From NCBI GenBank assembly GCA_047495785.1, contig JBLDXI010000015.1, forward strand, positions 4,154,001 through 4,218,000: a DNA stretch of 64,000 nucleotides. The letters are read 5' to 3'. A program made the translations under genes and the position numbers. The DNA comes from Lepidodermella squamata (taxonomy: Eukaryota > Animalia > Gastrotricha). The notes under the pieces were generated by a model. That model ran no database searches. It saw nothing but the letters and a program-made list of their open reading frames with translations, and had not been told where the DNA came from. Of the stretch, positions 1 through 64,000 are shown one piece after another; positions within the stretch are counted from its first letter, which is position 1; the number at the start of each line of letters is the position of its first letter.

Positions 1-296
1 ATTTTTTAGGTTGTCTTTCCTTCGCCTTGCAAACAACCCAGAATGCCACAATCAAACACTCGCGGAGAAGGGCTGATTTTTTAACCTTCGTCCATGTGTA
101 TTCGTCTATGTTACCCCGAGGTACGGCGGTATGTGCGAATGCTTTTTAAATTGATCATATTTTCATCATCTTCAAAGTAAAGCAACGAAATATAGGTATA
201 TTCTCATGAATTTATCATGGCTTTTAATCCGACAATTTTCAGAAAACATTCTTCCTACAGTTTTCTCTCTCCCTCTCTTTCTCTCTCAAGCACAAA

Positions 297-699
297 TCAA
301 ACATGGCCACGGGACGTAAATACGTAGACAGCGGTAGTTTTAGGATCCGCAATGTCCGCTAGCTTTGCCGCGCCGCAGTTGCCTAAGACGATTCTGCAGG
401 TGTTGCCGGTTGTTGACCAAGCGAAGAAATAACATTTAAATTTTACGCAATTAACAGAGCAATCGCCGATTGACGACACGCCACGTTGAACGACGGCATT
501 TTTGGTGTTCGGACAGTCTTTCGTGTATCTTTCGAAATAACCCCTAGTATTGAGGAAAACTGCATAAAACAAGAAAATTCTTCAATATATTATGGTTAGA
601 TCTTATAAAAAAATTGTTACGGGGATCATCTACCACGATACCCAGAGCAAGTTGGGCTGTCAGGGCGAACACCAGGGCGATGGCGATTTTTGATAGCAT
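297..699 (-). CDS. Small secreted PAN/apple-domain protein (2 exons)
   Basis: Exon 1 (699-621) encodes a signal peptide MLSKIAIALVFALTAQLALG. A GT-AG intron (620-560) joins it in frame to the 297..572 ORF, which has the PAN-like Cys pattern C-x3-C-x4-C-x2-F...C (DCSVNCVKFKCYFFAWSTTGNTCRI). Confidence 0.65.
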
Positions 700-1546
700 A
701 GCGCGAATTTCAACTTAGGAATAAGTTCAAGAAAGATAAAAATTTAGCAATATATAAATGAAATTACAACTTTCGCAATGGCTTTGAATGAATGATTATT
801 ACAAAATGTGATGGCGCCTCTAGCTTTAGGGTAGATAATTTATCACCTGCTCCAACGGGTGCCTGGCTATTTGTCGATGAGTTTTGGCCGCCGTAACATG
901 TTGGAACAGCTGCATTCCATGTACTTGTCAATTGTTTTGCCCTTTTGATACGGAAAAACATGTTTGGTGCAATTTCGAAATGTTCGCTTTTCGCAACATT
1001 GCATTACAGGAAAAAAATCGCTTGACCTTTCAATATGTTTCCAGTTCAAAATTATTAAAGTATTATTAATTATTATCAAGTTCTCTCTCAAGCATTGCTT
1101 CACTCAAGTTCATGGAGTAAATAGAAAAAATAACGGGCTTCTATTACAGCCTGGGCTACTAACAATTCAATCGTGAAATTTCAAAAAATGAATTGTCGGT
1201 GAATGGTTCATTTTTTATGTTTTTTTAGAACCGACTTGGTACCTCAACCCTGGGCTATACTAATCGATTATTTGCGACTGGGAAGGAACAAGTACGGTAA
1301 GCACGGGATTAAAAGTTTGCTCCTCTCGATCAGAACCGCATGTTGGAAGAGTATTTTATTAAGCGAACTTTAATAACGTAGGTAAATAAACTGAATCATC
1401 TGCAAATAAACCTGAGTGAAAATAAGCGGAAAAACGTAAGCGAAATGCTTGTTCGTGAAGTTGATTTAATTGAAATTGGCCTCAAGATAAATTCAAGCAA
1501 AGCCAGCCATCCGATGTGAATCTACCGCAAAATTCAACAAAGCTTT

Positions 1547-2686
1547 ATGGAGCTTTATTTCAGCTTAATTTCAGCGCTGTTTTACGCGGATTATGCACTT
1601 GGCCGAAACCCAAACTGGAACATTTCAAGGCTTCAAACGCTACTGCAACAACGCCGGGACAAAGACCACATAACGGGGCGCGACCCGCCAAAATTGAATG
1701 AACAGGATGTTATATCGTTGAACTTGACCTTCCGAGCGATGAGTTTCATTTCATTGGATGAGATACACGAAACACTCACTGTTATGCCGGACTTCGAAGT
1801 CAAATGGCAGGACTTGCTCGTCAAATGGGACGATATCAGCGAATTTGATGGTATCGATGAGCTGACTATGAGCCCGCGAAACAACTGGGTGCCTAAACTT
1901 TTACATATGAACAACGCTGAAGACATTTATGCGACGTTGAAGTACGAAAAAGAGCTCGAAACGATACATGTGCTGTCTCATGGGGTCGTCAAATTCTTCC
2001 CACCTGTGCCAGCCATTACAACGGTTTGCCCGCTTGACTTTCTCCACTTTCCTTTCGATGAGCAGACTTGCATCTTCAAATTCGGCTACTTGGATCCATG
2101 TGATGACGTTGAATTCGGCAATGTAGCTATTGTGGTTGGTATTCCGTGGAAGAAAATCGAGTTCACATCGGAAAGCTCACAATGGTACGTGACTGGCAGT
2201 CAGGCGATTCTGACGAAGAAATGCGGTACTTTTGGCGATGCGGCCCAGTTCAGCATCACCCTAAAACGTCGCCCGCTTCAGTTCATCTACATTGCGATAA
2301 TTCCAATGGCTTTTCTCATGATGCTTCAATTAGCCACATTCGGAATTCCGGCGAGTGCCCCGGACCGGTCAGCTTATGCTATCACTTGCCAACTAGCGTT
2401 GGGGGTTCTTCAGACTAACATAGATGGTAAGATGCCAACAACTTCACAGTTGAGCTACATTGCCATAATTTTCACCATTCAACTCGGCATTGCGACTGTA
2501 ATCACGGTTTACACCTCAATTTCCTGCTATTTCTACAACAATTCGATAAAGAATTGTCACAAGCAGGAGCGAAAACTGTATCTGATAAAAGCCCTCAAAA
2601 TCAGCGATGTGACGTGCTTTTCTTTCTGTGCTCTCATCATTACAGTTTCTTCTGCGATTTTCATTGCGAAAATGCGAAGTGGTTGA
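1547..2686 (+). CDS. Cys-loop ligand-gated ion channel subunit, intronless (LGIC-1)
   Basis: Signal peptide, WVPKL loop A motif, Cys-loop CPLDFLHFPFDEQTC, pre-M1 LKRRP, four TM segments, very short M3-M4 loop. Confidence 0.93.
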   Translation: MELYFSLISALFYADYALGRNPNWNISRLQTLLQQRRDKDHITGRDPPKLNEQDVISLNLTFRAMSFISLDEIHETLTVMPDFEVKWQDLLVKWDDISEFDGIDELTMSPRNNWVPKLLHMNNAEDIYATLKYEKELETIHVLSHGVVKFFPPVPAITTVCPLDFLHFPFDEQTCIFKFGYLDPCDDVEFGNVAIVVGIPWKKIEFTSESSQWYVTGSQAILTKKCGTFGDAAQFSITLKRRPLQFIYIAIIPMAFLMMLQLATFGIPASAPDRSAYAITCQLALGVLQTNIDGKMPTTSQLSYIAIIFTIQLGIATVITVYTSISCYFYNNSIKNCHKQERKLYLIKALKISDVTCFSFCALIITVSSAIFIAKMRSG

Positions 2687-3329
2687 ATATTTTTTTTAAT
2701 ATATATCCACCTGTTTATTCAAATGCATACCGGCGGGAACAGGCGTCCCAAGCGAACGTAGGGTTCTAGCACTTCATTTTAGCTTCAACGTTAGATTCCT
2801 CAAAAAATAATGTGATAATGGGTCTTAGAAACTTGATACTTTGAAATCAACATTCTAGATTCTAAGCCGTTGTTTGGAGCATTTTTTACTGATTTTCTGA
2901 TAATTCCACAAAACTTTGCAAAGATGACGACATGACTAATAAAATCAAACCCTGATATAGGCTTTTCTAACTTTCAAAGGTTGCTATAAATGGAGTGCCA
3001 TCGTTATTAAAGTTTAAAATTTATTTTAATTATCATTTTAATTCGGAAATAACTTCATCTAATCGGAGTTTGGATTGAAAATTCGAAAGAAGTACGAGCA
3101 ACCAGGATGCAAATAGGCTCTGCCTGAGGCGGGAGCCAACAAAGCTATCGAGATAGTGGCGGCATGTTTGAACACCTGCGAAATTTGTCGATTTTCGCGC
3201 TGTTGTGTAGAAAAATTGGCGGCATTTTTTGTTTTCAGTCAACCATTAAAAAAATAGCTGCAATTTGCATCCATTATGCTTCTTTATTACTGCTTAATAA
3301 GAAAAATCTTTAAAGCCTGAATAATAATA

Positions 3330-3902
3330 TCAATCATTGGGTTTGGACGACCAATGCATATAAACAACTGACAAGACGGTTAGCAGCACCAAAATCGCAA
3401 TTTGCGACACGACGATCGTTAAAATGCCTATCCGTAGCGAAAGCTTGTAATCCCGCCGTCGTTGGCGTTTCACCTGGACAGGTTCAACAGCATTCGGCCG
3501 GCGAAGCGCGAGTCTCAGCGCCCAAATTGACGTGCAAAATAGACCTGAGGCGAAGGAACACACGAGCGCAAGAATGGCGACGGTGACGGCTCGTTTTCGT
3601 AAAAACTGCAACTCGGCGAGTTCGTCGGCGTCGTCCTCTGTCGTCGTCGTCATCGCCGAGTCATTTCGATGAGGTGTCGGGCGATCGATGGTTACGGCGT
3701 CGGCCGGTGATCGGCTAAGCAGCTGCTCGCTATCGTCGTGGTCGTGGTGGTGGTCATTAGGTATGCTTGAGAGGTTGAACAGCTGAGTGCTGATTTCATC
3801 ATCATCAGCGTCCCGTCTCGCGCCAGCGGCGATGCTAACATCGGCGGTGGATGAATTTCGCCCGAGCCTGTTCAACTCAATAGCTGTATTCGCGGCCAAC
3901 AT
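3330..3902 (-). CDS. CD225/dispanin-like membrane protein
   Basis: Disordered N-terminus followed by two C-terminal hydrophobic segments (AILALVCSFASGLFCTSIWALRLA ... YKLSLRIGILTIVVSQIAILV). Same layout as the other family members in this window. Confidence 0.55.
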   Translation of the reverse strand: MLAANTAIELNRLGRNSSTADVSIAAGARRDADDDEISTQLFNLSSIPNDHHHDHDDSEQLLSRSPADAVTIDRPTPHRNDSAMTTTTEDDADELAELQFLRKRAVTVAILALVCSFASGLFCTSIWALRLALRRPNAVEPVQVKRQRRRDYKLSLRIGILTIVVSQIAILVLLTVLSVVYMHWSSKPND

Positions 3903-4336
3903 TGCAGCAGAGCCGCGCGCATCAACAACAGCAGCACTGGCAAAGCTGCTGATCCAGCATCATCAGCTCCTCTCTTATTGGAGCCGCGAAAATGTATACA
4001 CATCACGCCGATATATCCTGGCTATGTGCGGCTTTTTTCCTCTCCGCTCTCTCTCTCTACGTTTTGGCGGTGCGATGATGGTTGTTTAGATGATCCCGCC
4101 ACGCGCGTAATTGAAAACACCGCGACCAGTGCAGCTAAAGGAGATGGTATTAACAGCGTGTGGCCTTCACCGCCACGATATATAATATACGGCCGGGGCC
4201 AATATATTCGGCCTTAAATATTAGCGCTTTTTTATTCAAGCGTGTTACCCACTTCCGCAAGTTTCATGACGCTGGAATTACAATGAGCGTAAGCGAAATT
4301 TAGAGTTTAATAACAAAAAATCCACCTTAAAATGAT

Positions 4337-4978
4337 TTATTGAGCACAATTATTGCCGGTAACAAACACATTAGCTTGAAAAATGTAGTAGTAAAATTCG
4401 CAAACATTTGTCAACGTGATGGTTAACCAGCAAAGTGAGGCGAAAACGATCGCAACTGTTGCTAGGGCTATAGCAGCCAGGTAGTGGCGCCGTGGGCTGC
4501 TGCGTTGTTTCGCTGACGGCCCACGAATCGAATAGACAACGGCCGGGATGGCGCAGAAGAGGAAACCGAGGAATAGAGAGAAAATCGATAAGCCAATCGC
4601 AAGGCGGCGCAATTTTTGAACTTTCGCTTTATCAGCGTCTTCAATCAATTCCTCACGAGCTGATTCGGCGTCGGTTTTGTAACTTTGATCCAAAAGAGGC
4701 GACAAGGCTGTAGATTTATTCAGTTTAACATTGCTAACTGGCGGCTTAGGCAAATCTTCGAGGGCAACGTGTTGCCCGAGGACGGAAGACACTGATCGGC
4801 TGCCGGCGTGGTCGAGTGAATTATTCGACGAGGCAATCGAAATTTTCTTGACAACATGGTACGGAACGATCGGAGAAGCTGAGTAGGACGACGGGGTGTT
4901 AACGTATTGCAAGGACGGTATGCGTTTTTGAGCCACGGGAGGTAGCGGCAAACGTTGAACTGTCGAAAAATCAGCCAT
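4337..4978 (-). CDS. CD225/dispanin-like membrane protein
   Basis: Pro/Ser-rich N-terminus, LAIGLSIFSLFLGFLFCAIPAVVYS (CD225-like C.IPA.VYS), short basic loop, then a second TM. Confidence 0.62.
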   Translation of the reverse strand: MADFSTVQRLPLPPVAQKRIPSLQYVNTPSSYSASPIVPYHVVKKISIASSNNSLDHAGSRSVSSVLGQHVALEDLPKPPVSNVKLNKSTALSPLLDQSYKTDAESAREELIEDADKAKVQKLRRLAIGLSIFSLFLGFLFCAIPAVVYSIRGPSAKQRSSPRRHYLAAIALATVAIVFASLCWLTITLTNVCEFYYYIFQANVFVTGNNCAQ

Positions 4979-5435
4979 TTTTAATGAATCAGCTTAAATG
5001 TGAGGTGAATATTAGAGAACTGAAACTGCACTATATCTGATAAGCACCGGTATACCTTATTTCGTTACGCTACGACGATAATGCAAATTTCGATTAAATT
5101 TGCAGGTAAATTTGGATATTATTTATGAGCAGCATCGCCTGGTATGATTGACCTCACATGCGTCGCGGAATTGACCTCATGTGACTATTGCGAGGTCACG
5201 TGAATATATACGGATAATATTCAAATAATTGACACCACCTTATAAAATACGCCTCCAGAAATCTTGTCCAAATTGGTGACCGTGGAAACATAATAAAGCA
5301 TGAAATAATATTGGATTGGAAGCGCATTCTCATTAACTATCATCGCGAATGTCAATCAAATGGTGCGAACAAAGCAGCATTCGAATTTGCCTCTCGCAGC
5401 GCAATACCGAATTGCATCGCTTGATTTCAGATAAA

Positions 5436-6698
5436 ATGTCTGTGGAAATCTTCATCGCGTTTCTTTTCTTACAATCAGTCGCCAGTGTTAGTGGCGAAGA
5501 TACCGCGAGTGAAGCGTTCTACAACCAGGAGCAGAAGTTGAAGGACATCATCTATCAGAATTGCAGCTTGAAATCTCAATCGCGGCCAGTTGGCAATTTT
5601 TCGCATGCTTTACATGTTAACGTTTCACTGACAGCGTACGACTTCCGCGAAATAGATGATATCGAGGAAAGTCTATCGCTGATTGTTGAGCTATCGCTGA
5701 GCTGGTGGCATCCATGCGTTTCTTGGACTGATTTGCCGGAATTTCAAAATATCCTTCAGATCGAGGACGATGCGAAAAATTTCTGGCACCCTCGAATTAT
5801 TCATAACAATGCCATACAAGACGTCAACATTATTTCGAGGTTTATTCCTAAATTCAATTTAAAAAAAATTATTTTTATGTAAAATAGATTAACAAAATAC
5901 ACCCCGATTTACGTGAATTCCGATGGACTTTTGACTTGGAAAATTGTTGCAAATTTCCAATCTAACTGCGATTTATAGTAAGATTCCCGATTTCGCAAAT
6001 CGATTTGTAACTTCGATTTTTTTAGTTTAAAACAATTCCCATTTGATACCGAAGTCTGTTCTATCATTATTGAAAGCTATTCTGATACGTCATTTGTTTC
6101 GCTTGACTTGGACGGTCCGGGCATTTACGTCGCGGGGCCGATGGACGATTTCACTGACCTGACTGATATTTGGCTACTAACAGCTGTTAATGCCAGCGAA
6201 AGGACGCTTAGCTATCGAGGCAAGCCAGCGACGTTCGACCAGATTCATTTTACCTTCACGTTCCAGCGTAGGAGCGAGATGTACGTGTATGGGGTATTTA
6301 TCCCTACAATGTCTATGCTGATCCTGCAACTGAGTTCGATATTCATACCGCCCGACAACGGCGACAGGCCGGCTTATTGCATTACCGTTCTCTTGACATT
6401 TGTAATTTTACAAAATTTATACGATGATGCGCTGCCGAATTCCTCTGAGACGCCTTATATTGTCTATCTGATAAGTGGGCAAGTTGTCATTGGCATGGTG
6501 TGTACTTTCTACGTTCTTCTCATGTCACATTTCGCCAAAATACCGCGATATGCCAAAAAATTTAAATTTCCAATCACAGCAAAAAGCTGCATGTCTTTAT
6601 CGGCTGTTCGATTTGCTGATATCATCTTCTTTTTTATCATCACATCGATTTCTCTATCGTTGGTTGTGGTTGTTTTCGTTCTCATGCTAATGCCTTGA
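5436..6698 (+). CDS. Cys-loop LGIC subunit, 3 exons (LGIC-2)
   Basis: Exons 5436-5839, 5888-5977 and 6026-6698 with 48-nt GT-AG introns. Splicing rebuilds the Cys-loop CDLYLKQFPFDTEVC. M2 is DRPAYCITVLLTFVILQ. Confidence 0.9.
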
Positions 6699-7867
6699 CC
6701 TCGCCCTTGCTAGCAACCGTTATTGATCATCATTTGTATGATATGTTGTGTGTCTGCCGCACTAAACAAATAGTAGGTCGCTTGCTTTAATGACGTTCAT
6801 TTTAAGGAATTTATTGCTTCTTAACTCTCAATCAGGCTTGCTTTTTTGTAAATACTTGGAAATGTTTCATCGATCCAATTTTCAACGCGGTACATGTAAA
6901 ACAACCCGCCACTGTAATTTTTCCGCGCTAAACACATTTATCGAAAATCAATGGCTTCAATTAAAAGTAACTTGCTTTGACGAATAAAAAGTTCAGTAAA
7001 GCAGCGCAATTCCCAATTTTCAACACATCGGAAACTGTGGCTTTAATTTGTTATAACATGAATCTGCCAGCCATTACCGTGCTGGTTTTGCAAGTTATTT
7101 TGGCTGCCGCCCAATTCAACGGAGTGATAAATCAGGAAAATCTGCTTAAACAAATCCTGTACCCGCAGTGCTTGCTTCAGGAAAATACACGGCCGGTGGC
7201 GAACTTCTCGGACCCTTTAAAAGTTCGCGTTCGAATGCTAGCCTGCGATTTTCGATCGATTAACGATGTCGCAGAAAGCTTCTCGCTACTCATGGACGTC
7301 GTTTTTTCCTGGCAACATTCTTGTGCATCATGGGATAATCTCACCGATTTTCAAAATATCGATAGGATTCAAGATACAGCCAACAAGTTCTGGCTACCTC
7401 ATATCATTCATCGAAATTCAATGGGAGACGTCAACGCCCTATCAGAGTAAGCTACCTTAACAATTTTTCCCAATTCAGACTGTTGATATTTTAGCCTGTC
7501 TCAATATACCCCGATCTATTTGTATAAAAATGGAATTGTTCAATGGCAAATCGTGACAATTATGGAATCGAATTGCGATCTCAAGTAAGGATTTCCTTTT
7601 CAGAAATCTTAGAAATTTTCGTAATTACAATTAGGTTGAAGAAATTCCCGTTTGATGAGCAAATTTGCTCAATAATTCTGGAGAGTTATGCCGATTTATC
7701 GCTGATTGACTTTGAGGTGGATGGAGATGGGCTGTTCACCGAGAGTGATCTCGAGAATTTCGTCAGCCAAAGTGCGATTTGGAGACTTGCAGGCGTGACA
7801 GCTTCTAACGACACCAAAACTTACGTCGGCCTTAAGGGCAGCTACGATAGGCTGTACTTCACATTCA

Positions 7868-10800
7868 GCTGCGATTGAATATTAAATTTTCTGAGATTTC
7901 TTAATAAAAATAATTGTTGAGGAGTGTGCTCCCAGCTTATTAATTTCACATCTCGTTCGGCTTGGATACGGCATCAACTGTACACTACAACGGACTGTAA
8001 CCAGCATCGCCGAGATGAAGCCGGAATGCCTCCTGCTACTGTCGATGTTTGGCGCTGTGGTTATCCTATGGACTGTCGACTTGTCCTTGGCTGGGTCACT
8101 TCTCGCTTTTGACCTGGCAGGACAGACTAATTCAAATTCGAACTTGGCTGCTTCTACGCCACTCAAGGCGCGTGTGAATCGCGTGCCGTTTGAAACGTGG
8201 TGCCGTGAAATCAACGGTCAAGACGACTATAGTGTGCTCGGACACGACGGCAGGCCAACAGAAACCACGACGCATGAAGGTTTTTCGATCTTTTTTTGTT
8301 ATTTGGCACGCGATCCAAAACGTCAAATTACTCGCATGAGAGGTTTTATTCTGATTTTACTCCTGATTTCGGGGGTTCAGCCAAATCCGGGGCCCCCTGC
8401 TAGACACGAATTACCAGTCACACCAAATCATGAGTTGAGCGATGTAGTTCAGAAATTGAATTATGGGGACGAAAAAATGAAATTCATACACGCGGTTCAT
8501 TTCAATGTGAATGGCTTGACATGTAAACTGGAAAAATCTAGTATTTTCAAATATGAAGCCCTCGCTGAATTCTGCTCAGTGAATAAGCCAGATCTAATCC
8601 TAATATCGGAGACGAAAATTCCGGCGAATTCTACACCGAAATTTGTCGAGGATATGTTTTCAGACTATAGTTGCATTTGGGTTGGACGGGAAAATTCTGG
8701 CGGTGGCGGTGTAGCAATATTAGTCCGCAACAATTTGGTGATCAAAAATTATTGGTCAACCTCATCCACAATCGAGAACATTCACGCTTTAATCGAATCA
8801 CCAAATGGAATGACATTCACAGCATCCGTGATATATCGATCACCAACAGTAATGCCCAAAATTCCAGTCGAAGAACTAGACAGTGTTTTAGTTGATCTTA
8901 CTGCAAAATCGATGCATGTCAATCATCGATTTATAGGCGGAGATTTCAATTGGGACCTTCTCGATATCAAAGTTGACTCAGAATTACGAGACACATTCAA
9001 TACGTTTGATCTGAAACATAGCTTTCCACACTGCATTACTAGGCCAGCCGCTCTTACCATGCTCGACCATTTTTGGACCACTGAAAAGGAAGAAAACATC
9101 ATCTTATCGGGAACAATACATGGGCTTAGCGACCATCACGGGATCTTGTTAGTTATCACGGACCAGGGAACAAAAAGGTTTAAAAACCAAGTCGCAACCG
9201 AATCTAAGTATCGTAACTTGAAAGCTATCAAGGCAGACCAGTTCAATTATGAACTCGGTAAGGCACTAGGAAGTCCTAGCATCGAAACCGGAGATAGCTC
9301 ACAGAATTGCTGGGATAAAATCCAGACAGCGATTATTAAGGTTCTTGATAAACTTGCACCAGAAACAGTTAGAAAATCTACGCACCGCCGCACCAAACAC
9401 CGGCCAACTTTTCACTCACTTAGCAAACAACGAAAGGAACATCGAAAAATCCGGAAATCGCGAAGGGCCAAATGGCGCAGTAAAGTTACTGAGGCAGGGC
9501 GGGATTCCAAAAAAATCTGGAAGGTGGTTAATGAGTTTAGACCTAAGAAATCGTCCAACCACAACGACCCGAAGAATCAGGAATTTTCATTTAGGCATAT
9601 CACGCAAAGGGAACTATGCCTGGCATTCTCAAAAGTGAAAAACAAATCTACGACTGGTCACGATGGTATTCCGGAGTCTATTCTTAAACTAGCTTCTGAT
9701 GTTTTGAAACCTCATTTACTCGTTCTGTTCAATGTAATAATTGACAATAACACAATTCCTGAGCAATGGAAAATCGCAGTGGTTCATCCTCTTCACAAAG
9801 GTGGGTGTAAATCTGACGTAGGTAATTTTAGGCCTATTTCAATACTGTCAGCCATTTCCAGAACTTTTGAACGGTGCATTTCCATGCAAATTAAGGAACA
9901 TATCACCAATATCGAGTTTCTTTCGCCTAGCCAATTTGGTTTCAGACAATATCATTCTACCGACACATGTCTAGCGAAACTCAGTAATGATCTACGTAAG
10001 ACTCATGAACAAAGCAAAATATCGGTAGCTATTGCGATAGACTTGAGCAAGGCTTTTGACTCACTGCATCACCAAGGTGTCTATAACTCCTTAATTAGCG
10101 CAGGTTTCACAGAGAAAGCAGTCGGATTAATTCGCAATTACCTTGAGAACCGAAAACAGTATGTTTCGATAAACAATACCTTTTCAGACCATTTGCCTTT
10201 GCTCTACGGCGTGCCCCAAGGTAGTGTACTGGGGCCGCTACTTTTCACGCTATATATTAATGAGATGGCATCGATTCCCAGATTTGCGAAACTAGTCCAG
10301 TTCGCAGATGATACCACTGTATATCATTCAGGAAAAGATGTTGAAAAGTTACAACAGGAGCTTCAGTACGACATTGATCAATTGAGTGTCTGGCTCGCAG
10401 CGAACAGTCTAATGGTAAACGGGAAAAAATCGCAGATGATTGTTTTGCCAACCGACTACAACACCACTTCCCCACCTAAATTCGAAATCAAAATTGACGG
10501 CTGCTTGATCGGAACAACGTCATCACTCAAAGTCTTGGGGTTTACTCTTGACAATAAATTGGGATTTAAGGAACATTTAAGGGGGGTGAAAAACAAATCA
10601 CGTAGTGGCTTATTCGGACTGAGGATCGCTGCTAAATACCTTGATCGAAAGACTCTCAAACTCATGGCAAATGGCCTAATATTCTGCCACTTAATGTACT
10701 GCGATACAACTCTCTCGCAGCTGGCACCGACCAAGCTCAGCAAACTACAACGTCGCCAAGACCAGGCCGTAAGAATCATTTGCCACGCTCCGATGAACGC

Positions 10801-11427
10801 GGACCCTGCACCGCTAAGACAAAAACTCGGATGGCTGGATCTTGACGGAAAACGAAAAGTTCACCTGGCAACACTGATCTGGCGCTGCATTAATGGTGAG
10901 GCCCCGGTAGCCATAGCCAACTTCTTCAAACTTCGAACCGCACCAATGGCTTCTACCCGCAAACAAAACGCCCTCAAAGAACTCTCAAACATCCTAGAGG
11001 TGCCCAGGACTAAGTCAGCGATCATGGATCGGTGTTTGGCTCACCATGGATCGGTATTTTGGAACTCTCTCCCCGACCACATCCGCACATCCAAAACTGC
11101 CGACCAATGCAGAAACTTGGTTTACCGTCACCTGCTTACACAACAAAAAGAACTTACCTCAAATACCGCCGCCTGAAACCAGAAGACAAGAGCATCTGCA
11201 TTTTATATTTTTATATTGATCCTGCTACAAACCAACATTCATCACAATTGTTTTCTTTGTTGAGCTATCTTCTTTTTTATACATATAAGTTACATGATGT
11301 TTTATAACTATCTAATCTTGTGTACAGTTTAAATCGAACCTAACTAATCCATTGTCTTTTTTTACAGCTGAGCTTTCCAACTTTTTCTAAAAACGGATGA
11401 ATGGCTCATAAATAAATAAATAAATAA
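7868..11427 (+). mobile_element. Apparently full-length non-LTR retrotransposon (CR1/L2-group-like LINE)
   Basis: Flanked by an ATTCA direct repeat (7863-7867 and 11428-11432), ends in a (TAAA)n tail and carries one intact APE+RT ORF. Confidence 0.93.
8015..11176 (+). CDS. LINE polyprotein: APE endonuclease + reverse transcriptase
   Basis: APE motifs HFNVNGL, ISETK, GGGVAILV, GGDFN, LDHFW and SDHHGI. RT motifs FRPISILS, QFGFR, AIDLSKAFDSL, GVPQGSVLGPLLF and QFADDT. 2A-like LLLISGVQPNPGP upstream of APE. Confidence 0.95.
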   Translation: MKPECLLLLSMFGAVVILWTVDLSLAGSLLAFDLAGQTNSNSNLAASTPLKARVNRVPFETWCREINGQDDYSVLGHDGRPTETTTHEGFSIFFCYLARDPKRQITRMRGFILILLLISGVQPNPGPPARHELPVTPNHELSDVVQKLNYGDEKMKFIHAVHFNVNGLTCKLEKSSIFKYEALAEFCSVNKPDLILISETKIPANSTPKFVEDMFSDYSCIWVGRENSGGGGVAILVRNNLVIKNYWSTSSTIENIHALIESPNGMTFTASVIYRSPTVMPKIPVEELDSVLVDLTAKSMHVNHRFIGGDFNWDLLDIKVDSELRDTFNTFDLKHSFPHCITRPAALTMLDHFWTTEKEENIILSGTIHGLSDHHGILLVITDQGTKRFKNQVATESKYRNLKAIKADQFNYELGKALGSPSIETGDSSQNCWDKIQTAIIKVLDKLAPETVRKSTHRRTKHRPTFHSLSKQRKEHRKIRKSRRAKWRSKVTEAGRDSKKIWKVVNEFRPKKSSNHNDPKNQEFSFRHITQRELCLAFSKVKNKSTTGHDGIPESILKLASDVLKPHLLVLFNVIIDNNTIPEQWKIAVVHPLHKGGCKSDVGNFRPISILSAISRTFERCISMQIKEHITNIEFLSPSQFGFRQYHSTDTCLAKLSNDLRKTHEQSKISVAIAIDLSKAFDSLHHQGVYNSLISAGFTEKAVGLIRNYLENRKQYVSINNTFSDHLPLLYGVPQGSVLGPLLFTLYINEMASIPRFAKLVQFADDTTVYHSGKDVEKLQQELQYDIDQLSVWLAANSLMVNGKKSQMIVLPTDYNTTSPPKFEIKIDGCLIGTTSSLKVLGFTLDNKLGFKEHLRGVKNKSRSGLFGLRIAAKYLDRKTLKLMANGLIFCHLMYCDTTLSQLAPTKLSKLQRRQDQAVRIICHAPMNADPAPLRQKLGWLDLDGKRKVHLATLIWRCINGEAPVAIANFFKLRTAPMASTRKQNALKELSNILEVPRTKSAIMDRCLAHHGSVFWNSLPDHIRTSKTADQCRNLVYRHLLTQQKELTSNTAA

Positions 11428-12446
11428 ATTCATCTTCCAACGCAAATCCGAAATGTTTGAACTGTCAATATTTTTGCCAACTATGTGCATGATGTTTCTG
11501 CAACTGAGCTCTGTTTGGATAGACCCGGCCGATTCGCAGCGACCAGCCTACGGAATCACAGTTCTATTGACTTTCATCATATTGCAAATACTTTACGACA
11601 GCGATCTGCCGCCATCTTCCAATACGCCGTACGTTGTCTACATGATCAGTGGCCAAATTTTTATCGGAATGTTATCTACAATCTACGCTTTGTTAACTTG
11701 TTGCCTAGCGACTAATGAAACATTCAAAAGAGAGATCGCTGTACAACCTATTTTTAAATCGTCAAAAATCAGTATAATCAGACTAATTGATATCGTAGTT
11801 TACTTCATATTTGGCTTCGCTTCAATTTTAATTGTAGTCGTAACTTTTTCCCTCATGCGAAGCTGATGTAAAATTATTGTCCAGAAAATTCGTCCTCAAT
11901 TTTTTATTATTCACAAGGTGTTTTTCGATATTGTGCTCGTGCGAAGACGCGTCTTTGTTTTACAGTTCATCTGATGATATAGCCAGAATAATAAATTCAG
12001 AATGCCTGATTGGAAAAACAAAGAAATCGGGTTCTATTTACTGACATTAGTCCACTAATTGCTTATATCAGACTTGAGCAATCAGTGTTTGCCAGGGCGC
12101 CAGTATAGCACGTTCCCGGCTGATCTTATTCGTTGTCTCAGTGATTTCATCGATCGAAAAATATCTTGCAAATTAATTTGCTGCCTTATCGCCGCTTCCC
12201 CTTGTTGCTACGACCGCGAGAAACGTGCCATATTAAACAAGCCAGAGCTGATCAATGATTCGAGTTCATTAATATTTTGCTCATCCCCCATGACCCTAGA
12301 GTCTATGACACTTTGCGTTATTGAATATCCAGCAGTTGTCAATATTTAAAATCATTAATATTTGATTTTATAGATTTTATAGTTGTGAGGCTTGTTACGT
12401 GTGTAAATGATTTGCACATGATTAACCTTCAGTTTTCATTGTAGCC

Positions 12447-13701
12447 ATGCATTACCCTTGGTTAGAGGTTATCGCCTCGTTATTCGCCGTGAATATTCAT
12501 CTGACAGGCTCAGATTTCACGCCAACTGCAATCCAGGAGCAGAAGCTCAAGGAAATCATCTACCCGCAATGTTTTCTAACAGAAAATACAAGACCGGTGA
12601 TGAATTTCTCGGAGCCTTTAATAGTCAGGGTTCGCATGATAGCCTGCGACTTTCGGTCTATAAATGATATTGACGAGGAATTTTCGCTATTGATGGACGT
12701 TGTTTTCTCATGGATGCACCAATGCGCGACCTGGACCAATCTGTCCGACTTCAGCAATGTTGAACGAATTTCAGATACAGCTAGCAACTTGTGGCACCCG
12801 TCGATTATCCACCGTAATTCAGTGAATGACGTGAACGAACTGGCCAGGTAATTTAGTTTAAAATTATATCGATTGGTATTCAAAAAAATTATCTTCAGCT
12901 TGGCTGAAACAACACCGATCTATCTATACAAAAATGGCCTAGTTCAATGGCAAGTTGTAACGATAATGGAGTCGAACTGCGATTTACAGTAAAATATTCT
13001 TTTAATTAAGAGATAGAGAAATTAATTTTTTGTCTAGCTTGAAAAAATTTCCTTTCGACATTCAAAATTGCTCGATCATTCTGGAAAGCTATGCAGATGA
13101 GTCGCTGATCGATTTGGTGATAGATGGCAATGGGTTGTTCACAGAGAGCGAATTGGAAGATTTTATCAGTCCAAGTGCGATATGGCAACTCCTGGACATT
13201 AGCGCGTCTAATGCCTCGCAAACATATGTTGGCCTCAAAGGCAAGTACGACCGGCTGTATTTCACGTTCACGTTTAAAAGAAAGCACGAAATGTTTGAAC
13301 TATCGATATTTCTACCCGTCTTATGCATGATGTTCCTGCAATTGAGTTCGGTTTGGATCGACCCAGGCGATTCGCAACGACCGAGCTACGGAATAACCGT
13401 TCTATTGACATTTATAATTCTGCAAATTTTATTCGATAGCTCTCTACCGCCTTCGTCCGATACGCCCTATGTTGTGTATTTGTTGAGTGGGCAAATTGCC
13501 ATTGGCATGCTATCGACTATTTACACCCTGGTTACGTGTACTTTGGCGACAAAGCGCGGCTTCCAGCGAGAGATGAAAATTTGTTGCTGCCGTAAGAGGA
13601 AAATCACTGTAATTCGGTTACTGGATTGCATTGTATTTTTCATGTTCGGAACTGCGTCTATTCTCCTAGTGCTAATTACCTTCGCCCTGATGCGCAGCTG
13701 A
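12447..13701 (+). CDS. Cys-loop LGIC subunit, 3 exons (LGIC-4)
   Basis: Exons 12447-12847, 12899-12988 and 13038-13701. Cys-loop CDLHLKKFPFDIQNC. Closest paralogue of the LINE-disrupted gene. Confidence 0.9.
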
Positions 13702-14283
13702 AATCTGACCTTGAATTTATCGATTTGTCAATGGTAGCTAAATAATAATAATAAAATAACGTTTGCAGACAGAATAAATAGGACGCTGTTTTTTTAATGA
13801 CTTCCTGTTGTTTAAAAATCGGTCATTTTTTGAATCGAAATGTGAACTTCCTACTGGGCCTTTTACAGACGAAACAACCGTGATTTACGGAAGCTTTTAA
13901 GCTCTTCAAGGCGCAGACGAGATTATCTATGATACATGCCCTGCTTGACGGGCTCGGTGTCGTTTTCATTTAGCTTTATTGAATAGGCCATTGAACTTCC
14001 GTCGACGTGTCAAGTGTTCGCCTATTGAAAACTAAGTCACATGCCATGTGAGCCCTTTTTGCAATCATGTTGATGCGTTTTGTAGGAGTCATTTACACGA
14101 TTTTCTATGCCAAGATTTTCATCTACATCTCGCATTGGATTTTCCGACCTAGATTCGTTTTCAAAAACTTGTGACCATGGTGGCGCGGCCTCTTCACTTC
14201 CGTCTTTGATTTTTTATGGCTTATTTTTCTAGTTTTTTAGTTTTTATAATTTAGAAAAAAATCAGCACGTCCTAACTTTTAGG

Positions 14284-15576
14284 ATGAAAACCAAACCGCA
14301 GCCTCACATCACCGCATTTTTTCTGGCAATTTTTGCTCAATTCGTTATTGGGAATAATATGTCATATTTCAAAACTGAAGAGGATGAGCTGAAAAGTTGG
14401 CTATACGAACGATGCAATTTGCAATCGAATTCCAGACCAGTCAGAGCCTACAATGAAGTTTTTATAGTTTCAACTCGGCTGATTCCCTACGACTTTCGTG
14501 AGATTGAAGATCGGGAGCAGTACTTTTCGATGCTGGTCGAGATCGACTTCAGCTGGCACCACCCGTGCGTTAGATGGGGAGATACTAACGAAACTAGTAG
14601 CTATTCAGATATAACCCGGCTTCAAGATAACGCCAACAAATTCTGGCGGGTTTTACTCACCCACATAAATGCAGTCGAAGACCCGAATTTTCTTGTAGGG
14701 TAAGAAAAAAGATCGGGCTCAATTTTGCTCTGAATTTAAATATTTCAGCCAAGCAGAAAAGACACCGATGTACATCTACCCAGATGGAACTATGACTTGG
14801 CAAGTGGTCACTTTGATCGATTCTAACTGCGACATGGAGTGAGCTGATATTTCTTCAAATTTATGTGAATATTCCCAAATTTTACAAGCAGATTGCGGCG
14901 ATTTCCGTTTGATAGCCAGAAATGTTCGATAATCCTAGAAAGTTACGTCGAATCCTTTCTAATTCGGCTCCAGCTTAATGGAACTGGAATTTTGATGCAG
15001 CAAGCTTTAAACAAATTCATCGATGCCAGCCAAATTTGGGAGTTGAAGAGTGTTAACGCGACCACCTCAAAAATGATCTACGCCGGCTGGCAGGGTGACT
15101 ACGACCGGGTGGTATTTACATTCAGCTTTCAGCGAAAAGTTGAAATGTACATAACCACGCTGTTCCTGCCGTCATCTTGCTTGATGGTACTACAACTCAG
15201 CGCAGTTTTCATGCCTCCGAAAATTGCCGAGCGATCGTCTTACAGTATAACGAATTTATTGGCTTATTTTATCCTTCAATCGGTGATTGTTGAATCGGTG
15301 CCAAAATCTTCGGAAACGCCCTACGTTTCGCTGTTCATCTGTGCTCAAATGATGATAGGATGTCTTTGTACTATTTACACGCTGGTGTCATGCGACCTGG
15401 CGAGGCGGAAAACGTTCAAAAAACCGGTGGACATTCATTATTGGAAGGGCTCGAAATGCAAAATATCACTCATTCGATTACTAGATTTTGTCATTTTTGG
15501 ATACTTTGCGTTCATGACTGTTGTATTGCATATTGTCATTTTTGTGCTAATGCAAAAAAGCGACTCAGATCGGTAA
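14284..15576 (+). CDS. Cys-loop LGIC subunit, 3 exons (LGIC-5)
   Basis: Exons 14284-14699, 14749-14838 and 14892-15576. Cys-loop CDMELRRFPFDSQKC. M2 is ERSSYSITNLLAYFILQ. Confidence 0.9.
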
Positions 15577-16178
15577 GCGTCTATGAATAAATTCTGATGA
15601 TTTTTTTGGACAATTTCCAATCTCATTTTTTTTCTCTCTCTCACTCTCGCAGCAGTTAGGTGTAATATCACCATTTTCTCTTATCACGGCATTTCATAAG
15701 GAGAAAAGGTCGCTAAGCCATTCAATGTTTCCAGCCCTATGAAAAATTACTCCGAGCTGTTCTGAAAACTTTGGGGGAAGCCAACATTTAGTTTTCCACA
15801 AATTCGGGCTAAATTCGATTTGCTCTCGAATACAGGCGATGGTGGCGCGTTGGCACCTATATCAATCACTACCTTTGGAGCAAAAATTCCGAAACTGATG
15901 AAATTTCGCCAAGCTAATAATCAAGGAATGAACGAAAAATAGTGTTCAATCACGTGCGGAACGAGCGGGATTAAATGTTTGCTTGTTGGAACACTAAATT
16001 ACGCGAACGTTAATTATTACGTAAATAAAACTAGTGAATCAGCAAATATACCTGAAGCGGAAATTACTTGAGTAAAATGCGTTTTCGTGTGCGCAGTTTA
16101 TAGTTTATACGCCTAAAGTTGAACTCGAGATAAATTTGAGCAAAGTCAGATCTGGTGTGAATCAGGAATCAGGTACAA

Positions 16179-17318
16179 ATGGAGCTTCATTTCAGCTTCA
16201 TTTTTGCGCTGGTTTACGCGGATTGTGCTCTTGGTCGAAACCCTAACTGGAGCTTTACAAGACTTCAAACTCTCTTGCAACAACGCCGGGACAAAGCCAA
16301 CATAACAGGACGCGACCCGCCAAAATTGAATGAATGGGATGTGATATCGCTGAACCTGACCTTCCTAGCGATGAGTTTCATTTCTTTGAATGAGATACGC
16401 GAAACACTCACTGTTATGCCAGACATCGAAATGAAATGGCAGGACTCGTTCTTCAAATGGGACGATATCAAGGAGTTTGACGGTATCGATGAGCTGACTA
16501 TGAGCCCGCGAAACAACTGGGTGCCTAAACTTTTACATATGAACAACGCTGAAGACATTTATGCGACGTTGAAGTACGAAAAAGAGCTCGATGCGATACA
16601 TGTGCTGCCTCATGGGGTTGTCAAATTCTTCCCACCTGTGCCAGCCATTACAACAGTTTGCCCGCTTGACTTTCTCCGCTTTCCTTTCGATGAGCAGACT
16701 TGCATTTTCAAATTCGGCTACTTGGATTCATGTGATGACGTTGAATTCGGCAATGTAGCTATTGTGGTTGGTATTCCGCAGAAGAAAATCGAGTTCACAT
16801 CGGATAGCTCACAGTGGCACGTGACTGGCAGTCAGGCGATTCTGACGAAAAAGTGCGGTATTTTTGCGGATGCGGCCCAGTTCAGCATCACCCTGAAACG
16901 CCGCCCGCTTCAGTTTATCTACATAGCAATAATTCCAATGGCCTTTCTGATGCTTCTCCAATTGGCGACCTTCGGAATTCCGGCGAGTGCCCCGGACCGG
17001 TCAGCTTATGCTATGACTTGTCAACTAGCGTTGGGGGTTCTTCAGACTAACATAGATAGTGAGATGCCAACAACTTCACAGTTGAGCTACATTGCTATAC
17101 TTTTCACCATTCAACTCAGCATTGCGACTGTCATCACGGTTTACGCCTCAATTTCTTGCTACATCTATAACAATTTGATAAAAAATTGTTGCAAACAGGA
17201 GCGCAAACTGTATCTGATAAGGGCCGTCAAAATCAGCGATGTGACGTGCTTTTCTTTCTGTGCTCTTGTCATCACATTTTCGTCTGCTATTTTCTTCGCG
17301 AAAATGCGAAATGATTGA
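16179..17318 (+). CDS. Cys-loop LGIC subunit, intronless (LGIC-6), recent duplicate of LGIC-1
   Basis: Same 379-aa length and highly similar to 1547..2686. The flanks are also similar (about 15960-16178 vs 1300-1546, and 17335-17460 vs 2705-2830). Confidence 0.93.
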   Translation: MELHFSFIFALVYADCALGRNPNWSFTRLQTLLQQRRDKANITGRDPPKLNEWDVISLNLTFLAMSFISLNEIRETLTVMPDIEMKWQDSFFKWDDIKEFDGIDELTMSPRNNWVPKLLHMNNAEDIYATLKYEKELDAIHVLPHGVVKFFPPVPAITTVCPLDFLRFPFDEQTCIFKFGYLDSCDDVEFGNVAIVVGIPQKKIEFTSDSSQWHVTGSQAILTKKCGIFADAAQFSITLKRRPLQFIYIAIIPMAFLMLLQLATFGIPASAPDRSAYAMTCQLALGVLQTNIDSEMPTTSQLSYIAILFTIQLSIATVITVYASISCYIYNNLIKNCCKQERKLYLIRAVKISDVTCFSFCALVITFSSAIFFAKMRND

Positions 17319-17797
17319 ACTTTTGCTTGAATGTATATTCACCTGCTTATTAAGATGCATGCCGGCGGGAATAGGCGTGTCAGGTGAACGCAGGGTTCTA
17401 GCACCTAATTTTAGCTTCAAAGTTGGATTCCTCAAAAAATAATATGATAATGGGTCTTAAAAATGTGAATAAACATCCACCTGGTTATTCAAATGTGAGA
17501 AAATTAATTTTTTAAAAATTTTCGGCAAAAGAGCATCGAGGTGCCATAGGCCGAATAAATAAAAGACTTGCTGAAAATAAATAATTGTGAAAAATTGCAG
17601 TAATTTGAGTGGAACTTTGCGTTTTCCAATCAATAATGCCAGATGATGTGCGCACTCGTTTTGACCTCAGTGAAGACTTTTTCTTACGCTTGACGGTAAA
17701 ATAGTACAAAGGGCATGAGTCACGGTTGAACCCATCTTCCCACATCCTAAAAGATCCAGTTCATTATGACCAGAACTATCCACTTCAAAATAATTAA

Positions 17798-19071
17798 ATG
17801 ATCCGTTATCTCTTAATATTTATTGTTTTGATAATTTTGTATCGATTGCCGCCGTCTTCGTGTCAAAACGATCAGTACCTAGCTCTTGAAGACCAGCTAA
17901 AGTATTGGCTTTACTCGAAATGCAGCCTAATGTCGAAAACCCGGCCTGCAAGCAACTATTCAGAGCCGCTATTTGTCTCAGCTAGGGTTGTGCCCTACGA
18001 CTTCAGGTCAATCGTCGATCGTGAGCAGAGTTTTTCGCTATTCGTTGAAATTGACTTCTCTTGGAGGCATCCATGCGTATCTTGGGGCAATACCGAGGCG
18101 ACGAAGAAATACGCCGATATTTTCCGAATCCAGGATACGGCTGATAAATTTTGGCGGGTTCAGTTGATGCACAACAATGCTCAGAGAGACGCGAATTTCC
18201 TATCAAGGTGAGATTGCTAAATCGGCCGGAATGGTTCCGCTGTAATTTCATGATTTTAGCATAGCTCAGCATACCCCGATGTACATCTATAAAGATGGAC
18301 TAATGATATGGCAAATCGTGACTATTGTGGATTCTAATTGCGAAATGAAGTGAGTATTTTTTTGTAAATTTTGAAAATTCGAGAAAATTCTTTCGAAGCT
18401 TCCGAAAATTCCCATTCGACCGGCAGACTTGTTCGATAATTTTTGAAAGCTACGTCGAATCGTTTAACATTCGACTGATTCTCGATGGAGCCGGCGTTCT
18501 TTTGCAGAAGGACATGTTGGAATTTGTCAACCCAGCCGATATATGGCAACTGGTCAGCACAAATGCTTCAACTTCGAAACAGACTTACGCCGGCTGGGAG
18601 GGTGACTACGACCGCGTTTATTTCACCTTTGTTTTCAAGCGAGAATTCGAAATATACGTCACTTCAATTTTCATACCTTCTTTTTGCTTAATGATCTTAC
18701 AACTAGCGACTCTACTTCTTCCACCTCGTTTCCCAGAGCGATCTTCCTATAGCATAACCGTACTGCTAGCCTTCGTTATTTTGCAATCTGTTATCGGCGA
18801 TTCGTTGCCTAAATCGTCAGAAACTCCTTACATATCTATAATGATCAGTGGGCAAATCGTTATTGGCATGATAATGACAATTTACTCTTTGATCTCTTGC
18901 GATTTGGGTAGAAGACCAATGTATGCTGCGCCGATTAAAATTAAGCTGACTACTTTCTCGAAATTTCAGCGCATTTCATTAATTCGAACCATAGACATAA
19001 TATTTCTCGGAACGGCTTCTTTCATATCCGCGGTTTTCAATATTACTTTATTTGTTCTAATGCTAATTTAG
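17798..19071 (+). CDS. Cys-loop LGIC subunit, 3 exons (LGIC-7)
   Basis: Exons 17798-18207, 18260-18349 and 18399-19071. Cys-loop CEMNFRKFPFDRQTC. Confidence 0.9.
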
Positions 19072-19163
19072 CGTGAGATTTGATCATGTTCGCAAAGACA
19101 GGTGAATAAACATATGCAAGATTTTCCCCGGGTCTTCTCCATATCATATTCTTTGGTTTAAAA

Positions 19164-20426
19164 ATGAGGCTTTTAATTGCTATTATACTACTAAGGTATT
19201 CTGTCTTGTGTATCGAAGCCAGTGATGCCTTTGTACCTGAGGAGCAAGAGTTGAAAGACTGGCTGTATAAGAAGTGCCACTTATTCGATAACACGAGACC
19301 GAAGCAGAATTTCTCCGAACCTTTGGTAGTCCATGCCAGTGTTGAGCCTTACAGTTTTAGGGCCATCAAAGACCGCGAACAGAGCTTCTCAATGCTGGTC
19401 GAGGTCGATTTCTCGTGGAACCATCCGTGTGTTGGCTGGGGATATGGCAATGATAGCAGTCGCTTCTCGAATATTCTCAGAATTCAGGATGTGGCCAGCA
19501 ATTTCTGGCGCCCGCAAATTTTCCACAACAACGCGATGCAAGATGCAAATTTTCTATCTAGGTAACTGTTTTATAACAAACTAATCTGTCGATAATTGAC
19601 TGATTTTTTCCAGCTTAGCAAAATACACCCCGATGTACATCTATTCCAATGGGCAACTTATCTGGCAGATAGTTTCTATCATCGATTCCCATTGTGAAAT
19701 GAAGCATGTTACGATTATTTTTTTCCTGCAATTTTTAAGCTTGATTTTTTTGTTAGTTTTCGGAAGTTTCCTTTCGACAAGCAGGTGTGCTCTATCATTT
19801 TCGAATGCTACAGCGAGTCATTCGTCACGACCTTACAAGTCTCGGGTGAAGGCGTTGTAATGCAGGAAAGCTTAGCTGACTTTGTTAGCCCCGCTGATAT
19901 CTGGCTTCTAACGAACATCAGCACTTACACAACAAAACAAAAATACGCTGGCTGGGTCGGGGAATATGACAGGATTTACTTTAATTTCACATTCCAACGG
20001 AAATATGAGCTGTATATTACGAGCATCTTTCTACCCTCATTTTGCTTGATGATTCTGCAAATTTTTGGCGGATTGCTGCCGCCTAAAGAGCCGGAAAGAG
20101 CGTCTTACAGCGTTACAGTCTTGCTTTCGATTATCATCTTGGAAACTGTCATCAGCGAGTCGCTTCCATCATCGTCCGAGACTCCCTACATTGCAATTTT
20201 CATCAGTGGGCAAATCGCGATCGGAATGTTGTGCACAACCTATTCATTGGCATCGTGCCAATTGGCTCAGATGTCTAAATTCAAGCGCATAGTACCGTAT
20301 CCGTGCTGTAAAAATCGAAAAAGTGGCATCAGAATTATTCGACTTCTTGACTTGCTCTTCTTCAGTGGTATCAGCTTGATTTGTGTCGTTCTAGTGCTTT
20401 CAACTTTCGGCCTAATGCTTTTCTGA
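19164..20426 (+). CDS. Cys-loop LGIC subunit, 3 exons with a GC-AG second intron (LGIC-8)
   Basis: Exons 19164-19561, 19614-19703 and 19757-20426. The second donor is GC at the position homologous to the GT donors of the paralogues, giving CEMNFRKFPFDKQVC. Confidence 0.82.
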
Positions 20427-20681
20427 ACTCGGCAATAAAACGTTTTGGTGCGGTGATGAAATAGGTCAGTAATAACTTATATCGTCGCGTTGACCTTTCG
20501 TATATTACACTCAAAGTGCTGCGAAATAAAAAAGAAGACCCCTGAAATCTGAAGATTTATTTAAGATAGCAGCTGATAATACAAGCTGACGGAGGAAAAA
20601 AATTAAGCTGGCGGAAATTCATATTTCTGCGAAAAATTGGCGTGTTTAACCAGCGACGAGCTTCATTTTACTGAAAAACTG

Positions 20682-22076
20682 ATGATTTTGATTTTGATTT
20701 ATTTTCAAATATTCATTGCCCTTGGCTCGAATGAAATCACTCCGAATCCAGTTCTGACGAAAGCTGATGAAAATGAGACGACTACAGCTACCACGGTCGT
20801 GTCTTTAACCACGAAATCCGCGCCTCTTATCGCGAAGGACCAAGGCACTAGACCCAGCAGTCAGAGCTCCGAACCTTTCATCAGCCAAGAGCAAGAGTTA
20901 AAAGATTTGTTGTACGAAAAGTGCAAACTGCTGACAAATTCCAGGCCTGTTCTCAACTATTCGCAACCGCTGGTTGTAACGTCTTCGATAGAGCCTTACA
21001 GCTTCCGTTCGATCGAGGATCGGGCGCAAAGTTTCTCCATGCTGATCGAAATCGACTTCAAATGGAAACATCCTTGCATCGCGTGGGGGTTCGGCAACGA
21101 AACGAGTAAATTTGCAAATGTTCTTCGTATTCAGGATCAAGCTCAGAAATTTTGGCGGCCGCAAATATTTCACCAGAATTCAATGGCCAACGCCAATTTT
21201 CTGGCAGAGTATGCCCCTTAATTTGTTTAATAACGCTTTTAATTTTTAATTAATTAATTAAATAATTAATTTTTTACAGAATCGCCAAGCATACACCGAT
21301 GTACATCTACTCGGATGGGACCATGATTTGGCAAATGGTTGCGAACGTTGATTCCCAATGTGAGATGAGGTTAGTTGTTTTAGTTTTTTCTGGCATACAT
21401 TTTTTTGTTTACTTTCAGCTTCCGGAAATTTCCATTCGACTCTCAAACTTGTTCGATTGTTTTTGAGAGCTACGTCGAGTCATTTTTAGTTAGCATAATC
21501 ATCGATGGCCAGGGAATTACGATGGAAGACAGTTATCAGGACTTCGTCGAGCGGTCGGAAATTTGGACGTTAATCGCTACGAATACCAGCCAAACGAAGC
21601 AAAAATACGCCGGTTGGGTGGGCGACTACGACCGTGTTCGCTTCACATTCACATTTTCGCGAAAATTCGAGATTTATTTCACGAGTTTGTTTCTCCCGTC
21701 AGCCTGCCTAATGCTGCTCCAAGTTAGCACAGGCTGGTTACCGCCGAAATCAGCCGAGAGATCGACCTACAGCATTACGGTTCTGTTAGCTTTTGTCATC
21801 TTGCAGTCGATTTTCGACGAATCTCTGCCGCGATCCTCTGAAACTCCACTCATTTCGATGTTCATCAGCTGTCAAATCGGCTTCGGCATGGTCTGCACGT
21901 GCTACAGCCTGTTCTCGTGCAACCTGGCTAGCGCTAAATTGTTCAAGAAAAAGGTCGGCTTTAAAGGTATCCGCGTGACTGCCATTCGAGTTATTGACTT
22001 TCTGTGCTTCGGAATCATGGGCATAGTCTCTGTCATGGTTTACCTGGTTACATTGTATTTCATGTTAAAAAAATAA
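20682..22076 (+). CDS. Cys-loop LGIC subunit with Thr/Ser-rich N-terminal extension, 3 exons (LGIC-9)
   Basis: ATG at 20682 opens a signal peptide. Exons 20682-21208, 21280-21369 and 21419-22076. Cys-loop CEMSFRKFPFDSQTC. Confidence 0.9.
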
Positions 22077-22510
22077 ATCCGCAGCTAATTTTTCATCAAC
22101 AAACTTTTTTAAGAAATATGTGAATTATTTATAAAAATTATAGATACAATTTAGTATCAAAAAACCAAATTCGCTTGATTTGAATTATATTTTGAACGCA
22201 TTCGGCTAGGTCAATAAATTACATTTTTTTGCCGATGACGACATTCAGTTGTCCCATGAATTTTCTAGCTCCGGCGACAGAAAAAAAATTGACCGATTTC
22301 CGAAATGCCTACCCATCATCATTGTCTAGAAACCACTTGATATATGACCGACTCTATAGACGCAAGCAAAAGAACTGTCTCCAATTATTTTCGGTTCGAT
22401 TGTTGTTCGTGCGCGAATTGATTGCCACCCGCGCAATTTCGCGACGCCTCGCACACCCCGATCAAAGATCAAATCCCGATAGCGGTTATTGTTGTAAAAA
22501 ATCTCTCAAA

Positions 22511-23650
22511 ATGATGTTGGCTTTTTATGCTGTTTTCTTAGCAGCTGCCGAGGCTGGTGATGTCAGCAGCCTGCGAAATATGCTAGCCGAGCGACGACGG
22601 GACACCTCCCAAGATAGCGCTGCTGTGGTAAACCTGAAATTCCACGCCGCCCATTTCATCGACATTGATCAGTTCGACGAAGCTCTGAGAATCGTCCCTG
22701 AAATGACATTAACCTGGAACGATGATCTTTGGCGATGGGATAATATATCCACCTTCTCCGATATCGAATCCCTTGCGGTCAATCCTGCAATGTCCTGGTA
22801 TCCGAATATCGTGCACCTAAACAATCCTGAGGACATTTATTCGCTAATCAAACAAGAAAATGCCATCCTTATGAATGAGAACGCTCGAACGATGACAATT
22901 GCTAAGGACGGATCAGTTGAGTGGCAGTTGGCCGGCGCCATTCTGGCTACAAAATGCGACTTGGACTATGCTAATTTCCCGTTCGATATTCAACCCTGCG
23001 AATTTTCGTTCACTTTCCTCGAGCATCCAAGCCGGGCAACCTTCGGTGAGGTCTCAGTGACAGTTGCGGACGATTTCGTCGCGAAAACTCGGTCTTGGAA
23101 ATTTCACCGCGTCGAATTTTTCGTTCAAAACGGGACGAAAGATGGCCGAATTACGAATAAGCAAGTCGTCACTGTTCGGCTGTACACTCGCCGAGTAGCC
23201 GGTGTCTACATTTACGGAATTCTATTTCCTGCCACTGTTCTAGCCCTAACTGAACTCGCCAGTTTCGCCATGCCGGCTGGATCGCCAGATCGGGCGGCTT
23301 TCGCAACTAGTGTAATGCTGACCTTCGTTATCATGAAAGATGGCATGGCCGCGCGAATTCCTCGAAATGCCATCATGAACAAGACTTGTCTAGCCCTGGT
23401 GATGCAGCTCGTAATGTCGACAATTATCGCAGTTTATTCGGCTGTGTCTTACCAAATGCACTTCAGATTGACGAGACGCTGCGACGGTCGGCGAAAATCG
23501 GAAGTTTTAACCGCGAAACGTCGCCTGGCTCTGGTTGATAATGTCATTTTTATGATTTGCTCCATTCACCTCGCTTGTATCATGCTGGTTTTGGTCCATC
23601 TCGGGATGACCAGTGATGAGGAAGAGCAGCCTCAAGTGCGCGAATATTAA
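22511..23650 (+). CDS. Divergent intronless Cys-loop LGIC subunit (LGIC-10)
   Basis: ATG at 22511 begins the signal peptide MMLAFYAVFLAAAEAG. WYPNI motif, Cys-loop CDLDYANFPFDIQPC, four TMs. Closer to LGIC-1/6 (shared H.NN.EDIY motif). Confidence 0.9.
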   Translation: MMLAFYAVFLAAAEAGDVSSLRNMLAERRRDTSQDSAAVVNLKFHAAHFIDIDQFDEALRIVPEMTLTWNDDLWRWDNISTFSDIESLAVNPAMSWYPNIVHLNNPEDIYSLIKQENAILMNENARTMTIAKDGSVEWQLAGAILATKCDLDYANFPFDIQPCEFSFTFLEHPSRATFGEVSVTVADDFVAKTRSWKFHRVEFFVQNGTKDGRITNKQVVTVRLYTRRVAGVYIYGILFPATVLALTELASFAMPAGSPDRAAFATSVMLTFVIMKDGMAARIPRNAIMNKTCLALVMQLVMSTIIAVYSAVSYQMHFRLTRRCDGRRKSEVLTAKRRLALVDNVIFMICSIHLACIMLVLVHLGMTSDEEEQPQVREY

Positions 23651-24686
23651 ATTCAAAGGATTTATAATACCTTTTATACGCCAAACGCCAAATAAGCGCG
23701 GTGAGAAACAAAACAATGCGTCTATATAGTAAATGTGTGGGTGTGTGTAAAACCTGGCTTAGGATGGTGTCGCTTTTTCGTTGTAATAAAATGAACGCGT
23801 TTTTTTCAAGTCCTGCTAATAATGTCAATTTATTCTCGAAATTACCCACGAGGTACGCGGTCTCGACTCAATTCTAATCAGCAAATTTATTCTATCAGGT
23901 GAGCAGATTTCGCTGGAGGACTACTGTAGAGGAGGGTAATTAAGAACACCTCAACCTTTGAGGCTCCTTTCGAATATTAATAAACATATTCTGCGCGGTC
24001 AATTCCTGAAAATTGGCCGTTCTTTCTGGCTTTCCAATGACATCAAATTTGATATTTAATGGATTTGTATCGATTTTTGGTGAATTTTCTAGCAAAGGTC
24101 CGTTTGGGACCCCATATCTTGATTCGGGGTCGGTGAAGTCGGTCTGAACCTTTCACCCTTTGGATAATTCTAATAGTTCACATGAAAAAATATTGCTTTT
24201 CCAAAATTAGGCCCAAATGGTCGATAAAAACTAAAAACTCACAATGCTATTCCGTATGCAAATGCGTGTCCAAATTTGCCCGCTAATTATTCAAATTTAT
24301 GCAAAAATTATAAAATCGATAGAAAATCACACACACACAAATAAAAATAAAATCACCGGAAATTCACCAAATATCAGAAATTCCTTAGTAATATTCATAT
24401 CGATTTTTAGATGCCTTGGGCGGAAATAAAGTCTCTAGAAATAGAAAATATGACTTGGTCCAAAGTTACCGTTCTCTACGGTAATGAACCCCGCAATTTC
24501 CAGCGTCCTCATTAAAAGTGGAGAATTTCACGAATTTTACTTTCGTTGATTGAATTGGTTAAATTAGCTATGTTTGATTTTTTTTACTATCATAGTAGTG
24601 AATTTCGGGAGATATCGGGTTTTGTTTAGCTCATCGGCCGATTCAAACTTGGGAAACTGATCCCTTTTTCCACCTTTTACATATAG

Positions 24687-25134
24687 CCCAGCTCACGATG
24701 ACTTCGAACTCAGGCGTCCTTCAAACCTGTCAACCAGCTTTACCCAATCAGCATTTAAACCTCGCGATAATAGCAACGAAGAAGACGAAAACGGCAATAT
24801 TTTAGCCGATTACGACAACAGTCTGTTCATTGTTGCCGTGGTTTGTTCGGTAGTCAACCCGTTTTTCGGCATACCAGCTGCGCTGTTGGTTAAACGGTCC
24901 GAACGAGCGTATTACAACCATCATTGGACGGCTTATGAACGGTACAGACTTGGAGCTCATATTCTTACCTGCTTCGGCTTTTTTATTTCTTCGCTACTGG
25001 TCGCAATGCTGGGCATTAAATTATACCATGTAAGGGCTGGTGCTCAATGCCCTAGTGCTTGCTCTTTTTTGACTAATGAAATTTTTAATTTAAAAACTTG
25101 GTTAGCTGAAAATGCCCAATTTGTGCCGAATTAA
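24687..25134 (+). CDS. CD225/dispanin family protein (terminal exon; 5' exons uncertain)
   Basis: Open frame from the TAG acceptor at 24686. ADYDNSLFIVAVVCSVVNPFFGIPAALLVKRSERAY...AHILTCFGFFISS matches the canonical CD225 layout. Confidence 0.72.
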
Positions 25135-25444
25135 AATAAATAAAATAAATTTTTTATACCGATCAATTTTTCGCGTGAACTCGGCTATATGAGTAACGTT
25201 GAGCCCCTATTAAGTGCGGCGCGTGAAATTTCAAGCACGAAAAATGATGATTCATCCTTGGCATACACGTTTTTCACGCCAAAGTGTTTATGATAATACT
25301 ACAAAACGAATAAAAAGTATACGCATGTAATAACAACGTTAAAGGCACATCTTATTACGTTCACTATACGACACTGCGTAACACCAGTACCTACTCCTAT
25401 ATTTTTTACTCAAATTTTCCAACTATAAATTTCCACGCCAGAAT

Positions 25445-26115
25445 ATGAGCAGTAGGAGAGACACGTCGCAAACTTCGGCGAGCAATCGGCATTTTGTGAA
25501 TAAGGACGGCGGTGAATTCCATTATTATGACACCCAGAAATTGGCTTCAAATCGCCAACAAATTCAACCGTAAGATTCGCCAAAATCTCTTATAAAATTT
25601 TTAATTATTCATTTTTCCTTAGTAGCGGAAATTTTGAATATAATACTCATCGTCGGCGAAACAGCACAGGCATTTATACGGTTAGGGAAGTCAGCAGTGA
25701 ACAAGAATTTGCTGCTTCAACTAGCAAGAATGATGACGTGGCCGACTTCGATAACAGCTTAATTTATATCTGCGTATTTTGCGTCATAGTCAACCCGATT
25801 TTCGGCATACCAGCCCTGTTCCTCGGACTCCGATCTAGGGAAGCCTACAACGAGCGGCGGTGGAAAGATTATGAGCGGCTAAATTTAGCAGTTAATTTCC
25901 TAACGTGCATCGGGTTTTTCGTTTCTTCAGCGTTGGTTGCTATGGGCGCGATTCGATTGTATCACCACCTTAATCTACCAGCCTGTGAGGACAAATGTTC
26001 GTTCCTAACAAATCCAAAGCGGGAGAAAACTTGGGTAAATTTCGATCAGCCTAAAGATCCGAATGATTTAGCTAACGCTGTCGACAACGCGCCGCCGGAG
26101 GATGAAATTTATTGA
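25445..26115 (+). CDS. CD225/dispanin family protein (2 exons)
   Basis: Exon 1 (25445-25569, GTAAG donor) joins in frame to exon 2 from 25623. ADFDNSLIYICVFCVIVNPIFGIPALFLGLRSREAY. Tandem paralogue of the preceding gene. Confidence 0.78.
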
Positions 26116-28554
26116 GCTTTCTATGTGAATAAAATTTTAACCGTGTTTATTTGTTCAGCTTTTGTCTTTTAATGTTTACAAAATGAAAATCGATAAATCA
26201 TAGCTTCGTGACGCATATAAACGCTGATGGTTATACAAATTATAAGCCGATTATTCAACTCTAGGGATTTTAGCGTGTTGTAATTTCCGCAAAAATTAGC
26301 CTGCAGATATACATTTCAATCAGAATTGATCGCATCTTCTGCCTTATAAAACTGTGAATTTCATATTGCGAATTATAGCCAACGGACTAATTTTGAACAG
26401 AAGCGATCAACCAATTTATTTCCGTGCCGAAATCAATTGGTGTGGCCCTGATGGCGGGCTCGGTTGAGTGATTTTTCACAACTTGAGCGGCGCCTATAGC
26501 GGATTAGCGCATTTCCTGTTTTTTGTCTTCAGCGACGTTTTCGGAAAGTCGTAATAAAAAAAATTAACCCACGTCGGCGTAGAGGCCTAGAAAAATCTTC
26601 TGTGCTAAGGCCATTACTATTTTAGTCACAACTATTTTCGTTATATTGCGGCCCACACACGCGCTATAAAATATGCAAAGTAATAATAAGGCTGCCGTTT
26701 GCTGAATTAATGCTGCTGCACTGATGTAACGTCAAGTTACCCGGAGCAGCTCTCAAGAGGTGCAAGAGTCCCATTTTTATCCTGAACAGCAAAATCGTGG
26801 AGCCTGGAGATAGCTTGTTATCATTTCCATTTATGGCAGAGTTTTAGTACCCCGCTTTTTTGCGCATCTGTTTGCAATTAATTTTTTATATGCCTCGGCT
26901 CATGATCGATGGCGCGGAAAAGCTTGACACACCTTAATAAAACACGTGGGGAGATGATTATTATTTTTTACTGTTCAACGAATTCGCATAAAAGTATTTT
27001 ATCGACTTGCGGTCCTAGTTGCCGCCCATCAGTGCTGCGCGATGAAAAATGCACCGAAATATACATATATTGCATGTTCATTCATCGGTAATAAGCCCAT
27101 TTTGAGCCTCGCTGAATTGATCTTTTGCCTGGCGTATTTTACGACTTACCTGACTGATTATACACTCTACCTAAAGCGCAAGGTGGAGTGAGATAAAGCC
27201 CAGATATACCCAGCATCAGGTACATATGCAAGTTTTGGTGGCGTTTTTTACACCATATTATCGCGCAGATGCAATAGTAATAATAATAATAATAAGGAGG
27301 ATAACTTTCAAAGGCCGCCAAACACGTGTTGTGCGCACATTTTCATTATATTACATCGCCAGCAGCTTTTTCATATATTTGGGCTCTGCGTAAGACACCA
27401 TTCGTAGCTACATGGGCATGTACAGTCGGCATTTCATCCAGAGGTGTTTTTTATTATATTAATAGGATACATTATTCTACATAATCTGGGCTGCCATACG
27501 GCTTGTACTTGAGTACTCAGCTATCCTCGCACTTCATAGACATTTTTATGCATATTTCCATCAGATTCAATTATCTTCTCCACCGCATATCTGCCACCTA
27601 TATTTCAATTATAGCTGAATGTTAACCAGTTTCGTCGTATTTCTATACTGTCCATAGTTAGATTTCAGGGCTCATCAAACATGTATAACTACAACGAATT
27701 TTTCTTAGCGTACTACGGCGTTGATGGCTACAATGATTACTTTTGCATGAGTAGCGCCGTGCCAAAATATTTCGCATTGTTTGAGGCATTGTTATATTAT
27801 TCCTGTCGCTATACACTGTGTCTCTCTCGCGTGTAAAAAAGGTATTTATCTTTTATTTATTTTCTTCATTATTATAATCAACTTGTCAAGTCGTATTCAA
27901 ATAAACAGCGCACAAATTTTATCGAACCGCTAAAAGCTTTATATGTCACCTGTTTTATGAACAAAACATCTTGCTGGCATTTCGACGAAATGCTATAGCG
28001 ACTTTGCTTAAAGTTAGCATTTGAAGCTAATAGTTAGTCCTTGTTTTTATATCGATTTTATTTAATTTATTTAATGCTTTTACAGCTGTTAAAACTAGCA
28101 TATGAAGTCGTAGCAATTATGAATTCTCGGGAAATGATTTATTTTATCGCCGTGGCCCCGCATTGATATATATCGGAAGTGTATATACTTTCAATGCCAT
28201 TTGTATTCTCCTGGTAGTTGCGCATTTGTCAACCCAGCTGCCTGGCCCGGCGATATTCCCGAGCGGCGGCGCGCGGCCAGAGACACGTCGGAAAAATAAA
28301 TCGCACTATCCTAATTATAATTATTATTATTTTTCATATGAATGGCGCCGCAATATTTATTTAGTATCCATCATAAAAAAAAATTATAGATGCGTGCCAT
28401 ATCGCGATATTATAATAGAATCGAATTCGAGTCATTTTGTTTGCAGAGTTTTGCAAATAAAAAAAATCCACATTAATTTGTTTGAAAAATCGATTTCACT
28501 CTACATTTTTTATATAGGTGTGTTTATATTACAACAAAATTTCAAATTTTCGTC

Positions 28555-29178
28555 ATGGAATACCAGCAAAGTAATACATCCTACTTGCCTATTACGAGTG
28601 ACCCGCCTCCCTCGGAACGTTCTCACGTAAATTTAGGCCTTGCCGAGTCACATTCCGATGATTACGACGTGAAAAAGGCACCTATCGTTGTCAGCGAGCC
28701 AACCTCGAGTAAAAAACTCGCGAGCCAGTCGACTGAGCATTTAACAAAGGCCGTTGAGTACGGAGATGAGGACGACGATGGCGATGACGATGACTGCGAC
28801 GAATGCGACGCGGCTGAGGCTGCTCAGCGGAAACACTCAACAACATCAACTTCTTCGTCATCTTGTCGCAGTAATGATAGTCAAAAAGATAAACGGCGCC
28901 GTGAATTAGAGCCGACATTCAACTCGCCGCAATCGACGCGCCAGTTGCGGAGAACGGCTCTCATCGTCACTTTGGCATCACTAGTCGTTGGAACCGGCTG
29001 TTTCCCGCTCGGGCTGGCAGCGTTGACGCTGGTTTGCCGGCCGAAAGCGACGCGGGCCGACTTCAAAAACGCGTTAATTATCGCAACAATGGCGAGTATC
29101 GTCGGATTGGCAATCAACGCCCTTGCGATAACGTATATCGTGTTGAAATTAGAGCGCCAAGCTCTACAAGGCGCCTGA
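28555..29178 (+). CDS. CD225/dispanin-like membrane protein
   Basis: Acidic, Ser-rich N-terminus, then LIVTLASLVVGTGCFPLGLAAL (C.PLG..A motif), a short basic loop and a second TM. Confidence 0.68.
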   Translation: MEYQQSNTSYLPITSDPPPSERSHVNLGLAESHSDDYDVKKAPIVVSEPTSSKKLASQSTEHLTKAVEYGDEDDDGDDDDCDECDAAEAAQRKHSTTSTSSSSCRSNDSQKDKRRRELEPTFNSPQSTRQLRRTALIVTLASLVVGTGCFPLGLAALTLVCRPKATRADFKNALIIATMASIVGLAINALAITYIVLKLERQALQGA

Positions 29179-30752
29179 TATAATATGGAAAACCAACAAA
29201 AGTATTCCAGATTTTTCGTGGCCGGAACAATTCCAAAAAGAGCGAAACTTTGATGAATTTTACTGGTGGCTTTAATTGTTTATCGTTTTTTATACATCTT
29301 GAATTTACGAGACCGCAAAGTTGTGCCTCATTTTTTACACATTTTTTGAAGATCTGGACTGAATGATGACGGCTGAATATCTTCATCCAATGTTGCAAAA
29401 TTCGCTATATATATTTTTCATAACGACGCGGTGAAAATTTTTCGATAAAATGAAATAAAAATCGAAAAATTAGTCTTCCTCGTGTTTTTTTATCGGTTTA
29501 TTATTCTTATTTGTTTGCACGCACCCATCAGGCTTAGACGATGATGGACGGCGGTGTGTCTGGTCGTGTTTGCGCAGCCGAGTCCGCACATTTCGATCAG
29601 CCATTGTTATAATAAATTGTTAACGCGTTATAGCCGATCAATCGAATCTTTCGCATTCAGCTGAGACGCGAATAAGTTCATCGATGTGTGCACGTGTTAG
29701 TTCACGTTATTGCATTAGTATCGACTGCGTTAGCGAGGCGCAAGACGACGAAAAAAATGACAAAAAATCCATACAAAATGAATTAGATATGCCGTGTTTT
29801 TTTACAGCTCTAACATGTGTTTTTTTCAAGACTGGCTTCGAATTTTTACATATCTCCCTACTCCCTAAAAATCCGGTATTTTATCATCCCTTTCGTTCAA
29901 TTTTTCGATAATAGCAATCGATTTAAAACCAACCTTCGCATTATTTATCAAGTGAATGGATTTCTTTTTCTTTTCTTGCAATTCGTCATAAGCTTAAACG
30001 CAAATTTTACTACGCGTCTTCGAAAAAAACTTGAATTATCGCGCAAGTAGGAAAGGCGTACAGGTCAGCGCGGCAGATTGAAATGCGCTCCCCGCCACTG
30101 CGAAGTAAATGCGAAATTACTAATATATAGTATAAGCACGCTTGTAATATATTTAAAAAAAGCGTGGATGACGGGATATATCGTAAAAATATAGATTTTT
30201 GCGCCCCGTCTCAGCATGTCGCTTCGCTTCTGCACATAGCTAAGTCTGTGATGCCAAACTGCTACGTTATATAAATACGATATATCGAAAATTTTTAACT
30301 GCTTTGACAAACAACGCGATAATTGCCTTTCAATGAATACAGCTTCTCTGTATATGGCTTCATTGAATATTCGAAAATATGCCTCTATACTCCCCCATCT
30401 CACCGCATGAAATCGAAGTGCAAATATTCAGTGATTTTTCACATAATTTTGCGTTATTATTCTAGCGAGTTCCCCAAGTTTTATCTTCAAATTTCGATGA
30501 GAATATTAAAACCCTTTTTTAAAGTTCATTTTATGGATAATTCGGCCGAAAAATCTGGGCTCGCATCGTCACAATCAATGGGGATGATTCATCAATTGGG
30601 TCATTGTTAATTATAGCCCTTTGTGAATCACCTCTTCTCATTGTCCGGAGACATTTCGATTCTTTTTATCATTAAAAAGTTCCACCTTAATTTTTTATAT
30701 CGCTAATATTTTATAGAGTGTGTTTTTTGTGATTTTTGTCCTTGTTTCACTT

Positions 30753-31628
30753 ATGGCGGAGAGCAGTAAAGACGAAGACGGTGATTTGCTGAGAAAATCA
30801 CTGCTGCAGGCGTCGGCTGCAGACGCAGAAGACCCGGTTGCCAAATTGCAATGGACGGCGCCGAAACCAGCACCTACTTCAATATTACGCAACTCAACAA
30901 GCCGCATGATGGACTCGCCGAAGATGCTCGAATCTGTTGAACTAGCTGATTTTTTGAAAGAAAATCAAATATCAGACAGTCACGTTCAATTCGCCGCAAC
31001 TGCCAGTGTTGTTACCGAACAGGCACCTAATAGCACAACGACGAAAAAAGTTCCAATTTTTCAAACCGGTGACGACGAAGCTGTTCATTTTGCGGATGAC
31101 AATCAAGAGGCTGTTTTGTTTCATCTAGCTGAGAATGCATGTGCGAAAGATGACACAGATGACGACAGCAGTATAGGAGATCGGAAGAGATTCGATAGCC
31201 AGTCATCGGCTACTCATCACCAACGCCACCCGTCCGACGGTCGGCCCAGTATTATCGTGACAGACGACCTGTCCGAGGGTCAAGTTGTCACCGTTATTCA
31301 TCAGCCTGCCTCTGAAATGGGCAGCATCTGCAACATCGCCCTGCCGCCGCCGATCGATCCTGCCTTGGAGCCTGTGTGGCGGCGATTGGCGCGGGAGTGC
31401 GCGATTTTTGGGATTTTTTGCGGAATTTTCTTGACCTGGATCCCGGCTATGGTGCTGGCGTTTAAAAAGCCGAGCCCTGATTCTAACCTCGAACGTCGCA
31501 TTCAAGCGTACAAGTACTCGTTTTTGCTATCAACGGCTGGTGTTATCACTTTTGTTTTTTTCATCACCATCCTCGGCATGCGGAACCAATCTGAAGAACC
31601 AACTCTTACAACACCTCAAATTGAATGA
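30753..31628 (+). CDS. CD225/dispanin-like membrane protein
   Basis: ATG at 30753, long disordered N-terminus, WRRLARECAIFGIFCGIFLTWIPAMVLAF...YKYSFLLS. Paralogous to 32449 and 40086. Confidence 0.68.
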   Translation: MAESSKDEDGDLLRKSLLQASAADAEDPVAKLQWTAPKPAPTSILRNSTSRMMDSPKMLESVELADFLKENQISDSHVQFAATASVVTEQAPNSTTTKKVPIFQTGDDEAVHFADDNQEAVLFHLAENACAKDDTDDDSSIGDRKRFDSQSSATHHQRHPSDGRPSIIVTDDLSEGQVVTVIHQPASEMGSICNIALPPPIDPALEPVWRRLARECAIFGIFCGIFLTWIPAMVLAFKKPSPDSNLERRIQAYKYSFLLSTAGVITFVFFITILGMRNQSEEPTLTTPQIE

Positions 31629-32448
31629 CTTTTAGCATATAAAAAATTAATTGATATTACGACATGATAGAGATGTTGATATTATTATTTCTTCAAAACA
31701 ATTCCCGGAAATAATTGAATGTATTAAAAATAATGTCTAGTCAGCTGTGAGTATTTTTGTTGATACGACCCAAGAAGCTCAGAGGTTTCGGAATTTGTCC
31801 AATTTTGCGGCGGAAAAGTATAATAAAAAAGAGTTCGGATCCTGCTTCTTTCATTTCTCTCTCAATATCATTTTTTGAGTGAGATTTTACTCGGCACTCC
31901 ATTGACAGGATGAAAGCACAAGTCTATCGTGTTTTTACATGATTATATGAGAGAAGAAAAGGGGGCAAACATTACGCACATGCGTCCATTCTTTTCTACT
32001 GCGTATATAAGACCGGCAAAAAAACCTTTGTGTATTACCTATATAGTATATATTTAAGGCAGCGGCCAACGTTTTCGTCCATAGTAAGGTTGTTTTCATC
32101 GTCCTAGATGATGCTTATCGCTAGTTAGCTTGGCCCTTTTGTATCGCGTAGTAAAGCGGTATTTTCACCTATACCGCAGTACTATAGCTATTATTACCAT
32201 TTAAGGCGTTTCTTAATACATATGCATCAGCAAGCCAGTCAGATTTACAGCAGATCAAGGATTCCTCGCCCTAAATTCCGGCAATTTCCCCCGGGGAACG
32301 TGGGTCAATTTGCTACTCGGCCTACTTATCGATTTTTCTCATGTCTATTTTATACCCGCCAGCACTTAATTTATTCGTATTTATTCGTTCAATTTGTACG
32401 ATAAACATGACCATTTTACTCTAGCTATTTTTGTTTTTTACTTGAATA

Positions 32449-32913
32449 ATGGCTGAAAGTTCTGCAGATACAAACGTATTATCGCCACCGGCATTTGTCC
32501 TCGACAACGCTGAAGATGTAGCGGACCTCGAGGACAACATCGACTTCAAATTGGACATGGAGCGCATGCGTGAATACGAAGTTGCGGAACCAATCTGGCA
32601 GCGAATGGTTAAAGAAAGCGCCATTTTTGCGATGATCTGCGGCTGTTGGTGCTGTTCCATCCCCGCGCTTGTGTTCGCCCTGGTCAAGGCGCCAGAAGGC
32701 ACCATGGTCAAAGACCGAGTTAAGCGGTATCGCCGGTCTTGCTTCCTCAGTGCTGTGGCTGTTATCAGTTTGATCCTAGGAATAGCCTTAATAGGCGCTA
32801 TACAGCGGAATTATTCGATTATATCCTTTACCTCAGGTCAAAATGCAAATTCGACTACTGCAAGCCCTGCCTCAGAAATGACCCCAGCGGTCCATGACAT
32901 TAAACCAAGTTAA
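32449..32913 (+). CDS. CD225/dispanin-like membrane protein
   Basis: ESAIFAMICGCWCCSIPALVFAL (Cys-rich CD225-like segment) followed by a second TM. Confidence 0.72.
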   Translation: MAESSADTNVLSPPAFVLDNAEDVADLEDNIDFKLDMERMREYEVAEPIWQRMVKESAIFAMICGCWCCSIPALVFALVKAPEGTMVKDRVKRYRRSCFLSAVAVISLILGIALIGAIQRNYSIISFTSGQNANSTTASPASEMTPAVHDIKPS

Positions 32914-33033
32914 TATTGTTATCGAAGAATAGATCAATTTAGAACAATTTATATAAAATAAAATGATTTTTAAATGATCGGCCTTAAATTTCCATATCGA
33001 GTATTTTTATCTTAATTTTCTAAAGGCTGAGCC

Positions 33034-34023
33034 ATGAAAATTGTCTCGTTAACAACCATCCACGCTATTTTAATACTGACTCGTTTCATTTTGTCCGATT
33101 TAAGACATGAAACTGGCGAAAATACATTCGGAATTGAAAGCAGGGCCTTGATTGCAAATATCAGCGGTCGCTCGAAACTTCTATCCAAGCGTGGCATATT
33201 GAAAAGCTTGAAGAAAATATTATTCAAGAAAAAACCCAAGGAATTTATGAAAGAAGAAAACATTGATGATAAAATCGCTGTTTTTCGCCTTATGAAAGAT
33301 CCAGACACGGTTATGCGTACACTTGCCGATGTACCAATCGCACACCATCCTATTATTTTGGGCTCGTTAAGCAAAGAAATCGCAGATCAATTACCGCTAT
33401 CATTATACGCTAAGGATTACAGAGAAGCGATGGCTAAAGGTATCCCGTTGCCAAAACCGAAGGAAAAACATTACAAGAAGTTTACAGATTACGGCCACAC
33501 GCCTAAACCACCGCCTGAACCGGTAACTGAGCCACCTCCAGTTTCGTGTTGTACCAAGGCGATGAGTATCGGAATGACAATGCTAATCGTAATTATTCCC
33601 CTTGTTGTTTCTGCGATAGGAGTGTATCTTTTTTACGAAGCCTTCACGTACCTCGCCCGCAAAAATGAGAAAGAAAATGCAACAGCAGTAAGTCGACCGT
33701 ACAGCTTGGCTGCCGATAGGCACCATCGAAGCACATTGTTACAACAGGGCAGCCGAACTGTCGAAGGAAGATATTGGTCAGTCGATAAACAAGAAGAATT
33801 GCTAGAAGAAGTCTCGTGGAATAGCCTTGACGACTTGGATCCAGATGAAGACACTGTTGATCTCTTAGGGCGGTTACTCTCCGACGACGAGGATGAGTTT
33901 TCCAACATTGGACCATCCTCCGTATTCCCCATTCCTGAGTTGGTTGAAAACGACAAATTTATTCTCTGCGACCAGTTTGTCAACTATCAGGATTACATGC
34001 CAGATTATTCTTTGCTGCGATGA
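33034..34023 (+). CDS. Uncharacterised type I membrane protein, family X member 1
   Basis: Intronless 329 aa: signal peptide, basic ectodomain, Pro-rich stalk, one TM followed by RK, acidic tail ending QDYMPDY. Three paralogues nearby. Confidence 0.8.
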   Translation: MKIVSLTTIHAILILTRFILSDLRHETGENTFGIESRALIANISGRSKLLSKRGILKSLKKILFKKKPKEFMKEENIDDKIAVFRLMKDPDTVMRTLADVPIAHHPIILGSLSKEIADQLPLSLYAKDYREAMAKGIPLPKPKEKHYKKFTDYGHTPKPPPEPVTEPPPVSCCTKAMSIGMTMLIVIIPLVVSAIGVYLFYEAFTYLARKNEKENATAVSRPYSLAADRHHRSTLLQQGSRTVEGRYWSVDKQEELLEEVSWNSLDDLDPDEDTVDLLGRLLSDDEDEFSNIGPSSVFPIPELVENDKFILCDQFVNYQDYMPDYSLLR

Positions 34024-34249
34024 TCCTGTAACCCAGGTAGGGCTCCGCACCCTCAGAATATCTCATGCACGCTCGGACCTGATAAATTCCTTCAACCGTA
34101 ATAAATTCAATGCTTTTTGACGCTTTCCGATGACATATTGCACTTTTCCTAATGCGCATGGCGCATGGCATAGAGAACGGAGTGATCTATGGCGCATGGT
34201 ATTCGGTTAAAATTGGTATGCTTAATAAATTTGCAAGGAACAGCCGATA

Positions 34250-34550
34250 ATTATCACCACAGGCATTTGTCCTCGACAACGGCGAAGATGTAGCGGACCT
34301 CGAAGACAACATCGACTTGAAATGGAGCGCATGAGAGAATACGAAGTTGCCGAGCCGATCTGGCAGCGAATGGCGAAAGAAAGCGCCATTTTTGCGATGA
34401 TCTGCGGCTGTTGGTGCTGTTCCATCCCCGCGCTTGTCTTCGCCCTGGTCAAGGCGCCAGAAGGCACCATGGTCAAAGATCGAGTTAAGCGATATCGCCG
34501 GTCTTGTTTCCTTAGTGCTGTGGCTGTTGTCGGTTTGATCTTAGGAATCC
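34250..34550 (+). pseudogene. Truncated duplicate of the 32449 dispanin-like gene
   Basis: Near-identical to about 32478-32785 but lacks the MAESS start region, has a small deletion near 34318 and diverges into unrelated repeat-like sequence after ILGI. Confidence 0.75.
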
Positions 34551-34888
34551 CCGAGCTTTCAATTTTCAAGTGTTTGGTAGTGAAATACCAGTGGGCACTA
34601 GATTTTCAAGTGCTCAGTAGGTAGTGCCCCGCACAGAGCATCAATTTTACAAGTGCTCAATACTACTGAGCAGCAATTCCACTAGTGTTCTATGGAGGAA
34701 TTATATCGTATGAATTTCAATAATGAATTCGAGAAACCTGATGGCTGAATTTGATGTTTTCCCATAAGCTCGAAGAGGGCAAAAATTACTAAAATTCCTC
34801 CCTAATGAAATAAATGCGAATTGAATTTTTACAGAATTTCTTCTGCATCAGTTTCCTCTCTGGTTAATCTGATGTCTATGACCGAGCC

Positions 34889-35866
34889 ATGAAAATTGTC
34901 TTGCTAACAACCAACCTCGCTGTTTTAATACTGACTCATTTCGTTTTGTCCGATTTAAGTCATGAAACTGGCGAAAATACATTCGGAATTGAAAGCAGGG
35001 CCGTTATTGCAAATAGCAGCGATCACTCGAAACTTCCATCCAAGCCTGGAAAATGGGAAAGCTTTAAGAACATATTCAAGAAAAAACCCAAGGAATATAT
35101 GAAAAAAGAAAAGATTGTTGATAAAGTCACTGTTTTTCGCCATATTACCGATCCAGACATGATTATGCGTCACCTTGCCCGTACACCAATCGCAAACCAT
35201 CCTATTATTTTGGCCTCGTTAACGAAGGAAATCGCAGATCAATTACCGAGCGATGTAGCATTAATCGCTAAGAAGTACAGAGAAGCGCTGGCTAATGGTG
35301 TCCCGTTGCCACAACCGGAGAAACAGCATTTCAAGACATTTACGAATTACAGCTACACGCCTACGCCACCGCCTGAACCGGTAACTGAGCCACCTCCGGT
35401 TCCGTGTTGTACGAAGGCGAAAAATATCGGAATGACAATGCTAATCGTAATTATTCCCCTTGTTGTTTCTGTGATAGGAATGTATCTTTTTTACGAAGCC
35501 TTCAACTTCTACGTCCGCAAAACTGAGCGAAACAATGCAGCAGCGGTAAGTCAACCGGATAGGCACCATCGAAGCACATTGTTACAACAGGGCAGCCGAA
35601 CTGTCGAAGGAAGATATTGGACAGTCGATAAACAAGAAGAATTGCTAGAAGAAGCCGCGTGGCATAGCCTCGACGACTTGGATCCAGGTGAAGACACTGT
35701 TGATCTCATAGGGCGATTACTCTCCGACGACGAGGATGAGTTTTCCAACTCTGCATCTTCTTCCGTATTTCCCATTCCTGAGTTTATTGAAACCGACAAA
35801 TTTATTCTCTGCGACCAGTTTGTCAACTATCAGGATTACATGCCAGATTATTCTATGCTTCGATGA
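34889..35866 (+). CDS. Family X member 2 (recent duplicate of 33034)
   Basis: Collinear with 33034..34023 including the 3' flank. Intact 325-aa ORF. Confidence 0.8.
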   Translation: MKIVLLTTNLAVLILTHFVLSDLSHETGENTFGIESRAVIANSSDHSKLPSKPGKWESFKNIFKKKPKEYMKKEKIVDKVTVFRHITDPDMIMRHLARTPIANHPIILASLTKEIADQLPSDVALIAKKYREALANGVPLPQPEKQHFKTFTNYSYTPTPPPEPVTEPPPVPCCTKAKNIGMTMLIVIIPLVVSVIGMYLFYEAFNFYVRKTERNNAAAVSQPDRHHRSTLLQQGSRTVEGRYWTVDKQEELLEEAAWHSLDDLDPGEDTVDLIGRLLSDDEDEFSNSASSSVFPIPEFIETDKFILCDQFVNYQDYMPDYSMLR

Positions 35867-36841
35867 TCCTGTAACACAGGTAGGGCTTCCGCTACCTCAG
35901 AATTTCTCATGCAAAATCCTTAAAACTCAATAAATTCAGTCATATTTATGTCCTACCTGTAGATCCTTTTTCAGTGTTTAAAACTAAAAATTTCCTTGCT
36001 TCACTGGCACGGTTATTATTTTAAATTTCACTTGGGATTTTTAATTTCGAGCTAGGTTGCCATCGAAACTGCGGTCCCCCACAAAGCAAAGGGCTTCACA
36101 GCAGGATAAACCCAAAATGCGGTTAACACCCCACGCTGCAATTTCGGAAAATGTTTGACAAACGACTTCAAGAGGAGGTCTTTGCTACATTACGGAGTTT
36201 TCATGACTCCCTAATTTTGGTGTGAAAAGCTAGATTAGCTGACCATCATGTTAGTCCATTGGTTGAGAATCAGAGGCATAGCCTGAGCGCCTGCTGGGAG
36301 GGCTGTTAGGTGCGTTTATCCTCCTTATTGAAGCCATCTGCTTTGTAGTGGACTCTCAAAAACCAATGTTAACAAGCAATTAATTTGTTGCTCAAAATAT
36401 TGTACCCATTCCGAGCCAAATTTCATTCATTTTTGCATAGTTCTACGAGCCCTGATGGACACTACTGCGTCACACAAGGCAAAATGCTTGGGAGCCGCTG
36501 TCTTAGATCCTGAACTTTTGAGGCATGAACTCCGCATGAAGAGTTTTCCCGCAATATAATTAGTCGCCACGAATAATGAAGCGTGACTGAAAAGCAGGTT
36601 GAAGCCTGCTGTAAAAGCAGCTCGCCTGAAATAATTAGGAATAATTAGGAACGACTGCGGAATCACTTAAACAAATTGTGAGTAGTTCAACATTGCAAGC
36701 CTGAGGAATCTACTCGTTTCAATTATTGGGCTTGATTCAAGTGAAGATGTGACGTTTCGGGATTAATAATTATTTTGTCTCGAATTGAAGCCCTCTGCAA
36801 AAATTCCCATTCGAAAAATTATCCATTCGGTAAAATGCTGA

Positions 36842-37837
36842 TCAGATGCAATTTATTGAATACCCATTATCATAAAAATAATCCGGCATGTAATCCTGGT
36901 TGGAAAACTGTTCCAAGACCATAAATTTGTCTCTTTCAATCAACTGAGCATCGGGGTATTGTGGGAAAGATTCAATGCTGGAAAATTCATCATCGTCGTC
37001 GTAAAGTAATCGCCCTATGAGATTCACAGTATCATCTCCTAGATCCAAATCAATAATGCTGTTCAACGCGGCTTCTTCTATCAATTCTTCTTGTTTATCT
37101 ACTGACCAATATCTTCCTTCAACAGTTCGGCTGTCCTGTTGAACCAACTGGCTTCGATGCAGCCTATCGGCAGCCAAGTTGTACGGTCGACTCGCGGGTG
37201 CGTCAATCGATTTGTTATTTTCCCGCGTGATATACGTGAAGACTTCGTAAACTATATAAAGCGATATCGCAGAAACGAGGAAAGGAACAGCGTATATAAA
37301 AAATTTCAATGCCATGCGTTTTGCCTTAGTGCGAAACGAAACCTCAACCTTAGCCTGTTCAAATTTGGCGGCTTTCACCTGGTTATAGCCGTAATCGACG
37401 AACACCTTGTAATATTTTTTATCTGGATTCGGCAGCGGTCGACCTTCAGCTAGCTCCTTTCTGTAACTTTCTGCGAACTTTCGCAAAGGTCTAATAGGTA
37501 GCCGATCGGCTATTTTTTTGTCGAGCGAACCCAGGATCATAGGATGCTCTGCTATTGGTATCTGGGTGATTAGACGCATGACGCTTTCTGGATTATCCAA
37601 GTAACGAATAATACGAATTTTCTCTTCCATTGGATGGCCCTTCAACCATTCCGCGGGTCGTTTCTTTTTCTTTTCCGGCAACCAGGAGAACGGATTTGGG
37701 ATGCTCTTGCCACTAATTGTCACGTTACTTCTCTTAACTCTGAAGAGCTGTTCGTCGGTTTCATATCTCTGGGCTGACAAAATGAAATGAGCCAGCAAGA
37801 AAATAACGAGAATGGCTTGTTGAGAAAAGCATTTCAT
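36842..37837 (-). CDS. Family X member 3 (inverted)
   Basis: Signal peptide, RVKR site, PIAEHPMILGSL, TM, and tail with SRTVEGRYWSVDKQEEL and QDYMPDY. Confidence 0.8.
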   Translation of the reverse strand: MKCFSQQAILVIFLLAHFILSAQRYETDEQLFRVKRSNVTISGKSIPNPFSWLPEKKKKRPAEWLKGHPMEEKIRIIRYLDNPESVMRLITQIPIAEHPMILGSLDKKIADRLPIRPLRKFAESYRKELAEGRPLPNPDKKYYKVFVDYGYNQVKAAKFEQAKVEVSFRTKAKRMALKFFIYAVPFLVSAISLYIVYEVFTYITRENNKSIDAPASRPYNLAADRLHRSQLVQQDSRTVEGRYWSVDKQEELIEEAALNSIIDLDLGDDTVNLIGRLLYDDDDEFSSIESFPQYPDAQLIERDKFMVLEQFSNQDYMPDYFYDNGYSINCI

Positions 37838-38369
37838 TGCTTTTCTGACTTGGGAAACTCAACGGCATATAAGCAAAGATCATAGAAGATAAAGAGGGAA
37901 CATGCGTTGGAAATTCAAAGAATAAGTTTACTACGGAAATTTTAAGACAGATTATTTAATAGCTAGATGATTGGTAATCATAAGGAAACGTCCCCAAACA
38001 TCGCTTGACTTGGCCACACTTTCGCCTCTGTTTCCCAATCCAAATCGGATTCCGAGAATAGCATGGAAAATCAAAGGCCAATTGTTTCATACATATTTCC
38101 ATCATTACAAGCATGGAAGCCAACAAGGTTCGGCCCGAGAATTCCCGCTCCTCCCGCTTCCTCCCGCTGTGCGATTCAAGATGAACCCTTGATCACCGAT
38201 GTATCCTTATCTACTTGTGTCCTTAACAACTAACAACTAATCCATAATTCACACCTTTGAGATCGAAACCCATTACCATTCGACCTTCACTTTTAGGAAA
38301 AAGGCTTTTGATTGACGTGATTGCTTATAAAATATGCCGTCGTCAATTCGATCAAAAAGCTAATAAAAG

Positions 38370-39320
38370 GCCTTTGAACGCTACGGCGAGTTCCTTAGAC
38401 CTATTAGGCTCGAAAACGCGTTTGAAAATCTGACGGATTTAGGACCAGAAATCGACCCAGAATTTCGCTCGAAACGGTCGAATTTCTTCTCTGGGCTGCT
38501 TGAGAAAATCAAGGGAACAAAAAATCCCGAAAGCCAAACGCCTGCTGATGGAGAAAAATACAAAGCTTATCATGATTTCGTTCGTGACAATGTGGATACG
38601 CCAGAAAAGGTTGCGAAGGTTCTTTCAGGTCTAGCTGTATCGGAACATCCCAGGTTTCTAGGATCATTAAATGAAGAAGTTGTGGCGAAGCTACCTGATA
38701 AAATGACAGCCGCGATGGCTCGAAGTTACAGAGCGATGATCAATGAAGGTCGTCCGTTGCCGATACCGAAAAAAGGACAGGAAAAAACGTACATCAACCA
38801 CGAACGAAGGGCCGAAAATTGGGCTGAAACGGATCCTAATACGGTTTCGCGTCGTTCGAAGGTGTTAAATATCGGGATGAAAGTTCTTACATTTGCCATC
38901 CCTTTTGTTGTTTCTGCAATATCACTGGTTCTATTATATCATATTCACGCGTATATTACACGCCCGAGCGAAAATGTAAAACCCGCGAGTCGACCCTACA
39001 GCTTGGCTGGTGATAGGCAGCTTCGAAGCGCGTTGCTTTATGAAGATAGCCGAACAGTCGAGGGAAGATTAATGTCGAAGGATAAACAAGAAGCGTTGTT
39101 AGAACAAGCCGCTTTGAACAGCATCGATGAATTGGATCTTGGAAATGATACTGTTGATCTTATTGGGCGATTACTTCACGAGGATGAGTTTTCGAACATG
39201 GGATCTTTCCCACCATATCCTGTTCCTGGTTTGATTGAAAAAGACGAATTTATGATCTATGGCCAGTTTACCAACCAGGATTACATGCCGGATTATTTTA
39301 TGATAACGGGTATTCAATGA
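38370..39320 (+). CDS. Family X member 4 (5' end unresolved)
   Basis: The frame is open from about 38367 (AFERYGEF...FRSKRSNFFSGLLEKIKG...) into the 38592 ORF with the same TM and tail motifs. No in-frame signal-peptide exon was identified, so it is either spliced or 5'-damaged. Confidence 0.65.
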   Translation, partial: AFERYGEFLRPIRLENAFENLTDLGPEIDPEFRSKRSNFFSGLLEKIKGTKNPESQTPADGEKYKAYHDFVRDNVDTPEKVAKVLSGLAVSEHPRFLGSLNEEVVAKLPDKMTAAMARSYRAMINEGRPLPIPKKGQEKTYINHERRAENWAETDPNTVSRRSKVLNIGMKVLTFAIPFVVSAISLVLLYHIHAYITRPSENVKPASRPYSLAGDRQLRSALLYEDSRTVEGRLMSKDKQEALLEQAALNSIDELDLGNDTVDLIGRLLHEDEFSNMGSFPPYPVPGLIEKDEFMIYGQFTNQDYMPDYFMITGIQ

Positions 39321-40085
39321 AATCAAAAATTAAATACTGAAAAAATTAGCTGAAATGGCGCTTGTAAGATTAAAAAATGCTTTCATTCGGATTTTCTTGA
39401 TAATTTTTTATTGGGATTTATGCATTATCGGACATTTCCTAACTGTCCCTGCCATTCCAAGTCGCAATTAGCATCTCGCGAAAACAAATATAGTGTTTCC
39501 ATGCTCCTGCTGATGTCAGCGTGTGAAGTGGACTGTCAATTATTCAGCTCGAATGAACAGGATTTAGTGCTGCATACATGATGCTTCATATCAAAGACCA
39601 CATAATTGGGATATAGTACCGAAAAAAACACAAAATTCAAGTGCTTTATATTTGAAATATTTCCCCGCTGAAGCTTTTTCCAAGGAAATAATGGACACCA
39701 TCCTACAAAAATTCGTCTCCAAAGGTTAGTTTACTAGTAGACTATGATAGGATCTGGACAATTTTTTCTACTACCATCTTCGATCTTCGGATCATCGCAT
39801 TATTGAATTAGGTGCTTACTTGATAGAGCGCATCTAGCCTCTCATTCTACTTGCCACACCGTGTTTTTCCGCAATATTTTTCAATTAGACCCACAGGGTC
39901 GCCAGCAGTTGTTGTTTTTCATGCATCGCCGCTATTTTTTGCATTTAATTTCTGATGGTGATGGGAACATATCATAAAACAGACAACAAAAACAGATCAT
40001 TTGTAATATTTTCCCTGTTGTATTTTTTTCGAAAAAAGAGTTACTCGGCTTCATCACCCGTCGAAACGATCAAGACCTTGAAGCG

Positions 40086-40976
40086 ATGTTTCAGAAAACC
40101 GCAAAATACGAAATTTCCCCTGCAAATAGCCGGACCTCATCTCGAGCGCCGAGCGTCGCAGCACAACAGGGCGGTAATAAGGTCATGACGCAGACGACCC
40201 GATTGAGAGCGACTGACACCGATGTGACAGTGACCTCGGTGATGATACCGCCAACTCATGGTTCTGTCGGGGCGAGCAGTAACTGGTCGACAGTTATCCC
40301 GCAACAGCCGAATTCGCAGCGAGATAACAGGCGACCGGATCGAGCTTATGAACGGGCTGATGGCGACTACGACGAACGCCGGCGACAACGCCACCACCAT
40401 CACCACCACCGGCGGCATAGAAGTCGCGACAGGTATGGGGAGGATAGTGCTAATAGGTACGAGAGGGAGGGGGCCACTTCGGGCCTCAACAGGCCGCATA
40501 GCTATCATTACGCGACTGATCCTCGAAACCAGGTCATGTCAGCCACGGTGCCGTTGGATGGATCGACAGCTCAACGCCAGATTCCTCAGCATCAACAGCA
40601 ACAATTTCAGCCCCAACAATACGTTCAACAACCTGTCTATCAATTTCCAGTTCCAATGCCTCAGATAGTTCGGTCGAAGGATGACAGCGGTATTGGCCTC
40701 ACCAGCGGCTGCACGGTGGTGACGAGTGACCACAAATTGGCGAGTTGGCGAAAATTAGCCAGGGAAAGTGCTGTTTTTGGCCTGATATGCGGCTGTTGGC
40801 CTCTGACCATCCCGGCGGCTTACTACGCGTTTCGCAACTCGCCGCGGCACCGCTATCAGCTTTCTTTCACGCTCAGCGTTTTGGGCGTGCTGATTTTGGC
40901 CAGTATTTTAACGGCTATCATTGTATCAATGGCTAAGAGTGGGCAGCAACCTGTGGTTGAAAAAATTGCTGCTTGA
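40086..40976 (+). CDS. CD225/dispanin-like membrane protein with His/Gln-rich N-terminus
   Basis: WRKLARESAVFGLICGCWPLTIPAAYYAF...YQLSFTLSVLGVLILASILTAIIV; the CWPL motif is typical of PRRT/TMEM233-type CD225 proteins. Confidence 0.72.
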   Translation: MFQKTAKYEISPANSRTSSRAPSVAAQQGGNKVMTQTTRLRATDTDVTVTSVMIPPTHGSVGASSNWSTVIPQQPNSQRDNRRPDRAYERADGDYDERRRQRHHHHHHRRHRSRDRYGEDSANRYEREGATSGLNRPHSYHYATDPRNQVMSATVPLDGSTAQRQIPQHQQQQFQPQQYVQQPVYQFPVPMPQIVRSKDDSGIGLTSGCTVVTSDHKLASWRKLARESAVFGLICGCWPLTIPAAYYAFRNSPRHRYQLSFTLSVLGVLILASILTAIIVSMAKSGQQPVVEKIAA

Positions 40977-41223
40977 ATGGATAAATGCGCCGAAAAATAG
41001 GACGATAAACCGAATATAAATCCAAGATTTCTTTCGATTTTTATACCTCATTTTTCCTATCTTTAATCACCGTCCAAATTGAAGCCCTGTATTGAAATCG
41101 TTTGAAATAAAAATAGCTCTCTATTCAAAATAATTTATTCATTATTGAATCGAAAAATAATAGAAATTGAGGTTATATCGTGTGGAAAAAGAAGAGTTCT
41201 GCATTAAGACTCATGTTGTAGCA

Positions 41224-41421
41224 CTAGCAAACGCTGCCGCCGAATTTCGGTTTCAGAGCGATGACAAGCAGGATGCCAGCACTAGTCAGCAGTCCAACAA
41301 CCATACAAGCTATTATGACCTTGCGGCATCGCCATCGATCCACGGCCGGATGAGCCTGCAGTACTACGTCGAACGAAGACGGCGCATTCAGTTGAGGCCG
41401 GCCTTTTGAAGCTGTCGCCAT
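41224..41421 (-). CDS. Putative small single-pass membrane protein (65 aa)
   Basis: ATG at 41421, one clean hydrophobic segment VIIACMVVGLLTSAGILLVIAL flanked by basic residues, in a GC-richer patch within AT-rich DNA. Confidence 0.4.
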   Translation of the reverse strand: MATASKGRPQLNAPSSFDVVLQAHPAVDRWRCRKVIIACMVVGLLTSAGILLVIALKPKFGGSVC

Positions 41422-41884
41422 GTCGGCGCCAACCGTGGTACACACAACATTTGTGTGAACCTTGATACTTTCTATATTTAATTACATTGATAACAAAAAA
41501 TAATTCCCAAAAAATTTCGGCTTACCAAGGTTGTGATGATGTTTCGAACTTTTCTTATCCGTTTTATCCATTTTATTTTTGTTGAATAAAACAAACAAAA
41601 AATAACAGGAGAAAAAACCAAATAGCTTTTGTACGTGTGTTTGATGCTAGTGCGAGATCTTATAATACAGGATCGATTTCGAATAATGCTTGCTTTCGGA
41701 AACCTAATTAGCCGGAACGCTTTTTTAGCCTGGTCCATTTCGATTACACCCAAATTCGGTGTGCATATTTTTGGTGTGTAAAAAAGCCGTAAAACGAATG
41801 GCAAATTTTTATTAGCACTTGAAATGCATCAGATGAAGCGGGTATTATTACTCTGTATTGGGACACTGTGTTCACTGCCAAAAA

Positions 41885-42514
41885 TCACGGTAAATAATCG
41901 AATCCGAAAGCTAGCGCCACACCTGTCCCAGCGAGAAGTGCGAAAAGAAAGAAAAGTCCAAGTGCGATTGCCAGAATAGCAAAACGTTTCGATCTTGCTA
42001 GATCACGAGCAGATGGGTGCCGTTTACCAGCATGAAACAGCGCTATTCCAGCCAAGATTGGGCACAGGTACCCCAAAATAGCCGCGGCTATCGCAAGTCG
42101 CATCGCCGATGCTTTTTTGCGCCTCAGTGTTGTGTCACCCATAGACACCCTAATATCGCTATCTCGCTCCGCCAGAGCGCCGGTGTTTCTTATCTCATTG
42201 CCATTTGATAACACAGCGGTTTTCTCGTTATTCTTATTGACAAATAGAACTGTGCTGCTATTTCCAGCGCTGGTTTGGCTGACCGAGCTCGGCTGACGGG
42301 TTGATCGCATGCTGTTGAAAACCGTCCGGTTATTGCCGCTCCCAGCTGATCCGGCAACGCGCTGGCTTGAATGGAGCCGCATCGACCGCTGCCCGTCGTA
42401 GGGCGGAGGTGTCGGAGGCTTTTCTATCAGCGTCCTTGGTAGCGAATCGAAGTCTAACTCGCCGTTGTGGATAAGCCGCTCATTTGCGACAAAAACCCCG
42501 GTTTGCGATGACAT
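41885..42514 (-). CDS. CD225/dispanin-like membrane protein
   Basis: First ATG in frame at 42514, PPPY motif, LAIAAAILGYLCPILAGIALF, loop ARDLARSKRFA, second TM. Confidence 0.65.
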   Translation of the reverse strand: MSSQTGVFVANERLIHNGELDFDSLPRTLIEKPPTPPPYDGQRSMRLHSSQRVAGSAGSGNNRTVFNSMRSTRQPSSVSQTSAGNSSTVLFVNKNNEKTAVLSNGNEIRNTGALAERDSDIRVSMGDTTLRRKKASAMRLAIAAAILGYLCPILAGIALFHAGKRHPSARDLARSKRFAILAIALGLFFLFALLAGTGVALAFGFDYLP

Positions 42515-43028
42515 TCCTAATGTCGTAAAAAATGCAGAAGACAATGGGCTTGAAGAAAGCTGGAATGATTATAGGAGACGCCTGGTGTCTGGCGGAAAGG
42601 AGCTAAGAATTCCACCCACGGCCGATCATCATTACGCTGCTGGTGCGAATCTAACAGGTAATGCGAAAATGCTCAACCGCGCATTAAATCGCAGACGCAT
42701 CTCCGCCTTAATTTATGCGCACAGGTGTCGCGCCCAGACTGCCAGGTGAGCAAAGAGACATTTCGATATTTTTCACAAATTTTATTTTGCATCAATTTAT
42801 CACCGGCCTTTGAAAACAACAATATACCTTGTGGTTTATAGCATATTTGAAGAGCCACGAAAGAGCTAAAAAAAATGTCACATCATTATCATAATAAAAC
42901 GGCAGCGGAATTAAAACGAAGTGCAAAAAGGTTGCCGTCTATAAATTCTACCTCGTTTTTTTACAATTTAATAATTATTTTATTTATAATAATAATAATT
43001 ATGATGGTGGAGTAAAATTTTTATTTCA

Positions 43029-44276
43029 TCATTTCCTGCCGTTGAGCTCTCGAAAAATCGTAGCAATTTCAGGATTGGACTGCGCGAGTTGTTTCGCCGT
43101 TTTGCCATCCGCGTCCTTCAGCGTCAAATTAACGCCGTTCTGGTTGAGTAGAAACCGCACCATGTCAGGGTGATCGAGCGACACGGCAATGTGCAGCGGC
43201 GTGTTGAGCCGAATCGCCTCCTGGCAATTCAACGACGCCGGCCGTCTTGAAATCAACAGCTGCGTTACAGCCTGATGGTTGAACATAACCGCGAGATGAA
43301 TGGGTTTCAGCGCCGTTTCAGTAACACACGCGTCCTCATCGGCGCCGCGGCTTAGCAGAACCGCGGCTACGGCAGTGTGGCCGCTCTCGGCCGCGACTGC
43401 CAGCGGCGTTTCGCCTATTCTATTGCGAACTTCGACGCTAACACCGGCGTTGAGCAGGGCTATGACGATGTTGGAATGGCCGAATCGAGTCGCCATGTGA
43501 ATCACGGTATCGCCCAGCTCGTTAGACGTACTCTGCGCCTCGAGAATGGCCTTATTTCCGTTACATAGCGTGATCAGTTTATGCATCGTCTTAATATCGC
43601 CCTCGCTCGCTGTTCTCAGCAACGTTTCAACCTAAAAAAAAATAAAATATTTCAAATATAAGGATTTGAATTAAGAAAATAGAAAATCCGCCTTGATAAA
43701 ATTTGAAAATTTGAAATTTTGAATTCAAATTTTTCAAATTTTCATATTTAATTTAAAAAATAAACATTATATATAGAAGTTTGAAATTACTAAACAAATC
43801 GGAAATTTCAAATTTAAAAAAATTCAAAAATTTAAAAAAAATTAAATTTTGAATTTTGAATAAATTGACAAAATCCGCCTTAATAAATTTTGAATTTTTG
43901 AAAATTTCAAATTTCAAAAATTTAACCAAATTACAATTTCAAAATAACTAACCAGATCGGGTCCGCCTTCGCTCGAGTCGATAATTTGAGGTAAAATGCC
44001 GAATCGTCTAAGAAAGAGTGTGATTTTGTCGACAAGCCACGCATTCATCCAACCGATGACGCCGAGAACGACCAGAATGAAAATGAGCAGCACCGACCAC
44101 CACGAGCCGTAGCCGAGCGCGTGTTTAAATCGCTCGTAAAAGCTTTGAATACCCGCAAATTTGTTGCCGCTTGTTGAGCTGGTCGTGCCGAGGCCCTGCG
44201 ACGACGGAACAGATTTTAGCCTTGTTATGGCCTTTTTCCTCTCGTCCCGCAGCCAATGAGCCCATTCCACGACCAT
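43029..44276 (-). CDS. Membrane-anchored ankyrin-repeat protein (2 exons)
   Basis: Exon 1 (44276-43953, TM WWSVLLIFILVVLGVIGW) joins in phase 0 to exon 2 (43631-43029) with ankyrin repeats GDTVIHMA, GETPLAVA, LKPIHLA and NTPLHIA. Confidence 0.78.
43640..43925. repeat. AT-rich low-complexity intronic repeat
   Basis: Degenerate TTTGAAA/TTTCAAA units and a duplicated AAAATCCGCCTT.ATAAA.TTTGAA motif at about 43683 and 43870. Confidence 0.6.
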
Positions 44277-44700
44277 ATTTTTTTTAATAAAACTTGTGAC
44301 TAAAATATGTGAAAAATCGGTCGTATTTAAGAACCGGGTTGCAAAGGACCTTGAACCGGAAACTCAATACCGAGACACGGAAATTTGTGTCTGTGTAATT
44401 AGCACGAAAATGGCGTCATATGGCAGTTGTATCACACTGACCGAGTCCACCTTGCAGCTTTTGGCTCATTCTAATTCAAATGCCGAGTGCAAGTTTAGCG
44501 CAGGGTCCAAAGTCCGACCACGTGAATAAACAGCCACGTGATAGCAGTAGCGTGCTCAATTCGTACACAAAACACAACCACGACGCGCGTTGTTGTTATC
44601 GACAACAGCGAAACCAGACTAAAAGTCCAGCGCTATTTTATTCCAAAAATTTATTCCATGCAATGTAACAAAGCGAAAATGTGAGTTTTTTTTATAATTT

Positions 44701-45084
44701 CTAACGGTCGCGAATTTCCAACACCGACCCGCCTCGTTTGCCAGCCGAAGACGAACCCTGGGCAGCTATGGCTAGGAGTTGTTCGTGTTGACTCCTGTAG
44801 TCGTATAGCAGCGATATCGCAATGTAGCAAAACATGGCGAAAAGCGCGATTGCGACTGAACTAATGACAACGGCGCAAATGTAAGACCACCAGCGCGGGA
44901 ATCTCGGGAAACAGCCGACCGGCTCAGTCGCGGCTAGACCGACCCTGGCTAGCTCGACGGCGGCGACTGGATTAGCCAAAACTGCGTGGCTGCGACTGTC
45001 GTGCCTCAGGTGTTTGCCATCGCTGAAGCGTACCTGGGCGTGAGGCGGCGAAACAGGCGCTTTTTCCGCGTCATCCGTCGCCAT
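44701..45084 (-). CDS. Small single-pass membrane protein, unknown function
   Basis: 127-aa ATG-started ORF with one long hydrophobic segment (WWSYICAVVISSVAIALFAMFCYIAISLLY). Confidence 0.55.
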   Translation of the reverse strand: MATDDAEKAPVSPPHAQVRFSDGKHLRHDSRSHAVLANPVAAVELARVGLAATEPVGCFPRFPRWWSYICAVVISSVAIALFAMFCYIAISLLYDYRSQHEQLLAIAAQGSSSAGKRGGSVLEIRDR

Positions 45085-45360
45085 TTTATAGCCAAAAAAA
45101 CTCAGAAGTGAAGTCGAATAACATTATGTTATGCATTATCAACGCATAATTTCAACACCCCAAGATTTAATCAAATTCAGCGTTAAAAAATATTTCAGAA
45201 CTCGACGCTCGATTTTACTGTAAAAATTGTCCAAGTTGTTTACAAAGTAGTGTATAAAGTGAGCAGTTGCTGGCAGGAAAGTGCGCATCAAAAATTTGTA
45301 GAGATAATAATAATAAAAAACCGCAAAAAGTGCGAAAAAAATTCTCACGTGATTTGAGAA

Positions 45361-47148
45361 TCACGGCGACGCAATTGAGCCATAAGACAAATCTTCCACC
45401 GTCGACAACTCGTTGGTGCCGTAATTATTGCTATTGATATTGAAGTTGTTCGCACTACTCGACACTGACGTAGCCGGCGTTGGGGCAAGACACGATAAAA
45501 CATGCCGGAAATTCGAGTAGACAATCGGCGAAAATGCGGATGAATTTTCGCTCGGAATACGTTTCATCATCCGTTGAATAGTTTCGGTAATGCCAAAAGC
45601 GTTGAACAACCGCGCGGCTGTCCCGCTCGATTTCGACTTTTTGGCCGATGCGGCTAGTTTGACTAGTATAGTCGACAATTTCTCAACATCGGCCCCGGCA
45701 ACTGAAGGCGAGTCGATCAGCATCGATAAAGCGCAAACGAAACGTTCGGTGAGGAAAATTTCGGCAAAATTGTTCGTGGGCACGTCGCTTGCTGTCAGCA
45801 AACGTGAGACAATCGATAGGGACGTGCCGACAAATGCTTTGTTATGAGGTCGTAGGAACAGCACGACGACTTTGGCTGCGTCGAACCGGATGAAAGCTTC
45901 TCGACCAGCTTCGGTTTGGCAATCGCGGAGCAGAGTATCGAGAGCTTGAGCAAGGATATCAGCTAAGAAAATAACGAAAAAATTAGAAATATAAAAAAAT
46001 AAAATAAAAATATACCTCTGGTAACCGTTCGCAAAATTATTAAGGTGGATAAAAATCGAGTCGTTAGTAACGAGCTTCGGAAGAAAATTGAGGCCGGTTT
46101 TCGCGCTGCGTCGAGTTCGCCCCCGCCCGGAGTGCATTTAAACAGCGTTTCGCCACACTTTTGAAGCGACAGAGTTACACCGGGGCGCTGTAAAAATCCA
46201 AAAATTATGAATCCCTAGTCAATACAGTACTAGTTTTACCAATTCTGAAGTGCTGTTTTCGTCACCGCTTTGATTTGGGGCAGACGACAACACCCATGGG
46301 AGTGAGTCGTAGAAAAGGCGTAGCAGTGGCTCGACAACTCGCGGCTGGCCGGCCAGTGAAACCGGCAAATTTTTCAAGAGTTCCGCCAGAGAAAAAATCA
46401 AATTTGTCGAAACAGGAGCCGGGGGAATATGAGCCGTGAACAATTTCGCCTGCACCGGGGCTGGGTGAGACACAGAGGCGGCTACTTCAGCCAACGCCTC
46501 AAGACTTAAATTGAGCAGCCTTTCAGTATCAGTGCCTTTCGATGAGGCTATTTTAACAGTAGTGGAAGAGGTAGTTTTCACCGATGGAAGAGCTGATTTT
46601 GCAGTTTTACCCGACTCGCTGCGCTCCCCCTTACAGGCCTGCAAATTATTGAACCGACTCATCAGCTGTTTGTAACGAGTTTCAAGCCTCGACTTGTCAG
46701 AATTCGACTCGGTTAGTTGCTGTTTCAGTTTTTCGTTAGCCTCCTGCAACTGCTCGAAATTCGACCGAATTCGACGCCACTCGCGATTTTTCGCCACAAC
46801 ATCCGCCTCAAGAGCGGCGATTTTCTCGCGTAACGCTGCGTTTTCTGTATCGACCAAATCTTCAAAGGTTGACGCGATCATGTGATCAACTTTCGCGCCG
46901 TTGATTTCTTCCACATTATCAAGCAGGCCGTCGCAGTCAATATGGTCGTGGTACTCGGGTTCAACTGTTTTGATGTTCGTTTTAGCCATTCTCAGTTCCA
47001 AATCTTCGGTCAGGTGATTCGGGAAATCAGGCAAATGGTGCTCCTGCTTCTTGCGAAGGTAATCATATTCACCCTTCAGCCGGTCGTAGATCGCCTTAAT
47101 TTCGTTGAGGTATTTGGCCGACGTGGCACTCGCGCTATTTTCCGCCAT
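45361..47148 (-). CDS. CCDC138: Coiled-coil domain-containing protein 138 homologue (3 exons)
   Basis: Exons 47148-46240, 46187-46016 and 45962-45361. The coiled coil RIRSNFEQLQEANEKLKQQL and the spliced motif TRFLSTLIILRTVTRADILAQALDTL resemble CCDC138. Confidence 0.72.
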
Positions 47149-47364
47149 TAAGCACGATTAAAATTCTAAAAAATTAAGAAATATGTTTTTTTAATATCGC
47201 CATTTATATTATTGAATTTTGATATCGAAAGACCGAAAAACATGATTTGGTAAGACTTATATGTACAGGGCGATCCAAATCGAAACTTGTTTAAAATAAC
47301 GTTATTAGGGCAGCTTTTGAAAACGAACAACAAAATTATAATGAAACATTATAGCGGCAGCTGA

Positions 47365-48806
47365 CTAGGACCGAAGTAGCAGCTCGCAGGCCGGGTCAGA
47401 GCGAATAATTCGCAAGAGATCACCGGGGTCCATCGACATTTTCGCAGCGATGTACTCTAGCGAGTAATTGCCATCCATCCATCGGTAGGCCTGGTCGAAA
47501 TTCGACTCTTCGTGGACGGTTGAAAATGAGAAAACGCCGCCGTGTCGGCTGATTTGCGTCGAAGCTGTCAAGTCAGAGTAGCGACCCGAGCCGGATAGGC
47601 CGAATACAGACTCGGCATCAGCCGCCGCGTTGCTACCGCCACTAGGCCGCGGTTCGGCTGGGGTGTACACAGGGGCAACATTAACTCGCTTAATCAACTT
47701 GTTTTCCAACGCAAAAAGCGTCAGTTGCCTACAAAAAAGATTTTAAATAAAAAATCCTCCTTATAATGAATCGAAACTCACGAAACATCCATAGACTCAG
47801 TAATCGATTTGTTGCGCATTTTCAAATCGCCTATTGTCACGCCGTGTTGCATTTGAGTGAGAAGGCTCATGATACAGTCGAAAGGGGCAGGTTCAACCAG
47901 GCCGGAATTGGAAGTTTTCAAGCTGGCTCTTTTAATGCATTCCGCTCGCAATTTTTCATCAGATAAAAGATTGCCAAGTTTCGAGGTAACAGTATACATA
48001 TCCCAATGATTGACGGTAGGCCGAAGACCGACGAGGTCGAGCCGGACGAGTTGCGCGATGACAGCTAGAACTGTCGTGTAAGGTACCGGCAATTTAGCAC
48101 CGAGTTGAGCGACCGATAACTTGCCATCAATATGCTTGACAATTTTTTTACCGATACAATCCGTTATCGTGTACTTCTCTTCGGCCGGGCCGTTTTTTAA
48201 GTAAGGCACTTCGGTCGATTTTACGCGGATTTTTTTCGATTTCACAGGTCGATGTTGTTGGCGCAGGCAGCTTTTAGGCAGCGCGACGAAAAACGGGAAA
48301 GATTCGTCTAAAATGCGCCTAGTTTCGCCTTTCGATTTCAGGTCGATGTAAATATTTTCTATTAAGGAGGCTAATTTTTCGACACGATTTTGCACACTCG
48401 ATAAGAAACCGAATTGCAGTTCTGCAGATTTGAGCAGCCTCGCCAATTTTTCAGCCATGCAAAGTAACAAGCAGACATTGGCAGATCGATCGCCAATCAT
48501 GCAAACGTTGTAAATCAACGCATTTCTCGCATATTTCGAATTTTCGATAAGGACAGGATATCCGGCTATAACTTGTTTCGAAATTTCGTCCGTCCAACTG
48601 ATGCCATTTTCGCAAAGATCGTTGCGCTTGATGATCAAAAAATGATAGACGCGTCGGAACACTTCCTCGTTCAGTGTTGAGGTGGACGGGAATCGGCAGG
48701 ACATGCGAGGCCCGACTACTGAATCGAACTCGCATAACACTATCGATTGTAGATCAGGGAAAAAGTCGACGCAATGGTCAACTTTTGGCTCGTCACTGGT
48801 TGTCAT
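47365..48806 (-). CDS. NPRL2: GATOR1 complex subunit NPRL2 (2 exons)
   Basis: CEFDSVVGP longin start, GYPVLIENSKYARNALIYN with the Arg finger, HIDG motif, C-terminal MDGNYSLEYI. Exons 48806-47782 and 47728-47365. Confidence 0.9.
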
Positions 48807-49218
48807 ATTTGCTTAATTAACATACCTATAGAATGAGGAGAAAAAATATAAACAAAATTTATTACGCTGTTACCAAAACAAAAACCACCAAGGCTTTTTA
48901 TATCAAAGATTATAATCAATAATTCAAAAAAATGTTGCCACAGAAATTTTAGTCCGGTAAAATCTTGTCCCATTTAAAAGAATATTAGCACGCGAAAATT
49001 GTCACGATTGAATGAATGAATGCATGGATCAATGAATGAATGAAGGACACCAATAACAACAGTACAACCGACATGCGTATCATCAGCGTATCATAAAAGA
49101 CCGAGATAAATTATAACAATAAATTCGATGTACAATAATTTAATGGACGGAAAATCTCTGTTTGCCAATAAAGCGTTTATATGGCAAGTCGTCAAAAAAA
49201 TATAGATAGGAAGATAAA

Positions 49219-52200
49219 TTACTGGCTATTGCTCGGAAGATTGCAATCTGCGATAGCTCCATCTTTAATCATATCGGCAATATGGCCGTAATAGGCGGCG
49301 ATCGACGACATTGCCGCAGCATTCAAACTACTGGAAGATCCGAGGTGGTGATGAGGCAGAATTGGGGTGTTAACAGATGGGGTAGAATTCGGGGCGAAAA
49401 CTATCGGAATGCGGTGAAGGCTCGCAAAAAGTGACGGCGACACCGGAGCGACAGGCGTCGAACTAGCTGGCGCAACATGGTCCAACAAATGCTGCGCGGC
49501 TATCAGCGTTTCCGGGTCGTGAGTGGTCCGTAGCAATTCAGCTAATTTCGCCTTCACCTCAGGCAAACGCATCAAAGACGAAACATCAACTGAAGAATCA
49601 CTCGAGTCAAAAGCGGCGAATAATCGGGCGATTGAAACCAAAATCGGCTGCTGAGGCGGCAGATTTTTCGGGTTTGCCAATAACAGCGCGAAGAGAAACT
49701 CGCAGCATTGAAACTTTTCAATAGGGTCCAATTTATCGATGTCAGTCAACCGATCTTCCCAACAGCCGCACGAACTGCTGTTGTTATCAACTGTTGAACT
49801 GACACTAGCTCGTGGGTTCAACCTTCTCGATGCCCTAGAAGCATGATCCGGCATGATGATATGAGCCACAAGGGAATAAACAACAGTCCTCGGTCGGCTT
49901 TGCTCCGAACTCGCGAAAACCGAATTAACCGGCTGGTGAAGTCTCAGCAATAGCCGAGATGCATAGCAACAAATTGCGTTATCAGGATGGTCAATTGATT
50001 TGAAAAGCAGCCTGGCTAGAATGAAGTGAATGTGGTCCCTCATGTCAAGGCCATGCGCAACAGCTGTCGGGATGATACTGGAGAAATTCCGTGAAAAAAC
50101 ACTAACATGACGCTGGTAACAGGACAAAATTGTTTCCAATGGTGAAGAAGTTCGCGCCCACAATGACGCGATAACTGCATCGACGAGAATCAGCGCGTCT
50201 GCATAGATTGTCGGTTCATCGGATAGCAGAAATGCCACAGACAGCCAGAAGAAGTCGCCTAAAATCGCGATTAAGCTGGCTGGGATTCCGCTTGTTATTC
50301 GAGCGAAAAACGATAGAGCCCCGCTTATTCCAACAGAGACATTAGGCGAAGAGCAAGACATCGAATTTTGAGCCAAAATCTGGCCTAGAATTCGAAAAAT
50401 CTTCTCAACGTCATTCAAAGCTGTTGAAACTTGAACCATGTTGGCCGGTTGAAGAGCGGATAACAGTCCTAGAATCCGTACTGATTCACGGACTGACGGG
50501 GCTAGAACAACGACTTGTTCATTGGTCGATTCAGATTTCATGGCCGTATCAATAATTTTCCGGCATAGATCAGTCCATCTCGAGCAGACCGATTTGTCAA
50601 CAATGGCTACTAAATCGACGACAATTTCTAACAGAGATGCCCAATTTTCGCCAGACAACGCCGCAGTTGTAGTCGCGTTGTTGAAATCCGGTTGAATGAA
50701 CATATCCGTGAATTTCGCCTCAGTCAATTCGGCTAGAGCACGATGGACCTGGGGTTCGCTAGAATGGCTAGCTAAAGCACGGATTGAGTTGTAAAGAAGA
50801 GCATAAATCGCTTCACCGGCTAACGGAGCCCCAGAGCCGAAGAGCGCCAGTGAAAAATGGATCAAAACTTCGGCTACCGATTCAATTTCGAGAAAATCTT
50901 CGGATAAAAATGCGTTCAAAATGCGAACAAAAAACACCATTCTCGAGCTTGGTCCGGTCATTTTTGTCGGGAAGGTCAGCATAAGGTCTTCAACGCAACG
51001 AGCCATGATTTTCGACGCAGATTTCGGGTCTCCCCTCGCAGTTTTCAGCAAAATTAACAGGGCGTTATTTCGCCGTTGCATGTCGTTAGGCTGAATAGCG
51101 GATTGAAGGCTTAGAACAGCTTCGAAGACCATGTCGAAAAATTCGTGTAGTTTCGGGAAAACCATCGAAGTCAGATGAGCGTTAGACGGCAAATCGATGA
51201 ATGCGCTAACAAGAGATGTGATTGTGTCATTCAGCGGTGACGGTTGGTTTTCGTTGTGAGAACCTCGAATCGGGGCAAGGTGTTGCAGCCACGGCCCGAC
51301 GCACTCACAAATCGCCGCCTTAACGTGCGGCAGTTGCGATTCGGCCGCTAGATAGTAGGAACAGGCAGCTACGAAGTCCAGGAGTAACCATGAGGCTGAC
51401 TGGCAGATTTTCAAGCTGAGCCGGCTGACTAACTCAGACGACCAAAGTGGAGGGTAAAATCGGTCAATTTTCGGTAAACCCCCCGACCCGGCAGCTACGA
51501 TTCTCAGCAGATTCGATAACCTTGCATCGTCTTCGATATTCAACTCGAAACGATGGCACAAAGACGCGACAAGATTAAGAGCTGACGACTGGACATTAGG
51601 AACGCCTGAGGACAGATTTGCAAGACCAGTCGCGAGGAGAAATCCGGAAACATCTCGCAATCGGACAGGGACAGACCCCGTCATTCTTGCGGTTAAAAAA
51701 GCCCGAGAGTGGTAGGCGTGATTGAAATCCTGGGCACTACCACCGCGTGATGACGTCAACTGAACAGCCGCCATTTTTTCTTTGAACGCCTTCAGCGATT
51801 CGTAGATTTCCGAAACCTCAGGGTGTTCAAGTACAACCGGAACAGGTTCGGCGCGTAAAATCAGCGTGATTTGTTGTTTCAACGCGTCCAGTTGAATGTC
51901 TTCAACATCTTCCGGGGCGTAAGTCTCGACAACGTACAGCAAACATCCGGCGAATAGCCGAACTCGATCACCGGTTGACACTTTAATGGCGCATTTATTC
52001 GTCTGAATGTTCATGTGAACAACCTTTTGGCGAGAACTCTTCGTGGCTCCGGTGAAAATTCGGGCATCTTCGTCCAGAACCAACGTGCTCTGGGGCAGTT
52101 TCAGCTGCGGCACATGCGATCGTAGTTCTGTCAGATTTTCGGGGAAAATGAATCGGCAGCCAACGTTTTGGCGAAGATACGAGACAAAACGGTCGTGAAG

Positions 52201-55200
52201 TCGAGCGTAATCGGCCACGAAAGGCGAGCATTGGTAGATGTAAATTGTGGTCAAATTTGTCAAAACAGCTTCCGGAATGGCCGAAAGCTTCTGGAGCAAA
52301 TCGCTCTGAAAAAATCAATGATTTACTACAAATTTCTTTTTAGATTTTGGAAATTCACCTTAAACATTACGCCGACTGGTGCCTGGGTCAAATCAACAAC
52401 TAGTTCCCATTTGGTACCAGCTGCATTGTACGGTTTCAACATGGTTATCATCAACTGGGCCAAAGCTTCACTGCCGGGAGCATTTGCAAATGAGTCGCCA
52501 AAATCGGCCAAAAATGGTCTGAAATTAAAAAAAATATTATATGGAGCATTTTTCTGAGGCTAAAATTATGGTTTTTTTGGTTTTTTAATTATTCAAGCAA
52601 ATCGCCGCTTTAATTGAAATTAAAATTAAATATTCAAATATTTACCTTGTGTGTTTTGGAATGAGGTAGAAAACAGGATTTCCAGCAGCGGACGACCCAG
52701 AATGATAGAAAATTTTAGCCTCGCGAAGTTTTTCCATTTGTTCCGCCATTTGCGGCTCTAGACGATCATTAGTTACCAGCGACTGGCTGCCGAATGACGA
52801 CGCACTGCGCGATGCAGCTGCATGCGGTCCACTTGAAGCGAATGTAGCCAGGTAGAACGACAACTCGGCCGGCCCCAGTTTATTCAACAGCGATTCCAGT
52901 CGATCAAGAGGTTTTCGGCCAATCAAACGCCGTTCACGCAAGCAATCTGCCACCCGCTCTTGGTTCGTGTACAGAAAGTAATGCAACGAATGGCGAACAC
53001 TCTCGCCCAGAAATAACGAACTAGCCGCCGGCGACGAGGCCGCCCCTTCGTCGCTGTTGATCAAATAATCAACAAATTCGTCGATATCTTTCCGCAGCGT
53101 CAAGGTGAACTCATTAAGCGGTTTCATAAATTCTTCTTTCAGCGGCTGGCCATTTGCGGCTGATTGTAAAAGCTTCGCTACTAGGGTGAAGGCCCGTTGC
53201 ACATGTTTAGACGGCCGGTCGCATAGCCCAAATTCGAAGGAACTAGTCAAAAACGGGTTGATAAATCGGAGGAAAACCAGGGTACCACCCGTTAACCGTA
53301 CAACGTCACTGTGCGGAAACCGCTCGGCTAAAACTTCATGAACGCATCGACAGAGCGAGCGTAATTTCGCCGGGAATCGTTGCCGGCTTGAAACTAACGC
53401 GCCCAAAACTTCACGAGCTAGCCTCCGCAAATTCTCGCGATGTTCCTCGATATTAGCCTCGCCTTCTAGATTTTCAGGATTAACCTCGTAAGAACTCGCA
53501 TCCTCGCCGAAATTCATCAGCCTTTTCGCAATTGGTCCTATTGTTTCGGCGACATAATACGAGCCAAATGTCTGGAAGCTGTAGGAAAGAAGGCTGGAGG
53601 CTAAATTCGAGCCGCGTAAAACAGTGTCAATCGGCGATAGAGTCAACTCGCGCGACAAAACGTTGATAACAAGTTGCGACAGCAAATGCTTCGCGTCGAA
53701 CAAATGGGTCAGCAAACGAGCCAAGTCCTGCAGTTGATAGGCCGGGACAACTTCGACCAGCGCCATGACAACAGGCAGCTCGCCTCGATCGTCTAACATA
53801 GTGACAAGTTCGGCCAGTGACGCGAATTCGTCGCCGCTCGCTTCATCGGAAGACGCAGCGTTCGTTGAGATACCCTGCCGGATGAAGCGGGAGAGCGCGT
53901 CTAAATACGACGACCTGATTCTCGCATCTGGAGCCATAATCAAACACAGCGATGCACTCAGGCCTAAATCGCCGTTGAATAGTAGAAGATTCAACAAAGC
54001 GTGGAGTGACTGATCATCGATTTCGCTTGACGACGAACTTTGCGGTAAATTTCGGTATAAATAACCCGATTTTTCGACAATAAATTCCGAGCATTGCTTC
54101 AATTTCCGAAGCCGGAATGAATGGTCGACATTTCCGCCTGATGCGTCCATTATCAACGGAAATCGAGATAAGGCTGTTGACATAGTTTTAAGCTGGAGCA
54201 GAGCGAGTTCGTTCGACAGCACTTGTTGCGGGAAATTCAGTAGATATTCGACGACTTTCGCTCGAAATTTCGTTTCAAGACGGTAGCCCATCTCCTCGCG
54301 CCGCTTTAAAACCGCGAGGAGTAGCGAGCAGAAATTCGCGTGTAGCTTCACCGTGTTAACAGTGCGTACGTACTGACCGAGGAGGCTTATCACTTCTTCG
54401 AGGGTGCTACTGACCTGAACGTCGACCCGCGTCGACAAACTCGGCTTGTCGAGCATCATTTTGAATAGCAGGGTGATATTACCGACAAAGAGCGTGTTCT
54501 GCTCGGAGACAACGACCTGGTTTGAGAGATCGAGGCATTTCGTAACCAGCTTGTGCGCCTCCTCGATTACGATGGACTGAATGGGTGGACGCAGGTCACC
54601 GCCCAAACTTTCACGCACACACCGCTCAACCCGCACGCCGTACTTCTCTTCATTCGTATGAACAAGCATTCGTAGTAAATCGCCCACGTACGTACTCAAC
54701 AAATCATCACTGGCTTTACTTATCGCAGCATCTGCCGATAAAGTGGGGCCGACGATCAGGTGCGGGGTTTGAGTGCCAGAACCACCTGTTTTTCGCTGGT
54801 ACACCCGGTGCTTGAAATACGCATCGGCTAGAGCGGCGAGAAAATACGTCATGTGACTCCATTCAACCAGCAACTCATCAACCGAGCCAATTAATTCCGA
54901 CTGCGAGTCAACAGATGGTGATGGTAAATTGATCTGATTCGAATGACGTCGCTGTCCCGGTATCAACCCACCGCCCCCTTTGCCGAACCCGGGCGATGTA
55001 GTCTGATCGCCGCTGCCAAACGTGGCGGCCGGGCTTGAAATCCCGGGCGATGGCGATGAATCCGTTGTGACAATCGAAACAGTTTGCGCGTTACCGCCAT
55101 TTTTCAGAACCAACATTACCGCCTTTGTTTTAAGGACCCAAGTCGAGAAAACGCATTCCCAGGCCCCGATGACGCTCGGGCTGGGGTAGCGGAGGGTTCT

Positions 55201-57536
55201 CAGCGAGGTCAAAACGTGTTTCTGCAACGCTACCCGGCCTAATGAGACACTCTGCCGCCGCAATTCGTTGCTCATTTCAGCGTACGAGTGTAAATTCGGG
55301 CAGAATTGCATTACGACCAAATCCTCGCCCTGGCAAATGTTATCGACAATTTTACACAGGTTAGCGAGACAATCGAGCAGAGCAATAACTGTAGCGGTAT
55401 CTGTGGTCCATAGCCGACTGATCAGCGCTCTTTCGAACCGTTGAACAGTGTCTTTAATCATCGGCTGCTCATTACCGACACACTCCGGCCGAATTGCGTT
55501 AAAAGTCGCGAGCAATTTCGACGACAATAAATTTAAGGCGGAGACAAAATCTGACAACATGGCGCACGAACAGTAATGCATGAGGCGTTTCGAGAAGGCG
55601 TCGATAGGAATGCATAACATTCGAAGACGGCTCAAGCCCTCGGACGACTGGCCAACCGGCCAAGACAGACCATTGACGAGCTGCTCGATAGCCCGGACGC
55701 ATTTTTTAAACATCGGCTTGTCCAGTAAGCTACACGTTGCATTGATCAGTTCATTCAACAGGCCGGGGTCCTCTTCCGCCGATAACACGACCAATTTCGG
55801 CGAGGCGATGTACAGTTCGAGAAAATAGACAATCGCCTGAAAAAAATCAATGATTTTTAAGGAAGAATATTTTTTTTAACAATTTTTCTCACCTGTGAAA
55901 TGGAGGAATGTGACTCGTCGATTGAAGTCCGTTCGCCGCGATTTTGCAATTTAACCGGACGAACTCGCATGGAAGAGTAGCCAGACTGAGAGCCGCCAGA
56001 TCCGCCAGATTGCGACGAATTAGACTGAGAGTTCGACAAATAATGAGTTGTGAGTTGCGTGAAATAGCTCGCGACTCGATGGCCAGCCGCACGGGACAAC
56101 TTGGCGCGGAATACATCGCGTTTCGAGTCTTCTTGCAACGACGCCCATAGAGCTTTGAGGGCAATCGCAACTAAAGTAGGCCCAGAATGGCCGTTCAATG
56201 GATCGACAATAGCCGGGTGGAACATGTCGTGAATCAACTCGTCAGCTTTGAAAAAATTCGACTCGGAAACAGCCAGAGTTAAACAGATACAAAGCGTCTG
56301 AACGCAGCTTTCTTCCAAACATTGCGACATTCCTTTCGTTGGTTTCTTTCCAGTCTCGACGAGAAATTGTTTCAGTTCGAAGGCGATGGAAGGCAGCAGA
56401 TTTTTCGACAAATCATCGCGTCGGTTTTCCGCGGGCAGCCGGCCTAATGACGCGCAAAATCTTGCTAGAATAGGCGCGACGAATTCGTATTCGTGGCTGC
56501 GCTTCAATTTTGCTCGCAAATTTTCGACAAAACCTGCGGCTTCTTCGCTCGAAGTACAAACGGTTGAGGTAAATTTGTGTGAGAAAACTATGCTAGCCAT
56601 CATGAGTGGCCACAATTGCTGCCGTATTCGCTCTTTATCAAGCGGTTGTCGACCAATTTTCGCAACTTTGTCACTCGCCAAAATAGCGGCGCAAGATTCG
56701 AAAATTTTAGAGCATGGCTCGAAAAAATCGTCGACTTTATTCGCATGAATCTGAATGAACTCTTGAGTCCTTAAATCGACAGTCCGCCATAGAAGGACGG
56801 CGAAATAAGGGGCGCAGACCACCAGTTGAGTTACACAAGAAGACTTCCGACCCGGCGCAGGTCGAATTCGCTCGGAGAAATCTCGAAGCAACGGGTTGAT
56901 TTGTTTTAAATTCAAATCGAAATACTGAATTAGGGAGAATGAGGCTATCAATAAATTAGTTGAATCGCTTGGAGACGGAACGGGCGATGAAGCGGTCGAT
57001 TCGTCGGTGGAATCTCGCTCGGGTTCGGCGAATAATTGTTGGATAAATAGCGAAACAGCTGGGAAACTTCGCCGACTCAGCTCGCAAGCCAATTTACCCA
57101 CCAATTCGATCTCGGCGCTCCACAACGGCCGATCTGAATTCGTGAAGTGGCATATGAGTTTGCCGAATTCGATAAATAACGTGAATGCAATCGATTTTTG
57201 CGACTCGTTATCGTTCGCCGAGCCACTGTCTACTACACATTTCCAAATAGTTTCGAGCAAATAATGCACTGATTGTCGGTAATTTTCTTCGACCTCAGGC
57301 GCTAGATGACCGATGTTGGCTGATAAATCGGCGCCCAACTGCCGCAAAATTCGAATGAGGCCGTTGATTAGAGAGGAATGGTAGGCCGGTGAACTACTGC
57401 ATAACCTGATGAAACACTCCTGAGTGCTGATCAAATTTCGCTGAGCCAGGGTTGACGGCTCGCCGGTTTTCACCGGTAAATTCGAATCGACCCTGGTTAG
57501 AAGGGCCTCGACACACTCGTCCCCAACAGCAGCCAT
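49219..57536 (-). CDS. NF1: Neurofibromin (4 exons, about 2693 aa)
   Basis: Exons 57536-55893, 55836-52646, 52518-52359 and 52305-49219 sum to 8082 nt, in frame. N-terminal LPVKTG, RasGAP TVLRGSNLAS / FLRFINP / KLLQSAAN / KEEFMKPLNEF, and Sec14 start KIFYHSGSSAAGNPVFY. Confidence 0.92.
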
Positions 57537-57692
57537 TTACGCCACTGTCCCAAGAGATTGCTAATCAACGTTGAAATAAATTAAATCATAATTTAACATT
57601 CTAAAATAAAATGGGACAACAATTCAACCCCGTCTTGAATACATTATTAAATTAGAATTAATGTGGCACAACAACAAACTACGTAGTAAAAT

Positions 57693-58655
57693 TCAAGGTT
57701 CAACAGGTCCGAGTTCGTCTAACATGCGCTCCAATCGTTTGAGTGGTTTTCGCCCAACAAGACGATTTTCGCGTAAGTGGTTGGTAATCTTCGATTGATT
57801 AGCGTACAAAAAGTAGTGCAAGGTATGGTAGCCATTTTCCTCGAGGAAGACAGAATTATCAATGGAAGGCGAAGGTTTCGATTCGTCGTCACGGCAAATT
57901 ACATCGTCGATAAATTTGTCGATGTCTTGTTTCAATTGCTCGGTAAATTCGTTCATTGGTTTCATGTGAGCTTCTTTTAAATGATGGCCGTTTGCAGCTG
58001 ACTGAAACAGCTTCGCAACTATCATAAAAATTCGTTGGACATTTTCGTTATGTTCGAAGGCACTTGTAAGGTAAGGATTAACAAATCGAAGAAAAAATAT
58101 AAGGCCGGTTAATCGAGTGGCATCAGCCTTGTGCTCGGATAGTAGAAAATGAAAGCATCGTATCAACGATCTCAATTTGATCGGAAATTTCTGCTCGCCA
58201 TTTGTGATTTCTTTGAACAAATCTGTCACCAAGTTTCGGAGATTCTCGCGGTGTTGATCGGCAATCTCAGCGCTCGATACAAATTTAGGGTTCACTTCGT
58301 AAAGGTCACAATTTCCATTCGCCAAACGATCGGCAATAGGCTGGACTGCAGCGATCAAATAACTCGATCCGAAAGTTTGAAAACAGTACGAAATAAGGCT
58401 GGGTGCTAAATGCGAACCTCGCAGCACCGTGTCGATGGAAGAATTAGTTATTTCTCGGGATAGGACGCTGATAAAAAGTTGCGACAATAGGTTTTTCGAA
58501 TCGAAAAGGTGAGCGAGTAACCGAGCCAGATCTTGAACTTGGTCGTGCGGAATCACCTCGGCAAGAGCGGTAACAAACGGCAATTCACCTCGGTTATCCA
58601 ACATTGTCACCAAATCAGCGGCGGAATCGTAAATTTCCTCGCCGCACTCCGTCAT
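57693..58655 (-). CDS. Stand-alone NF1 GAP-related domain (RasGAP) paralogue
   Basis: Intronless 320-aa ORF collinear with the GRD of the adjacent NF1 (LVTMLDNRGELP ... TVLRGSHLA ... FLRFVNP ... KLFQSAAN ... LGPVEP). Confidence 0.88.
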   Translation of the reverse strand: MTECGEEIYDSAADLVTMLDNRGELPFVTALAEVIPHDQVQDLARLLAHLFDSKNLLSQLFISVLSREITNSSIDTVLRGSHLAPSLISYCFQTFGSSYLIAAVQPIADRLANGNCDLYEVNPKFVSSAEIADQHRENLRNLVTDLFKEITNGEQKFPIKLRSLIRCFHFLLSEHKADATRLTGLIFFLRFVNPYLTSAFEHNENVQRIFMIVAKLFQSAANGHHLKEAHMKPMNEFTEQLKQDIDKFIDDVICRDDESKPSPSIDNSVFLEENGYHTLHYFLYANQSKITNHLRENRLVGRKPLKRLERMLDELGPVEP

Positions 58656-58712
58656 TATTTCTTTGATTATAAAAATCTATAATAAATTGAATAATTTATT
58701 GGAGGCGATGGA

Positions 58713-59317
58713 TCATGCTTCGAATCCCATAACCCTGTCAACCCAATTCGGAAAATTATCTTGATGTTTTTCAGATTTATAAGGCTTCAGTTTCGAAAAG
58801 TCGCTGTTTTGAAGAATGTCAGGCAGAGTTCTAGGAAAGAATGAAATAAATGATGAAAAATATACATAACATTCAAAAAGTACTGGCAATTCCCGTAATA
58901 CAAATGCCCAAGTTGCTGCATTTTGTCGGCCAATTCAATTTGATGGTTGTGCATTAGGCGCTCATTAATAACGACAACGAGATTCCGTCTTAACCAGAGT
59001 GATTCCAGAATGGAACCAGAACCAGCGTGGCTGATGATCAGATCAGCATTTGCCATGCATTCGTGGATTGACGGTCGGAAATCAAATACTTCGATCGACA
59101 TATCTTTGTAGGAATTCACATCGGGTTTTGGACCTTTGCCATATTGCACTGTCAACCTTTTGCAGCCGATACCGTGAAGAATCTAAGCAAAATGATGATA
59201 TGTTTCAAATTAGGATATTTGTTAAATTACATCAAGAGTTCGTTTTTCGAGGACAGCATCGATAAGCTCGTCGAAATGGGTAGTTCCGACCGTAACAAAC
59301 ACTTTTTCCAACTTCAT
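58713..59317 (-). CDS. ALG13: UDP-N-acetylglucosamine transferase subunit ALG13 (3 exons)
   Basis: Exons 59317-59231, 59182-58884 and 58830-58713. Motifs VFVTVGTTHFDELI, VQYGKG, ADLIISHAGSGS and NERLMHNHQIELA. Confidence 0.92.
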
Positions 59318-59465
59318 TTCGCTTAATTTTACACTAAAATTAATTTGAGAATATCACAATAAAAATCTTCAATTTAAATCACGTGAATCCCGAATAATAA
59401 TATCGCAGAACAATACACAATAGAATAACGCGATACACCAAGTCATGGACCAGATATCGAAGTTC

Positions 59466-60060
<595 letters not shown>

Positions 60061-60231
60061 TTAAAAGTCTACGTTAATAAAACGCAATTACAACAAGCAT
60101 TATTGTTACTAGCCAGATCTAATGGCATAATAACAGGAAGTAAAACCTATAAAATGATGCAGGCAACCGGTTGATCAACCTTTCAGAAACTAATGAGCAG
60201 AAAAATTGTAGAAAATTGAGCGAAAAAACAG

Positions 60232-61776
60232 TCAAGGTTTCAAGTTTATCACGTGGCACCTTCCACTTGAGTTAACTCCAACGATAACTGGCAGTGTTTT
60301 GTGGAACGCAAGAATGGACATAACCGAGGTAATTTCATCGTGGTAAATGTTTTGACAAGACAATTTAGCCATGCTTTTATCCGCTGCAGAATACAGTTGA
60401 ATACAACGAGGACGGTCCAAGCAACCCACACAGAACATGTAGCCACCAGCAGGATGCCAAATGGACCTGAAGGGAGTCAAAAATCGGCCAGTATGGTTGT
60501 TGTGGTTCAAGACATAAACCGTCTGACAGGTTGAGCCTTCCAAGCGCGAAAATCGAATCGTGTCGTCATAGCTGGTCGACATCACGAGAAAAGGATCTGC
60601 TGGATTCAAAAAAGCGGCTGAAACAGAACATTTATGCACGACTGTGGCCAGAGGCTTCAAAATCTTCGAATCTATCGCAGGCAGGTAGCGATCATCCCAA
60701 AAATTGACTGTTCCTTCTCTACTCGAAGTGCAAATCAAGTGCTTCTCAGCAGAGCTGGATATGGTACGGCAGTGTCGCGCGCTTGCGCGATATGTTCCGA
60801 CAACCCTGTTAGGAGCTCCGACACGACAATCAAGTCGAGCACAAGTTCCATCAACAAGCGAAACCCAAAGATCACCGTTCATGAAACAATCACTGTTAGT
60901 AACATCGAAGCCTGTGGCGCCAAGATCTTCGTCAGCAGCATACAGCATAGTGAAAGCGATGTCTGGACGATTCAAGTCCAAATAGCGCACAGAGCCATCG
61001 TAGCTTGATGAAATTAGATGACATGCGTCAAATGCTAAACCGCTGACCGGACGTTTATCGTGTGGTTCAAATTCGCAGCGATCAACCGAAGATGAATCGC
61101 AATGAATGCCTATGCCTCCATCCAAATCACCCGCAGCGTATATAAATCGGCTCTCTGTAGGGTGAATAGCCAACGAGAATGCTCTTTCTTTGCATACCTT
61201 CGAAACTTTAACACTGCTTAATTTAACATTACTGGCGTTGGCAGAGGCTAGAGCATTGATCACACCGCGTTTCTTAGCCGGAGGAATTTTATTGAGAATG
61301 GACCATGTCGCGCATACATCAGTCTCGGATGTGTAGTCATTTCGAGTGCAATCCTTTCCATCAATAATCTCTCTGAGCACACGTTGGCGTCTTTCTTCCT
61401 CTACTGCTGCAATTTGTTGGATGATATCTTCCTCTTTCAAACTGATTGCGGGCTTATTCTGGAGGCGAGAGCTCCGCCTAGGCTCATCAGGGAACCTGGG
61501 GCGAGAAGGCCGAGAACTGTAAGATTTCGAAGCTCGTGATAAGCTCGCCATAGCATCAATATCAGAAATTTCTTTTAACTCGCCGGCAATTTTGTCAATT
61601 TGTAACGTAGCAAAAAATTCAGATCGAGCCTTCACGTTTTCGTCGGTCCATTGCACATAATCCGAATAATCATCAACAGATTCCAAGTTTTCCGACGCAG
61701 GTAGGTCGTCTCTGGATTTCTTTGTCGGCTTGTCTTCTTCAACATGTAACTTGCTTTTAGTACGCGTAACTGGCAT
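60232..61776 (-). CDS. WDR76: WD repeat protein 76 / CMR1 homologue
   Basis: ATG at 61776, PRRSSRLQ N-terminal motif, ERAFSLAIHPTES..AAGD.DG, SSSYDGSVR, HNNHTGRFLTPFRSIWHP. Confidence 0.85.
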   Translation of the reverse strand: MPVTRTKSKLHVEEDKPTKKSRDDLPASENLESVDDYSDYVQWTDENVKARSEFFATLQIDKIAGELKEISDIDAMASLSRASKSYSSRPSRPRFPDEPRRSSRLQNKPAISLKEEDIIQQIAAVEEERRQRVLREIIDGKDCTRNDYTSETDVCATWSILNKIPPAKKRGVINALASANASNVKLSSVKVSKVCKERAFSLAIHPTESRFIYAAGDLDGGIGIHCDSSSVDRCEFEPHDKRPVSGLAFDACHLISSSYDGSVRYLDLNRPDIAFTMLYAADEDLGATGFDVTNSDCFMNGDLWVSLVDGTCARLDCRVGAPNRVVGTYRASARHCRTISSSAEKHLICTSSREGTVNFWDDRYLPAIDSKILKPLATVVHKCSVSAAFLNPADPFLVMSTSYDDTIRFSRLEGSTCQTVYVLNHNNHTGRFLTPFRSIWHPAGGYMFCVGCLDRPRCIQLYSAADKSMAKLSCQNIYHDEITSVMSILAFHKTLPVIVGVNSSGRCHVINLKP

Positions 61777-63073
61777 TCTAAAAAGACATAAATTGAAGCA
61801 TGAATATAGGACACAACGCAAGAGCGCATAAGACGATTTCGGGAGGCTGATGAGCGAAGTCTAGAAGCGAGACAAGCTGGTAGGAGTAAACCGCAATACG
61901 GAAACAATCAGCATTAAAACACAGGTAAAACGAAAATACGCTTGAAAGCCACATGCTAACAGCCAACAGCCAACACCCAACACCCACATTCCGCATTCAG
62001 CGTGGGCAACGTCAAAAGGGGCTTCTTGAACCACAAGCACCAAACTTGCGCGCCCAAACTTTTTTCGAAAATTTAAATTTGATAATTTTTGTTGCAATCG
62101 GAACTTTGAACATAGTTGTAATTCATCTTCATAATTTAATCTTATGATAGTTGAAAACTCTTAATTTTATTCCCGCCATTCCGCGCTTTGCTACCTCTGC
62201 TGCGCTTTGGTAGGTAGTTTTTTGAGACACCCAGCAGTAGGTCACGCCTATCGCCTATCGCCTACAGCATCCCGACGCCCAGAATGCTGTAGGCGGTGTG
62301 GCTCTGTGGCTCTATGGGCACGTCATTTTCGGATTTGGCATGAGCGGTGCATTAATTCACCGTGAGTTCTCCCTAATTACATCAAAATTTGAGACTTTCT
62401 AGGTCTCGATAACTTGCTCTGCCGAAGACAGCGATCGTCTGCTGTTTTAACCGTTTTGAATTCGCATTGCTTTTCTAAGAGCATCCTAAATCCTTGTCAA
62501 ACACATGATCAACTCCGCATAATTCGCTTGTATGATTTGCTCCTATAAATTAGATTAAAATATCCTCTTTCTGGGCGCATGTTAGTAGCTAGTCTCTTTG
62601 CGTCCCATGCTGTTATAATATAGTCTCCTCTGAAATGATATGCTTACCGATTTATTACTAGCTTGTCAATAATTAATTCAACTGGGTTAACAGCAATAAA
62701 ACACATTGTATTGTATTGTATTGTATAAGAGATGATTCGCGAATGAAGCTGCCAAAATGTCGAATTTAGTGCCGAACCTGTCGTTAATATTCAACGCTGT
62801 GGCCTGATGCTCTTAGAACTAAGTTGTATTCGTAGCCTCCAGCCTCTAGCCTGGAATTCAACATAATGCACAGGTATAACAACCCCCTCGACCTATAAAC
62901 ATATACAGTACTTATTGCAACTTCAGTATTTGTTCCGGAATGTTATAGGAACTTATGTGGTATTCTTGCTCCGTGCGCCATCGTGAGCTGCAATTTTTCT
63001 GTAATCTGTTGTAGATCATTAAAGTAAAAGGCTAACAGTGTTATGGCAGCGCCGTGAATATAGAACATTGTCA

Positions 63074-64000
63074 ATGTTTTCGATTGAAAGGCGCGACGTC
63101 ACGTTTACGGAGATTCTTTTTCAGCTATGTGAGAATCGAAATCATTCATCGCTGGTTGCTTTGTTGGAGCAAACCCAAGGTGAAAATGGGAGCAACGAAG
63201 ACATCGTGAATTTAAGAGATCCATCAGGCCAAACACCACTTTACGCCGCTGTTGCGAGCGGAGCCCTGAACTGTGTCCGTGTTTTGCTGGAGCATGGGGC
63301 CGACCCAAATTACGCATGTTCAGCGGCTTATTTTTGTCGAACGCCTTTGCACTTCTGCGCCGCAGAGGGAAGCGCCGTGGAAATTGTTGAGCTATTGCTT
63401 AACCACGGCGCCGAGCCTCTTCTGCAAGACCTTCACGGAGACACGTGCCTAACGTTGGCTAATCGTTATGGCCATTTAGACATGCATAGCCTGATGTCGA
63501 CGTGCTCTGAGCAGCGAGATCAGATGTTTGAACTCATTGTTAATCGTGAGTTTTCTAGATATTGTAGTCAACGGATACTTGATAACTACTTTTTTATTAG
63601 AATTCGAGTCGCTTCTCTTGAATGGTGACATTGACGCGGCAAAGAATTGTTTATTATCGGTGCGCAACAGGAGGCAAACTTTTCTGAAACATCTATCGCG
63701 TCGTTCGCAAGCAATTGTTATCCAGTAAGTACTCTCAATACTAAAGAAATTTGACGACATCTCCGTTTTTCTTATAGGTGCATCGAGCGTAATCTCGCCG
63801 ATTCTGTTCGATTACTGGCCGACAGTGGCATCGACTGCATGTCAATAATCATTGAGCCTAATGGAGATAATGTGCTGCATTGCGCTGCTAAATTCGGTGC
63901 TGATAAAGTTGCCGTTGTAATACTTGAGCGATGGCCGTCTTTGTTCTGCCGAACCTCTGCTCTTGGTCGATTGCCGCTTCACGATGCTTGTGAACGTGGC
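63074..64000 (+). CDS. Ankyrin-repeat protein, 5' part only (runs off window)
   Basis: Exons 63074-63545, 63601-63724 and 63778 to the end. Repeats GQTPLYAA, RTPLHFCA, GDTCLTLA, GDNVLHCAA and GRLPLHDAC. Full identity is not determinable. Confidence 0.8.

Follow-up and report, generated by a model that had tools for sequence, protein, structure and literature searches.

Can a retrotransposon that lands inside a Cys-loop receptor gene give rise to a secreted, AChBP-like ligand-binding protein, or does it merely inactivate the gene? This question is raised by a locus in the Lepidodermella squamata assembly at which a LINE interrupts the last exon of a receptor gene, here called gene B. We analyzed this locus together with its surroundings, a stretch of 64,000 nucleotides referred to below as the window. 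The features on which the argument depends are collected in Table 1.

Gene B and the element inside it

Gene B encodes a Cys-loop receptor (pLGIC) in three exons and spans positions 7058-11866 of the + strand, with its native stop (TGA) at 11864-11866. Its two introns, of 48 and 50 nt, are both of the GT..AG type, with a GTAAG donor at 7447, an AG acceptor at 7493-7494 and a GT donor at 7585. In database searches that were run exon by exon, exon 1 matched PF02931 with an E-value of 9.6e-9 (35.4 bits, profile positions 3-93) and the upstream part of exon 3 matched the same profile (Neur_chan_LBD) with 26.9 bits over positions 131-210 of 216, both above the gathering score. The Cys-loop, which extends across exons 2 and 3, reads C-DLKLKKFPFDEQI-C, that is, C-x13-C with FPFD, and loop C has no vicinal Cys pair. 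Beyond the element, the segment 11435-11863 is collinear with M1-M4 in all paralogs. This downstream part of exon 3 shares 72% identity with paralog C, and its score against PF02932 (Neur_chan_memb; 21.9 bits, E 2.4e-4) lies below the cut-off of 28.1 bits. For paralog C itself, the alignment to alpha7 and 5-HT3A chains (E ~3e-12) extends through M1-M3, and the hydrophobic end that resembles M4 is conserved.

Table 1. Features of gene B and of the inserted element (positions in the window)
Feature	Position	Strand	Basis or remark
Gene B start codon (ATG)	7058-7060	+
Gene B exon 1: start codon, hydrophobic signal-like N-terminus (MNLPAITVLVLQVILAAAQ...), first half of ligand-binding domain	7058..7446	+	Translation, Pfam, paralog collinearity
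Gene B exon 2: beta5-beta6 and first Cys of Cys-loop	7495..7584	+	tblastn collinearity with six paralogs, 34-83% identity
Gene B exon 3, upstream part: remaining Cys-loop, beta7 to most of beta10, terminal ...YDRLYFTF	7635..7867	+	Pfam; alignments with paralogs and alpha7 nAChR
Target-site duplication (TSD), upstream copy: TCA (possibly TTCA)	7865..7867	+	Same TCA at 11430-11432
Extra G at 5' junction, absent from target and from other LINE copies	7868..7868	+	Other full-length copies begin CTGCGATTG, preceded by T
Non-LTR retrotransposon, full-length type, sense to gene B	7869..11429	+	Ends set by alignment with copies on contigs C54, C28, C13, C1, C17 and C126
TGA closing the truncated receptor ORF (240 codons), after LINE-encoded S-C-D	7876..7878	+
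AATAAA in LINE 5' UTR, candidate poly(A) signal, 25 nt past the new stop, then GT-rich TTGTTGAGGAGTGTG	7903..7908	+	In all full-length copies
LINE ORF, 1,053 aa, still open	8015..11176	+	Translation, Pfam
In-frame internal deletion of 123 bp (41 codons), APE-RT interval of LINE	9566..9567	+	Alignment with C54 and C28 copies
LINE tail (AAAT)5, contains AATAAA, and TAA in all three frames	11410..11429	+
Gene B exon 3, downstream part: second TSD copy, pre-M1 FQRKSE, M1-M3, short M3-M4 loop (~20 aa), M4	11430..11866	+	Pfam, paralog alignment, ORF list

At least 10 paralogous, short Cys-loop receptor genes, gene B among them, form a tandem array, and the first 24 kb of the window hold 10 pLGIC genes. 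Its immediate neighbor, gene C, is 61-83% identical to it per exon. A genome-wide search with Neur_chan_LBD returned at least 163 matches from the 150 candidates that were scored among 2,530 first-look candidates, and the pLGIC family in this genome is hugely expanded, with hundreds of genes. The window also holds a conserved NPRL2-like ORF, with a single database match at 59% identity. In the same kind of database, which does not include this species, searches with gene C exon 3 and gene B exon 1 for relatives or transcripts gave no hits, and exact look-up of six ORFs of the window gave none either; these blanks carry no information on expression. An Rfam scan of the window gave no matches. 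A nematode origin, to which atlas hits had pointed, was rejected, as the SL1 spliced-leader sequence was not found in the genome and the assembly statistics fit Lepidodermella.

The inserted DNA is a LINE: it encodes APE and RT in one ORF, has dispersed copies that include 5'-truncated ones, ends in a repeat tail and is flanked by a TSD. Comparison with the other genomic copies shows that it starts at 7869 (CTGCGATTGAA...) and stops at 11429 (...GGCTCAT(AAAT)5), so that it measures 3,561 bp and consists of a 146-nt 5' UTR, the single ORF, a 3' UTR and the (AAAT)5 tail. Within the ORF, residues 162-374 match PF03372 (Exo_endo_phos, APE; 2.3e-9) and residues 599-845 match PF00078 (RVT_1, RT; 2.2e-33). 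The family has at least 47 genome matches, many of them 5'-truncated, with a common 3' end. By its architecture alone (~3.6-3.7 kb, with a single ORF of ~1,050-1,094 aa), the element would be classed as RTE-like. RTE-type elements are ~3.2-3.9 kb long, encode APE and then RT in one ORF of ~1,000-1,100 aa without a separate ORF1, and are commonly 5'-truncated. However, the element in gene B differs from them in that its ORF begins with a hydrophobic leader and a ...GVQPNPGP (2A-like) site, and its TSD of 3-4 bp is shorter than that of the RTE-type element SR3 (10-12 bp). The copy in gene B shows ~99.9% identity to other copies (99.8-100%; 0-4 substitutions over up to 3.4 kb), which indicates that the insertion is very young. 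Among the copies compared, the 123-bp deletion is private to this one, and the C13 and C4 copies carry a comparable extra segment of ~121-131 bp at the same point.

The insertion point and the truncated reading frame

When the flanks are joined via one copy of TCA, they read ...FTF-I-FQRK..., and the codon count equals that of all six paralogs. The extra G at the 5' junction may be an untemplated or cap-derived nucleotide. In the interrupted gene, the frame runs through ...GSYDRLYFTF into S-C-D and TGA, and the S codon is composed of the target A at 7867, the extra G at 7868 and the LINE C at 7869. Given that no frame at the 5' end of the LINE stays open beyond 12 codons, a stop near the junction was certain and is no coincidence. 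At the AATAAA density of the + strand (1.17 per kb), the chance of one such hexamer within 60 nt is ~7%. Paralogs C, D, E and F carry an AATAAA 8-49 nt past their own stops, and the 3' layout of the truncated ORF resembles theirs. The truncated ORF encodes a signal-like N-terminus and no TM, and its match to the LBD profile reaches position 210 of 216 (97%).

An earlier note on this DNA had already described a LINE that cuts a receptor gene, an S-C-D stop and an AATAAA supplied by the LINE 5' end, and a downstream in-frame Met at 11453 that encodes M1-M4 only. Our analysis bears out these observations: the LINE is identified by its APE and RT domains, shared element ends and TSD, the stop is read in frame after ...YFTF, the AATAAA is present and the ORF that follows the Met is collinear with the paralogs. 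The note had also placed the cut exactly at the ectodomain/M1 junction, at the end of beta10. This part has to be corrected. Alignment to human alpha7 nAChR chains puts the break inside beta10, at 'TFTV|TMRRR', with 5-6 residues of beta10/pre-M1 still to follow, and the conserved pre-M1 basic motif (F-x-R-K/R) falls beyond it. Thus, of the proposed signal peptide plus complete ligand-binding domain with no TM, the signal-like N-terminus and the absence of TM segments stand, whereas the domain is not complete. By post-hoc arithmetic, a random hit within ~6 codons of the domain border of a 381-codon CDS has a chance of ~3%. This position and the tidy layout of the truncated ORF count against a plain null allele.

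Consequences for the gene and its possible product

This exonic LINE insertion is real yet ordinary, and in our view it is most probably a loss-of-function (null) allele of gene B. The earlier note had named a fresh null allele as its fallback, and the youth of the insertion and the intact halves make it the best-supported reading. In this reading, target-primed reverse transcription placed a currently active RTE-like LINE in the last exon very recently, and the event was heritable, having occurred in the germ line or a clonal lineage. The insertion parts the ectodomain-coding from the channel-coding half and adds a stop after three foreign codons and candidate poly(A) signals just past this stop and at the LINE tail, and the probable result is loss of function of the gene B channel subunit. 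If gene B is still transcribed, a 240-residue fragment made up of signal peptide and ectodomain, with the end of beta10 missing, may be produced. Such a fragment is more likely to be degraded, retained or inert than to form a working soluble pentamer. The loss of gene B is probably nearly neutral, because the genome contains hundreds of pLGIC genes.

It is well established that LINE insertions in exons can cause null alleles (review PMC4859970). Such L1 insertions and the mouse cases in PMC6466679 share with gene B a sense non-LTR element in a coding exon, a TSD, a premature stop with poly(A) signals and a truncated product. They differ from gene B in host, which here is gastrotrich-like, and in element, which here is of RTE-like type and has an (AAAT)n tail and a TSD of very short length. 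They also differ in that gene B is only one among hundreds of pLGIC paralogs, so that no phenotype is expected. As a null allele, the insertion is a clean textbook example of how an active LINE mutates a gene, from an animal phylum that has received little study. It can serve to mark ongoing retrotransposition, as well as the turnover of genes in a receptor family that has expanded massively.

Might the gene already have been an old pseudogene, dead or dispensable before the LINE came, or might the insertion not be a settled feature of the genome at all? The huge size of the family, its turnover by tandem duplication and the stops inside some LBD matches elsewhere in the genome would suit the former. 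However, neither half of gene B contains a frameshift or a stop, its splice sites are canonical, and the family motifs are all kept (the C-x13-C/FPFD Cys-loop as well as the pre-M1 and M1-M4 motifs). Moreover, in comparison with paralog C, pN (ectodomain part, 0.20; membrane part, 0.19) is far below pS, which is saturated at 0.76-0.81. Both halves are thus intact and bear the mark of purifying selection over a long time, as would fit a gene that was disrupted only recently, and we regard an old pseudogene as extremely improbable. As for the latter, the insertion could be a chimera that arose during assembly or amplification (MDA), or a mutation that is heterozygous or private to the one animal or culture line sequenced. 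The published L. squamata assembly was obtained from a single MDA-amplified animal of a commercial culture (PMC11660948), and the assembly analyzed here contains a single haplotype of the gene B locus. Each flank occurs once at 100%, the other matches being paralogs at 68-77%, and no empty site or second haplotype was found in the assembly; the empty-site junction and a gene-B-specific 31-mer each had 0 matches in JGI metagenome contigs. The near-identity of the LINE copies likewise points to a very recent event, so the allele is probably polymorphic. However, a chimera would not yield exact ends on both sides of the element together with a TSD and flanks in perfect collinearity, and 83x HiFi coverage with no chimeric contigs detected is reported for the published assembly (PMC11660948). 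A heterozygous or private allele, for its part, is compatible with a null allele and does not replace it. We therefore consider an artefact or private mutation highly unlikely as the explanation.

The remaining question is whether the truncated product has a function of its own. The proposal that the allele makes a secreted, soluble, ligand-binding AChBP-like ectodomain, in a one-step transposon-mediated birth, draws on the 240-codon ORF with its hydrophobic signal-like N-terminus and LBD match, on the stop, AATAAA and GT-rich tract supplied by the LINE, and on the probably spiralian affinity of the host, since natural AChBPs are known from Spiralia (molluscs and annelids). Like AChBPs, the predicted product would combine a signal peptide with a pLGIC-type ectodomain of ~220 residues and lack membrane helices. 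However, AChBPs are stand-alone, long-evolved genes that retain the whole beta10 strand plus a C-terminal tail and have a hydrophilic Cys-loop, whereas the predicted gene B fragment has a beta10 shortened by its last 5-6 residues, including the F-x-R-K/R motif, keeps the channel-type hydrophobic FPFD loop and has no vicinal Cys pair in loop C. The FPFD loop normally packs on the membrane domain, and receptor ectodomains that carry it show poor solubility and poor pentamerisation unless engineered. In addition, the insertion is too young for adaptation, and we give an AChBP-like protein a very slim chance. A dominant-negative effect, in which an ectodomain-only subunit would stay in the ER, co-assemble with paralogs and lower their surface expression, is improbable as well. 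Recognition between pLGIC subunits is driven largely by the ectodomain, close paralogs such as gene C are direct neighbors with possible co-expression, and human dupalpha7 (CHRFAM7A) is one of the naturally altered subunits that act in this way; a solved alpha7/dupalpha7 chain is the top PDB match. Dupalpha7 is similar in that a structural mutation created a partial subunit with possible interference with intact relatives. It is, however, the reverse case, because it lacks part of the ectodomain and keeps the membrane domain, whereas the gene B fragment would have the ectodomain only and no membrane anchor. Any such effect would also more likely be deleterious than adaptive. For a secreted AChBP-like or dominant-negative protein, there is no support beyond the ORF. 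The complete scenario, in which the allele would be transcribed, polyadenylated at the LINE AATAAA and translated into a secreted ectodomain that binds the family's ligand or poisons the assembly of neighboring paralogs, is thus very unlikely. If it were true, a one-step origin of AChBP-like proteins or decoy subunits, via a transposon at a domain border, would have been caught in the act, and a truncated ectodomain that is made and active would provide a concrete and testable mechanism by which soluble pLGIC ectodomain proteins such as AChBP can originate.

The downstream half

We also considered splice rescue, in which the LINE would be removed from the transcript, and rejected it by inspection: the tail contains TAA in three frames, and there is no in-frame acceptor before M1. 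The ATG at 11453 opens an ORF of 137 aa. This ORF has no evident promoter and sits directly behind the LINE tail with its AATAAA and stops in all frames. An M1-M4-only protein is therefore unlikely, and this half of gene B is most likely silent.

Interruption of gene B

We followed the reading frame of gene B, a three-exon Cys-loop receptor (pLGIC) gene, into the non-LTR retrotransposon (LINE) that occupies 7869-11429 in the same orientation. The frame runs ...GSYDRLYFTF, with its final whole codon ending at 7866, and continues AGC TGC GAT TGA (S-C-D-stop; TGA at 7876-7878), so that the LINE 5' end supplies the stop, as the earlier note had read it. The truncated ORF has 240 codons, compared with 381 if uninterrupted. 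Downstream, the M1-M4 ORF is also present, and its in-frame ATG at 11453 is a native internal Met.

Database searches were conducted with each exon separately. The Pfam ligand-binding profile Neur_chan_LBD matched exon 1 over profile positions 3-93 and the opening portion of exon 3 over 131-210 of 216, and the Cys-loop, split over exons 2 and 3, is canonical (C-x13-C with FPFD). Human alpha7 nAChR PDB chains align with exon 3 of paralog C (E ~3e-12), and the pairing KYDRLYFTFTFKRKHEMFELSIFLP covers the break region; thus, the break in gene B corresponds to the point between TFTV and TMRRR. It lies in the final third of beta10 and precedes the end of the basic pre-M1 motif by 5-6 residues. The cut is therefore close to the ectodomain/M1 junction but not exactly there, and the upstream ligand-binding domain, previously called complete, is 97% complete by profile coordinates. 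With these small corrections, the observation as a whole holds.

Coordinates of the receptor genes and of the LINE coding region
Feature	Position	Strand	Description
Gene A	5349-6698		three-exon pLGIC, array head-to-tail
Gene B	7058-11866	+	three-exon pLGIC, LINE-interrupted
Gene B exon 1	7058-7446	+	ATG 7058; hydrophobic, signal-like N-terminus
Gene B exon 2	7495-7584	+	
Gene B exon 3	start 7635	+	
LINE ORF	8015-11176	+	single ORF, 1,053 aa
LINE APE endonuclease	ORF residues 162-374		PF03372
LINE reverse transcriptase	ORF residues 599-845		PF00078
Gene C	12447-13701		three-exon pLGIC, array head-to-tail
Gene D	14284-15576		three-exon pLGIC, array head-to-tail
Gene E	17798-19071		three-exon pLGIC, array head-to-tail
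Gene F	19164-20426		three-exon pLGIC, array head-to-tail
Gene G	20637-22076		three-exon pLGIC, array head-to-tail
Intronless pLGIC	1547-2686		more distant than A-G; 379 aa
Intronless pLGIC	16179-17318		more distant than A-G; 379 aa
Intronless pLGIC	22229-23650		more distant than A-G

The LINE and the age of the insertion

The ends of the LINE were set by comparison with other copies in the genome: three full-length-type copies are alike from CTGCGATTGAATATT... onward, and seven share the 3' end ...GGCTCAT(AAAT)5, beyond which the flanks diverge. A search of 121.2 Mb in 151 contigs gave at least 47 matches, many of them 5'-truncated at differing points, with 98-100% identity. The window copy shows 4 substitutions in ~3.4 kb against the copies on contigs C54 and C28, and 1 substitution in 2.7 kb against that on C13. 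At 9566/9567, in the APE-RT interval, this copy has lost 123 bp (41 codons) in frame, a deletion private to it when compared with the C54 and C28 copies, so the canonical element would be ~3.68 kb with an ORF of ~1,094 codons. The window ORF is still open despite this deletion, and the copy may have kept its autonomy or lost it. The ORF begins (window 8015-8400) with a signal- or TM-like hydrophobic stretch, MKPECLLLLSMFGAVVILWTV..., and ~120 residues in, before the APE domain, it reads ...LILLLISGVQPNPGPP, a 2A-like ribosome-skipping motif in which Q replaces the usual E.

TCA flanks the LINE on both sides (7865-7867 and 11430-11432), and one extra G at 7868, which may have been added without a template, is foreign to both element and target; a T precedes each of the C54 and C28 full-length copies. 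When the flanks are rejoined through one TCA, gene B reads ...YFTF-I-FQRKSEMFEL..., and its codon count exactly matches all six paralogs, which have FTF(T/S/V)F(Q/K/S)R(K/R/E)xE at this site. This exact count indicates that the insertion is clean and target-primed, without loss of host sequence.

Both halves of gene B are open, every splice site is canonical, and all family-conserved residues are retained in the paralog alignment. Paralog C, the nearest, shares 61-83% of the amino acids of each exon with gene B. In this comparison, synonymous differences have reached saturation (pS 0.76-0.81), whereas non-synonymous ones stand at 0.20 for the ectodomain part and 0.19 for the membrane part, which means long-term purifying selection on both. 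The LINE is also almost identical to its other copies, and together these findings say that gene B was working until a very recent insertion.

Transcripts, products and the status of the allele

In the first 40 nt of the LINE, each of the three frames reaches a stop inside 12 codons, and a stop close to the junction is therefore unremarkable. The AATAAA reported at 7903-7908 is indeed present, 25 nt past the stop and followed by TTGTTGAGGAGTGTG. Given 1.17 AATAAA per kb on the + strand of the window, the chance of one within 60 nt is ~7%. Paralogs C-F carry AATAAA 8-49 nt past their stops; the hexamer is therefore probably the poly(A) signal used in this animal. With the LINE-borne stop, this context makes a short ectodomain-only mRNA from gene B a plausible prediction. 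Splicing would be unable to rescue read-through transcripts because the (AAAT)5 tail, which holds AATAAA, has TAA in each frame. The M1-M4 ORF has no evident promoter and is most likely silent.

The best explanation, which we consider quite likely, is that this allele is a fresh insertional null affecting a single member of a very large receptor family. LINE insertions into exons are already known to produce null alleles (PMC4859970). The earlier note had also proposed that the truncated product might act as a soluble, AChBP-like binding protein or a dominant-negative one; together, we regard these readings as improbable. Three points speak against a working AChBP-like product: beta10 is shortened, the Cys-loop keeps its hydrophobic FPFD motif, a surface that packs against the membrane domain in channels, and there has been insufficient time for any adaptation. 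Receptor ectodomains with such a loop are poorly soluble unless engineered, and natural AChBPs have termini and loops that differ from those of the gene B fragment.

The published L. squamata assembly (122 Mb, 157 contigs, 43% GC) was made from a single MDA-amplified animal taken from a commercial culture (PMC11660948). The 151 contigs searched here contain no second haplotype of the gene B locus, and the locus was not found in metagenome contigs. Searches of protein collections with genes B and C were blank. As a control, the conserved NPRL2-like ORF of the window gave a sole match, 59% identical, which indicates that L. squamata is absent from these collections; the blanks are therefore uninformative on expression.

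The receptor array and family size

The window is eukaryotic, not human, and has a GC content of ~42%. Its first 24 kb is a head-to-tail array of pLGIC genes, with 10 genes in 22 kb (1547-23650). Genes A-G share an identical three-exon layout, and introns in the window are short (46-56 nt) and GT..AG. The two 379-aa intronless genes are 88% identical and lie 14.6 kb apart, bracketing three-exon genes, which suggests that a block containing both gene types underwent segmental duplication. Cys-loop receptor genes are massively expanded in this genome: the genome-wide Neur_chan_LBD search gave at least 163 matches with 150 of 2,530 first-look candidates scored, so the family numbers in the hundreds. 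The three-exon subfamily has a Q aligned with the alpha7 -1' Glu position and a very short M3-M4 loop (~20 aa), the latter likewise short in prokaryotic pLGICs.

What the first reader, a model, noticed from the sequence alone, without database searches (positions are those of the whole stretch)
57693..58655. Natural mini-neurofibromin: a stand-alone GAP-related domain gene directly upstream of NF1
Seen: an intact 320-aa ORF comprising only the GRD, keeping the arginine finger (VLRG), FLR motif and K..Q motif. Aligned codons are heavily changed at synonymous sites versus the parent (LVTMLD: ttg gtg aca atg ttg gat vs ctt gtc act atg tta gac), implying long purifying selection. Established: its limits closely match the isolated catalytic NF1 GRD fragment used biochemically, and full-length NF1 is a dimer whose GRD access is conformationally regulated by the scaffold and Sec14-PH. 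Inference: a possibly constitutive or differently localised RasGAP; I know of no such described paralogue.
Basis: partly seen in the sequence, partly recalled or inferred. Interest (0 to 1): 0.78.

Follow-up and report, generated by a model that had tools for sequence, protein, structure and literature searches.

The report
Stand-alone neurofibromin GAP-domain gene
Just upstream of its full-length NF1 gene, this small invertebrate carries a separate, expressed, anciently conserved 320-codon gene that encodes only neurofibromin's Ras-inactivating domain, a natural counterpart of the "mini-NF1" that gene therapists build by hand.

Summary
Positions 57693-58655 (minus strand) hold an intact 320-aa ORF that is 56% identical to the GAP-related domain (GRD) of the NF1 gene starting 156 nt downstream. 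It covers human NF1 residues 1205-1529, the classic NF1-333 fragment.

All eight columns invariant across 27 RasGAP domains are kept: the arginine finger R79, FLR, P194, K215, Q218 and N222. AlphaFold gives pLDDT 92, and the best structural matches are human NF1 GRD.

It is not a relic. Synonymous sites are saturated while pN is 0.28. A neutral copy at this divergence would carry about 10 stops (P<1e-4). Two other deeply diverged species have a stand-alone GRD ORF behind ALG13, and in one it sits between ALG13 and NF1.

An RNA data set that shows spliced ALG13 and a poly(A) tail has contigs over codons 16-274, from both haplotypes, with no junction into NF1. NF1 has its own canonical N-terminus, with an in-frame TAA just before its ATG.

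The copy evolves 3-10 times faster than the parent GRD. Transcript ends, GAP activity, substrate and the organism's identity remain untested. I found no paper describing such a paralogue. Verdict: a real gene, a new variant of a known kind.

The parts
57693..58655 (-). Mini-GRD coding sequence: 320 codons plus TGA. It encodes GAPex-N, GAPc and GAPex-C of an NF1-type RasGAP domain.
58419..58421 (-). Codon of R79, the arginine finger, equivalent to human R1276 in the finger loop TVLRG / TLFRG.
   Evidence: Invariant column in the 27-sequence alignment. Aligned to human FRGNS.
58086..58094 (-). Codons F188-L189-R190, the FLR motif.
   Evidence: Invariant columns.
57990..58013 (-). Codons K215 to N222 (KLFQSAAN), the K..Q...N helix of RasGAPs. 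Human K1423 lies here.
   Evidence: K215, Q218 and N222 are invariant. Alignment to human LMSKILQSIAN.
57834..58609 (-). Stretch of the ORF (codons 16-274) covered by RNA contigs of run X1. Two haplotypes are present at 58108-58254.
   Evidence: table 8, records 1-4. The listed haplotype differences are 4 synonymous plus I159L.
58656..58712 (-). 57-nt spacer between the ALG13 stop (58713-58715) and the mini-GRD ATG. It holds AATAAA (58695-58700) and an unpaired acceptor-like TTATTATAG ending at 58677.
   Evidence: Sequence read. Analogous acceptor-like sites lie 20-37 nt before the ATG in L001 and L002. Use as a trans-splice site is inferred, not shown.
57537..57692 (-). 156-nt spacer between the mini-GRD stop and the NF1 ATG. 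It holds an acceptor-like TTTTATTTTAG ending at 57601, and an in-frame TAA directly before the NF1 ATG.
   Evidence: The X1 depth bin for 57534-57714 is near zero.
49219..57536 (-). Full-length NF1 gene in three large ORF blocks: 55857-57536, 52642-55794 and 49219-52299. This is the parent of the duplicate.
   Evidence: The L002 gene calls include PH_NF1.
52864..53835 (-). Parental GRD inside the 1050-aa NF1 exon, aa 654-977 of that ORF.
58713..59315 (-). Upstream ALG13-like gene (Glyco_tran_28_C). Its introns 58831-58883 and 59183-59230 are removed in the RNA.
59360..59852 (-). 3' part of the TRAPP-subunit gene. Its poly(A) addition site at 59360 lies 45 nt before the ALG13 ATG.
   Evidence: loose poly-T end at 59360

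Best explanation
An ancient tandem partial duplication of NF1 in this invertebrate lineage left a copy of the GAP-related domain alone. That copy has been kept as a separate protein-coding gene between ALG13 and NF1. It is transcribed and encodes a 320-aa all-helical protein with the complete catalytic apparatus of a RasGAP. It most likely works as a scaffold-free Ras-GTPase activator: it lacks the HEAT/ARM dimer core and the Sec14-PH module that gate GRD access in full-length neurofibromin. It sits in a conserved same-strand, very tightly spaced gene run (WD40, TRAPP, ALG13, mini-GRD, NF1, NPRL2). Its mRNA is therefore probably cut out of a polycistronic precursor by spliced-leader trans-splicing.

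Shown: the ORF, its homology, its fold, retention of the catalytic residues, purifying selection, conservation in synteny, and transcription.

Inferred: GAP activity, Ras as the substrate, lack of autoinhibition, and operon processing.
For: Homology and limits.

Catalytic residues: R79, F188, L189, R190, P194, K215, Q218 and N222 are invariant in 27 GRDs and kept in all three stand-alone copies. The window copy keeps 35 of 53 columns conserved at 80% or more, against 38 of 53 for its parent.

Fold: pLDDT 92, pTM 0.87. Best Foldseek hits are human NF1 GRD 7r04 and 6v65, TM 0.78-0.84.

Selection:
- pS 0.77-0.90 against pN 0.28-0.43.
- ML omega about 0.04.
- The neutral simulation gives about 10 stops, P(no stop) < 1e-4.
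- Haplotype differences are 4 synonymous and 1 conservative.

Conservation:
- A 325-aa ORF (P0002) lies 87 nt behind the ALG13 3' end in L001.
- A 297-aa ORF lies between ALG13 and NF1 in L002, with the same wider synteny.
- The AU test rejects a window-specific duplication (p = 0.003).
- The mini copies group together and share derived changes: Cys165 to I/L/L, Ser118 to L/C/I, and loss of RFP. Paralogue-specific sites outnumber species-specific sites 6 to 1.

Transcription: X1 contigs lie on 57834-58609 from both haplotypes. The same run shows spliced ALG13 and a poly(A) tail, and has no contigs on long neighbouring stretches.

Separate from NF1.

Operon context: spacers of 45, 57 and 156 nt. 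Earlier scan notes report spliced-leader trans-splicing and operons in this genome (not tested here).
Against: - No enzymatic, binding or localisation data exist.
- The RNA evidence comes from assembled contigs only. They cover codons 16-274, so neither the 5' end (no spliced leader seen) nor the poly(A) site is mapped. Contig depth cannot rank genes.
- The copy evolves 3-4 times faster at non-synonymous sites than the parent GRD, with 6-12 times longer tree branches. This could mean changed or relaxed function.
- It has a 6-residue deletion in the variable loop before the K215 helix.
- The L002 orthologue lacks the C-terminal 75 residues or so (GAPex-C).
- Tree support for a single origin of all three copies is only 68-74%. 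The AU test cannot reject an independent duplication in the L002 species (p = 0.135).
- The protein has no membrane-targeting motif, whereas engineered GRDs need one for full potency (PMC12480499).
Confidence: 0.72

Rival explanations
1. The protein is expressed and selected but no longer acts mainly as a Ras GAP. It would be a binder or regulator, for example one that sequesters Ras-GTP or a SPRED-type adaptor, competes with full-length NF1, or has shifted to another small GTPase such as Rap, R-Ras or M-Ras.
For: - Non-synonymous change is 3-4 times faster, and branches are far longer, than for the parent GRD.
- All three copies have lost residues conserved in NF1 GRDs (Cys165, Ser118, the RFP motif).
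- The variable loop is shortened in the window and L001 copies.
- GAPex-N is kept in all three copies.
Against: - Every universally invariant catalytic column is retained in three lineages across saturated synonymous divergence, including the arginine finger and the FLR arginine. A pure binder would not need these.
- The L002 copy has dropped the C-terminal half of the SPRED-binding GAPex but keeps the catalytic core.
Confidence: 0.17
2. It is not an independent gene. The ORF would be a 5' leader or upstream ORF of NF1 transcripts, a 3' extension of ALG13 transcripts, or an alternative first exon.
For: - It lies on the same strand, only 57 nt after the ALG13 stop and 156 nt before the NF1 ATG.
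- Transcript ends are not mapped.
- L001 is a single contig that joins the ALG13 3' end to the ORF. It may, however, be DNA.
Against: - The ORF has its own ATG and stop, and ALG13 ends at a conserved stop in all three species.
- An in-frame TAA lies directly before the NF1 ATG, and NF1 has its canonical N-terminus.
- No RNA junction leaves the ORF, while both ALG13 introns were detected in the same run. X1 has almost nothing on 57534-57714 and nothing on 55000-56266 of NF1.
- Even on a polycistronic precursor it would still be a separately translated cistron.
Confidence: 0.08
3. It is a transcribed but decaying partial pseudogene of NF1, like the unprocessed NF1 fragments in the human genome.
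For: It is a partial duplicate next to its parent and evolves faster than the parent.
Against: - P(no stop) is below 1e-4 at the observed divergence even without indels.
- Intact ORFs are present in three species.
- Differences by codon position are 0.39, 0.22 and 0.61.
- All invariant residues are kept.
- The structure model is confident.
Confidence: 0.02

Closest known systems
GAP-related domain of human neurofibromin (NF1-333; PDB 1NF1, 6V65, 6OB2; within full-length 7R03/7R04/7PGR)
   Same: Same fold (TM 0.78-0.84) at about 30% identity. Same limits (aa 9-319 equals human 1205-1529). Same arginine finger, FLR and K..Q..N residues.
   Different: In known animals this domain exists only inside a protein of about 2,800 aa. 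Here it is also encoded by a separate 320-codon gene without the HEAT/ARM core, the Sec14-PH module or the dimer interface.
Engineered mini-NF1 payloads (GRD 1200-1532 fused to the KRAS4B C-terminal 24 aa; PMC12480499)
   Same: An autonomous GRD of about 330 aa that includes both N- and C-terminal GAPex (SPRED-binding) extensions. That paper found this to be the best-expressed and most potent length.
   Different: The engineered protein needs an added membrane-targeting tail. The natural protein ends in LGPVEP with no lipidation or polybasic motif. Its activity is untested.
Whole-gene NF1 paralogues (zebrafish nf1a/nf1b, PMC3484870; yeast IRA1/IRA2, from my own knowledge)
   Same: Retained duplicates of neurofibromin-type RasGAP genes.
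   Different: Those are full-length duplicates. This one retains the catalytic domain only and lies in tandem with its parent.
Unprocessed partial NF1 pseudogenes of the human genome (from my own knowledge, not tested here)
   Same: Partial genomic duplications of NF1.
   Different: Those are non-coding relics with disrupted frames. This copy is intact, conserved between species, under purifying selection and expressed.
Short RasGAP-domain-only proteins of amoebae (ESM Atlas cluster, 326 aa, Discosea)
   Same: A RasGAP domain of about 320 aa as the whole protein, so stand-alone RasGAP modules are not unprecedented in eukaryotes.
   Different: This is a feature-similarity hit only. Those proteins are not known to derive from NF1, come from a different supergroup, and their relationship was not tested.

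Membership tests
RasGAP domain family (Pfam PF00616) | Profile match above the curated threshold | tested here: met
   32.6 bits against a cut-off of 28.3. phmmer to the human NF1 GRD gives E = 2e-45.
RasGAP domain family (Pfam PF00616) | Catalytic arginine finger in the finger loop | tested here: met
   R79 is an invariant column in 27 sequences and is kept in all three stand-alone copies.
RasGAP domain family (Pfam PF00616) | FLR motif and the K..Q...N helix that contacts Ras | tested here: met
   F188, L189, R190, P194, K215, Q218 and N222 are invariant.
RasGAP domain family (Pfam PF00616) | All-helical RasGAP fold | tested here: met
   AF2 pLDDT 92. Foldseek hits include NF1 GRD, p120GAP and SynGAP, probability 1.00.
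RasGAP domain family (Pfam PF00616) | Stimulation of GTP hydrolysis on Ras | not testable with these tools
   Needs a biochemical assay.
Neurofibromin (NF1) orthologue | GRD closer to NF1 than to other RasGAPs | tested here: met
   Best PDB and library hits are NF1. It forms a 100/100 clade with this lineage's own NF1 GRDs.
Neurofibromin (NF1) orthologue | Multi-domain architecture of about 2,800 aa (N-HEAT/ARM, GRD, Sec14-PH, C-HEAT) | tested here: not met
   It is 320 aa and GRD only. It is therefore a domain-only paralogue, not a neurofibromin. The true NF1 lies downstream at 49219-57536.
Downstream gene of a spliced-leader-resolved operon | Same-strand genes with spacers of about 50-150 nt, conserved in relatives | tested here: met
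   Spacers are 45, 57 and 156 nt. L002 has the same order and strand.
Downstream gene of a spliced-leader-resolved operon | Spliced leader on the mRNA 5' end at an unpaired acceptor | tested here: inconclusive
An acceptor-like site ends at 58677. RNA contigs stop at 58609 and no leader was seen.

The most novel reading that the evidence does not exclude
This lineage has kept, across synonymous-saturated divergence between species, a two-tier Ras off-switch transcribed from one gene run. One tier is a scaffold-free, constitutively accessible NF1 catalytic module. The other is the regulated, auto-inhibited full-length neurofibromin. The free module would have adapted to life without the scaffold, through changed surface residues and possibly changed GTPase specificity. 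That would make it a natural template for minimal NF1 replacements.
Probability: 0.35. Interest if true: 0.75.

Novelty: new variant of a known kind. Interest (0 to 1): 0.62.

Why it matters
In the animals studied so far, as far as I know, neurofibromin is a single giant gene. Whether its roughly 330-residue GAP domain is a sufficient functional unit is a practical question for NF1 gene therapy, because the cDNA exceeds AAV capacity (PMC12480499).

Here evolution has run that experiment. A GRD-only gene was retained under purifying selection in at least three deeply diverged species, with boundaries that coincide with the empirically optimal NF1-333 / 1200-1532 fragment.

Comparing it with its neighbouring parent shows which positions are free to change once the scaffold is gone and which are not. 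It also allows a direct test of whether an unregulated GRD is tolerated, and useful, in vivo.

Tried and rejected
- The search for homologous proteins with the mini-GRD found nothing, although relatives exist. The exhaustive representative search was needed.
- An exact look-up of the window protein found nothing.
- Two metagenome locus scans, one with the mini-GRD alignment and one with the NF1 alignment, found nothing.
- Rfam found no RNA family in the window, so no spliced-leader RNA gene here.
- Attempts to name the organism failed. NPRL2 and the TRAPP subunit gave only the L002-type metagenome relative and a 53% nematode hit. Named NF1 hits (octopus, fly, Ciona, flukes, Trichuris, Oscarella) are all about 30-35% identical and lie outside the lineage clade. 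The 'probably rotifer' label comes from earlier scan notes only.
- No remnant of the missing C-terminal part lies downstream of the L002 copy.
- Pairwise dS could not be estimated because pS exceeds 0.75 everywhere. In the ML codon model the branches hit the optimiser bound, so omega of about 0.04 is only an order of magnitude.
- The bacterial promoter and terminator scan is irrelevant to a eukaryote and was ignored.
- The breaks of the RNA contigs at 57834 and 58609 were checked for splice signals. No GT or AG is in place. They are more likely polymorphism or filter holes than junctions.

Full report
**The observation.** The window holds an uninterrupted 320-codon ORF at 57693-58655 on the minus strand.
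- BLASTP against the large NF1 exon ORF 52642-55794 on the same strand gives 56% identity over the whole length (E = 2e-110), mini aa 5-319 to exon aa 654-977.
- Pfam sees only a RasGAP domain.
- Against solved structures the best matches are human neurofibromin GRD constructs. Query 9-319 aligns to residues 8-332 of the 333-residue 1NF1 chain, which is human 1205-1529.
- The quoted LVTMLD codons are exact.
- The DNA run X2 has contigs continuous across both flanks at even depth, so the arrangement is genuine.

**Surroundings.** All neighbours lie on the minus strand.
- NF1 itself consists of three large ORF blocks (55857-57536, 52642-55794, 49219-52299), separated by small introns.
- Its first block aligns from residue 7 to human NF1 residue 8, and a TAA lies directly in front of its ATG. 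NF1 is therefore complete without the mini-GRD, and the two cannot be read through in frame.
- Upstream lies an ALG13-like gene. Its stop at 58713-58715 is only 57 nt before the mini-GRD ATG. Further upstream are a TRAPP-subunit gene and a WD40 gene.

**Is it a functional coding sequence?** Several lines say yes.
- Between the copy and its parent, differences by codon position are 0.39, 0.22 and 0.61. pS is 0.81 (saturated) and pN is 0.28. Of 180 identical residues, 114 use different codons.
- A neutral simulation from the parental sequence gives about 10 stop codons at the observed divergence, with P(no stop) below 1e-4 even without indels.
- An exhaustive search of 1.8 billion representatives found two further stand-alone GRD proteins.
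  - P0002 is 325 aa and 50% identical. Its 1,272-nt contig L001 carries the ALG13 3' end 87 nt upstream.
  - P0011/P0168 is 297 aa and 36% identical. It sits on the metagenome scaffold L002 between ALG13 and NF1. The wider order there is the same: LRRK-like, Ank, WD40, TRAPP, ALG13, mini-GRD, NF1, NPRL2, CCDC138.
- Synonymous sites are saturated in every between-species comparison, including the NF1 GRDs themselves (pS 0.90 at 85% amino-acid identity). These species are therefore old relatives.
- pN among the mini copies is 0.33-0.43, against 0.13 for the NF1 GRD.
- A GY94 codon model puts omega near 0.04, but the branches sit at the optimiser's bound, so only 'far below 1' is safe.
- Within the species, the listed differences between the two haplotypes are four synonymous changes and I159L.

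**Origin.**
- In trees, this lineage's NF1 GRDs and the mini copies form one clade (100/100).
- The mini copies group together (68-74%), and the window and L001 copies pair (84-92%).
- The AU test rejects a window-specific duplication (p = 0.003). It does not reject a separate one in the L002 species (p = 0.135).
- Shared position behind ALG13 favours one old tandem duplication. So do the shared derived states (Cys165 to I/L/L, Ser118 to L/C/I, loss of the RFP motif) and a 6:1 excess of paralogue-specific over species-specific sites.
- The mini branches are 6-12 times longer than the NF1 GRD branches.

**What the protein looks like.**
- In a 27-sequence alignment the only invariant columns are R79, F188, L189, R190, P194, K215, Q218 and N222. 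These are the arginine finger, the FLR motif and the K..Q..N helix, and all three mini copies keep all of them.
- The window copy keeps 35 of 53 columns conserved at 80% or more, against 38 for its parent.
- AlphaFold2 gives pLDDT 92 and pTM 0.87, an all-helical model. Foldseek returns human NF1 GRD first (7r04, 6v65; TM 0.78-0.84), then p120GAP and SynGAP.
- The window and L001 copies have both GAPex extensions.
- The L002 copy stops after the helix equivalent to residues 229-254, roughly the extent of the 256-residue GRD crystallised with KRAS (6OB2). What is conserved is therefore the catalytic core, not the C-terminal SPRED-binding half.
- A six-residue deletion shortens the variable loop before K215 in the window and L001 copies.
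- No lipidation or polybasic tail is present.

**Expression.** Only one reads call was allowed, and the runs are stored as contigs.
- Run X1 is listed as RNA by guess only. One of its contigs skips both ALG13 introns at GT..AG, and another ends in a 21-nt poly(A) tail at 59360. It has no contigs at all on 55000-56266 or 59887-60067. It therefore behaves as mRNA without DNA background.
- X1 contigs lie on 57834-58073, 58108-58254 (both haplotypes) and 58225-58609, which is codons 16-274.
- No junction leaves the ORF.
- The bin between the ORF and NF1 is almost empty.
- The first 46 nt and the last 141 nt of the ORF are not covered. The breaks are not at splice signals, and the tool warns that holes prove nothing.
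- Transcript ends are therefore unknown, and contig depth should not be used to rank genes.

**Mechanism.**
- I conclude that this is a real, expressed, selectively maintained gene for a scaffold-free NF1-type RasGAP module. GAP activity on Ras is inferred from complete retention of the catalytic columns.
- Faster evolution and the shared loss of some NF1-conserved residues leave room for an altered partner or regulatory role.
- The 45, 57 and 156-nt spacers, the unpaired acceptor-like sites before the ATG in all three species and the conserved same-strand order suggest an operon resolved by spliced-leader trans-splicing. Earlier scan notes report that mechanism elsewhere in this genome. I did not see a leader here.

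**Comparison and novelty.**
- Literature searches found whole-gene NF1 paralogues and engineered GRD constructs, but no natural GRD-only paralogue.
- PMC12480499 reports that a 333-aa GRD (1200-1532) carrying both SPRED-binding ends is the best-expressed and most potent truncation, and that it needs a KRAS4B tail. The natural gene has the same limits but no tail.
- An ESM Atlas cluster of 326-aa RasGAP-only proteins in amoebae shows that stand-alone RasGAP modules exist elsewhere. The relationship was not tested.
- The gene fails the architecture test for neurofibromin and passes every testable RasGAP-domain feature. It is best called a domain-only NF1 paralogue, a new variant of a known kind.

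**Organism.** I could not identify the organism myself. Earlier notes guess a rotifer.

Noticed in passing
window 59313-59360: The poly(A) addition site of the TRAPP-subunit gene (59360, seen as a poly-A-tailed RNA contig) lies only 45 nt before the ATG of the next gene, ALG13. WD40, TRAPP, ALG13, mini-GRD, NF1 and NPRL2 all run on the minus strand, in the same order as in L002. This layout is operon-like.
   Followed up: partly
window 55153-55315, 56766-56893, 58044-58254, 59439-59502: Heterozygosity is patchy. Blocks of about 200 nt carry 9-13 differences between two haplotypes and are separated by 0.7-1.2 kb of identity. Both haplotypes are present in the DNA run X2, and partly in the RNA run X1. 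In NF1, 23 of the 25 listed differences are synonymous.
   Followed up: partly
L002 8877-9770: The stand-alone GRD of the L002 species has a 24-residue N-terminal extension and ends about 75 residues early, lacking GAPex-C. No remnant of the missing part lies in the 230 nt before NF1.
   Followed up: yes
window 1547-23650: A tandem cluster of Cys-loop ligand-gated ion-channel genes (Neur_chan_LBD hits in at least six ORFs) is interrupted by an intact 1,053-aa non-LTR retrotransposon ORF (endonuclease plus reverse transcriptase) at 8015-11176.
   Followed up: partly
window 49219-57536: NF1 in this genome is built from three giant coding blocks (559, 1050 and 1026 codons) with an intron of about 62 nt between the first two. 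The parental GRD lies inside a single exon, so the duplicate's limits do not follow present-day exon borders.
   Followed up: partly
protein hits P0018, P0024: Nematodes outside the Caenorhabditis group (Trichuris muris, Parascaris univalens) have clear NF1-type proteins.
   Followed up: no
window 56385-57477 (run X1): Low-depth RNA contigs over NF1 exon 1 show nine 'opposite strands' fold-back joints. These are most likely library or assembly artefacts at low coverage.
   Followed up: no
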